In this document: in pieces, positions 1 to 40,335 of the stretch | Layout: every line of letters begins with the position of its first letter | Position numbering within the stretch: position 1 is the first letter of the stretch | Origin: a virus | Taxonomy: Duplodnaviria; Caudoviricetes | Length of the DNA stretch: 40,335 nt | Virus record (IMG/VR): IMGVR_UViG_3300027640_000210 | Coordinates: 1 to 40,335 of that record | Reading direction: 5' to 3' (one strand) | Notes under the pieces: generated by a model | The model's database searches: none | What the model was told of the DNA's origin: nothing | The model's input: only the letters and a program-made list of their open reading frames with translations | Position numbers and translations under genes: made by a program

Positions 1-201
1 CTACCGGCCGGTGAACTTTGCCCGCACCGCGCAGATCTTCTCCTCGACGCGCCCTAAGTCAACGGCGACGGGTTCGAGGCGGGAGTCTTCCCGGACACGC
101 TCGGCGAGTCGGAGCTTGATGTCCTCGAGTTCCACGCACGCCTCTCTGAGCAGGTCCGCGATGAACGCTCCTTCGCTTTTCGTCAGCGCATCCCAGGTCA
201 T
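1..201 (-). CDS. Hypothetical helical protein (66 aa), divergent from the early operon
   Basis: ATG at 201 preceded by GAGGGAGAAG on the minus strand; C-terminal part of the 1..378 ORF. Confidence 0.6.
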   Translation of the reverse strand: MTWDALTKSEGAFIADLLREACVELEDIKLRLAERVREDSRLEPVAVDLGRVEEKICAVRAKFTGR

Positions 202-330
202 CGCTTCTCCCTCACTCTCGGCGTTCGCCAGCCTCACCACTCGGTGCTGTCGGCAATTGTCCTTGACATCAGGGGCTCGTGGCAAGTGCGATTGCACTCG
301 GGGTAGATGCCGGCGCCGGAGCGTCGTTGC
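202..330. promoter_or_regulatory. Divergent intergenic control region
   Basis: Lies between divergent genes; TTGACA at 263-268 (+); TTGCCA-N18-GACAAT on the minus strand; short inverted repeat AGTGC-gatt-GCACT at 285-298. Confidence 0.35.
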
Positions 331-564
331 GTGACGCATGCAGCTGACACCTTCGACCCGACCGTCTTCGTCGAACACGAGGGCGCTTTCTTCCCGGCCG
401 ACCAGATCGGCTCGGACGGCGTGCCGCTGCCAATCTCCGAAGACGTGGCCTCCGAGATCCGCCGGATCATCGAGGAGGATCTCGAAGCCAACCCCGAAGC
501 CCGGCGCATCTGGATTGCTGAAGCCGAGCGGGTGCTGCGAGAACGCAAGCGAGGCGTGGCATGA
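331..564 (+). CDS. Hypothetical protein
   Basis: Coding-like codon usage from GTG 331 (ATG 307 is an alternative start); stop overlaps the next ATG (ATGA). Confidence 0.55.
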   Translation: MTHAADTFDPTVFVEHEGAFFPADQIGSDGVPLPISEDVASEIRRIIEEDLEANPEARRIWIAEAERVLRERKRGVA

Positions 565-878
565 CCACCCTCGATCTCATGCGTGAGCTGCGCCTGCTCG
601 GACAGGCAGACATTCCCAAAGACTCCCTGGAGCGCGTGTGGCTTCGCGTACTCCGGGAGACGGCCCAGGCGGTGGAGGCCGATAACCCGAGTGTCTCTCC
701 TTCGGGTGTCGCCGCTCAAGGTCGGGCTCGTGCCTGCCCGGCCGCGCACTCTTTTCATGCCCCGGCCTTCGGGCCGGGGAAGACTCTCTCCGGGCTCCGG
801 CTCGTCTCCCTTCCCGATACGGCCCCTGCTTCGGTGTCCCCTGCCGGAGTGGGGGGACCCTCGGGGGTGCGGGAGTGA
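561..878 (+). CDS. Hypothetical protein; 3' half overlaps a hairpin cluster
   Basis: ATGA coupling to the upstream gene; helical N-terminus, low-complexity C-terminus. Confidence 0.45.
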   Translation: MTTLDLMRELRLLGQADIPKDSLERVWLRVLRETAQAVEADNPSVSPSGVAAQGRARACPAAHSFHAPAFGPGKTLSGLRLVSLPDTAPASVSPAGVGGPSGVRE

Positions 879-1000
879 GCACCTTCCCCGCCCTCACCGC
901 GGACGGCTACCACTGCCCCATCTGCGACACCCCGTATCCGACGGCCACGGAGGCCGTGCTGTGTCAGCTGACCCATGGAGAGGAGGAGCATCCATCATGA
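875..1000 (+). CDS. Small zinc-finger-like protein (41 aa; not in ORF track)
   Basis: GTG 875 to TGA 1000 reads MSTFPALTADGYHCPICDTPYPTATEAVLCQLTHGEEEHPS (CxxC...C...H); GTGA/ATGA overlaps at both ends. Confidence 0.55.
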   Translation: MSTFPALTADGYHCPICDTPYPTATEAVLCQLTHGEEEHPS

Positions 1001-1158
1001 CCTACCTCCAGTATCTGGTCCTCCCCATCCTTGCCGCCTGGGGCTTCCTCGCAACCGTGGGAGCCTACGTGCTCTACCTGGCTATCCGGGACCGCGTCGA
1101 CCACCGGCGACTCAGGCGCCGGGTGGACCTCGCTCGGCTGCGGGGGTGGGATCGATGA
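997..1158 (+). CDS. Small membrane protein
   Basis: RBS AGGAGGAG; one hydrophobic segment and a basic tail. Confidence 0.6.
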   Translation: MTYLQYLVLPILAAWGFLATVGAYVLYLAIRDRVDHRRLRRRVDLARLRGWDR

Positions 1159-1376
1159 TGTCGACCACCCTAGCCGAGCGGGCCTGGGCTCCCGAGCAGG
1201 TAGCCGAATGGGCCGCGTGGGCCGCGTACGAGTCGGCCGGCCGACGAGCCTTGAAGAAACGAGGCCTTCGCCTCCGGCATCCCCGCCTCTGGGACTGGCC
1301 GCGGATCGTGATCTGCATCTTGCTGCCGGCCGCCTGGCTCCTTGGCGTCTTCTACGCGACGGGGCCGACCCGGTGA
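1155..1376 (+). CDS. Small membrane protein
   Basis: ATGA overlap; C-terminal hydrophobic segment IVICILLPAAWLLGVFYA. Confidence 0.55.
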   Translation: MMSTTLAERAWAPEQVAEWAAWAAYESAGRRALKKRGLRLRHPRLWDWPRIVICILLPAAWLLGVFYATGPTR

Positions 1377-1414
1377 CAACCCCGACCATCTGTCCTCGAA
1401 GGGAGGTGAACACT

Positions 1415-1747
1415 ATGACGATGAAGCCACGAGGCGCACCGCCTGCGGCCGTCAGTCACCTTGACGACGTGCTGCTGGACGCCGCCTTTTGTGCGGACGC
1501 CCAGCTCATGAACAGCACGGCCATGCTCGAGGCCTGCGATCGGATCTTCGCGGACGGGCTGGTGAGCGGCGACGACGCAGACGACGTTCTCTTCCTCCGG
1601 CGCCATGTGCGGCTTGAGGACCATCTGAACCGCGACCAGGAATCCCTCATGCGCTGGGGCCGCTGGGCCTTTGAACGCGTGAGTCTGATCGTCCGGGAGT
1701 ACCGCGGCAAACTGCAGGACCTCAGAAAGGCCGAAGCCGCCCGATAG
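1415..1747 (+). CDS. Hypothetical helical phage protein
   Basis: Strong RBS GGAGGTG before ATG 1415; high GC3. Confidence 0.65.
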   Translation: MTMKPRGAPPAAVSHLDDVLLDAAFCADAQLMNSTAMLEACDRIFADGLVSGDDADDVLFLRRHVRLEDHLNRDQESLMRWGRWAFERVSLIVREYRGKLQDLRKAEAAR

Positions 1748-1793
1748 GCGGCCTCGACACACACATGTACGAGATTACAGAACGGAGCTGATT

Positions 1794-2978
1794 ATGGCAA
1801 TGGCACAGACGAAGGAGACGCCCGGCCAGGCCCTTGAGCGGGTGCGCCCGCAGGAGCGGGCCCTGGTGCAGGCAGCGAGCGAGCTCGGGATCCTCAAGGA
1901 GGCCGGGGGCGCTCTCATGATCGACCTGTCCAGCCCGGAGCTTGCACGTCGGTACATAGTGCTCGCACCGGCGGCGACGCTCGTGCAGGCGGATCCGAAC
2001 TTCACCCCGGGGATTTCCGTGGTGTCGATCGACCCGGACCCCGATGCTGGCGACGTGTACCCGATCGAGAAGGGCGTCGGGGGCAAGGTCAAGACGCTCG
2101 CACTCACCAAGGTGGGCCTGCGCAAGCTCGGCGACAAGGCGGGCATCGAACACCTGCCGCCCAGGATCGAGTACCACGGGAAGAACCTGACAGTCACGGC
2201 CGCCATCCGTTTTCGGAAGCCCGACGGCACCTTTGCCATCGGGTACGGCTCGCAGCACTGGATGTCGGATAGCGAGTACGAGGATGTCGAGAACCAGTGC
2301 CCCGAAAGCTGGGGAAGCGGTGACAAGAAGCACGTACTCGACGCCCGGGAGCGCGCGGATTGGATCCGCAAGCGCTGGACGCAGGTGCGCAAGTCGAACC
2401 TGCGGATGACCGAGTCGAAGGCACTGAGCGCGGCATACCGGGACAGTGGCCTTCCCGGACTGAAACAGAAGTACGCCCCTGAGGAGTTCTGGTGTATCAA
2501 GGACGGCCATCGCATCCCCAGGCCCTTCCTGGTCACCTCGACCACGTTCACCCCTGACACGAGAGACATCCGCGTTCTCGGCATGCTCATGACCGGCGGC
2601 GAGCAGGCGACCAACCTGCTCTACGGACCCGCCGCGCTCCCGGCCCACACAGACACGATCGACGTCGACGCCACCGAGCACGAGGATCCGCCGGCGAACG
2701 TCGACCCCGAGACCGGGGAGCTGTTCCCGGACGAGCCGGACGAGCCGGACGAGCCGGACGAACCGGCGACCTTCGGCGAGCGTCCGGAGAGCGACCCGAA
2801 GATCCCGAGCGGGGAGCACAAGGGCCTGCCCATCTCAGAGGTCGCGCGCGAGCACCCGGACTACGTGCGGGAGACGTTGCTGCACTCTGGCAGCGCCAAG
2901 TGGGGCACCGCCTCCGAGGCTTGGCTCATCTACTGGGGCCATGCGGTGGGGGGTGATGACGATGACGTCCAGTTCTAG
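1794..2978 (+). CDS. Conserved phage protein, candidate ssDNA-annealing/recombination protein
   Basis: 394 aa, directly upstream of sbcD/sbcC-like genes; VDPETGELF motif, GEHKG hairpin motif and SSB-like acidic tail DDDDVQF. Function is inferred. Confidence 0.5.
   Translation: MAMAQTKETPGQALERVRPQERALVQAASELGILKEAGGALMIDLSSPELARRYIVLAPAATLVQADPNFTPGISVVSIDPDPDAGDVYPIEKGVGGKVKTLALTKVGLRKLGDKAGIEHLPPRIEYHGKNLTVTAAIRFRKPDGTFAIGYGSQHWMSDSEYEDVENQCPESWGSGDKKHVLDARERADWIRKRWTQVRKSNLRMTESKALSAAYRDSGLPGLKQKYAPEEFWCIKDGHRIPRPFLVTSTTFTPDTRDIRVLGMLMTGGEQATNLLYGPAALPAHTDTIDVDATEHEDPPANVDPETGELFPDEPDEPDEPDEPATFGERPESDPKIPSGEHKGLPISEVAREHPDYVRETLLHSGSAKWGTASEAWLIYWGHAVGGDDDDVQF
2730..2766 (+). repeat. 9-bp tandem repeat (GACGAGCCG x4, encodes DEP)
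   Basis: Directly visible in the sequence; the last copy has one mismatch. Confidence 0.85.
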
Positions 2979-2988
2979 TGGTCTCGGC

Positions 2989-4221
2989 ATGACCACGATT
3001 CGACTAGCCCATACGGCCGACTGGCACATCGGTAGCTCGTACCACCTTGGCGACGAGAGCAAGGACGGACTCAACTCCCGGTTGCGGGACTACGAAGACG
3101 CGATCCTTCGAAGCTGTCGGCAGATGGTCGAGGAACACGCCGACGTCGTACTCTTCGCCGGCGACGGATTTCGGAACAGTACTCCGACCCCAACCGAACA
3201 GGCCGTCTTCCGTCGCGCGATGGACGTGCTCTGCAACGCGAATATCCCGGTGCTCTGCATAGTCGGGAACCATTGCCTCCCCCGCGCCCCCGGCCGCACC
3301 CATGCCCTCGCGATCTTCAACGGCTACCGAGGCGGCGTCACGGTGATCGACCGGCCGGAGGTGGTGACGATCAAGGGCCTGGCGATTGCGTGTCTGCCGT
3401 GGTTCTCCCGCGGGCACCTTGCCGCCGCAGATCCTGACTTCGAACGCCTCACCCTCGACGAGCAGAACGCCCGCATCGTCGAGCTGTCCCTCGCGGTGCT
3501 CCGCAAGCTCGGAGCTGAGGCGGAGGCGCAGGCCATGCCGCTCGGCTCGATGTTACTGGCCCACGGCTCCATTGGCGGCTCGGTGGTCGGCGCGGAGGGG
3601 AGTACCGCGTTCTTCCGGGAGCCGGTGCTTCCGCTCTCGGAGTTGCGGGGGCTGCCCTTCCGGTACCAGGCATGGGGGCATTTGCATCGGGCGCAGACCC
3701 TCGACGCAGCAGGCGTCGACGGGCGCGTCAGGTATTCGGGCTCTATCGAGCGCATCGACTTCAACGAGGCACTGGAAGACAAAGGCTGGTGGCTCATCGA
3801 GCTCGGCGCTGGCGACCCGGGTCTCGAGGATGACTACAACGTGACGTGGCGATCAAGCTCACCGCGCCCCTTTGCGGACATCGACCTCGTGGACCCAACC
3901 GGCTGGGAGTCGGAAATCTTCAGTCTGAACGGAACGATTCCCGGGGCAATCGTCAGGGTGAAGTACGAGGCGACACCGGAAGAGGCCCGCACCGTCGATC
4001 ATCAGGCCATCCGGCGCGCACTCTACGCGGCCGGCGCGCTCAAGGTCCACGGACCCATCGCCACCATCCGTCACTCCGTGACCGAGGCCGCGCCCACGCT
4101 CACAGAGGAGACGGACGTGTTCTCGGGCTGGACGGAGTACGCGGACCGGCTCGGGCTCAGTGACCACGAGAGAGAGCGTCTGGACCGGAAGGTCTGCGAG
4201 GCGCTGGAGGTGACGGGATGA
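2989..4221 (+). CDS. sbcD: SbcD/Mre11-like metallophosphoesterase nuclease
   Basis: Motifs HTADWH, FAGD, GNH, GHLH, YSGS. Start could be 2956/2962. Confidence 0.9.
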   Translation: MTTIRLAHTADWHIGSSYHLGDESKDGLNSRLRDYEDAILRSCRQMVEEHADVVLFAGDGFRNSTPTPTEQAVFRRAMDVLCNANIPVLCIVGNHCLPRAPGRTHALAIFNGYRGGVTVIDRPEVVTIKGLAIACLPWFSRGHLAAADPDFERLTLDEQNARIVELSLAVLRKLGAEAEAQAMPLGSMLLAHGSIGGSVVGAEGSTAFFREPVLPLSELRGLPFRYQAWGHLHRAQTLDAAGVDGRVRYSGSIERIDFNEALEDKGWWLIELGAGDPGLEDDYNVTWRSSSPRPFADIDLVDPTGWESEIFSLNGTIPGAIVRVKYEATPEEARTVDHQAIRRALYAAGALKVHGPIATIRHSVTEAAPTLTEETDVFSGWTEYADRLGLSDHERERLDRKVCEALEVTG

Positions 4222-4457
4222 GCCCGACAGCCACATACACACTAGCCCGCGAAGACGCCATCGAAGCGATCCACGGTCTGCCCCGGGTCGCCCGGCAGAT
4301 CCTCTACCAACTGGCTGGGGAGGTCGCGTACTTCGAACGGCGCACAGACAGCACGTCGGCATACGACATGCCGCGCGCTCATGCCGAGCTCCAAGTCGCC
4401 CTGCAGATGTTCGAGCTGGCCGTCAAGGCCGCGGGAGGGCACTACCATGAGAGCTGA
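4218..4457 (+). CDS. Hypothetical protein
   Basis: 79 aa ORF coupled (ATGA) between sbcD and sbcC; RBS GGAGGTG. Confidence 0.6.
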   Translation: MSPTATYTLAREDAIEAIHGLPRVARQILYQLAGEVAYFERRTDSTSAYDMPRAHAELQVALQMFELAVKAAGGHYHES

Positions 4458-6756
4458 GTCCCTGACACTCAAGGACTTCAAGAGTTACCAGGACGCCGAC
4501 ATCGACTTTTCCGGGCTCTGGCTGGCCTCGGTGGTCGGAGCGAACGGCGCCGGCAAGTCGAGCCTCCTGGAGGCGATCGCCTTCGTGCTCACCGGCGCGC
4601 GGTCCATTCGCTCGCTCGATTCCTTCATCCGCCAGGGCGCGGAGGAGTGCCGCGTGGCACTCACCTTCTCGACCGGCGGGAAGAGATACCGGCTCACGCG
4701 CACGCGCTCCTCCCGCGGATCCGGCAAGAGCACGCTGGAGCTGGCGCGGCAAGACGAGAGCGGACTGTGGGCGGCGGAAGGAACGGGCGCCAGGGACACA
4801 GAGGAGCGCGTCCGGCAGATCCTCGGCTGTGACGAGGACACGCTGCTGCAGACCGCCATTGTGAGCCAGGGCGACGCCGGGAGCTTCTTCGCGCTCCGGC
4901 CCGCCCAGCGGCTGGAGGCCCTCGGGTCGATCCTCCGGCTCGATGAGGTGTACCAGCCGCTGGAGTCGCACTTCAAGGGCCTGGCGGCCACGGCGAAGGC
5001 CGATCTTGAAACGGCCCGCCGGGACGTTGAACGCCTCGAGGTGGACGTCGCCCGGCTGGAGCACACGAAGGACATGCTCGTACTGGCCCAGATCGACGTG
5101 GATTGCGCCTATGGCGACCTGCGGTGCGACGAGGAGGCACTCGAGGAGGCCAGGACCGCCCTCCGTGGTGTCAGCGCTCGCGCGGCAGACTACGAGCTCG
5201 CGGTGGCCAAGCGGGATGAGTTGATCAGGCGAAGGGTCGACCTGGTGACTCGGGCCGGCAGCCTGAAGGACGAATCTGACGGTCTGCTCGCTCGTATCGA
5301 GACTCGCGAGAGCCTTGAGGCTGAACTCGCCGGCAAGGACGCCCTCGAGGGCGAACGGGACCGGCAGCTGAAGTACAAGGAGCAGGACTTTCAGGCGGAG
5401 GCAGATCGGCGACGACTGACGGACGCGGTCCATGACGCCGAGAGCGCCGTCATCCAAGCCCGCGACGACTGGAAGGCCGCGCAGAAGACACACGACGTGG
5501 CCGCGCGGGCGTACTCAGACGCGGTCGATGCGACCGACCGTCTGGGTACGGCGGGCGGTGAAGCAACCGCGCGCCTAAAGAGGATAGAGACTGCGGAGCT
5601 GCCCATTTGCGATCGCTGTGGGCAGGACATTGCGGATCAAGCACGCGAGCGGACGCTGACCAGTATCAAGGCCGAGCTCGCGGCTATCGAAGAGCAGTAC
5701 CCTGCTGCCCGAGAGGCCCTCGACAGAACGGCTAAGCAGATAGCCAGCACTAAGAAGGCGCTGACAGATCTCGAAGTCCGCGGCGCCGAGGCGAAGCAAG
5801 CGCTCGAAGCCCGCAGGGCTGAGATTGAAGCACTTTCGGCGCCGAGGTTCTGGCCCGAGAACCTCGACCGCATCGAGAACAAGCTACGGGCACTCGCTGA
5901 GATCCCCGCGCAGCTGGCCCAGATCGCCACTCTCGAGGAACGCCTCGCCACGGTCGCCGCTGAACGCGAGTGCCTCGCTGTGGCTCTCCAGGCGCCCGAC
6001 CTGGTGGATGCCCTGGTTGAAGCCGAGCAGGCCGTCAGCGCGGCACAGGGCGCGCGTGTGCGGGCAACGGAGGCGGAGGCCACCGTGCGATCGGCCGAAG
6101 AGGCGCTCGCCGGATCCCGGCGGCTGTTCTCTGACGCCGAGAAAGCAGCCGCCCGCCTCGAGGGTGAAGTCAAGTCGCTCGAACCCTGCCGGGAGGCTCT
6201 GGCGGATACGACGGCCGCGACCAAGTGCCTCGAACAGGAGCAGGCAGACGCGGAGCTCGTCAGGAAAGCCATGAGCAAGTGGGGCATCCCGGCACTCATC
6301 GTCGGCAACGTGCTGCTCTCCCTCGAGGTGGAGGTCAATGAGCTCCTGAGTTTGTACGAAGGCTCGCTGGCGCTCCGGTTCGAGAGCGAGCGGGAGACCC
6401 GCGACGGGGCCCGGGACAGTCTGGAGATCATCGTGTTCGATGGCCAGGACTGGCGTCCCTTCGAGACCTTCAGCGGCGGCGAGCGGTACCGGGTGGCGAG
6501 CGCCATGCGGCTTGGACTGGCGCGGCTGCTGGCTCACCGCTCGGGAGCACGGGTCGAGACGTTGATCGTCGATGAGCCTGAGGGACTCGACGCCCCCGGG
6601 CGCGCGCATCTCGCGCGGATCCTGGAGCGTATGAGTGAGAGCTTCGGGCTCACCCTGCTCCTGACTCACTACGACGACCTCAAGGATGCCATGCCGCAGC
6701 AGATCGCGGTGTCGCGCGGCGAGGACGGGCTGTCGAGAGTGGAGGTGGTGGCGTGA
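4447..6756 (+). CDS. sbcC: SbcC/Rad50-like SMC ATPase
   Basis: Walker A GANGAGKSS, Q-loop SQG, coiled coil with zinc hook CDRC, signature FSGGE, Walker B LIVDE, H-loop LTH; RBS GGAGGG before ATG 4447. Confidence 0.92.
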   Translation: MRAESLTLKDFKSYQDADIDFSGLWLASVVGANGAGKSSLLEAIAFVLTGARSIRSLDSFIRQGAEECRVALTFSTGGKRYRLTRTRSSRGSGKSTLELARQDESGLWAAEGTGARDTEERVRQILGCDEDTLLQTAIVSQGDAGSFFALRPAQRLEALGSILRLDEVYQPLESHFKGLAATAKADLETARRDVERLEVDVARLEHTKDMLVLAQIDVDCAYGDLRCDEEALEEARTALRGVSARAADYELAVAKRDELIRRRVDLVTRAGSLKDESDGLLARIETRESLEAELAGKDALEGERDRQLKYKEQDFQAEADRRRLTDAVHDAESAVIQARDDWKAAQKTHDVAARAYSDAVDATDRLGTAGGEATARLKRIETAELPICDRCGQDIADQARERTLTSIKAELAAIEEQYPAAREALDRTAKQIASTKKALTDLEVRGAEAKQALEARRAEIEALSAPRFWPENLDRIENKLRALAEIPAQLAQIATLEERLATVAAERECLAVALQAPDLVDALVEAEQAVSAAQGARVRATEAEATVRSAEEALAGSRRLFSDAEKAAARLEGEVKSLEPCREALADTTAATKCLEQEQADAELVRKAMSKWGIPALIVGNVLLSLEVEVNELLSLYEGSLALRFESERETRDGARDSLEIIVFDGQDWRPFETFSGGERYRVASAMRLGLARLLAHRSGARVETLIVDEPEGLDAPGRAHLARILERMSESFGLTLLLTHYDDLKDAMPQQIAVSRGEDGLSRVEVVA

Positions 6757-7070
6757 GTCCCAAGGATTTCTATGCAGAGCTCGGAGGGTGGTCAGACCCC
6801 GTGCCCGCAAACAAGACGATCGTCTGCGAGCGGGTCGTTGTCGGCAGCCTGGAAGTCATGCCGGGAATATTCTTCCCGACACTACAGGTTGCCGGTCGTC
6901 GTCCGACCAAAGCAAACGAGGCTGACGAAGTCGCAATCCTGCTCGACACGCCGCACCACCTCGCTGCCCTCATTTGCGCGCTGGAATATCTGGTTGCAGA
7001 CAACGGCCTAATAGCAGAAGTCGACCAGAAGAAAGCGGAGATCCGCGACTTCATGGAGCCGCAGCGGTGA
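6753..7070 (+). CDS. Hypothetical protein
   Basis: GTGA overlap and RBS GGAGGTGG; somewhat lower GC than neighbours. Confidence 0.6.
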   Translation: MSPKDFYAELGGWSDPVPANKTIVCERVVVGSLEVMPGIFFPTLQVAGRRPTKANEADEVAILLDTPHHLAALICALEYLVADNGLIAEVDQKKAEIRDFMEPQR

Positions 7071-7549
7071 CCCGCGACTGGCGCCGCCTCCCCTACTGGC
7101 AGTCGACCACGAACGTGGAGCGCTCTCTGGAGGAGCTCACCGGCTACCTCGCCCGCCACGACATCGACGCCGTGCGCACGACCCGCTACCGGGACCCCTG
7201 GCGCCTCATGGTGGAGTGGGAGCAGCAGGTAGGCGGCGTGGCGGTGGTCGTCTCCTTCGACGTCACCGTGTCGGACGAGGAGCTCGAGGAGTACACGGCC
7301 CGACAGGCGGGCCTGGTGCTGAACCAGGCCGCGCGTCTCCTCTGGCACACGGTCAAGAACCTCATCGCCGCCACCGAGGCCGGGATCATCGGCCTGGAAG
7401 ACGCGGTGCTGCCCTTCGTGCGCACGCATGCGAACGGCAAGCCCACGACGGTAGGTGCCCTCGTCAGGGCGCAGATCCGGACCGCCGGTGACCTCGGGCC
7501 GACCATCGTGCAGCGGGCCCTCCCTGCGAAGACGGGCGGCGGGCGATGA
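7067..7549 (+). CDS. Conserved hypothetical phage protein
   Basis: GTGA overlap; pattern Y..T.V.RS..E...QAARLLW..VK....E.G....AVLPF resembles an uncharacterised phage family. Confidence 0.65.
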   Translation: MTRDWRRLPYWQSTTNVERSLEELTGYLARHDIDAVRTTRYRDPWRLMVEWEQQVGGVAVVVSFDVTVSDEELEEYTARQAGLVLNQAARLLWHTVKNLIAATEAGIIGLEDAVLPFVRTHANGKPTTVGALVRAQIRTAGDLGPTIVQRALPAKTGGGR

Positions 7550-8256
7550 GAGCTGCCACGTGCGAAGTCCATCCCGGCATCCGGATCGACCACAAGCCCT
7601 GCTACCGCTGTTCCAAGGAGAAAACCATGCAAAACCAGTCGACCATCACCATGACGGCCCCGAACGGGGAGACGACCGGGCCCGTGTCCCTCGATCACTT
7701 CCGGGACGCCGTGGACCGCATCACTGGCGAGATCAGCCCCTTTGCCCAACCCACACTCGACGACAAGGTGTTCGGGGCCTACACACCCGAGCACCAGGTG
7801 AGTCTGAAGCTCACCAAGGGCAGCGCGAAGTGGCGACTCGGGACCTTCGGCAAGCTGCTCTCTGGCGAGGTGCTTGAGCGCGGTCGCGAGGTGATCGTCA
7901 TCGCTCGCTACTTCGCGAAGAGCGTCCACGTGCCGGCGACGATGACAGAGCATGACTTTGTAGCTCCCGGGGACGGGACGGTGGAGCTCGAGCTCCTGAG
8001 CGTGCGCTCCCTGGAGGTGGGCCGCCAGCTCCTTCGCAAAGAGAGCCCCTGGGAACCCTGCAGCTGCCTGGAGCCCTACGACAAAGAGGAGGATGAGGAC
8101 TACCCGATCGGGCGCCTGGTACTCGAGTACCCGCTGGACGGATGGAGTGCGCTGCGAACGTGCCTGACCTGCGCGGGCCTCGGCTACACGCGGCCGGTGA
8201 TCAAGCCGGACGACGTGAACCCCGAAGAGGAGCGCGAGGGAGGCTCCGATGAGTGA
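7546..8256 (+). CDS. Hypothetical protein with Cys cluster (paralog of next gene)
   Basis: CSC...CLTCAGLG; alternative start ATG 7627 with RBS AAGGAG. Confidence 0.7.
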   Translation: MRAATCEVHPGIRIDHKPCYRCSKEKTMQNQSTITMTAPNGETTGPVSLDHFRDAVDRITGEISPFAQPTLDDKVFGAYTPEHQVSLKLTKGSAKWRLGTFGKLLSGEVLERGREVIVIARYFAKSVHVPATMTEHDFVAPGDGTVELELLSVRSLEVGRQLLRKESPWEPCSCLEPYDKEEDEDYPIGRLVLEYPLDGWSALRTCLTCAGLGYTRPVIKPDDVNPEEEREGGSDE

Positions 8257-8971
8257 CTCCCGCGAACTCGCTTCACGCGGCCAGCAGAGCCTCGACGACC
8301 AACTCTTCAGCCGGTTCATCAATCTGAAGGTGGGCTTGAGCCTCTCGGGCACCCAGCAGTTCCCCGCCGAGGAGCTCGTCGACCTCGCCGGCAAAGGACG
8401 CTTCGAGAAGGGCCGGGAGGTCACGGTGACTGCCCGCTTCTTCGTGGCCGATACGGGCCTCGGTGTCACGCGGTCGGTTGAGTACGGAGGCGACGACCGC
8501 TACGGCTTTGGGAGTGGCAAGGTCGCGCTCAAACTGATCGCCATCGAGAGCCTGCAGATAGGTGAGCAGAAACTCGCCGGCCAGGTGGCGAAGCTCTGCT
8601 CATGCGCGGTGCGGAGGAACGGGGCGTCCACGCATGGGTCCACGCCTGAGGGATACCGGCCATCAGACGCCAAGGGGTGGCTCGGCCGACTCGACTGCGA
8701 GGTATGCGACGGGCGCGGCCTGCTCTATCCGCAGAAGTACGATGCTCCACACGCACCCAATCTATACAGGGGTTACGAGCCCACCCTGATCCTGGTGGAT
8801 GAGCTCCCGGAGCCCGAGCCGGTGCCCGAGGGCCACTGCTCCCTGTGCGCGGAGAAGCTTCCCCGGCACCACTACGAGTGCCCAGAGAGTGATTACAACC
8901 GGCGCCGGGCCGAGGCGGAGTACCAAGACGCGACGGACGTCGAGATCGAGCCCGCGGATGAGCTCGAGTGA
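8249..8971 (+). CDS. Hypothetical zinc-binding protein (paralog of previous gene)
   Basis: CSC...CEVCDGRG plus CSLC...HHYEC; RBS GGGAGG. Confidence 0.7.
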   Translation: MSDSRELASRGQQSLDDQLFSRFINLKVGLSLSGTQQFPAEELVDLAGKGRFEKGREVTVTARFFVADTGLGVTRSVEYGGDDRYGFGSGKVALKLIAIESLQIGEQKLAGQVAKLCSCAVRRNGASTHGSTPEGYRPSDAKGWLGRLDCEVCDGRGLLYPQKYDAPHAPNLYRGYEPTLILVDELPEPEPVPEGHCSLCAEKLPRHHYECPESDYNRRRAEAEYQDATDVEIEPADELE

Positions 8972-9206
8972 TGACCTCCTCGCCTTCCTCCGGGACCTGC
9001 TCCAGACTCGCTACCGCCGTCACCTCGCTGACGGGCTCCGAGACGCCGACGCACGCCGGGAGGCCCTCCTCGACCTCGAGGTCTGGACTACGGCTGTCGA
9101 CGAGGGGTTCCTTGAATTCCTGGAGTGGCTCCCTGGCGAGCCGGAGCGGGTACCTGTCGGGGACGGCAAGCGGCCCACGCCCGGCGAGCAGCTCGCCCTT
9201 ATCTGA
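8958..9206 (+). CDS. Hypothetical protein (82 aa) ending in a beta-clamp-like motif
   Basis: High-GC3 frame from ATG 8958; ends EQLALI. Confidence 0.55.
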   Translation: MSSSDDLLAFLRDLLQTRYRRHLADGLRDADARREALLDLEVWTTAVDEGFLEFLEWLPGEPERVPVGDGKRPTPGEQLALI

Positions 9207-9630
9207 GGCCAGGTCCCACGAAGCCGCGGTCCTCGCGAACTGGCCGGAAGGACAGAGGCTCGTCTACGTCCTCACCATCCCCTACACGCCGCCCTCGTTG
9301 AATGAGTGGATGCGCTGGCACTGGCGGAGGCAGGACGAGGAGCGCGTGAAGTTCCAGCGGGACGTCCATTTGCTCCTGCGGGAGAAGGGCAACGTCTGCC
9401 CCCGACCGCTCGCTACCCCACTCTTCCTGCGGGCGGTGGTCATGCGTCCGGGGGTGCGCCGGCGGGACTCAGACAATTACGCGACCCCACTCTTCAAATG
9501 GCTCCAGGACGTGCTCGTACTCGCGCGCTACCTGCCGGACGACACAGCGGATCTGGTTCGCTACGAGAGCCCGGCCGTGGTGGTGGCGCCCAAGGAGCTG
9601 ACCATCGTAGCGTTCGAAAGGAGGACTTGA
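8971..9630 (+). CDS. RusA-like Holliday junction resolvase/endonuclease (start uncertain)
   Basis: PPSLN...W, RRRDSDN...K.LQD.LV....PDD motifs; the N-terminal ~78 codons are low-complexity and overlap another ORF. Confidence 0.75.
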   Translation: MTSSPSSGTCSRLATAVTSLTGSETPTHAGRPSSTSRSGLRLSTRGSLNSWSGSLASRSGYLSGTASGPRPASSSPLSEARSHEAAVLANWPEGQRLVYVLTIPYTPPSLNEWMRWHWRRQDEERVKFQRDVHLLLREKGNVCPRPLATPLFLRAVVMRPGVRRRDSDNYATPLFKWLQDVLVLARYLPDDTADLVRYESPAVVVAPKELTIVAFERRT

Positions 9631-9845
9631 TGGCGACCTGCAAGGGCTGCGGCGCCGCGATCCTGTGGGCCAAGACCAAGGCCGGCAAGCACATGCCGAT
9701 GGACCCTGAACCGGAGCAGCTCCTGGTCCAGATCGGCACAGGGACCGACGGGGAGCGCAGCTGGCCGGTGGTGGAGGCGCGGCAGGCGTGGCGGCCGCAC
9801 TGGGCAACGTGCCCGCAGGCGGCGGAGCACCGGAGGCGATCGTGA
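9630..9845 (+). CDS. Zinc-finger phage protein
   Basis: CKGCGAAILW...MPMD...HWATCP; RBS AAGGAGG; TGATG coupling. Confidence 0.75.
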   Translation: MATCKGCGAAILWAKTKAGKHMPMDPEPEQLLVQIGTGTDGERSWPVVEARQAWRPHWATCPQAAEHRRRS

Positions 9846-10054
9846 TCCGGCGGTTCGGACGATCGGCGGCTCGGGGGCGTGCTCTACAGGAGCGGCGTGA
9901 GATCGCCGCGGAGGCGACAGAGCATCTCGGGAGGCTCATGGGTGTCTGCTCACTCTGTGGGGGCGCGCATGGCTTCCCCGATCATCGGACGGTCTGTGAG
10001 GCCTGCGGGCGGGAGCGCTGTTTCGCCGACTGCGACCATGGGAGGGAGGGATGA
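9842..10054 (+). CDS. Small Cys-rich hypothetical protein
   Basis: GTGA overlap; CSLC..H..H..CEAC..C..C. Confidence 0.5.
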   Translation: MIRRFGRSAARGRALQERREIAAEATEHLGRLMGVCSLCGGAHGFPDHRTVCEACGRERCFADCDHGREG

Positions 10055-11007
10055 GAGCACGCAGTATCAAGCCCGGATTCTTCAAGAATGAGGATCTCTC
10101 GGAACTTGATCCACTCACGCGCATCCTCTTCGCGGGCCTCTGGTGTATGGCCGATCGGGAGGGAAGACTGGAGGACCGACCGAAGCGAATCAAGGCCGAG
10201 ATACTCCCCTACGACGACGTCGATGTGGACGCCATGCTCCAGAAATTACCCGAGGACTTCATCCAAAGGTACGAGCACTCTGGTGCAAGGTACATCCAAA
10301 TCGTGAATTTCCTCCGTCACCAATGCCCGCACAAGAACGAGAAGCCCTCGGAAATCCCTGCACCGGGCAATATCAAGAAATGCACCGTACAAGCACCAGA
10401 GCAGCACAGTACAAGCACAGGAGTGCTCGCTCCTCGCGCGCGCCTGCTGACTCCCTCTTCATTGACTCCTGACTCCGGACTCCTGACTCCTGACTCTCCT
10501 AAAGAAGATGCTGCTGCTGTCGCGGGCGCGCGCGAGCACGAAGCCCCGTCGGCGGCCGAAGAGCGCAGCAGCAGCATTGGAGAGGAAACCCCGGAAACCC
10601 CACCACCGAAGTCGCCGGACCCCATGGACGACGACGACCCCATGGACGACGACGACCCCATGGACGCGCTTCTCCTCGAGCTCTGGGAGGTGGAGGGTTG
10701 GAAGCGAAAACCGAAGCAGGACCGGGAGGACCTCGCGCGACTCGGGGCCGCCTTCCCGCAGGCCGATCTTGCCGTCGCGATCCAGCAACTCCGGGCGAAG
10801 GCGCTCGACGGAGCCGTGAAGGCCAACCCACGCTCGGCGCTTCAGGCGTTCATCAAGCAGCTCCACCTGCAGGCGCCGGAACCGCGGGTCATCGAGGACG
10901 ACGCGCCACCGGGTCCGCGGGTGGCTCCCGACTGGAAGACTCAGGCTCAGTGTGCGGCGGAGGCCATGGCAGTGGCTCGACGAATGGCGGCGGGAGGTGC
11001 CCCGTGA
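10051..11007 (+). CDS. Phage replication initiator / replisome organiser
   Basis: N-terminus RARSIKPGFF...LF.GLW..ADREGR is typical of phage replication proteins; repeat-rich central linker. Confidence 0.8.
   Translation: MRARSIKPGFFKNEDLSELDPLTRILFAGLWCMADREGRLEDRPKRIKAEILPYDDVDVDAMLQKLPEDFIQRYEHSGARYIQIVNFLRHQCPHKNEKPSEIPAPGNIKKCTVQAPEQHSTSTGVLAPRARLLTPSSLTPDSGLLTPDSPKEDAAAVAGAREHEAPSAAEERSSSIGEETPETPPPKSPDPMDDDDPMDDDDPMDALLLELWEVEGWKRKPKQDREDLARLGAAFPQADLAVAIQQLRAKALDGAVKANPRSALQAFIKQLHLQAPEPRVIEDDAPPGPRVAPDWKTQAQCAAEAMAVARRMAAGGAP
10382..10497 (+). repeat. Putative origin iterons within the initiator gene
   Basis: GCAC(C/A)GTACAAGCAC at 10382 and 10404; five tandem 7-bp TGACTCC-like units at 10463-10497. 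Confidence 0.6.
10618..10665 (+). repeat. 18-bp tandem repeat (GACCCCATGGACGACGAC, about 2.7 copies; encodes DPMDDD)
   Basis: Directly visible. Confidence 0.85.
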
Positions 11008-11210
11008 ACCCTCCGTGCGACTCCCACCTCGAGGCCGCCCTCACCGACCTCCGCCACCGCTGCCGGCGACGGAAACGCGGCCGGGTGATCTGCACGGTCG
11101 AGATCCTGGAGGGCGTCGCTATCGGCCATCGCTGTGAGGAGGACGGGATGTTGGAGCGGGACGTGGAGCGCGTGATGGCGGGGCGACCTGGGAAGGGGTG
11201 GACGTCGTGA
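11004..11210 (+). CDS. Hypothetical protein
   Basis: RBS GGAGGTG and GTGA overlap with the initiator gene. Confidence 0.55.
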   Translation: MNPPCDSHLEAALTDLRHRCRRRKRGRVICTVEILEGVAIGHRCEEDGMLERDVERVMAGRPGKGWTS

Positions 11211-11536
11211 GCGTGTCGGACGACCGACTGTCAGAGATGGCGATGATGGTCGCCTACCACGTTCGCAACGTGCTGGAGGACTTTCACGTCAAGCATCTGA
11301 GCGACGAGCAGATGGCGGAGTTGAATCCGCTGGTACGCAACGGGATATACGAGGCCCTTTACGCTCTGACCCATGACGAGCCGTGGTGCGCCTCTGCCGC
11401 TGCCTCGATGAGCCGATATCCAGAGTACTGGGAGCGGCCGAAGTTTACGGATAGCGTCCGCGCCTTTGTAGGGGTAGGCAACCCATACGCAGGCAACGGA
11501 TTGGGTGGCGCCGCCGGGCCGCAAAGGAGGTCATAG
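11207..11536 (+). CDS. Hypothetical protein
   Basis: GTG start at 11198 or 11207; globular-looking sequence with lower GC. Confidence 0.6.
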   Translation: MSVSDDRLSEMAMMVAYHVRNVLEDFHVKHLSDEQMAELNPLVRNGIYEALYALTHDEPWCASAAASMSRYPEYWERPKFTDSVRAFVGVGNPYAGNGLGGAAGPQRRS

Positions 11537-12174
11537 TGGCAGGGACTCAGCGACACAAGCAGGTAGGGGGAAGACTGGCGGAACCCCGCGAGGGCACCAA
11601 GTTCCTCTCCGACGTGATCGGCAAGAACGTCGCCGCCGCGCGCGCGTTCGTTTCCCTCTCTCAGCTGGACCTCGCCGATCGCATGACGAAGCTCGGCCAC
11701 GGCTGGTATGGAAGCACCGTGGGCCGGGTGGAGAAGGGCACGCGCGTCGTCACGGCCGAGGAGCTCATCGGCCTCGCGCTGGCGCTCCATCCGATCACCC
11801 CGTATTACCTGCTCAGCCCGATCTCGCAAGGTCCGGTGGGAGCCGCAGACATCGACCTCGGACCCGATATCCCGCTTCCGCTCCTGCCGAGTAGCCGCGT
11901 CGATCGGATGTTCCGTGCCAGAAGGAAGACACTGGCGTCACCCCCGCTCGTCATCTGGGAGGGGAACGAGCCGAAGGCGTGGACCCCAACCGATGGCCAA
12001 GGGAGGCTTCACGATCTGATCCGGGAGCTCCTGGATCTGATCCGGGACCTCGAGGCGGAGGAGATGATCAAAGACGCAGCCAAGCTCATGGTCGCAGGGT
12101 GGGACAGCAAGGACGTCCTAGAGGCCGTGGAGTCGTGGTGCGCTGGCAACCTCGTCCCAGGAGGTCGACTGTGA
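11536..12174 (+). CDS. XRE-family helix-turn-helix regulator
   Basis: NVAAARAFVSLSQLDLADRM...STVGRVEKGTRVVTAEELIGLALAL; RBS AAGGAGG. Confidence 0.85.
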   Translation: MAGTQRHKQVGGRLAEPREGTKFLSDVIGKNVAAARAFVSLSQLDLADRMTKLGHGWYGSTVGRVEKGTRVVTAEELIGLALALHPITPYYLLSPISQGPVGAADIDLGPDIPLPLLPSSRVDRMFRARRKTLASPPLVIWEGNEPKAWTPTDGQGRLHDLIRELLDLIRDLEAEEMIKDAAKLMVAGWDSKDVLEAVESWCAGNLVPGGRL

Positions 12175-12281
12175 TACCCGTACTCGAACTCGCCGTCGCC
12201 GTGGGCATCGGCTTCGTGGCCGGCATGGTGTCGGCCTTTCTCTTGGCCCGCTGGGCTGGGCGCCCGAGGCAGAGGGCCTGA
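12171..12281 (+). CDS. Small membrane peptide (36 aa)
   Basis: RBS AGGAGG, GTGA overlap, single hydrophobic helix. Confidence 0.55.
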   Translation: MIPVLELAVAVGIGFVAGMVSAFLLARWAGRPRQRA

Positions 12282-12718
12282 TGCGCCGCGAGCGGCGTCC
12301 CCTCTGGGACAACCTGAGGCGTTGGAATTTCAAGAATCTGGAGGCCCTCGGCGAGGCGCTCGACGAGTACGCGAGCTTTGACGACGGCACCCTTCTCCGC
12401 CGGTACGGTGAGCGCAGCCCCGGCACCGGAGACGACGAAGCGTTGGAGAACCGCCGGGAAACGATCATGTGCCAGAACGCCGAGATCGACCGGCGGATGG
12501 TCATGCTCTCCGCGCAGGCGCCGCTCTACTTCCGCCTCCTGGACTCGTACTACCGCGACGGCCTCTGCTACGAGGCCAAGGGGTGGGAGCAGACGGCCCG
12601 CCGGTCTGGACTTCCGCATGATCGCCGAGCGCATAAGAAGCGATTCGAGGTGATGCTTGAGTGGGCGACGGAGGCGCTTTTTTTCTGCCGTCCGAAGCCG
12701 CCTAGAGCGGACGCTTGA
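12281..12718 (+). CDS. Putative late-gene transcriptional regulator (Q/RinA/ArpU-like position)
   Basis: Last early gene before the packaging module; LL..YY.....W...AR..G pattern resembling sigma-region-4-like HTH regulators. Confidence 0.5.
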   Translation: MRRERRPLWDNLRRWNFKNLEALGEALDEYASFDDGTLLRRYGERSPGTGDDEALENRRETIMCQNAEIDRRMVMLSAQAPLYFRLLDSYYRDGLCYEAKGWEQTARRSGLPHDRRAHKKRFEVMLEWATEALFFCRPKPPRADA

Positions 12719-12767
12719 CACTCACGGCGGACTCGTGATAGCTTGACAAGCGTTGGGATGCTAGAAT
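12715..12767 (+). promoter_or_regulatory. Putative late promoter
   Basis: TTGACA(12715)-N18-TAGCTT(12739) with extended TG; second TTGACA at 12743 and TG-C-TAGAAT at 12759-12767. Confidence 0.65.
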
Positions 12768-12776
12768 TGCGCCCTG

Positions 12777-12806
12777 AGGGCCGCTCACCCCCGAGCGGCC
12801 CTTTTC
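12777..12806 (+). terminator. Intrinsic terminator just downstream of the late promoter
   Basis: 10-bp stem AGGGCCGCTC / GAGCGGCCCT, 6-nt loop, ending in TTTTCT. Confidence 0.7.
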
Positions 12807-12838
12807 TATGCCCCCATATTTCCGAGGAGGCAACCCCC

Positions 12839-14050
12839 GTGTCCGAATGGTCCAACCGCCTGATCGGATACGGCTTGGTGGACGCCGATCAGCTCCTCGC
12901 CAACCCTGCGAATTGGCGTCGTCACCCGAACGTGCAGCGCGAGGCCCTGCGGGGTTCGCTGGATGATCTGGGGTGGATCGCACCGGTGATCGTCAACCAG
13001 ACCACGGGCTTCATGATCGACGGGCATGCCCGAGCGGAGGAGGCCCTCGCTCGCGGTGGCCAAGTGCCCGTGGCCTACGTTGAACTCACGCCGGCGGAAG
13101 AGGCCGAGGCGCTCGCCATCCTCGATCCCATCGGCGCCATGGCGACGGCCGATGCCGACGCCCTGGACGCGCTGCTCCGCGAGGTGAGTTCGGGGAGCGA
13201 GGCGATCCAGGCGCTACTTGCCGACATCGCCAAGGGCGCAGGCCTGTACCTCGACCAGCCTCTCGCGGAAGACCCCGGCGCCGACCTTGACCACGCCGAC
13301 GAGCTCCGGGAGAAGTGGGGCACGGAGGCTGGGCAGCTCTGGGAGCTCGGAAAGCACCGGCTGCTCTGCGGAGATGCGACTTCCGAACCGGACGTCGGCC
13401 GACTGCTTGCCGGCGTCGTGCCGCTGCTCATGGTGACCGACCCTCCGTACGGCGTGGAGTACGACCCGACGTGGCGAGCCCGAGCGGGGGTGAACCTGAA
13501 CCGCGGCAAGCTGGGCGAGGTCTCGAACGACGCCCAAGCCGACTGGCGCGAGGCCTGGGCTCTCTTCCCCGGCGCAGTCGCCTACGTCTGGCACGCGGGT
13601 CGTTTCGCCTCGACAGTCCAGGAGTCGATCGAGGCCGCGGGCTTCGAGATTCGGTCCCAGATCATCTGGGCCAAGGACCGCTTCGCCCTTTCGCGAGGCC
13701 ACTACCACTGGCAGCACGAGCCCTGCTGGTATGCCGTTCGGCGTGGGGACAAGGGGCACTGGTGCGGGGACCGCTCGCAGAGCACGCTCTGGAGCATCCC
13801 GGCCCGGGAGGATGCCGGCCACGGGCACGCCACCCAGAAGCCCGTCGAATGCATGCGCCGACCAATCGAGAACAACTCCTCGCCGGGGCAGGCGGTGTTC
13901 GACCCCTTCCTCGGCTCCGGAACCACCCTGGTCGCCGCTGAGCAGGCGGACCGCGTTTGCTACGGGCTGGAGCTCGAGCCCAAGTACGTGGCTGTGACTC
14001 TCGAGCGGATGCAGGGCATGGGTCTCGAGCCTCGACTGCTGGACGACTGA
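12839..14050 (+). CDS. ParB-like N-terminal domain fused to an N6A/N4C DNA methyltransferase
   Basis: NPANWRRH...IDGHAR (ParB-like); HRLLCGD, TDPPY, HATQKP, DPFLGSGTT; RBS GAGGAGG before GTG 12839. Confidence 0.92.
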   Translation: MSEWSNRLIGYGLVDADQLLANPANWRRHPNVQREALRGSLDDLGWIAPVIVNQTTGFMIDGHARAEEALARGGQVPVAYVELTPAEEAEALAILDPIGAMATADADALDALLREVSSGSEAIQALLADIAKGAGLYLDQPLAEDPGADLDHADELREKWGTEAGQLWELGKHRLLCGDATSEPDVGRLLAGVVPLLMVTDPPYGVEYDPTWRARAGVNLNRGKLGEVSNDAQADWREAWALFPGAVAYVWHAGRFASTVQESIEAAGFEIRSQIIWAKDRFALSRGHYHWQHEPCWYAVRRGDKGHWCGDRSQSTLWSIPAREDAGHGHATQKPVECMRRPIENNSSPGQAVFDPFLGSGTTLVAAEQADRVCYGLELEPKYVAVTLERMQGMGLEPRLLDD

Positions 14051-14589
14051 TGGGCGGTCCAGAAAGCGCAGGCAGCGCCCGGCGCGTCGCCGCCCGCAAG
14101 CGTGAAGCCGACGCTCTTGAGCTGCGGCTCGGCGGGGCTACCTACGAGCAGATCGCCGGGCGCCTCGGCTACAGGAACCGCTCGGGAGCCATGCGGGCGA
14201 TCCAGCGGGCTCTCGACAAGCTGATCTGTCCCGAGGATGTGGAGAGTCTCCGCCAGCTGGAGCTCGAGCGCCTCGATCGGTTGCTCCTCGGCATCTGGAG
14301 CGCGGCGGTACGGGGCAATCCCGCGGCCATCGATCGCGTGCTCAAGATCCTCGAACGCCGGGCGCGGATCCTCGGGATCGATGCACCGGAGCGTCGCGAG
14401 CTTTCCGGGCCGGGCGGAGGGCCGATTCAGCATGAGCACCACACCGAAACCGAGCTCGATCGAGAGATCGGCCGCCTCCTGGGCGACATGGCCCATGCCG
14501 AAGAAGCGCTCCTTGGCCACCAGCCTGCGGAGCTCCCGCGAGGCTTCGAGCCGCCTCTACGACTGGACGTTGGCCCGGAGGCTGATTGA
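14050..14589 (+). CDS. Terminase small subunit (HTH)
   Basis: ALELRLGGATYEQIAGRLGY HTH, RARILGIDAP, ELSGPGGGPI; directly upstream of the large terminase. Confidence 0.75.
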   Translation: MGGPESAGSARRVAARKREADALELRLGGATYEQIAGRLGYRNRSGAMRAIQRALDKLICPEDVESLRQLELERLDRLLLGIWSAAVRGNPAAIDRVLKILERRARILGIDAPERRELSGPGGGPIQHEHHTETELDREIGRLLGDMAHAEEALLGHQPAELPRGFEPPLRLDVGPEAD

Positions 14590-16117
14590 CGCAGAACCCT
14601 TCTCCTTCCGCGGCCACGAGTACCTGCGAGGGCTCTACGCCGACGAGTCGCCCACCATGGTCATCCGCAAGGCCGCCCAGATGGGAGCCAGCGAGTACGC
14701 GATCTCTCGGGCCCTCCACTTCGCCATCCTGCACGCCGGCCGGACGATCTACTTCTTCCCCACCGACCACGACGTCGGCGAGTTCTCCCGCGATCGCTTT
14801 GGGCCCGCGGTGGAGGGGTCGCCCTACCTGAAGGCACTGGTCCGGAACACGGACACCGCCGGCTACAAGCAGATCGGCGGCGGCGTGATCTACTTCCGGG
14901 GCACACGCTCGCGGACGCGTATGAAGTCGGTGCCCGCGGACTTCTTGATCTTCGACGAGCTCGACGAGATGGCGCCCGGCAACATCGCCCTGGCGGAGAA
15001 GCGTCTGGGGCACTCCGAGTGGGGTTGGTCCTTGCGCCTCTCCACGCCATCGCTCCCTGAGTACGGCATCGACGCCGCCTTCGGGGAGACGGACCAGCGC
15101 CACTGGCTGCTTCGCTGTCCCAGCTGCGGGCGCTATCGCTGCCTGGAGGATGAGTTCCTCGAGCACCACGGCTCGCCCCAGGATCCACGGGCAGAGATCT
15201 GCTTCATCCGAGGGGAGCCGGGAAGCGAGCGTCTGGTCTGCCTGGACTGCGGTGGGGCACTCGATCCGGCCCGCGGGGCCTGGGTGGCGAAGTACCCGGA
15301 CCGCGGAATCCACGGCTACCAGCTCTCGAAGTTCCAGAGTCAGAGGGTCTCGCAGAAGGAACGGGAGCAGGGGTACCTGACCAAGCCCGCCGCGCTCCTT
15401 GCCGACTGGCGCGCGACCCGCTTCCCGGAGGAGTTCTTCAACTCCGAGGTGGGCCTCCCCTATCTGGCGGCCGAGGGAGGACTCACCGAGCAGGATCTAC
15501 TCGCGCTCGAGGGGCGCTACGGGCAACCCGACAGCGGCAAGGGCTGCGTCATGGGTGTGGACCAAGGCAACGGGCTCCACGTGGTGGTGAAGGAGCCGAC
15601 CGCGTCTGGGATCGTCCTCACCGTCCGTATCCACTACGAGCCCATGACCGATGCCGTCTTCAGCCATCTGGACCACGTCATGGCGGACTACGACGTCCGG
15701 GTCTGCGTGATTGACGCCCTGCCGAACACGCATGCGGCCCGAGCTTTTGCCCGGCGCTTCCCGGGCCGGGTCTGGATGAACTTCTACTCGGCGACCCAAC
15801 GGGGCGGAGCCGCCTGGAGTCGGGATCAAGAGGGCTCACCCATCGTGAGCGTGAACCGGACTGAAAGCCTGGACGCCTGGCGGGACGCCTACAAGCTGCA
15901 GCGCCGCCGGCTGCCTCGTGGCGCAGCTGATCTCGCTGAGTACCGGCGGCAGATGACGAACGTCCTGCGCAAGGTGGAGGAGGACCCCGTGACCGGAGAG
16001 AAGCGCGCACGCTGGATCAAGCGGGGCCCAGACCACTTCGCCCACGCCGACAACTACGCCGAGATCGCGCTCGGGCGTCTGCACGCTGGCCGGGTGAGCG
16101 TCAGGGTGGTGGGCTAG
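14495..16117 (+). CDS. Terminase large subunit (GpA-like)
   Basis: KAAQMGASE Walker A, LIFDELD Walker B, STP coupling motif, CxxC pairs, GVDQG and DHFAHA nuclease motifs. Start 14432 is also possible. Confidence 0.9.
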   Translation: MPKKRSLATSLRSSREASSRLYDWTLARRLIDAEPFSFRGHEYLRGLYADESPTMVIRKAAQMGASEYAISRALHFAILHAGRTIYFFPTDHDVGEFSRDRFGPAVEGSPYLKALVRNTDTAGYKQIGGGVIYFRGTRSRTRMKSVPADFLIFDELDEMAPGNIALAEKRLGHSEWGWSLRLSTPSLPEYGIDAAFGETDQRHWLLRCPSCGRYRCLEDEFLEHHGSPQDPRAEICFIRGEPGSERLVCLDCGGALDPARGAWVAKYPDRGIHGYQLSKFQSQRVSQKEREQGYLTKPAALLADWRATRFPEEFFNSEVGLPYLAAEGGLTEQDLLALEGRYGQPDSGKGCVMGVDQGNGLHVVVKEPTASGIVLTVRIHYEPMTDAVFSHLDHVMADYDVRVCVIDALPNTHAARAFARRFPGRVWMNFYSATQRGGAAWSRDQEGSPIVSVNRTESLDAWRDAYKLQRRRLPRGAADLAEYRRQMTNVLRKVEEDPVTGEKRARWIKRGPDHFAHADNYAEIALGRLHAGRVSVRVVG

Positions 16118-16120
16118 ACC

Positions 16121-17581
16121 GTGGGCGACGTCACGGTGCAGGTACTGGAGGCGCCCGGCAAGGCCGAAGGCCAGTCGAAACAGCTCGACCTGGCCAAGTT
16201 CGCCTACGACGAGCACCGCTGCGTGACCCCTCCGGTCGATCCCCAGGTCCTGGCCCAGCTCTACAGCCGCAACGTCGCTCACAAGGCCTGTGTGGACGCC
16301 AAGGCCGTGAACACGGTAGGCCTCGGCTGGAAGTTCGATCCGAAGCCGGGGACGGACCCAGCGGACACCGGCGTGCAGGAGCTCGCGGGAGAACTCGAGG
16401 GCTGGCTGGACCTTCTGGCCCGCCGCGACGGGGAATCGTTCAGCGACCTGCTTCTCTCCGCCAAGAAGGACGAGGAGGCGGTGGGCTGGGGGGCGATTGA
16501 GATCTCCCGCAACGGCCGGGGGCAGGCGGACGGCCTCTACCACGTCCACGCCTTTACGCTCAGGCGTCGCAAGGACCGGGACGGCTGGGTCCAGAAGGTG
16601 GCGGGCGACTACGTCTACTTCCGCAACTACCGCCGGGCGGCTGCCGACACGGAGTCTCCGGAGCGCTTCGAGGGCACGAACGAACTCCTGATCGTGGGCG
16701 AGACGGCCCCGGACAGTCCCTTCTATCCACTCCCTGACCACGTGCCCGCCCTCGGAGACATCGCCGGCGACGAGGCGGCTCAGGCCTATCAGCTCCAGTT
16801 CTTCCGCAACAACGCCGTGCCGCGGTTGGCCATCGTGGTGGAGGGCGGGAAGCTGGATGAGGACGTCAAGGACTACCTCCTCGCCTACATGCGCGAAGGG
16901 ATCCGGGGGGATGCCCACAAGACCTTGCTCCTTGAGTCCTCCACCAACGACCAGGTCAAGATCCACATCGAGAAGCTCACTGTGGGCACCAGCGAGGAGG
17001 CCGACTTCATGGCCTACCGGCGTTTCGTCGTGGGCCAGGTGATCATGTCTCACCGGGTCTCGCCCTCCAAGGTGACCTTGGTGGAGGACGCCAACCGGGC
17101 CAACTCCCGCGACCAGGACAAAACCTTCAAGGAACAAGTGTGCAAGCCCGACCAAGAGCGCTGGGAGAAGCGCATCCAGTGGCTGCTTGAGGATGAGTTC
17201 GGACCCGACCTCCCTCTTCAGTTTCGCTTCGAAGAGATGGACCTCGCCGACGAGGAGCAGATCGCCCGCACCCGTACCCACTACATGGGGGCGCTCACGA
17301 ACAACGAGGTGCGCGCCTTCATCGATCACGGCGACGCAGGTATGGATCCTGACACCGGGGCGGTCACCGATCCGGATCTGGAGGAGTGGGGCCGGCAGCC
17401 GTTCGAAGCGCCTACTCCCGCGCTGCCTGGCGCCCAGGAGGGCCTCGGTGACCTGGAGCCGCTCAGCAAGCGCGTCTCACCGGTTCACCGGGCCTTCATC
17501 GCTGAGGTGGCGAAGCTGGGCTACCTGGTGGAGGAAATCCGGGAACTCGCCGGTCCGGATCCGGAGCACGCGGGCTACTAG
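16121..17581 (+). CDS. Portal protein (PBSX/XkdE-like)
   Basis: HKAC...K, G.G.IEI.RN..G....LYH, FFRNNAVP, H.V.P, T.NEVR motifs; follows the terminase. Confidence 0.92.
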   Translation: MGDVTVQVLEAPGKAEGQSKQLDLAKFAYDEHRCVTPPVDPQVLAQLYSRNVAHKACVDAKAVNTVGLGWKFDPKPGTDPADTGVQELAGELEGWLDLLARRDGESFSDLLLSAKKDEEAVGWGAIEISRNGRGQADGLYHVHAFTLRRRKDRDGWVQKVAGDYVYFRNYRRAAADTESPERFEGTNELLIVGETAPDSPFYPLPDHVPALGDIAGDEAAQAYQLQFFRNNAVPRLAIVVEGGKLDEDVKDYLLAYMREGIRGDAHKTLLLESSTNDQVKIHIEKLTVGTSEEADFMAYRRFVVGQVIMSHRVSPSKVTLVEDANRANSRDQDKTFKEQVCKPDQERWEKRIQWLLEDEFGPDLPLQFRFEEMDLADEEQIARTRTHYMGALTNNEVRAFIDHGDAGMDPDTGAVTDPDLEEWGRQPFEAPTPALPGAQEGLGDLEPLSKRVSPVHRAFIAEVAKLGYLVEEIRELAGPDPEHAGY

Positions 17582-17689
17582 ACCACCGACCGTCTGCCGA
17601 CCGAAAGATGAAGAGCATCCTTCATACCCGCTAGGTGAGCTCCCTGTCGATTCTACTCTTGTGGAGAATCACCAAGCTGGGAGTTGCAG

Positions 17690-17959
17690 ATGAGCGGCAC
17701 CAAGAAGATGACATCGGGACGCTATTGGGACGCCTTGCTCCAAGAGGTCTCCTGTGATGCCGCACAAGCCCTCCCCACGATGGTCGAGATCGGGGAAGAG
17801 GACGGTGCAACCTGGGTGGTCCGCACTCGGTTCCACGGTGAGGACATTCTCTTGGCCGAAGGTCTCGAGTTCGGAGAAGCTGCCGACATGGTGATGAGCG
17901 TGTTTGATGGCCTGCTTGAAGAGCGGTCGTTGAAGGATGTTCGGCTTGTGCCAGCCTGA
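17690..17959 (+). CDS. Hypothetical protein, moron-like insertion
   Basis: Lower-GC ORF between portal and MuF with its own intergenic flanks; RBS GGGAG before ATG 17690. Confidence 0.55.
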   Translation: MSGTKKMTSGRYWDALLQEVSCDAAQALPTMVEIGEEDGATWVVRTRFHGEDILLAEGLEFGEAADMVMSVFDGLLEERSLKDVRLVPA

Positions 17960-18024
17960 GGGGGCTCAAGTCTTCAATGAATAAGGGCGCGACGAAGTTC
18001 CGCAGCCGTTCACAGAGGTGAATC

Positions 18025-18049
18025 AGGCCCCGCAAGGGGCCTTTCTTCT
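18025..18049 (+). terminator. Intrinsic terminator
   Basis: AGGCCCC-GCAA-GGGGCCT followed by TTCTTCT. Confidence 0.65.
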
Positions 18050-18068
18050 GCTCCGAATCGGAGGAAGC

Positions 18069-20723
18069 TTGACTCACGCCCTCGCCGAGCTCATCCGCAA
18101 GGTCGACACTGAGGAAACTGAGGCCTGGCTGCGCGAAGGCATCCCCCGTGGCGCGGGCCTCCCGCCGGCCAAGGTCCTCGCCGCGCAGATTCTGACCCTC
18201 TGTGATGCCCTCGTCGTCGTCTTCCGCCAGCAGCGGAAGCGCTACGCCGCCTACATCCGCGACTACCCTCCGGCCCAGCCCGTTCTCAAGAAGAAGCACC
18301 CGTTCGACGATCTTCCTCCCGGCACAGCGCTCGAATGGCAGACGTGGCTCGCAGAGGTGATCTCTCGCGCGGGCGCGGTAGAGGTCGACGCAGAAGAGCT
18401 TGCGCAGGCGCTGCAAGCCGCGGCCCGCGCGGGCGTGGGGGAGGGCGCGGTCGCTGGGGCCAGGGCAGCCGGGCTGCTCCCGGCCGGCGCTCAAGAGCTG
18501 ACCGCGGCACAGGCGCGGAAGGCGCTGGTGGAGGTCCGGGCATTCGAAGCGTCCACCGACCGGGCGCGGCAAGCAATCCGGCAAGCGCTGGAGCAAGCAT
18601 CCAGGACCAAGGGATTGCGGGCCCTCGTACTCCGGGACGGCGCCGGGCGGATCGTGGCGGCGGCGAGCTATCGAGTTCAGAAGGGGCTCCTTGAGATCGA
18701 GTATCTGGGGGCACTCGAGCGGGAAGTGCCCGGCACCGGCGTCCAGCTCATGCGTGAGCTCGCCGCGGTGGCTGTCAAGAGCAAGCGTGGCCTCGCAGTC
18801 ACCGCCGGTCCGGAGTCGGAAGCCTTCTTCTCCGGGCTCGGGATGCAGCGTGCATCGGCGGCCGCGGGGGGCCCGGTCTTCTCCCTGGCGCCCGGTTCTG
18901 CAGAGGGTCTGGCCGCCGGTAGCTTCGCGGGGCAGGTGCCCGTCTGGCTCACGGCCGGTTGGCTTGACGGCCCGGCGGCTACGTTCCGGGCGGCAGACGG
19001 TGCGGCGTCTCTGGTCGCTCTGAACGGGAGTACGCTGGCTGAGGCGGCTTATGAGCTCGGCGAGAAGGGGCCTCTCAAGGTTACGAGCTTCGACCTGGGC
19101 GCAGACGTTGCTCCCGGGGTCGAGCGGCGGATGCTGCGCGAGTTGGCCTCGGTGGCGCGGGAGGCGGAGCGAGGCTTAGAGCTCCCGCTGGAGCCCGGGC
19201 GGACGGCCCTCTACGAACGTCTGGGAGCAAACGCGAGGGCCGCCTGGGGAGTTCAGGAGGCGCGCCTGCTGGCCTCAGGGCTCTCGGCCCTCCCCGGCTT
19301 CTCGGGGCAACTCAGCTGGGAACTCGGGGTCGCCGGCGCACCCGAGTGGCTCGGGGGGCACCGGATCCGGGGTGTGGTCGACGAGATCTCCGCTACGACT
19401 CACCGGGCCTTGGCGAACACGCTGGCTGCTGGACTAGAGGCCGGGGAGACCACCGAGCAGCTGGCCCGCCGCGTGATGCGCCTCGACAACGCCTTCGGCC
19501 GGATCCGAGCTGAGCGCATCGCCCGGACCGAGGTGCTGACAGCGAATCGCTGGGGCGCCCGGTTCATCGCCCTGGCCGGCGGTGCCACCGAGCACGAGTG
19601 GCACGCACGGATGGATCTGCGCACCAGACGCTGGCACCGAGAGGCCAACCGGCAGCGCCGACCGATCATGGAGCCCTTCGTGGTCAACAACCGCCTCGGC
19701 GAGCCGGAGAAGCTCATGGTGCCGGGGGACTACGTGTCCTTCGATGCGGGACCGGACAACACCATCCAGTGCCGCTGCAGTGTGCGCTACCACAAGCCCG
19801 GCGTCACCTACGAGCCACACCGGCCCCAGCAGCATGGGCTGACCGGGAGCAGGCGTGCGCCCTTCGCCGTCGTGGCGCAGCAGGATCCTTTGACCAAACA
19901 CGCCGATCGGGTAGAGAAGCATCGCCCGGGCGGACACGATCACGACCAGTCGACCCACGGCCGGCGGAGGGCAGCCAAGCCCGCGGGCAAAGAGCCCCAG
20001 ATCTACCGGCCACCGGCCGAGCGAATCCGCGCACTTCGGGAGCTGGCTGAGGACTACGTCCGCGCCTGGGCAGAACAGGAGGGACTGTCCTTCGAGGAGG
20101 GCATGGCGAGAGCCCGGACGCTCATGGATGAGGCCGCCGCGGGCCCGATCAAGATCAACACGACGGTGGATGTCGCGCATGAGATCCTCGACGACGGGCG
20201 CTTCGAGACGCAGTTCGAGTCCGGTGACAGCGGCGGGAGCTACGCTCCAGATCTGCGCACCGACGCCGAGGCGGCCGGACTCGGGATCCCGGAAGACCTC
20301 GACCCCGCGCGTAGGCCCGTGTACGGCTACACGCATGGCTCCGCTCTGCAGTACGGGGGGATTCAGTGGGTCCTAAAAGACTCAGTCAAGGAGCGCAGCA
20401 CGATCACCCTGGGTGACAGTCTCGGAGGCTTCCTGGAGGCGGCATACGATCGTCCGGACCAGGAGACGGGCCTGCTTGGCACCCCCGTGGGAGCGCCGAC
20501 GCTGGAGGGATTCCACGGGAAGTGGCGCACAGAGCTGCTCCTTCGCCGCGGACTCAGTTCAGTCCCGTTCATCGAGGCGCAAATCCAAGGCGGGGTGACT
20601 CTTGACGATGTTCAGTCGGTGCGGGTGCGCGCGGGAGGCTACAGCGGGTGGACGGATGAGCACGAGGCGCTCCTGAACCGCTTGATAGATCTGGGCTTTG
20701 ATGCGTACATGGAGTCGTTATGA
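18069..20723 (+). CDS. MuF/SPP1-gp7-like minor head protein with two GNAT-like domains and a C-terminal toxin-like (DUF3626-like) domain
   Basis: MuF core RAERIARTE...W....D.RTR..H...PGD....QCRC (about 19365-19780); GNAT-like segments at about 18615-18850 and 18980-19230; C-terminal FETQFE..SGG, RPVYG, QYG, GDS, IEAQI.GGV motifs; RBS GGAGG before TTG 18069. Confidence 0.8.
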   Translation: MTHALAELIRKVDTEETEAWLREGIPRGAGLPPAKVLAAQILTLCDALVVVFRQQRKRYAAYIRDYPPAQPVLKKKHPFDDLPPGTALEWQTWLAEVISRAGAVEVDAEELAQALQAAARAGVGEGAVAGARAAGLLPAGAQELTAAQARKALVEVRAFEASTDRARQAIRQALEQASRTKGLRALVLRDGAGRIVAAASYRVQKGLLEIEYLGALEREVPGTGVQLMRELAAVAVKSKRGLAVTAGPESEAFFSGLGMQRASAAAGGPVFSLAPGSAEGLAAGSFAGQVPVWLTAGWLDGPAATFRAADGAASLVALNGSTLAEAAYELGEKGPLKVTSFDLGADVAPGVERRMLRELASVAREAERGLELPLEPGRTALYERLGANARAAWGVQEARLLASGLSALPGFSGQLSWELGVAGAPEWLGGHRIRGVVDEISATTHRALANTLAAGLEAGETTEQLARRVMRLDNAFGRIRAERIARTEVLTANRWGARFIALAGGATEHEWHARMDLRTRRWHREANRQRRPIMEPFVVNNRLGEPEKLMVPGDYVSFDAGPDNTIQCRCSVRYHKPGVTYEPHRPQQHGLTGSRRAPFAVVAQQDPLTKHADRVEKHRPGGHDHDQSTHGRRRAAKPAGKEPQIYRPPAERIRALRELAEDYVRAWAEQEGLSFEEGMARARTLMDEAAAGPIKINTTVDVAHEILDDGRFETQFESGDSGGSYAPDLRTDAEAAGLGIPEDLDPARRPVYGYTHGSALQYGGIQWVLKDSVKERSTITLGDSLGGFLEAAYDRPDQETGLLGTPVGAPTLEGFHGKWRTELLLRRGLSSVPFIEAQIQGGVTLDDVQSVRVRAGGYSGWTDEHEALLNRLIDLGFDAYMESL

Positions 20724-20929
20724 AGCTGAAGGCCGCGTGGCACAACAGCGAGGGCACACGAGTCTACTCGCAGCCTGGCACGGACGAGGTGCTGGTGTGG
20801 CATCCCGATCGCGATCTCCCGGCCCTCCGGGTGGCGCATGTGGCAGGCATTCACAAGTGGGGGCGCTGGATGCCTCTGGACCCCCCGGAGGAGGACGACG
20901 TTCCCGTTCCCGAGGAGGACGTGCTATGA
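20720..20929 (+). CDS. Small acidic protein, candidate immunity protein
   Basis: 69 aa, ATGA-coupled to the MuF-toxin stop codon; function inferred from position. Confidence 0.5.
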   Translation: MKLKAAWHNSEGTRVYSQPGTDEVLVWHPDRDLPALRVAHVAGIHKWGRWMPLDPPEEDDVPVPEEDVL

Positions 20930-21330
20930 GATCCCTGGTGCCACTGAAAGCAGCCATCGACGAGTCCTTTGCGGCTCCCGTTGCGGCCCTTGCGGCCACC
21001 CTCGATCAACTCGAGGCCGTAGCCAAGCATGGCAGTGGAGACCAGAGTCCGCACGGGCGGAGGGGCAGCGGCAACCCCGCCGGAGCAACCCCGGCTGATC
21101 GCGGCAACCAGGCCGCGAGGGGCGACGCTCTGACACGCTCGACCGCCCAAGCCGCGGCTGCCTACAAGGAGGCGCAGGCGGCGGTCCAGGCGGACATCAA
21201 GGAACTCGCCAAGATCGTCGGGAAGCCGATGCCCGGTGGCAGATTGGACTGGGGTTACGTCGGAAACATGACGGAGGCCCGCCGGCAGGTTGCCGAGCTG
21301 CTGTCCTTCCTGCGGGGCGACGAGGAGTAG
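20926..21330 (+). CDS. Hypothetical protein with scaffold-like leader, KH-DQSxHG motif and helical C-terminal domain
   Basis: RBS GAGGAGG, ATG 20926; AVAKHGSGDQSPHG; C-terminal AY...WGYVG...ELLSFL. Confidence 0.7.
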   Translation: MRSLVPLKAAIDESFAAPVAALAATLDQLEAVAKHGSGDQSPHGRRGSGNPAGATPADRGNQAARGDALTRSTAQAAAAYKEAQAAVQADIKELAKIVGKPMPGGRLDWGYVGNMTEARRQVAELLSFLRGDEE

Positions 21331-21380
21331 ATCTGTTCCGGTGCCGTAGCCGCCGGAGTCAAAACGCGCGTGAAGCACAC

Positions 21381-21406
21381 AAAGGCCCTCCGGGGCCTTT
21401 TTCATT
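21381..21406 (+). terminator. Intrinsic terminator
   Basis: AAAGGCCC-TCCG-GGGCCTTT followed by TTCATT. Confidence 0.75.
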
Positions 21407-21420
21407 GGAGGTGGTGAGCG

Positions 21421-22443
21421 GTGGCCAAGACGACCGGTAGCTACGAACAGCGCATGAGAGCGGTGGACGCCGCGGTGAGGGAAGCGACCAAGGCGCCCGC
21501 GTCGCCGAGTCCCACGGAGGCGCCGTCTCTTTCCGCCTATGTCGAGGAGCACCATGAGGATCACGTGGTGGTGCGGGACTACGATCGGAACGAGTTCTGG
21601 AGTGTGCCTTACACCGTGGCCGCGGACGACTCCGTCACACTCGGTGGCTGGACCCAAGTGCAGCAGGTCTACGCCGAAGTGACAAAGGAGCTCAGGCTCC
21701 TGGTCCCAATCGAGAAGTCCGCCGGCGCCCGCAGGATCACCTACGGCGTCGTCCTCGAGCCGGACACCGAGGACCTCCAAGGCGACGTCATGAAGGCCGA
21801 GGACATCGAACTCTCCGCCCACGCCTGGATGGAGGAGTCGCAGGTCGGCGGCGAGATGCACACCGAGATCGTCAAGGGCGCCTTCGTGGTGGAGTCCTTC
21901 CTCGCCCCCGCGGACTTCGACGTGGATACGGCCGAGGGCACGGAGACGGTCAAGAAGGGCTCCTGGGTTCTCGCCATGCGCTGGCCGGAGGAGATCTGGA
22001 AGCGCATCGAGGGCGGCGAGCTCACCGGCTACTCGGTGGGCGGCCAGGGTGTGCGGCTGGACGCGGAAGATGTGGCGAAGCACGCCAGCCACGATCAGAG
22101 CACCCACGGGAGCCGCACCCGGCACGGGCGCTCCGAGGACAGCGGGCGGACCCACACCACCCGCGACGGCGCGAAGGTCGAAGAGAAGATGAAGGTCAAG
22201 CGGGTGGACAACGGGGAGCGCTTGGTCGGCTCGAACGGCGTGGAGATAGACCTTCGGAACTCCATGTTCGCGAACAGCCAGAAGGCTCCCAAGATCACCG
22301 AGCCAGCGTCCTGGGCCGTGCACCCCACGTCGGGCGGCCGCGCCGACCGGTCCACGGACAAGATCATCTGGAGCAAGGCCAACACAACCCTGGCGGACTT
22401 CATGGCCTCGCTGCCCCCAGGCGAATACGAACTGGCGACCTGA
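21421..22443 (+). CDS. XkdF-like prohead protease with C-terminal extension
   Basis: YGVVLEPD..D.QGD, H, VVESFLAP, KKGSWV, IW..I..GELTGYSVGG; RBS GGAGGTGG. Confidence 0.88.
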   Translation: MAKTTGSYEQRMRAVDAAVREATKAPASPSPTEAPSLSAYVEEHHEDHVVVRDYDRNEFWSVPYTVAADDSVTLGGWTQVQQVYAEVTKELRLLVPIEKSAGARRITYGVVLEPDTEDLQGDVMKAEDIELSAHAWMEESQVGGEMHTEIVKGAFVVESFLAPADFDVDTAEGTETVKKGSWVLAMRWPEEIWKRIEGGELTGYSVGGQGVRLDAEDVAKHASHDQSTHGSRTRHGRSEDSGRTHTTRDGAKVEEKMKVKRVDNGERLVGSNGVEIDLRNSMFANSQKAPKITEPASWAVHPTSGGRADRSTDKIIWSKANTTLADFMASLPPGEYELAT

Positions 22444-22456
22444 GAGGAGACGGGCC

Positions 22457-23026
22457 ATGGCAAAGCGACTCACCATGCTCCGCGTTGACGAGGTCAGCGT
22501 GGTGGACAAGGCGGCCAACGGGAAGCGCTTCCTGATCCTGAAGAGAGCGGAGGAAACACCGCTCGACGACGACGCGACCGACGGCGGAGTCCGCGGCTGG
22601 GTCAAGGGAGCGATACAGAAAGCGGCCGGCATCTCCGGCCCGGACAACGGAGGTTCGGACATGACGGCGGACGAGATCAAGAAGGCGGTACTGGAGGCGG
22701 CCGAGGAGGCCCTGGCCCCGATCGTGGAGCGGGTCGACAAGCTCGAGGACCTCTTCGAGGAAGAGGAGCAGCCCGAAGGCGACCCCGTGTCCAAGGTCGA
22801 CGATGGTGACGGGGGCGACGAGGAACCCACCACGGGCCTCACCGAGGAGGCCATCACCAAGATCGTCAGCGAGGCAGTGGCCGCGTCCATCGATCCCATC
22901 GTCAAGCGCCTGGAGACGGTGGAAGGCGCCGCGGGTGCGCGTCAGTCCGGCACCCCGGAGGGCGCTCACAAGGTGCTGAAGGCCGATGGCACCCGTTCCT
23001 GGGAAGGCTCCGGCATCTTCACCTAA
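22457..23026 (+). CDS. Scaffolding protein carrying the EVSVVDKAAN protease strand
   Basis: N-terminal LRVDEVSVVDKAANGKRFLILK; acidic linkers; duplicated amphipathic helix; located before the capsid gene. Confidence 0.7.
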   Translation: MAKRLTMLRVDEVSVVDKAANGKRFLILKRAEETPLDDDATDGGVRGWVKGAIQKAAGISGPDNGGSDMTADEIKKAVLEAAEEALAPIVERVDKLEDLFEEEEQPEGDPVSKVDDGDGGDEEPTTGLTEEAITKIVSEAVAASIDPIVKRLETVEGAAGARQSGTPEGAHKVLKADGTRSWEGSGIFT

Positions 23027-23119
23027 GACCACCTCCCTCCCGGCCCTGTCTGAAGGGCCCGTCTCACCCCCCTGTTGCCCCCCTGCAAGTCCCACCTGAG
23101 CGAAAGCGAGGTTTCCGCC

Positions 23120-24058
23120 ATGGATCCTGTCCAGGCCGTCCGGTCCATCCAGAAGATCGTCACCGGGGACGTGACCTACGGGCTGCTCTCCCCGGAGCAG
23201 GTCCAGCAGTTCTACGTCCAGATCTACGAGCAGATCCCCTTCTCCGGCCTTCACCGCCACGAGACGCGCACGGCCAAGACCGGCGAGCTCGACAAGATCG
23301 CGGTCGGCAGCCGGCTCCTGCGGGCCAAGACCGAAGGCCCGACCGGGGACGACGGCTACCGGGTAGGCGCCACGTTCGGGCGCGTGCCCTACACCTGCGT
23401 GCGCATCAAGCTGCCGTGGGAAGTCTCCGAGGACGTCTTCCACGACAACATCGAGGGCGAAGCCCTGGAAGACAAGCTCATGGGCATGCTGACCACGCAG
23501 CTCGCCATCGACCTCGAGGACCTGCATTGGAACGGCGACTCGACCGACGTGAGCGGTGACGCCGATTTCCTCAACCTCAACGAGGGCTGGTGGAAGCAGC
23601 TGGTGGCCGGGGCGCATGTGGTGAACGGTGCCGCCATCAACGCGGGCGCCATCGAGAAGAGCCACTTCTTCGCGGCCTACAAGGCCATGCCCGACAAGTA
23701 CAAGGCTCGGGGTACGCTGCGCTGGTGCATGAACGCGGCCACCCAGATCGCCTGGATCGAAGCGGTCTCCAACCGGGCCACGGGCGCCGGCGATATGGCA
23801 CTCCTCGGCGTGGACGCCGTCAACAGCCCCTTCGGTATCCCGGTGGTGAAGGTGCCCTCGCTGGCCGATGGCAAGCTCGCCCTCCTCGATCCGATGAACC
23901 TGATCACGGTCAACACCTGGGACGTCCGCATCCGCAAGGCCGCCGAGGGCAAGAGCGCGGTCATGAATGACATGCGCTACTACAGCGTCTTTCTGGACGA
24001 CGACCCGGTGATCGAGGAGACGGACGCCACGGTCATCGTCACCGGGATGACCATCTAA
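23120..24058 (+). CDS. Major capsid protein (XkdG-like, HK97 fold)
   Basis: GLLSPEQ..F, DNIEG, DLEDL..NGD, GW.K, MPDKY, P.NLI motifs; about 312 aa; strong codon bias. Confidence 0.92.
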   Translation: MDPVQAVRSIQKIVTGDVTYGLLSPEQVQQFYVQIYEQIPFSGLHRHETRTAKTGELDKIAVGSRLLRAKTEGPTGDDGYRVGATFGRVPYTCVRIKLPWEVSEDVFHDNIEGEALEDKLMGMLTTQLAIDLEDLHWNGDSTDVSGDADFLNLNEGWWKQLVAGAHVVNGAAINAGAIEKSHFFAAYKAMPDKYKARGTLRWCMNAATQIAWIEAVSNRATGAGDMALLGVDAVNSPFGIPVVKVPSLADGKLALLDPMNLITVNTWDVRIRKAAEGKSAVMNDMRYYSVFLDDDPVIEETDATVIVTGMTI

Positions 24059-24077
24059 GGGCTACCTCCCCGTGCTG

Positions 24078-24113
24078 GCCGGTCCCGGCGTATCCCCCTG
24101 CGCCGGGACCGGC
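24078..24113 (+). terminator. Strong hairpin after the capsid gene (terminator or mRNA stabiliser)
   Basis: 13-bp perfect stem GCCGGTCCCGGCG / CGCCGGGACCGGC; no U-tract. Confidence 0.55.
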
Positions 24114-24149
24114 ACTCAACTCCCACTCATTTCATTGGAGGACAGCCCC

Positions 24150-24674
24150 ATGGCGAAAAGCAAACCCACGCCCACGCCTACCTCGGCGCCGATAGAGGAA
24201 GCGCCGATAGAGGAAGCGCCGGTCGAGGAAGCGCCGGTCGAGGAAGCGCCGGTCGAGGAAGCGCCGGTCGAAGAGGCCGAGATTGCAGAGGCGTCGGTCG
24301 CAGAGGCCGAGATCGAACAGCCCCTCCCCGCGGGTTGGAGCAGCGAGGAGGCCGCACCTGAAGGCCTCGAGGCCCCCGGAGACGAGACGGTGGTCGATGA
24401 GGCCGCCGCGCGTACCCCCGGAGCCCCGCGCGAGTACGTGGTCCTGAACGGCCCGGCGAGCTTCGGCCCCGTGGTCATGAACGGTCAGAGCATTCGGGCG
24501 CGCGCCGGCGTCGTCTACCACCTGCCGAACGCCGAGGAGCGGGCCGACGTGCTGGCCACGGGCTTCTTCCGTGGCGCCGGCCCGGACGACGTCAAGAAGG
24601 CGGGCGTGGGCTCGGCCGGCACCATCACCCTCGAGTCCCTCCCTCCGGGCGCGCTCAAGGGCGGGCTCCGGTAG
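24150..24674 (+). CDS. Hypothetical head-associated protein with acidic repeat
   Basis: RBS GGAGG, ATG 24150; (AP[I/V]EE)n. Confidence 0.7.
   Translation: MAKSKPTPTPTSAPIEEAPIEEAPVEEAPVEEAPVEEAPVEEAEIAEASVAEAEIEQPLPAGWSSEEAAPEGLEAPGDETVVDEAAARTPGAPREYVVLNGPASFGPVVMNGQSIRARAGVVYHLPNAEERADVLATGFFRGAGPDDVKKAGVGSAGTITLESLPPGALKGGLR
24186..24305 (+). repeat. 15-bp tandem repeat (GCGCCG[ATA/GTC]GAGGAA x6 plus degenerate copies)
   Basis: Directly visible. Confidence 0.9.
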
Positions 24675-24695
24675 CACCAGAAAGGCTGATGCCCC

Positions 24696-25187
24696 ATGAA
24701 GATCGCTGAACTTGCGGACGGCGAACTCGGCACGCCGAGGAGTACCGCCGCTCTGAACGCCCTGCTGCGCCTGGCCAAGGTCGCCGGCGCAGGCGGCCTG
24801 AAGATCGTAGCCACCCCGGCCACCGCGGGGAGCTCGGCCGCCGCCCTGAACGCGGCCGCCGCGGGCACCGTTACCAGGACCGTGACGCTCCAGCTGCAGG
24901 ACGCCGCCGGCGTCCGGCAGACCTGGTACAACGGCGCGGACGTGACCCTAACGCCCACGGAGGCGGTGACCGACGCCGATGTGGCTGCCCCGGCCGTCGA
25001 CGATGCCACTCCGGCCTTCACTGACGGGCAGGCCACCGTCGTTCTCACCTACGACACCGACGCCGGGGCCACCAAGACCTACGTGGCCGCGGAGACGGTG
25101 GGCTTCACTACCGCCTGCGCGAACATCCTCGGCCGCGCCGTCACCGTCGGTGCCGCGGCCAACTTCGTGGATACGCTGGTGGCGTAG
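24696..25187 (+). CDS. Putative virion structural protein (head decoration/Ig-like)
   Basis: Ala/Thr/Val-rich beta-strand pattern; lies between capsid and neck genes. Confidence 0.5.
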   Translation: MKIAELADGELGTPRSTAALNALLRLAKVAGAGGLKIVATPATAGSSAAALNAAAAGTVTRTVTLQLQDAAGVRQTWYNGADVTLTPTEAVTDADVAAPAVDDATPAFTDGQATVVLTYDTDAGATKTYVAAETVGFTTACANILGRAVTVGAAANFVDTLVA

Positions 25188-25823
25188 ATGGCCCTGCAGG
25201 TCCTCACCCTGGCGGAGATGCAGGCGCACTCGGCGCTGGCTGAGGTGCAGGCCCTGACCGACCCGACGCTCGAGCTCTTGGAGGCTGAGGCCCTCGATCT
25301 CCTCGAGGCGGAACTTGGCCGCCGACTCACCCTGGAAGCCGCGGACAGCGCCGTCGTCGTTTACGGCGACGGCCTGTCCCTGCTCCGGCTGCCGGAGCGT
25401 CTGCACTCCCTCACCTCCGCTGTCTCCGAGACGCTCGGCGACGTCACTGAGGCGTGCGTGCTCCTCGCCGACGGCTGGCTGCTCCAGGCGCGGATCTCGG
25501 TCTCAAGCGTCTTTGGCCCCGACGTGCCCGCCTACACTTTCAGCCAGGGTGTGGCCGTCACCGTCACCGGCAGGTGGGGTCTCGCCTGCCCACCGCGGGC
25601 AAGCCGAGTCCTCATGGACGTGGTCGAAGCGATCGCCGTGCGTAAGGGCAACCCGGTCTCTCGCCGGGACGAGCTCGCCCCGTGGGGCTCGGTGTCCGAC
25701 GGCGGTCTCCAGGCTTCGCGGGACTCCGCGCACCGGGCCGCTACCCTGGAGAACCTCCTCCGCTACGACGTCCGGGTGCGCCTGCGCGGGCTCTACCGTC
25801 CGAGTGTCGTGGCCGCGGTCTGA
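25188..25823 (+). CDS. Head-tail connector/adaptor protein
   Basis: LTLAEM...A..LLE...GR, GDG..LL.LP, VTVTGRWG...P pattern; position. Confidence 0.65.
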   Translation: MALQVLTLAEMQAHSALAEVQALTDPTLELLEAEALDLLEAELGRRLTLEAADSAVVVYGDGLSLLRLPERLHSLTSAVSETLGDVTEACVLLADGWLLQARISVSSVFGPDVPAYTFSQGVAVTVTGRWGLACPPRASRVLMDVVEAIAVRKGNPVSRRDELAPWGSVSDGGLQASRDSAHRAATLENLLRYDVRVRLRGLYRPSVVAAV

Positions 25824-26158
25824 TGTTCGACTTGCTGGTGGACATCTACCAGGTCGCGGAGACGACGGTGAACGCCGAGCCCCGCGAGTCCGCGACGCTC
25901 CTCGCGGCGAATGTCCCCGCCCAGTTCCTCCGTATGAGCGGCCGCAGTCGCTATCTGGCCGCCGGGGCCGGGGTGGTGCTCGACGCGCGCATGGCTCTCC
26001 CCGCCACCGCAAACGTGACGGAGAAGGCGGAAGTTCGCAACGTGCGAACGCGCGAGGGGACGCCGGTGCCCGGTCAGCCCTCCCGCTACCGGGTGCTCTT
26101 CGTGAACCCCACTCGCCGCGGCTTTCATGTCGAGCTCGACCTGCAGGCGGTGCGGTAG
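25823..26158 (+). CDS. Head closure / head-tail joining protein
   Basis: TGATG coupling; about 111 aa beta-rich, ends HVELDL; position. Confidence 0.6.
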   Translation: MFDLLVDIYQVAETTVNAEPRESATLLAANVPAQFLRMSGRSRYLAAGAGVVLDARMALPATANVTEKAEVRNVRTREGTPVPGQPSRYRVLFVNPTRRGFHVELDLQAVR

Positions 26159-26172
26159 TGCCCGGGTACTCC

Positions 26173-26748
26173 ATGCCGCGTCACCTGGATCTCGGGGTCC
26201 GCCTCGAGCTCCAATCGGGTGTCACCCCCCAGGCCATGGAGCGTCTGCTCGCCGTCTTCCGGGAGGAGTACGCGCTGGCAGGCGACGACATCGGTCAGCA
26301 CGTCCAGTCCCGGGTGCAGGACATCATCGAGAACACCCACGACATGGTGAACGAGGGGGAACTCCTCGGCTCCATCACCTGGGCGTCCGCCATGGTCGGC
26401 TCCGTACTCCAGGTCCTCGCTGGCACCAACGTCCCCTACGGCAAGTACAAGGAGTACGGCACCGTCCCGCACTTCGTGCCCTTCCACCTGGCCAAGTCCC
26501 TCTACAACCAGGCCAAGCACCAGTGGGGCTGGGTTGATCCGCCGGGACACTCAGCCTACGAGGCGGATGAGAAGGGGCGCGTGTGGCTTGCGCCAGCGCC
26601 GGGGGCGAAGCCCACTTGGGGTGTCTTCGTCTCAGGGGAACGTAAGCCCTTCCTCTTCCCAGGCTGGGTGGCCTCTATCGAGTACATCGAGACCCGCATG
26701 CAGGGAGCGGGCCAACGGGCCGCCGCGCGGTTCGCCGGAGGTGCCTGA
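26173..26748 (+). CDS. HK97 gp10-like neck/tail completion protein
   Basis: G.LL.SI, GTNVPY..Y.EYGT, PFL.P motifs; start 26158 or 26173. Confidence 0.75.
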   Translation: MPRHLDLGVRLELQSGVTPQAMERLLAVFREEYALAGDDIGQHVQSRVQDIIENTHDMVNEGELLGSITWASAMVGSVLQVLAGTNVPYGKYKEYGTVPHFVPFHLAKSLYNQAKHQWGWVDPPGHSAYEADEKGRVWLAPAPGAKPTWGVFVSGERKPFLFPGWVASIEYIETRMQGAGQRAAARFAGGA

Positions 26749-27197
26749 TGCCGACCTTCACCTGGCCTCACGCGCACCTGCCGCACGCTCTTGCCGATCA
26801 GCTGAAACTGGCCACGAGCGCCGAGAGCCGCGTGACGACGGAGATCCCCCGAGACCGCACCTACCCCCTCCTGGTGGTCCAGGAGGCCGGCCTCGGGCGC
26901 CTGGGCACGGATGCGGCCATTCAGGCAGATGAGCTGCGGCTACAGATCGACGCGTGGGCACCGACGAAGCTGGCAGCGGTCGCGTTGGCCGCACAGGTCT
27001 TCCGGCTCCTGGACGCTCGGTTCTCCGGGGCGCTCAAGGACACTGTTCTCCAGACGGAGGACGAGGCCGCCCCCGGCGACTTCTACCAGACCAAGGTGGA
27101 GCGGATCCGCCGCTCGGGCGGGGGCGATCCCTTCTTCGATGAGTACGCCCGGGTGTGGCGGTTGCCGGCGTTCTACTCTGTGAAGGTGAACCTCTGA
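26748..27197 (+). CDS. Tail terminator (gp17/DUF3168-like)
   Basis: YPLLVV...LQIDAWA....A..LA..V pattern; position. Confidence 0.7.
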   Translation: MPTFTWPHAHLPHALADQLKLATSAESRVTTEIPRDRTYPLLVVQEAGLGRLGTDAAIQADELRLQIDAWAPTKLAAVALAAQVFRLLDARFSGALKDTVLQTEDEAAPGDFYQTKVERIRRSGGGDPFFDEYARVWRLPAFYSVKVNL

Positions 27198-27556
27198 TGG
27201 CCGAGATCCAGCTCTCCGACGGCGCCCTGGTCGTCACCGTGCATGAGGCCCCGGAGGAGCGGCCCGCGCGCCCCCAGGCGCTGGACGTGCTCCCCGACAC
27301 CGCCGGGTCACCTGTCGTCTACCAGCGGACGCCGGGCCTCGAGGAAGTGCCGCTCTCGGGGCGCCTGCTCGCCTCCGTCGATGTGACCCGTCTCGAGGCG
27401 TGGACAGCCGCGGGGGCGCTCCTCACCCTGACGGCCCGCGACGGCTCGGCGAGTGTGGGCTGGCGGGTGAAGCGTGGCCCTGCCCCCCGCATCCGCCGCA
27501 AGGATGGGGACTCGGCCGACTGGCTGGTCGACCTCAGACTCTGGAGGATCCCGTGA
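27197..27556 (+). CDS. Small tail protein (possibly tube/Dit-like fold)
   Basis: 119 aa, TGATG-coupled, occupying the usual major-tail-protein position. Confidence 0.45.
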   Translation: MAEIQLSDGALVVTVHEAPEERPARPQALDVLPDTAGSPVVYQRTPGLEEVPLSGRLLASVDVTRLEAWTAAGALLTLTARDGSASVGWRVKRGPAPRIRRKDGDSADWLVDLRLWRIP

Positions 27557-27957
27557 ACGATCTGCGTGTGACGCCCGAGGGGATGCCCGGGGTGGAGGTG
27601 GACGGCGTTCTCCGTCCCCTCTTCTACTCGGTCATGGGGAACAAGCGCTGGGCCGAATACCGGGGCGCGACCTTCACCGAGATCATGGGCGGCGGCTGGA
27701 GCCCGGGAGAGCTTGAGCCAGACGACCTCGGTCGACTGCTCCTGATCGGCCTCGAGGGCGGGGAGCTTCGGCGGCACCTCTGCGCAGGCGGCCAGGGACT
27801 CCCCGTCGATGAGACCCTCGTCGAGAGGATCTTCGAGCGCTACCACGTCGCGAGCATCATCGGCTTGGTCCTCGAGGCCTGGAACCAGGCGCCGGACGAA
27901 AGAAACCCTCCGACGCCCCCGGTGACGCGATCACCTGGGGGCGTCTCCTCTTCCTGA
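27553..27957 (+). CDS. Tail assembly chaperone (gpG-like)
   Basis: RBS GGAGG, GTG 27553; immediately upstream of the tape measure; contains a slippery heptamer. Confidence 0.7.
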   Translation: MNDLRVTPEGMPGVEVDGVLRPLFYSVMGNKRWAEYRGATFTEIMGGGWSPGELEPDDLGRLLLIGLEGGELRRHLCAGGQGLPVDETLVERIFERYHVASIIGLVLEAWNQAPDERNPPTPPVTRSPGGVSSS

Positions 27958-28088
27958 GCCGGAGCCTGGGGCTCTCCCTCGCGGATCTCGCGTACCTCTC
28001 CCTTGGGGAGGTCGCGGCTATGGCCCAAGACGAGGGCGAAAGTTCTCTCGGGTTGCCTGCGGACAGCGACGCCGTCTTCACCCTGTAA
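27903..28088 (+). CDS. -1 frameshift extension of the tail chaperone (gpGT-like)
   Basis: A AAC CCT heptamer at 27903-27909; the -1 frame is open to TAA 28088 and reads PSDAPGDAITWGRLLFLSRSLGLSLADLAYLSLGEVAAM... Confidence 0.7.
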   Translation, partial: KPSDAPGDAITWGRLLFLSRSLGLSLADLAYLSLGEVAAMAQDEGESSLGLPADSDAVFTL

Positions 28089-28108
28089 CTCCCCGGGAGG
28101 TCTTCTCT

Positions 28109-29509
28109 ATGGCTGACGAATTCGATCTTGCCGGACGTCTCCGGGTCGACTTCTCGGAACTCGAGGAGATCCCGGAGCGCACCGAGGCTGCGGTGGCCGC
28201 GGCCGACGGGCAGCAGATCGCGATCCAAACCGAAGTCGACGACCGCCAAGCCACCAGGTCGTTTCGCGACACCGATCTCGCGATCGCCCGCTTGGACAAG
28301 GCGGTGGCCCGTCCCACGATCGAGGTGGATGGGGGCCAGGCCGACCGGACGATCGCGGATCTGCGCGCTCAGTTCGCGGCGCTTGATACGAGAATTGCGA
28401 CGCTGCGGACCGAAGCCGCCGGCACATCTGTGGGCGGCGGCGTCGCGAGGGGGGCGGGCGGCGAGACTGTGGCCGCCGCCGGAGGCGCGGCCGGCCTGTC
28501 CCGGTTCGCACCAATGGCGGCGGCGCTGGCCGTCCCCGTCGCGATCGAAGGGGCGCGGCAATTCGTGAACGCGACGGTGCCCCGGGCTCTTGAGGCCGGC
28601 AAGACGGAGAAGGCAGTCACTCGGAACTTCGGAGTCGACCAAGGCCAGGAGTTCGTTGCGGCCTCCGAGCGACTGGCCGACGCCACCGGCTTCTTGGCGA
28701 AGGACTTCCAACAGGCGGCCCTCGCGGGCAAGAGTCTGGCGGCCATGAGTGACAGTCCGGCCAAGGCAGCGCGACTCCAGACGGAGGCGATCAAGCAGCT
28801 TCTGCCGGTGGCCGCGGATCTGGCGGCGACCTCACCGGACAAGCACCTGCAGTCAGTGGCGGGGGCGTTCGGCGCCTTGAAGCTCGCCATCGCTGGGAGT
28901 GCCTCCGCCCAGGAGCGACTCGGAGTCGACCTGAGCGACACCCACATGCAGTCGCGGGCCTTCGGCGGAGCCTTACGCGACACCTGGACTGCCCTCTCGG
29001 ACGCCGAGAAGGCTCAGCTCCGCTACCAGGAGATGCTGAACCAGACCAAGGACGTTATGGGCGAGGCCGGGGACGAGTCGTCTCTCGAGACCCAGACCCG
29101 CAAGCTGAACGAGCAACTGAGCGAACTCGCGGTCGCGGTGGGAGACCAACTGCTCGATCCCCTGGCCGGGTTCGTCGAGATGATCCGTGAACTCGTGGAC
29201 GCCATCCCGGACTGGGTTCCCACAGTGGTGGGTGGGGTGGCCAAGTACGGACCCACAGCGGTCAAGGTGGGCGCCTATGCCAACCCGGTCACCCAGATCC
29301 CGGCGGCCGAAGCGTGGATAGCCGGGAAGTTCTCGGGCAAGGCTGCACCCCAGAGCAGCGCGGGTTTGGGCGCTGCCGCCGGGGCCGGCGCGCGCCCGGG
29401 CTACTACCCGCCGGAGACTCCACCCGTCCAGGTCAACCTGAATGTCCGCCGCGAGCCCGGCACCGCCATCAATCTCGACGGCGCGAGCTACGCACCCTCG
29501 AATCAGTAG
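28109..29509 (+). CDS. Tape measure protein (short, 466 aa)
   Basis: Ala/Gly-rich helical sequence; LSDAEKAQLRY...Q.RKL motif; follows the chaperone; RBS GGGAGG. Confidence 0.75.
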   Translation: MADEFDLAGRLRVDFSELEEIPERTEAAVAAADGQQIAIQTEVDDRQATRSFRDTDLAIARLDKAVARPTIEVDGGQADRTIADLRAQFAALDTRIATLRTEAAGTSVGGGVARGAGGETVAAAGGAAGLSRFAPMAAALAVPVAIEGARQFVNATVPRALEAGKTEKAVTRNFGVDQGQEFVAASERLADATGFLAKDFQQAALAGKSLAAMSDSPAKAARLQTEAIKQLLPVAADLAATSPDKHLQSVAGAFGALKLAIAGSASAQERLGVDLSDTHMQSRAFGGALRDTWTALSDAEKAQLRYQEMLNQTKDVMGEAGDESSLETQTRKLNEQLSELAVAVGDQLLDPLAGFVEMIRELVDAIPDWVPTVVGGVAKYGPTAVKVGAYANPVTQIPAAEAWIAGKFSGKAAPQSSAGLGAAAGAGARPGYYPPETPPVQVNLNVRREPGTAINLDGASYAPSNQ

Positions 29510-29518
29510 GAGGCCCCT

Positions 29519-30256
29519 ATGCCTGCCCAGCGCTTGCTCACCCAAGCCGAATATGTCTCCTTTACCGACAAACTTGCGAAGGCCATCCAGTATCTCTTGG
29601 CGGCCAAAGGGGACGAGGACACCCTGGCCACCGCCGCCTACCAGGCGCGCCTGGCCCGAGATCAGCTGGTGGCCTTCGCCCAGCCCGACGAGTACAAGAT
29701 CACCGCCGACCTGGACGATGCCGTGGGCGCCGTGGTCACGGCCGTGGCCCGCGAGAGCGACCTCGTGAGCTACTTCGCGAACTTCAACTCGGCCGTCCTC
29801 TCGCACCTCGGCCAAGACCTGAACACCTGGCTCACCACCGGAGCGCTGCGGGTCCACCACTACTGGCGCCGGGGTGGCAATACTGCCATTGTCGCGGCTA
29901 ACGTCTTCCCGCCGGTCACCACGCTCGGATCCTTCGCGGTTACCGGATCCGGTGCAGGCACTTTCACCGACGGCCAGGCCGTCGACACTGCCGTCTACGG
30001 CGGGGCTCAGATCGAGCTCGAGGTGACCGGCAATCCCATCGGCGCGGCCAACATCGACGTGACCGTGGCCTGTGTGCTCGCGGACACGACGACCGTGAAT
30101 AAGCTCGGCACCATTCTGGCCGCCTCACCCGTGGGCACCAAGGTCGCCCTCGGCGCGGCTTCGGACCGGGTGGCGAACATCACCGGAATCACCATCGCCC
30201 TCGGTACGAACGGCGACGCCTTCCGGGTCCAGACGGTAGAGGACCGGGCGATCTGA
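29519..30256 (+). CDS. Putative virion structural protein
   Basis: Strong RBS AGGAGG and strong codon bias; helical N-half, Thr/Gly/Val-rich beta C-half. Confidence 0.55.
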   Translation: MPAQRLLTQAEYVSFTDKLAKAIQYLLAAKGDEDTLATAAYQARLARDQLVAFAQPDEYKITADLDDAVGAVVTAVARESDLVSYFANFNSAVLSHLGQDLNTWLTTGALRVHHYWRRGGNTAIVAANVFPPVTTLGSFAVTGSGAGTFTDGQAVDTAVYGGAQIELEVTGNPIGAANIDVTVACVLADTTTVNKLGTILAASPVGTKVALGAASDRVANITGITIALGTNGDAFRVQTVEDRAI

Positions 30257-30498
30257 TGGGCGCGAACCGGAAGACTGAGGCTCCGCTGGAGAAGGGCCCC
30301 GAGCTTCTCCTGGTGTTCACGGGGGAGACCTCGGGTGCCACCCGCTACACCTGGGCCGCAGGGACGAAGGTGCTCGAGCGGGGCTCGGGTGTGCCCGTGG
30401 CCACCTGCCGGCGCCAGGGGCGCCTGGAGCCCACCGAGGAGCACTTCGCCGCCCTCTTCCGCGCCGGGGACGCCGTCCTCGAGGCGCAGGACGCCTGA
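30256..30498 (+). CDS. Hypothetical protein
   Basis: TGATG coupling at both ends. Confidence 0.6.
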   Translation: MGANRKTEAPLEKGPELLLVFTGETSGATRYTWAAGTKVLERGSGVPVATCRRQGRLEPTEEHFAALFRAGDAVLEAQDA

Positions 30499-31469
30499 TG
30501 CGCCTCCGCTTCGTCGTCGGCCACGAGGATACCCCGGAGGCGTACTGGCGCGTGCTCCTGCCGGCACGCCACTTCCGAGCGGTGGCCCTGTCCATCGATG
30601 CCCCTCGGGCCCGGGAGACGGCGCTTGATGCCGACGTTCTCTGGATCCACCAACCCACCGGCCTGGCGGCCGCCGAGCTTGCGGAGAAGGCGCGGGCTCG
30701 GGGCCTCCGGGTGGTAGTCGACCTCTCCGAGGATCCCTGGCTTCGCGCGGAGTGCGACCCCGCCTACAACGAGGCGCGCCTCGAGGCCTGCTCCCGGGCT
30801 CTGGAAGCGGCCAGCATCCTGGTGGTAGCCACAGAGGGCCTCCGGGATGCTTTCCCCGGCGCCGCGACGCGAGTCGTCGCACCCGTGATTCCTCTCTCCG
30901 GCTGGACGCCGCGGGAGCCCGAGACTCCGGCCCGCTTGGCCTGGTGGAGTGACGGCCGGCAGCGCCGGGGCTTCGAAGGGGTGGCAGAGGCGGTCTCCCG
31001 GGTCCTCGATTCCGCGCCTGAGGTGCGCCTCCGGCATATCCAGTTCGCGCATCTCGCGCCTTTGGTGGCTGCCCTCTCCGATCCGGGCGAGAAGGCCCGG
31101 CGGGCCGCGCGCTTCTCCGTCTACCTGGAGGGAGACCTCGGAGCGGAAGGGAACCTGGCCATGCTGCGCGGAGCCACGGCGGGTGCCACAGTCGCGTTGG
31201 AGTGCTACCCGGCCGGAGACTACGCGGCCAGTGTGAGTGACGTCCCGCTGCTCCGTGCCGCCGCCCTCGGGATCCCGAGCCTGACGACCCGGGGCACCGC
31301 TCCTCCGGGCGCAGTCTCGGCCGGGCCCGAAGAATGGGCGGAGGCACTGGCCGAGCTCCTCACCGACTCCTCCCGCCGCCGTGAGCTCGCCCATGACGCC
31401 CGCGCGTGGGCCGAGACCCGTGCTTCCTTCGAAACCTACCACCACGTCCTTCAGGAGGTCCTGCGGTGA
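30498..31469 (+). CDS. GT-B-fold glycosyltransferase-like protein
   Basis: YWR...P, DADVLW, VVVD...D, A.ILVVAT..L, AALGIP, W.EAL.ELL.D...RRELA..AR pattern. Confidence 0.7.
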   Translation: MRLRFVVGHEDTPEAYWRVLLPARHFRAVALSIDAPRARETALDADVLWIHQPTGLAAAELAEKARARGLRVVVDLSEDPWLRAECDPAYNEARLEACSRALEAASILVVATEGLRDAFPGAATRVVAPVIPLSGWTPREPETPARLAWWSDGRQRRGFEGVAEAVSRVLDSAPEVRLRHIQFAHLAPLVAALSDPGEKARRAARFSVYLEGDLGAEGNLAMLRGATAGATVALECYPAGDYAASVSDVPLLRAAALGIPSLTTRGTAPPGAVSAGPEEWAEALAELLTDSSRRRELAHDARAWAETRASFETYHHVLQEVLR

Positions 31470-31756
31470 CCGTTCACACTCACAAGGTTCGGAAAAGCGC
31501 GAAGGCGCAAAACGAGAAGCTCCCCGACATCAATGGCACTCAGATCACCTACGCCGGTGGGGTCGAGTGCGAGATCGAGGTGACCCAACGCCGTAACGAC
31601 GAGCCCACCATCTCCGCGGGCTCCACTATCAACGTCGGGGGCCGCAGCGGCGTGTGCCTGGACGCGAGCACGGAGATCATGCCGCAGTACACCCTGGACG
31701 GCGCCATCGTCTGGGAGGCCACCTACCGCCTGGCCACGGACGGCGCGTCGGTCTAG
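31466..31756 (+). CDS. Hypothetical tail protein
   Basis: RBS AGGAGG, GTGA overlap; beta-rich. Confidence 0.55.
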   Translation: MTVHTHKVRKSAKAQNEKLPDINGTQITYAGGVECEIEVTQRRNDEPTISAGSTINVGGRSGVCLDASTEIMPQYTLDGAIVWEATYRLATDGASV

Positions 31757-31759
31757 CCG

Positions 31760-32914
31760 GTGTCGCAGACCTTCAGCCAGCTCCTCACGGGGGCGAACTG
31801 CACCCTCGGTGGCCAGACGATCATCTCTCTCTCGGTCACCGAGGATGTGGACGCCGACTACGACACGGCCTCCGCTGTATGCCTCGCCCCCGCAGGCGCC
31901 CACGCCAAGGGTGTCTCCGTCCAGTCCGTCGAGGGCGGCATCTCCACCGGCTTCTGGACGGTCGAGGACCCGGTGAGGGTTCGCTCCGGCGCGCGTACGT
32001 GGCGCCGGAAGGCCGGGGAGGCGGGCTACCGTCATCTCCCCCTGGTCTCCTATCGTCTGCGCCGCCAGGGCTACCTGGCCGCCCGCTCGACGCTCTCCGC
32101 CGCCAACCTGGGCGCGGACAACTTCCCGCCGAGGTTCTGCACGCTTGCCTTCCTTAGCGCCTACACCGCGGAGTTGAACGAACGCTGGCTCCGCGGCGAG
32201 CTCCACGCGCGCGAGGTGCAGAATCTGCGTCGCTCCTGGCACCCGGTGTACTCGGCCACGGATGTCGCCTCCACCATCTGCTCCTGGGTGGGGCTCCCGG
32301 TCCAGTTCCGGGTGGGCCTGCCGGTGATGCCGGACGAGTACACGCCCCTCGGGAAACCCGTGATCGCCGCTCTTCGCGAGGTGGCCTCCTGGTCCGGCGC
32401 CTCCGTCTACCTGGATCGTTCTGGCACCCTGGTCGTCTATGACTGGCAGGAGACCTACTCCCGCGGAGGGCAGATCCCGCAGCCGGCGGCCGTCCTCGAC
32501 GAGGAGCGCCACGACGCCCTTTACCCCGTGACGCACGTGACGGTAGTGGGCTCGGGCTACGCCGGTAGCTACCGGCAGCAGCAGGCGGTCGAGGTGACCG
32601 AGTCCCTTACCGCGGCCAGAGGAGAACGCCCCGTCGAGGAGCGTATCGAGATCCGGGAGTACCCGATCAATCCAGCGCTCGCCCAGAAGATCGCCCGCGA
32701 GCGTCTCTCTCGTATCGCCCTCGAGGCCGGCATCGTCCGGTACCGGGGACCCGCCGAGGGGTCCCAGGGCATACGTCCCCTTACCAACAGAGTCTTCTCC
32801 GTCTCCCGCACCCTGGAGTGGGACGGGACCAAGTATCGCTACGAGATCGATTTGACCGCACCTCAGGCCGGCATGGTCTGGAACGCGTCCCTCCCGGCGA
32901 ACGGATGGTGGTAG
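31760..32914 (+). CDS. Putative baseplate hub / tail-tip protein
   Basis: ALREVA...GASVYLDRSGTLVV and VTHVTVVG patterns typical of hub (gp27/Tal-like) proteins. Confidence 0.55.
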   Translation: MSQTFSQLLTGANCTLGGQTIISLSVTEDVDADYDTASAVCLAPAGAHAKGVSVQSVEGGISTGFWTVEDPVRVRSGARTWRRKAGEAGYRHLPLVSYRLRRQGYLAARSTLSAANLGADNFPPRFCTLAFLSAYTAELNERWLRGELHAREVQNLRRSWHPVYSATDVASTICSWVGLPVQFRVGLPVMPDEYTPLGKPVIAALREVASWSGASVYLDRSGTLVVYDWQETYSRGGQIPQPAAVLDEERHDALYPVTHVTVVGSGYAGSYRQQQAVEVTESLTAARGERPVEERIEIREYPINPALAQKIARERLSRIALEAGIVRYRGPAEGSQGIRPLTNRVFSVSRTLEWDGTKYRYEIDLTAPQAGMVWNASLPANGWW

Positions 32915-32918
32915 AGCG

Positions 32919-33413
32919 ATGCCGCGCATGCCCAGCAAGACTGAACTCCAGGAGACATTCGGGGGCCGGGGTCCGCACGCCGCCACGCGCTCTATCCACG
33001 CCGATCTCCGCGAGGAGGAGCGCCGGGGGCGCCTCATGCGGGACGCCCAGGTTCAGGACAACTGCACGGTGCAGGTGGAGGTGCCGGCGGACTTCGGGAC
33101 GGCCGCGGGGCCGGTCATCTCCGAATGGCTCGACTTCGGACGGGTGCGCTTCGTCAAGCGGCCGATTCTGACGACGGGGAGCATGCGGCTGGCGCTCCCG
33201 GGGGAGCCGACGCTGAATGCCGAGGCCTCGAACTTTGACCCTGTCCTGCACTACGCCGTCCCGTGCGCAGCCCAGATCCTGCGCTTTCGCACTGACGGCC
33301 GCGGCTTCTACGCGGGCGCCAAGCTGCTGCTCTTTGCTCTCGGGCCTGTCCCCGACGGCTTCCAGGCTCTCGTTTTCTGCCTGTTCACCGGCCCCGCTGT
33401 GCGTCTTGCCTGA
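32919..33413 (+). CDS. Hypothetical tail/baseplate protein
   Basis: 164 aa ORF filling the gap in the tail operon. Confidence 0.55.
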   Translation: MPRMPSKTELQETFGGRGPHAATRSIHADLREEERRGRLMRDAQVQDNCTVQVEVPADFGTAAGPVISEWLDFGRVRFVKRPILTTGSMRLALPGEPTLNAEASNFDPVLHYAVPCAAQILRFRTDGRGFYAGAKLLLFALGPVPDGFQALVFCLFTGPAVRLA

Positions 33414-33427
33414 AGGAGGAGGATCGC

Positions 33428-35344
33428 GTGCCTGAGGAACGCACCGAGCGTACGGCGTATCAGGGGCTCCTCGCCCTTATGGTGGTGGCGGCGGATTCCG
33501 AGAGTTGGGGATTCCCCTATTGGAACTCGCTGCTGCTCGATGCTGCGCTCCAGGGGCTCGCGCAGGCACCACGGGACGGGACCGCCCATCTGACCGCGCC
33601 CGCGCTCGCGCCCACGACCGCCCTGGTAGCTGGAGGCGGAGTGCTACCTGCCGGACAGAGCCTCGAGGTGGTTCAGACCTTCGTGGACGCCTTCGGGCGT
33701 GAGACGCTGGCGGGGGCAGCCGTGATTCAGAGCACTGGGGCGCCGCTCGCGGATCCCGTCTCGGCTGCAGCCTTCGGGTCAATCACGGAGTCCGGGACCG
33801 GCTACGAGGGCGGCCTCTTCGAGATCTGGTTCAGCTGGACGGATGGGGCAAGCGGCGAGACCTTGCCCTCACCGGTCGTGACGACCGATCTTCCCTACCG
33901 TGCAGGCGGTCTGAAATCCGAGGTCGTGGTCAATCTGCCCTCCACTCCGGCCGCAGCCGGGGCCTCCGGGGCCAACATCTACGCCCGGCATCGCTCGGGG
34001 AATGTGGTGCTGGCCTATCAGATCCTTGTCGACTCGGTGAGCCAGGCCACCTTGACCGGGGTCGCCGCCGACTGCTATCGGACGCTCCCCCTGGCGAATT
34101 CGACCTTTGCGAACCGGGCGATCGACATCACAGGTCGGGCCGCGAACGGCGGCGAGAGTCCCGGTCTGACTCGCCTCTACATCCGGCCTGAGGGGGCGAC
34201 GTGGTCGGCAGGCGATCGACGCCTGAAACTGGCTGGCCTTGACGAGTGGGATCCGACCACGGTGACCTACCCCCTCCGGTACACGGGCGGTACCGGAGAG
34301 CTCGCTCCTGGGTACCCACCGTCGGTTTCACAAGTCAAGGCGATCAGGCCGGTGGACCTGGCGACCGAAACCGTCGGCACGCTCAGTGAGGCGCAGATCC
34401 CGGGTACGCTGGCGCGGGACGAGGAGGTTGCTCAGCTCCTGGGCGGACCCTACGTCGTTTCGGGACTTCTCGTCGAAGCGCAGGCGTCCCCGAACATGAC
34501 GGTCAAGAGTTCACTCGGAATCTGTGTGTCGAGCTCAAGGATCTGGAGCGTGGCGGCAGACACGAGCATCGCGATCGCCGCCGCGGATCCGACCAACCCG
34601 CGCATCGACATCGTGTGCGTCAACACCTCCGGCGCCGTGGTCTCCTCTTCGGAGGATGCCTCGTGCAAGGGGATCGCGGCTGGCTCTCCCGTGGCGCCGT
34701 CGACGCCAGCCGGCTACGTCGAGCTCGCGCAGGTTTCGATTCCCGCAACTGATACGACGATCGAGGGTGGCCAGCTCACCGACTCTCGCACCCTGATCGG
34801 CACCGTGCTGGCGTCGTTGGTGGCTCTGGATACCGCCATCGACACCGTGTCCGGGGATCTGACCACGCACGTAGCCGATACCGGGGCGCATCTTCCGACG
34901 GCCTCTATCGCAGAAACCAATACCGGTACGCTGACCACCAAGGCCGTGACGCCCGACAGTCTGGCCGGGTCCTACGCGGGCACCAAGAGCATGGTCCTCA
35001 TCGCCGTCGCTCCTGCGACCGACGTCGCGGCCGCGAACGGCGTAATGTTCGTGCCGGTTCCCCCGGCTCTCAGCGGGATGAACCTTGTGAGCGCGAACGC
35101 CATCGTGAACACGGCGGGCACTACGGGTGCGACGACGGTCACGATATACAACCTCACCGACGCTCAGTACATGCTCTCCAGTCCCATCAGCATCGCCAGT
35201 GGGGCGACCGTAGGCACACCCGGAACCGTCAACGAGACCTATGACGATGTCGCCACTAACGACGTGCTCCAGGTGGATGTGTCTGCCGTGTCTACGACCG
35301 CACCGAAGGGGCTGATGGTCATGCTCGAGTTCAGGCTTCCGTAG
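33428..35344 (+). CDS. Minor tail / tail fibre protein
   Basis: RBS AGGAGGAGG; AADPTNPRID...P.TP.GY..LAQV domain; fibre-type motif AETNTGT.TTKAVTP.SL. Confidence 0.7.
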   Translation: MPEERTERTAYQGLLALMVVAADSESWGFPYWNSLLLDAALQGLAQAPRDGTAHLTAPALAPTTALVAGGGVLPAGQSLEVVQTFVDAFGRETLAGAAVIQSTGAPLADPVSAAAFGSITESGTGYEGGLFEIWFSWTDGASGETLPSPVVTTDLPYRAGGLKSEVVVNLPSTPAAAGASGANIYARHRSGNVVLAYQILVDSVSQATLTGVAADCYRTLPLANSTFANRAIDITGRAANGGESPGLTRLYIRPEGATWSAGDRRLKLAGLDEWDPTTVTYPLRYTGGTGELAPGYPPSVSQVKAIRPVDLATETVGTLSEAQIPGTLARDEEVAQLLGGPYVVSGLLVEAQASPNMTVKSSLGICVSSSRIWSVAADTSIAIAAADPTNPRIDIVCVNTSGAVVSSSEDASCKGIAAGSPVAPSTPAGYVELAQVSIPATDTTIEGGQLTDSRTLIGTVLASLVALDTAIDTVSGDLTTHVADTGAHLPTASIAETNTGTLTTKAVTPDSLAGSYAGTKSMVLIAVAPATDVAAANGVMFVPVPPALSGMNLVSANAIVNTAGTTGATTVTIYNLTDAQYMLSSPISIASGATVGTPGTVNETYDDVATNDVLQVDVSAVSTTAPKGLMVMLEFRLP

Positions 35345-36115
35345 ATGTTCAGTGCGACCGGAGGCACCAAGACGACCGACGGCGACTACATCGTCCATAA
35401 GTTCACGGTCGGTGGTTCGCTTGTATGTACCGAGACGTTGGAGGGCGCTGAGTACTTGGTCGTCGGAGGAGGGGGAGGCGGCAGGAACGGCGGGGGCGGC
35501 GGCGGTGGCGGTGTTCTTACCGGCACTGACCTGACGCTGAGCGGAACCATGACCATCACCGTGGGAAGTGGGGGTGCGGTCAACAACCCCGGAAGCAATA
35601 GCGCGATTGACGCGCTCACCGCGATTGGTGGCGGCGCGGGGCAGGGGAATGGTGGGTCGGGGGGCGGCGGCGAATTCGCACTTGCGAACAAAGGTCTCGG
35701 CACGGTCGGTCCTCCCCGGCAAGGCTACGACGGCGGCAACGGCGCCGCTACGGCAAATGGTGGTGGCGGCGGCGGCGCGGCGGCGGTGGGTGGCAACTCT
35801 CCCGGCGGCACCGTGGCGGGCAACGGCGGTGCGGGAATCGACTCAGATATCGTGCTGCGCGGTTCCAGCGTCGGATACTCGGGCGGTGGGGGTGCTGGAC
35901 GGTACGCTTCCGGGGGCACGGACGGAACCGCGACCCATGGTGGTGGCTACTACGGGAAGGCTGCAGGTGACCCAAACACCGGTGGTGGAGGGTTCGGTGG
36001 CGGGTACCAAAAAGCCGGGGGTGCGGGCGGCTCTGGCATCGTGGTCGTCCGCTATCTGAATCCTGCGCTCGCCGGGGGCGGCGGCTTCAAACCTCAAGTG
36101 ATTGTCATTAGTTAG
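35345..36115 (+). CDS. Glycine-rich virion protein
   Basis: ATGG....Y.VHKFT, YLVVGGGGGG, ITVG.GG, GGSGIVVVRY: the phage glycine-rich domain pattern. Confidence 0.85.
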   Translation: MFSATGGTKTTDGDYIVHKFTVGGSLVCTETLEGAEYLVVGGGGGGRNGGGGGGGGVLTGTDLTLSGTMTITVGSGGAVNNPGSNSAIDALTAIGGGAGQGNGGSGGGGEFALANKGLGTVGPPRQGYDGGNGAATANGGGGGGAAAVGGNSPGGTVAGNGGAGIDSDIVLRGSSVGYSGGGGAGRYASGGTDGTATHGGGYYGKAAGDPNTGGGGFGGGYQKAGGAGGSGIVVVRYLNPALAGGGGFKPQVIVIS

Positions 36116-38698
36116 ATGAGCTTCAAGGTCAAGAAATGGGGTTGTCTCCAAACCGTAGCGCCGAGCGACTATTATCCGGGAGCCCTGGCCACAACGTCCA
36201 CCAGCGGGAAGTCGCACTGCTTTCCGTGGGGCGGGAAGATCCTCTTTCTTTGCTACGACGCGGCGCAAGCGGCCTGCTGGTTCAGCTACGACCCGGTGGA
36301 CGGTGCCTGGACGGGCCCCCACTACCCGGCCGGGGTCTCGGTGACCCGGTGGAACTACCACAATCCGCTCTACGGTGACGAGCGTGCGTTCAAGACGTGG
36401 AGCAACCGGTGGCTCCTATCCTACGGGATGAATCTCACGGGCGCCAGCTACGTCCCGGGCTTCTACGGGTGGGACGCCGATCTCAACTTCGTCTACTGGA
36501 CGCAACCGACCATTCCCGGATCCAGCAATCGAGGCGAGCGCTGGGTCGATGCGCTAGGGGTAGATGCAAGCGGCAACCCCTGTCGCGCCCTGTGGCAGTA
36601 CTGGGACATCACCACTGAACGCCTGCTCACCATCGGTCCGGGCGGTCAAGTCATCGCCTACGAAGGCCCACGTGACACGCTTTACTGGCCTACGAATCAA
36701 GGCGTGGTCATCTCCAATGCCTCCAAGCGCGGTTCGTTGTGGCAGTGGTACGTGGGCAGTGACTGCACCGACCCGAACCATGGAAGCAATCTCTATGCGT
36801 CGTATGTCACTGCAGGGCAACAGTGCTCTCCTGCCTTCGCGGGCACGTGTGATCCCCGGTTTGCCTTTGCCGGCACTGACGGTGGCGTCTACGGGGCGGT
36901 CACCGACAAGAACACCGACCCCGACTCCACCTATACGGCAGATCTCCGTTCTCCGCTTACGGCGGCGGCGTCGCCGTGGGTGGGCACGTGGGGCTACCGG
37001 CGCGATCGAGATGGCGGTGCCTATTCCCTCCACCCGGGGACGTCCGATTTAAGCGGCGTGGATCAGAGCATAGCCGGCTACCCGGTCTCGGGTGATGTCA
37101 CCAGGATGTCAAACGGTCTCTACCTCGGGCTGGGCAGTAACCCCGGCGGGTTCACGGCGAGTCTCTACGAGCTCGAACCGGACCAACCGGCCAAGAGAAG
37201 TGCGTCCTCGAGGTGGGCGGGATCGGCCGCGATCGCCTGGGTCGGCACCTGGGCGTTGGGGACCGACCTCGTCCTGCGGAACGTCTTCGACCCGGCGGGC
37301 AACGAGGTTCCCGACTTCGGGTCGGCGAACGTGCCCATCGAGCAGGAGTCGGGGGCGACTCTCACTCAGACCAAAGTCTACAAGGGCACCTCCGGGGGCC
37401 GTCGAACGTACGAACGGGACGTGCGCGTGGAGCTCCGCGGCTACCCGACGTCAGGGGAAAACTGGTGGTGGCCGGGGGATTGGGTCGATCCGACTCACTA
37501 TCAAGGCTTCTGGTGGCTCTTCGCTGATGCCGGCACCGACGACCCATTGATCGAATACATGCCGGATCCATCGTGGGGCATCCTCTCTCCAGTCGGCACG
37601 CGAGTGGACTGGGGGCTCGGGCAGCTGCACCAGGATCTCGGAGCGGCCGCCTATTCCCACTGGGTGCAGGCCGCGGACGGGGTGAACGGAGCCTACGCCG
37701 GGTCGTTCTGGGGCGGCACGTCCGCCGGTCTGAACCAAGCGGTGCGGCGGCTCCAAGGATTCCCGAAGCAAGGCTGTGTCGTTGCCTCCAAGTGGTACGC
37801 GAACATCCAGTCGCAGCCCTACGCTGAATGCCGCGTAGGGACCGTGGCGAACGGAAGCTGGACCCTGGTCAAGAACCTGCGCGATCTCCCTGCCCCCGGG
37901 CTCGGTGAGTCTTCGGGCGGGACCGGACACCGCGCGTGGAATCCTTGGTGGGCTGCTCCCATCCCTGTGTGCCGAGCCATGCCGGCGGGCGGATGGTTGG
38001 TGGGGGCGACCCTCTACTTCGCTCCTTGGGGCACGGCGTGGGCGTGGGACCTGGGTTCGCGGGACGCGACATTCCGCAGCACCGGCCAAGGCTGGGTGCC
38101 CGCCATTCCCGGTGGCAACGGCCCCTGCGTGGACGACCACGCCCCGCGTCTCTACACCGATCTCGATGAGTGGACCACGAATCGGAGCCTCTATGGTCCG
38201 GACGTGCTCCTGGTGTACGACTCCGACTGGCAGTTCGTCGAGTGCCTGAGCGACGCGAACATGTACCCGGCCAACGGCAAGAACTTCACAGTGACCGACG
38301 AGGCAAACCCTCGGATCATCTACCAGACCTATGCCCAGGGCTCCTACAGTGATTACGCCGAAGCATGGGGCCAGCTCTACGATGTGGCCGGCGGCGAGCT
38401 GAACATGCCCCTGTACGCGTGCTACGACCTGGCGGACGGCTTCACTGTTCAGCCGGGGGCCGGTCGGTTTCGGGGCTTCCTCGATCTGAGCGCGTGCGCG
38501 TCCCACGTGAACACCGAGGCCGCCTTCCCCTGGGGCGCTCTCGCATCCGCGTATCAGAGCACCTTCCCCAAGAACTGGTGGGCGGCTCCCGGGAACGGAA
38601 TAGTCGGTCCGGGCCGGGGTGGGCAGACGGTCACACTCCTCGGCTCCCGGGATCCGAGTTCCCGCCAGGGCACGAAAGGCGTCGGCCAGCGAGCCTGA
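36116..38698 (+). CDS. Large Trp/Tyr/Gly-rich protein, candidate receptor-binding protein
   Basis: 860 aa, beta-rich and aromatic-rich; last gene of the tail module. Confidence 0.55.
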   Translation: MSFKVKKWGCLQTVAPSDYYPGALATTSTSGKSHCFPWGGKILFLCYDAAQAACWFSYDPVDGAWTGPHYPAGVSVTRWNYHNPLYGDERAFKTWSNRWLLSYGMNLTGASYVPGFYGWDADLNFVYWTQPTIPGSSNRGERWVDALGVDASGNPCRALWQYWDITTERLLTIGPGGQVIAYEGPRDTLYWPTNQGVVISNASKRGSLWQWYVGSDCTDPNHGSNLYASYVTAGQQCSPAFAGTCDPRFAFAGTDGGVYGAVTDKNTDPDSTYTADLRSPLTAAASPWVGTWGYRRDRDGGAYSLHPGTSDLSGVDQSIAGYPVSGDVTRMSNGLYLGLGSNPGGFTASLYELEPDQPAKRSASSRWAGSAAIAWVGTWALGTDLVLRNVFDPAGNEVPDFGSANVPIEQESGATLTQTKVYKGTSGGRRTYERDVRVELRGYPTSGENWWWPGDWVDPTHYQGFWWLFADAGTDDPLIEYMPDPSWGILSPVGTRVDWGLGQLHQDLGAAAYSHWVQAADGVNGAYAGSFWGGTSAGLNQAVRRLQGFPKQGCVVASKWYANIQSQPYAECRVGTVANGSWTLVKNLRDLPAPGLGESSGGTGHRAWNPWWAAPIPVCRAMPAGGWLVGATLYFAPWGTAWAWDLGSRDATFRSTGQGWVPAIPGGNGPCVDDHAPRLYTDLDEWTTNRSLYGPDVLLVYDSDWQFVECLSDANMYPANGKNFTVTDEANPRIIYQTYAQGSYSDYAEAWGQLYDVAGGELNMPLYACYDLADGFTVQPGAGRFRGFLDLSACASHVNTEAAFPWGALASAYQSTFPKNWWAAPGNGIVGPGRGGQTVTLLGSRDPSSRQGTKGVGQRA

Positions 38699-38754
38699 CT
38701 CCACTTCTCGCATAGACCCCCGAACACCAACCCCCTTCGAGAGAGGACCTCCCC

Positions 38755-39096
38755 ATGACGATCGCCCTGCGCGACCTCCTGACCCTGTTCTCCCTGGCCG
38801 TGGCCATCGTCATCGGCATCGGTGTGGCCGTGACCTACTTCGCGAGCCGTTTTCGGCGTGCCTCGGATGCCCTCCAGAAGGAGTACATCTCCGCGCTAGA
38901 GCGAGACAGACGGGAGCTGCAGACCGAGAACAAGGAGCTCCATCGCGAGGTAAGCGAACAGCGGGGCGCGCTTCGCGTGCTGCAGGACATGGTGCTCGGT
39001 CGCTGCCGATCGTTCACGGCCGATCTGGTGACGGGTGGCTGCACCCACTGCGGACTGGGGTTGGCCTACGGACAACGGACGCGAGCGGAGGACTGA
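38755..39096 (+). CDS. Membrane-anchored coiled-coil protein of the lysis cassette
   Basis: N-terminal TM helix, heptad region, C-terminal CxxC; RBS GAGGA. Confidence 0.65.
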   Translation: MTIALRDLLTLFSLAVAIVIGIGVAVTYFASRFRRASDALQKEYISALERDRRELQTENKELHREVSEQRGALRVLQDMVLGRCRSFTADLVTGGCTHCGLGLAYGQRTRAED

Positions 39097-39097
39097 C

Positions 39098-39922
39098 ATG
39101 AGACGAGGCGTCGATTACTCCACCCGGCCTGCCGACTGGGGGGCATTCGCTCGAGCACTGAAAGCGGGCGGCTACAGTTTCGTCGGCCGGTATCTGAGCG
39201 ATCGGACCAAGGGGATCACCAAGGCTGAGCATGAGGCGCTCCGAGCCCAAGGCCTCGACATCTACGCCTACTACGAGACCACGGCCGGGGCGGCACTCGA
39301 GGGCTACGCCCGTGGGGTGGCCCATGCGCGGGACGCCTTTGCCCGCATGCGTGCATTCGGGGCGACCGAAGCCCCCGTCTATTTCGCCGTGGACGTGGAC
39401 ACCACCGGCCCCCGGGTCGAGCCCTACTTCCGGGGGGTCCTCTCGGTGGCGGGTGGCGTCCAGAGGGTGGGCGCCTACGGCGGCTACCACGTCATCCGCT
39501 GGCTCTTCGATCAGGGCCTCATCACCTATGGCTCCCAGACGGAGGCCTGGTCGCGGGTGAACGGGAAGCTCAAGTTCGACCCCCGAGCGCAGATCCGGCA
39601 GTACACCCTGCCCAAGCACGGGGCACCAACCGTCGGCGGAATCGTGTGCGACCTGAACGTAGCCACAGCCGACGACTTCGGCCAGTGGCACCGACCAGAG
39701 GAGGAAGAGATGCCGATCGACGTCGTGCACGACCCGGAGGCCGTGAAGGCGGCCCGGGAAAAGCTGGAAGCTGCTGGACTCCTCACTGGCCGGGATCATC
39801 GTTCTGATGACGCCGCATCCGTGGGACTCCTCTTGATCCTCTGCGCCCGCCTGCTCGATCAGGTCTCCGGGCCGGTGGACCTCGAGGAGTATGAGCTTCG
39901 GCTGGTCCGGAAGGGAGGCTGA
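39098..39922 (+). CDS. Endolysin, DUF1906/GH25-like glycoside hydrolase
   Basis: GVDYS, FVGRYL, YE, VYFAVD, GAYG, Q..AWS, D.N motifs; RBS GGAGG. Confidence 0.88.
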   Translation: MRRGVDYSTRPADWGAFARALKAGGYSFVGRYLSDRTKGITKAEHEALRAQGLDIYAYYETTAGAALEGYARGVAHARDAFARMRAFGATEAPVYFAVDVDTTGPRVEPYFRGVLSVAGGVQRVGAYGGYHVIRWLFDQGLITYGSQTEAWSRVNGKLKFDPRAQIRQYTLPKHGAPTVGGIVCDLNVATADDFGQWHRPEEEEMPIDVVHDPEAVKAAREKLEAAGLLTGRDHRSDDAASVGLLLILCARLLDQVSGPVDLEEYELRLVRKGG

Positions 39923-39990
39923 CCCCTGCGCTATCCCCGTTGGCTCTACTACCGCTGGCGCACGAGGCGCCGGCAAAGGAGGTGCTCCAG

Positions 39991-40335
39991 ATGTTGAGCA
40001 ACCTGTTGTCCGAGAGCGTCCTCGTGGGCGCTCTCCTGGCGATCCTGGCCCTGGTCCTCATGGACCTGGTGACCCGGGTATCCGTGAGCGTCGCCCGCGG
40101 CGTCTTCGAGTGGGGGAAGGTTCTGGACTTCCTGCGCACGAACGTCGTGCCCTACGTGCTCGCGTGGGGGGCGATCGAGGCGCTCATGTACGCCGCGAAC
40201 TATGTGGCGTTCCCACCTGAAGTCCTGACTCCGTTCGCCGGCCTTGCGGCCATCATCTACGCTCTGATTATCGCCAGACTGATCGGATCGATCCTCGGGA
40301 ATCTGAAAGACCTCGGAGTACCCTCGGGCGCCTGA
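39991..40335 (+). CDS. Holin
   Basis: RBS AAGGAGGTG; three hydrophobic segments; ends SILGNL..LG; follows the lysin. Confidence 0.7.
   Translation: MLSNLLSESVLVGALLAILALVLMDLVTRVSVSVARGVFEWGKVLDFLRTNVVPYVLAWGAIEALMYAANYVAFPPEVLTPFAGLAAIIYALIIARLIGSILGNLKDLGVPSGA

Follow-up and report, generated by a model that had tools for sequence, protein, structure and literature searches.

The window analyzed here, a 40,335-nucleotide stretch from a Caudoviricetes virus (IMG/VR record IMGVR_UViG_3300027640_000210), carries a head module on its plus strand. Within this module, a His-rich peptide (hereafter, the tag) recurs in three neighboring proteins, each time directly behind a predicted protease site. 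The features of the region, read from the letters of the window and from profile and structure matches, are:

16121..17581, + strand: portal protein, given for context (PF04860, E 3e-23)
18018..20723, + strand: 901-aa head protein of the MuF (Mu gpF-like) type, carrying cargo at its C-terminus (PF04233, residues 466-589, E 4e-11)
19911..19919, + strand: predicted protease site 1, V-E-K (P3-P1), a putative cut whose P1 covaries with protease family
19917-19919 (K) and 19920-19961 (tag), + strand: tag copy 1 in the MuF protein, long form, K followed by HRPGGHDHDQSTHG
20016..20720, + strand: cargo 1, predicted DUF3626-like domain with ADP-ribosyltransferase fold (AF2 mean pLDDT 74.5)
20720..20929, + strand: 69-aa ORF coupled to the MuF stop, positioned as in MuF toxin loci
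20926..21330, + strand: stand-alone tagged protein, 134 aa, with helical leader, site, tag, and small helical cargo
20926..21027, + strand: leader of that protein, ending V-A-K, a candidate loading helix
21025-21027 (K) and 21028-21057 (tag), + strand: site 2 and tag copy 2, V-A-K followed by HGSGDQSPHG
21421..22443, + strand: 340-aa prohead protease of the XkdF family, carrying tagged cargo at its C-terminus (PF14550 at 97-212, E 2e-26; phrog_3017; BFVD XkdF matches)
22072..22110, + strand: predicted site 3 and tag copy 3 in the XkdF protease (K 22078-22080, tag 22081-22110), V-A-K followed by HASHDQSTHG
22186..22440, + strand: cargo 3, folded beta-rich domain in the predicted structure
22457..23026, + strand: scaffold-like protein rich in [VILM]-x-K sites (phrog_3017, C-terminal part)
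23120..24058, + strand: probable major capsid protein, whose residues 10-12 read I-Q-K (phrog_1623 'virion structural protein', E 4e-80)

An earlier sequence-only reading of this DNA had described a peptide common to three neighboring proteins, preceded each time by V-x-K and encoded by different codons. Our analysis bears this out: all three copies are in frame, the preceding residues read V-E-K, V-A-K, and V-A-K, and codon comparison confirmed that the copies differ. Across the six frames of the window, DQ..HG matched these three in-frame copies and nothing else (copy 2 being a variant that lacks the middle His). The pattern KH.{1,9}DQ..HG matched in 0/300 third-order Markov simulations of the window, and a single DQS.HG in 4/300. 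The same reading placed each copy at the border between a head part and a C-terminal domain, which is correct for the MuF protein (Pfam MuF end at residue 589, tag start at 635) and the XkdF protein (Pfam XkdF end at 212, tag start at 221); the 34-residue leader of ORF 20926 is not a recognized head-assembly domain. The MuF and XkdF tags lie in low-confidence AlphaFold linkers preceding folded domains, with pLDDT <50 over fragment residues 1-16 for copy 1 and over the residue 205-255 segment of the XkdF protein for copy 3.

Three effector domains had been proposed downstream of these tags; of these, only the MuF cargo could be identified as an effector with an enzyme fold. DUF3626 matched the MuF protein at residues 716-801, under the curated Pfam cut-off. 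The modeled cargo 1 resembles SopF (Foldseek E 8e-6; VIA-align Z 11.5, rmsd 5.5 over 211 residues) and DarT (Foldseek E 9e-4); on this model it is an ADP-ribosyltransferase fold and a predicted enzyme. A 69% identical counterpart of the 69-aa ORF lies behind the same cargo in locus L001, and we consider this ORF a candidate immunity or partner gene of the MuF cargo. Cargo 3 has homologues in L001, L004, L189, and L192; a near-length search yielded none, and Foldseek found no PDB fold match at E <= 0.001. Neither cargo 3 nor ORF 20926 matched a family in Pfam, PHROGs, ESM Atlas, or Foldseek PDB.

Sites of the same type occur in the predicted structural proteins. In the scaffold-like protein, 10 of 14 Lys residues fall in [VILM]-x-K, versus 3.0 expected. 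The product of 23120..24058, which gene position indicates is probably the major capsid protein, had 0 matches among PDB sequences, and its I-Q-K is also present in L592. The leader of ORF 20926 resembles the first scaffold helix (hhalign over 33 ungapped columns, P 0.0056, though with a probability of only 6.5%), and leaders of this type precede differing cargo in P0004, P0013, P0015, L001, and L592.

Beyond the window, we found 677 copies of the tag in 154 contig groups of uncultured phages, with the consensus H-x(2,4,6)-H-D-Q-x-x-H-G-[NSR]-[WR]. Hundreds of phage proteins conserve the motif, at positions between domains, and what follows it differs from one relative to another; none of these three checks refuted the earlier interpretation. 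Modules carry one tag each (median spacing 204 aa), up to a maximum of 20 in one 7,059-residue protein (P0002 carries 20 copies). The Lys had been read as part of the motif, and the tag as belonging to XkdF-type head modules. Both views need revision: the residue before the tag (P1) is a separate element that varies while the His tag stays constant, and the tag also accompanies other protease families. In a scan without the Lys requirement, K-H still stood upstream in 113/120 distinct matches; the 7 exceptions, from two contigs, had Phe or Tyr. P1 was uniform in 117/120 multi-tag proteins.

P1 was Lys in 34/34 phages with XkdF proteases (28/28 in the first set and 6/6 new contigs), though the first 28 XkdF domains are not independent, since clustering reduces them to 9 groups at 70% identity and 3 at 40%. 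It was non-Lys in 18/19 phages with other proteases, a comparison in which the non-Lys profiles had been built from seeds in these very loci. Mu-gpI-like proteases accompanied Phe/Tyr (4), DUF2213 Leu (2), phrog_9427 Arg (4), phrog_15531 Glu (3), and HK97-type S78 proteases Arg (4) or Ala (1). Arg therefore occurs with two protease families, so the mapping is not one-to-one, and the exception (L708) combined Lys tags with a phrog_21715/9427-like protease. No protease was identifiable in the fetched DNA of 5/12 hand-picked loci (L705, L694, L717, L835, and L702). With class-motif patterns chosen post hoc, the protease ORF of a phage was enriched in the motif of its own class where that class was Lys (98 vs 32), Arg (12 vs 4.3), Glu (11 vs 2.3), or Phe/Tyr (25 vs 13). 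For Leu there was no such excess (3 vs 5.0), and protease ORFs of the Lys class gave an off-diagonal Leu signal (54 vs 24).

By sequence comparison, then, P1 is nearly uniform within one phage and tracks its head protease. Since P1 changes with protease family, these data give strong comparative support to the earlier suggestion of cleavage at the motif, although the cut site and the proposed signal appear to be two separable elements rather than one. That P1 always adjoins the tag would also be expected if the tag did no more than supply the primed side of a longer site for protease recognition or timing, serving efficient cutting at cargo junctions. We regard this as very unlikely, given that one tag stands behind six P1 types, which proteases of different families read, and that the predicted structural substrates (scaffold and capsid N-terminus) have the P-side motif without the tag.

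Comparison among loci indicates that leader, putative cut site, tag, and cargo swap separately and that, in close relatives, other tag families occupy the same slot. A different tag with the same kind of site precedes homologous cargo in L004, L192, P0015, and P0005, and these alternative families do not start with His. The tag is accessory, because the same MuF-DUF3626 cargo occurs in L001 and P0016 without site or tag, and L003 and L592 encode MuF and protease without cargo. Leaders of only 6-12 residues still retain the site. Such leaders, too short for an obvious loading helix, would suit a tag that serves as a loading signal, binding scaffold, portal, or MuF before cleavage and having no later role, with the cut merely freeing the modules; the interchangeability of tag families and the loading of T4 cargo by short peptide tags (PMC9026906) point the same way. 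We nevertheless think this unlikely. One tag per polyprotein would suffice for loading, but every module has its own; even direct fusions to MuF, portal, or protease are tagged; the same tag serves phages of differing portal and protease families; and a Met directly before the tag was never seen (0/659). Methionine aminopeptidase requires G, A, S, T, C, P, or V after Met (PMC10052503).

Extensive cargo shuffling raises the question of whether the repeat could be a DNA-level recombination anchor or linker for exchanging cassettes, without a protein function. Synonymous identity among tag copies within 38 genomes was 0.58 versus 0.52 expected, and it slightly exceeded expectation in 30/38. However, amino acids are fixed while synonymous sites are near saturation, which largely refutes this explanation; the peptide is also retained in loci of 38-68% GC, and the preceding residue adapts to each protease. 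We therefore judge a DNA anchor extremely improbable.

Cargo fell into 90 clusters, and 67/87 cluster representatives had no Pfam match. Tagged modules elsewhere include ADP-ribosyltransferases (ART-PolyVal, PF18760, matches several), GNATs, and metallopeptidase-like and zeta-toxin-like domains, and activities may be mixed in one polypeptide (e.g., ART-PolyVal with a nucleotidyltransferase-like domain, or GNAT with DUF3626). No Pfam stretch listed for the multi-tag proteins examined crosses a tag. Within head modules, MuF, portal, or protease carries the tagged cargo as a fusion, or else the cargo lies behind a short leader. As to whether MuF is a universal partner, MuF profiles matched only 16/75 groups of >=4 kb, a figure from partial loci and weak profiles. 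As the substrates of prohead proteases can include intracellular proteins other than those of the virion (PMC12991175), the cut might instead be an activation switch outside the virion, with cargo remaining in the producing cell and being freed or activated there late in infection. This seems very improbable to us in view of the fusions to MuF, portal, and protease and of the fact that SPP1 MuF gp7 is a capsid component (PMC5576092); one cargo module also matches an 'internal virion protein' of Syn5 and P60 (a weak match by annotation only, E about 1e-2). We also considered the tag as a basic DNA hook. Tag plus 6 residues had net charge <= 0 in 426/512 cases and 86% of cargo segments were net acidic, making a simple electrostatic DNA tether unlikely.

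The tagged proteins resemble several known systems. The polyvalent proteins of Iyer et al. 2017 (PMC5512222) are multidomain proteins of late or head regions, including ARTs, GNATs, metallopeptidases, and MuF/portal fusions, and are predicted to be injected. Like them, tagged proteins can join at least two disparate activities per polypeptide (including, in the window, MuF and an ART fold), and their genes lie among those for virion proteins or they are MuF or portal fusions. Iyer et al. proposed a zincin-like MPTase, present in about 36% of members, as a processing enzyme and assemblin-like peptidases, which are rare C-terminal domains, as likely having a processing role (PMC5512222). The window's three tagged proteins have no zincin-like MPTase match in Pfam; SprT/DUF6782/ATLF-like matches appear as tagged cargo in other loci. 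A junction tag or per-domain cut site is not described in the accessible portions of PMC5512222.

T4 internal proteins IPI-III and Alt, cut by gp21, offer a parallel in their leader, prohead-protease site, variable cargo including an ADP-ribosyltransferase, and delivery with the DNA (PMC9026906), which for the phages here is a prediction. The T4 capsid-targeting sequence, however, lies upstream of the L/I-x-E cut and is removed (according to the available part of PMC9026906), whereas every copy of the His tag lies on the C-terminal side of the predicted cut and would remain attached to the cargo; the T4 role is one that the separate leaders alone could fill. The His tag further differs in recurring once per module in polyproteins and in being common to several protease families. 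Unlike gp21, the window protease is an XkdF (PF14550) with Lys-type sites, and Glu-type members have phrog_15531.

MuF polymorphic toxins (PMC5576092; Bxa, PMC11699363) likewise join MuF to a variable C-terminal enzyme with a small ORF behind. The window has this layout, with PF04233 and an ART fold followed by an ORF of 69 aa (<150 aa being the size criterion), and the C-terminal MuF cargo varies among relatives (L001 has it, whereas L003 and L592 do not). Unlike in MuF toxins, tagged cargo is also found on protease, portal, or stand-alone proteins, and many modules can be chained. Neither 'motif' nor 'cleav' appears anywhere in the accessible text of Jamet et al. 2017 (PMC5576092). In SPN3US and phiKZ, the prohead protease (gp245/gp175; PMC10052503, PMC9026906) processes many presumed ejection proteins of the head at a motif of three residues. 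Those cuts remove propeptides, in contrast, and a conserved retained tag or cassette polyprotein is not described in the available portions of these two sources.

Because the tag precedes swappable modules and lies directly behind a P1 that tracks the head protease, we consider it probable that the tag is a new N-terminus exposed by the prohead protease, which would retain freed effectors in the head and aid their ejection with the DNA. Precursors would enter the prohead through fusion to MuF, portal, or protease, or through a leader binding the scaffold core. The prohead protease would very likely cut between P1 and the His (in the window, XkdF would do so after [VILM]-x-K, a motif in which the scaffold also abounds), so that released domains would each begin with His. 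The tag would then most likely bind some conserved component of the virion or the host as a small knot built on His and possibly bridged by metal. By analogy with T4 Alt and with MuF toxins, early action in the infected cell may be expected of the effectors (here, the predicted ADP-ribosyltransferase fold and two small domains).

A bolder proposal, which strikes us as possible but rather doubtful, is that tailed phages share a protease-independent ejection code, in which a peptide that becomes active only once the head protease has freed its N-terminal His forms a small metal-bridged knot, addressing any domain behind it for retention in the mature capsid and delivery with the genome, and in which several unrelated families of tag are equivalent in function. 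A general metal model is weakened by the absence of the middle His in copy 2 and by alternative tags that do not start with His. If such a code were true, injected arsenals and protease specificity would be readable from sequence alone, and the tag would be portable for protein delivery.

To our knowledge, a detailed picture of how phages select proteins for carriage in the capsid and injection exists only for the T4-like and jumbo groups. The pairing of site and tag suggests testable answers as to how polyvalent and MuF effectors are selected as cargo and released from their carriers. It marks module borders in hundreds of mostly unannotated effector polyproteins, and the tagged modules form a ready list of candidate early anti-host or anti-defense enzymes. 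It also predicts P1 specificities (Lys for XkdF, Leu for DUF2213, and Phe/Tyr for Mu-gpI-like proteases); we found none of these in print, nor a published cleavage rule for XkdF proteases.

Literal motif strings retrieved 0 papers, though subscription journals and the supplementary alignments of Iyer 2017 may hold the motif. Searches with 39 tag segments returned 0 NCBIfam families, 2 single-member Pfam matches, and 1 PDB match (E 3.3) outside the His core. The tag region had no tblastn match in 50,697 cultured-phage records (a weak search for short motifs) and the protease region no blastn match; P0006 and an L571 protein matched through cargo only. In other scans for the tag, many single matches are chance hits in GC-rich frames. 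A scan of GTDB genomes gave 103 matches, about the estimated chance level; 12 had a spaced upstream His. The four GTDB loci that look genuine (L566, L571, L592, and L627) are all from Actinomycetota. A prophage-like region of Streptosporangium longisporum JCM 3106 carries two Glu-type tagged genes and provides a cultured host for testing.

The head module of this 40,335-base provirus record lies on the plus strand, with the following features:

Terminase, plus strand, part of the head module
16121-17581, plus strand, portal
18018-20723, plus strand, MuF protein
20720-20929, plus strand, 69-residue ORF
20926-21330, plus strand, 134-residue ORF
21421-22443, plus strand, XkdF protease
22457-23026, plus strand, scaffold
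23120-24058, plus strand, probable capsid

The tag H-x(2,4,6)-H-D-Q-x-x-H-G-[NSR]-[WR] occurs in MuF and the protease and, as a variant without the middle His, in ORF 20926-21330, exactly where the sequence-only reading had placed it. Across six frames, D-Q-x-x-H-G was found nowhere else in the window; the full pattern appeared in 0/300 simulated windows, and a tag profile (39 segments) returned the same three places and nothing further. The MuF tag starts 46 residues past the end of the Pfam match to MuF; in the protease, the tag starts 9 residues past the XkdF match. AlphaFold models both as low-confidence linkers with folded domains behind them. N-terminal to the MuF domain are two tandem untagged domains (residues ~165-425, window ~18510-19290), which match each other weakly, are kept in four related loci (L001, L003, L004 and L592) and had no Pfam match in the window scan; by eye they resemble GNATs. 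Upstream of the terminase lie an SbcD/SbcC-like pair (2941-6756) and a ParB-fused DNA methyltransferase (12743-14050), and the ORF after the capsid gene (24150-24674) contains a tract of tandem acidic E-E-A-P-[IV] repeats.

The tag is real and widespread. An IMG/VR DNA-pattern scan requiring K-H found 147 loci, with 243 distinct in-frame copies across 95 loci. Pooled with four further scans that did not require Lys and grouped by shared sequence, the total reached 677 copies in 154 contig groups, counting only copies in which K, F, Y, L, R or E precedes the His. The tag has the core H-D-Q-x-x-H-G-[NSR]-[WR], and the first His lies 3 residues upstream of it in 395 copies, 5 in 232 and 7 in 21, with even spacings rare, though most scans searched with H-D-Q and H-G already set, so these figures are partly selected. 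A profile search that scored 7,991 protein candidates yielded 251 clusters. In the 120 multi-tag proteins examined (119 matches listed plus P0014), tags were a median of 204 residues apart, and a single protein of 7,059 residues (P0002) holds 20. The tag matched no model in Pfam, NCBIfam or PDB, and its motif strings did not occur in the main texts of the published papers searched. Synonymous identity was 0.58 versus 0.52 expected across 38 genomes, in keeping with the earlier claim that conservation acts on the protein.

The HK97 protease cuts after Lys, and the Lys had been taken together with the tag as one motif. Lys does precede the window tags (as V-x-K), but this residue (P1) goes with the protease and is not part of the tag. 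The first scan without a Lys requirement gave K-H in 113/120 matches, with a hydrophobic residue at P3 (V 66, M 16, L 16, I 10); the other seven came from two contigs in which each copy had Phe or Tyr at P1, and in both the head protease belongs to phrog_976 rather than XkdF. Among contig groups of 4 kb or more (84), a protease was detectable in 38; the fetched DNA of the other 46 showed none. Lys occurred with XkdF (28 groups), Phe/Tyr with a Mu-gpI-like protease (4), Arg with phrog_9427 (3), Leu with DUF2213 (2) and Glu with phrog_15531 (1), with 0/38 exceptions; the phrog_15531 protease of the Glu locus L571 was found after the rule had been set. New scans (108 non-overlapping loci) added six Lys-XkdF, one Glu-phrog_15531 and one Arg-phrog_9427 pairing. 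Twelve hand-picked loci included four with Arg and an HK97-type S78 protease, one with Ala and an S78-like protease, and the sole exception, L708, with Lys and a phrog_21715/9427-like protease. Overall, Lys accompanied XkdF in 34/34 cases and other residues the other proteases in 18/19; since the first 28 XkdF domains form only nine clusters at 70% identity, these represent just a handful of independent P1 switches. P1 was also the same throughout the protein in 117/120 multi-tag proteins.

For the Lys, Arg, Glu and Phe/Tyr classes, and not for Leu, the protease ORFs of the phages themselves were enriched in their class motif (patterns were post hoc, with one off-diagonal signal). In the window, [VILM]-x-K holds 10 of the scaffold's 14 lysines (3.0 expected) and 8 of the protease's 18 (3.6 expected); it is mildly high in the terminase (7 versus 3.5 expected) and at or below expectation in SbcC, SbcD, the methylase and three tail ORFs. 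T4 gp21 and SPN3US gp245 also follow three-residue P3-P1 rules (PMC9026906, PMC10052503). These comparisons make it quite likely that the prohead protease cuts between P1 and the His.

The scaffold's first 30 residues (22457-22550) are almost invariant in six relatives and are reminiscent of a strand motif in assemblin-fold proteases. The window XkdF ORF (21421-22443) is without such a motif, and the same split recurs in L001, L005, L189 and L192. The scaffold may complete the protease in trans, and cutting would then be limited to the prohead.

Complete segments behind tags (n = 512) fell into 90 clusters with a median length of 234 residues; one 16-kb locus alone holds 16 tagged segments from 11 clusters. 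After three likely chance representatives were dropped, 20 of the 87 scanned matched Pfam at E <= 0.01, including ADP-ribosyltransferases (VIP2-type, Arr-type and PolyVal), GNATs, SprT/DUF6782-like metallopeptidases, a nucleotidyltransferase-like domain and a ParB-like domain. Other tag-bearing proteins carry zeta-toxin-like, NUDIX, PARP-like and topoisomerase IB domains. In the window, the domain behind the MuF tag (cargo 1) has an ADP-ribosyltransferase fold by structure comparison of its AlphaFold model (SopF Z 11.5, DarT Z ~8), and sequence and structure searches assigned no family to those behind the ORF 20926-21330 and protease tags (cargo 2 and 3). Two MuF proteins in tag-bearing loci (L556:11369-15466 and L717:9884-12784) also have intein or Hint domains, and at L835:7339-8226 a tag-like peptide after Phe precedes a topoisomerase IB domain.

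As anticipated, the block around the tags varies among close relatives and the head module is kept. L001 still has the tag on its protease and a pair of small tagged genes, but its MuF carries the window's MuF cargo without a site or a tag; in L003 both MuF and protease are without cargo; and L592 places a tag and a different cargo behind the same helical leader. Cargo 3 follows the His tag in L189, and its homologues in L004 and L192 follow [VI]-x-K and another peptide, W-A-P-G-P-N-A-G-W-R, which shares a single chain with the His tag in L192. The protein P0015 joins an ORF-20926-type leader, the W-A-P-G-P-N-A-G-W-R tag and a cargo 1 of 74% identity; in P0005 a homologue of cargo 2 stands behind a third tag, G-G-P-G-S-G-x-x-G-H; and L558 has three tag families, almost all after Leu. 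Leader, site, tag and cargo therefore shuffle independently. At least four other tag families lie behind predicted protease sites: W-A-P-G-P-N-A-G-W-R, G-G-x-G-S-G-N-F-G-H, G-H-P-F-R-G-N-Q and F-[DN]-P-x-Q-P-R-D-x-x-G-x-W (and H-P-R-G...G-S-F), at L004:2062-4326, L192:4114-6660, P0015, L558, P0005, L179/L180 and L708.

The tag probably acts after cleavage, because it sits on the side staying with the cargo, occurs once per module even in chains anchored by MuF, portal or protease, is missing from scaffold and capsid sites, and is constant across proteases. Even leaders of only 6-12 residues have a site at their end, and 0/659 tags directly follow Met (any preceding residue allowed). His is not among the P1' residues given for methionine aminopeptidase in the available part of PMC10052503, making proteolysis the plausible route to a free His1. 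The two or three fixed His, odd spacing and neutral-to-acidic charge suggest that the tag could form a metal-bridged knot, and disfavour a basic DNA hook; window copy 2, like the other tag families, deviates from the knot features. The ORF 20926 leader is a candidate loading signal, aligning ungapped with the first scaffold helix (weakly, probability 6.5%). The earlier proposal of cleavage plus a retention or ejection signal is well backed for cleavage and less so for the remainder, and we lean only somewhat towards the full model, in which the exposed tag would retain the freed effector in the head or help eject it with the DNA.

Tagged proteins share the architecture of polyvalent proteins and MuF toxins, and the tag lacks two defining properties of the T4 capsid-targeting sequence. 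The portions available of Iyer 2017 (PMC5512222), which proposes metallopeptidase processing of polyvalent proteins, and of Jamet 2017 (PMC5576092), Iyer 2021 (PMC7824862), Iyer 2022 (PMC9503650) and the Bxa paper (PMC11699363) describe no tag. The system would resemble T4 internal-protein loading and cutting, but acting on polyvalent and MuF-type effectors. A possible bench system is L571 (NZ_BAAAWD010000016.1), a prophage-like region in the cultured strain Streptosporangium longisporum JCM 3106 that encodes a fused portal-MuF protein, the phrog_15531 protease and two tagged genes of the Glu type.
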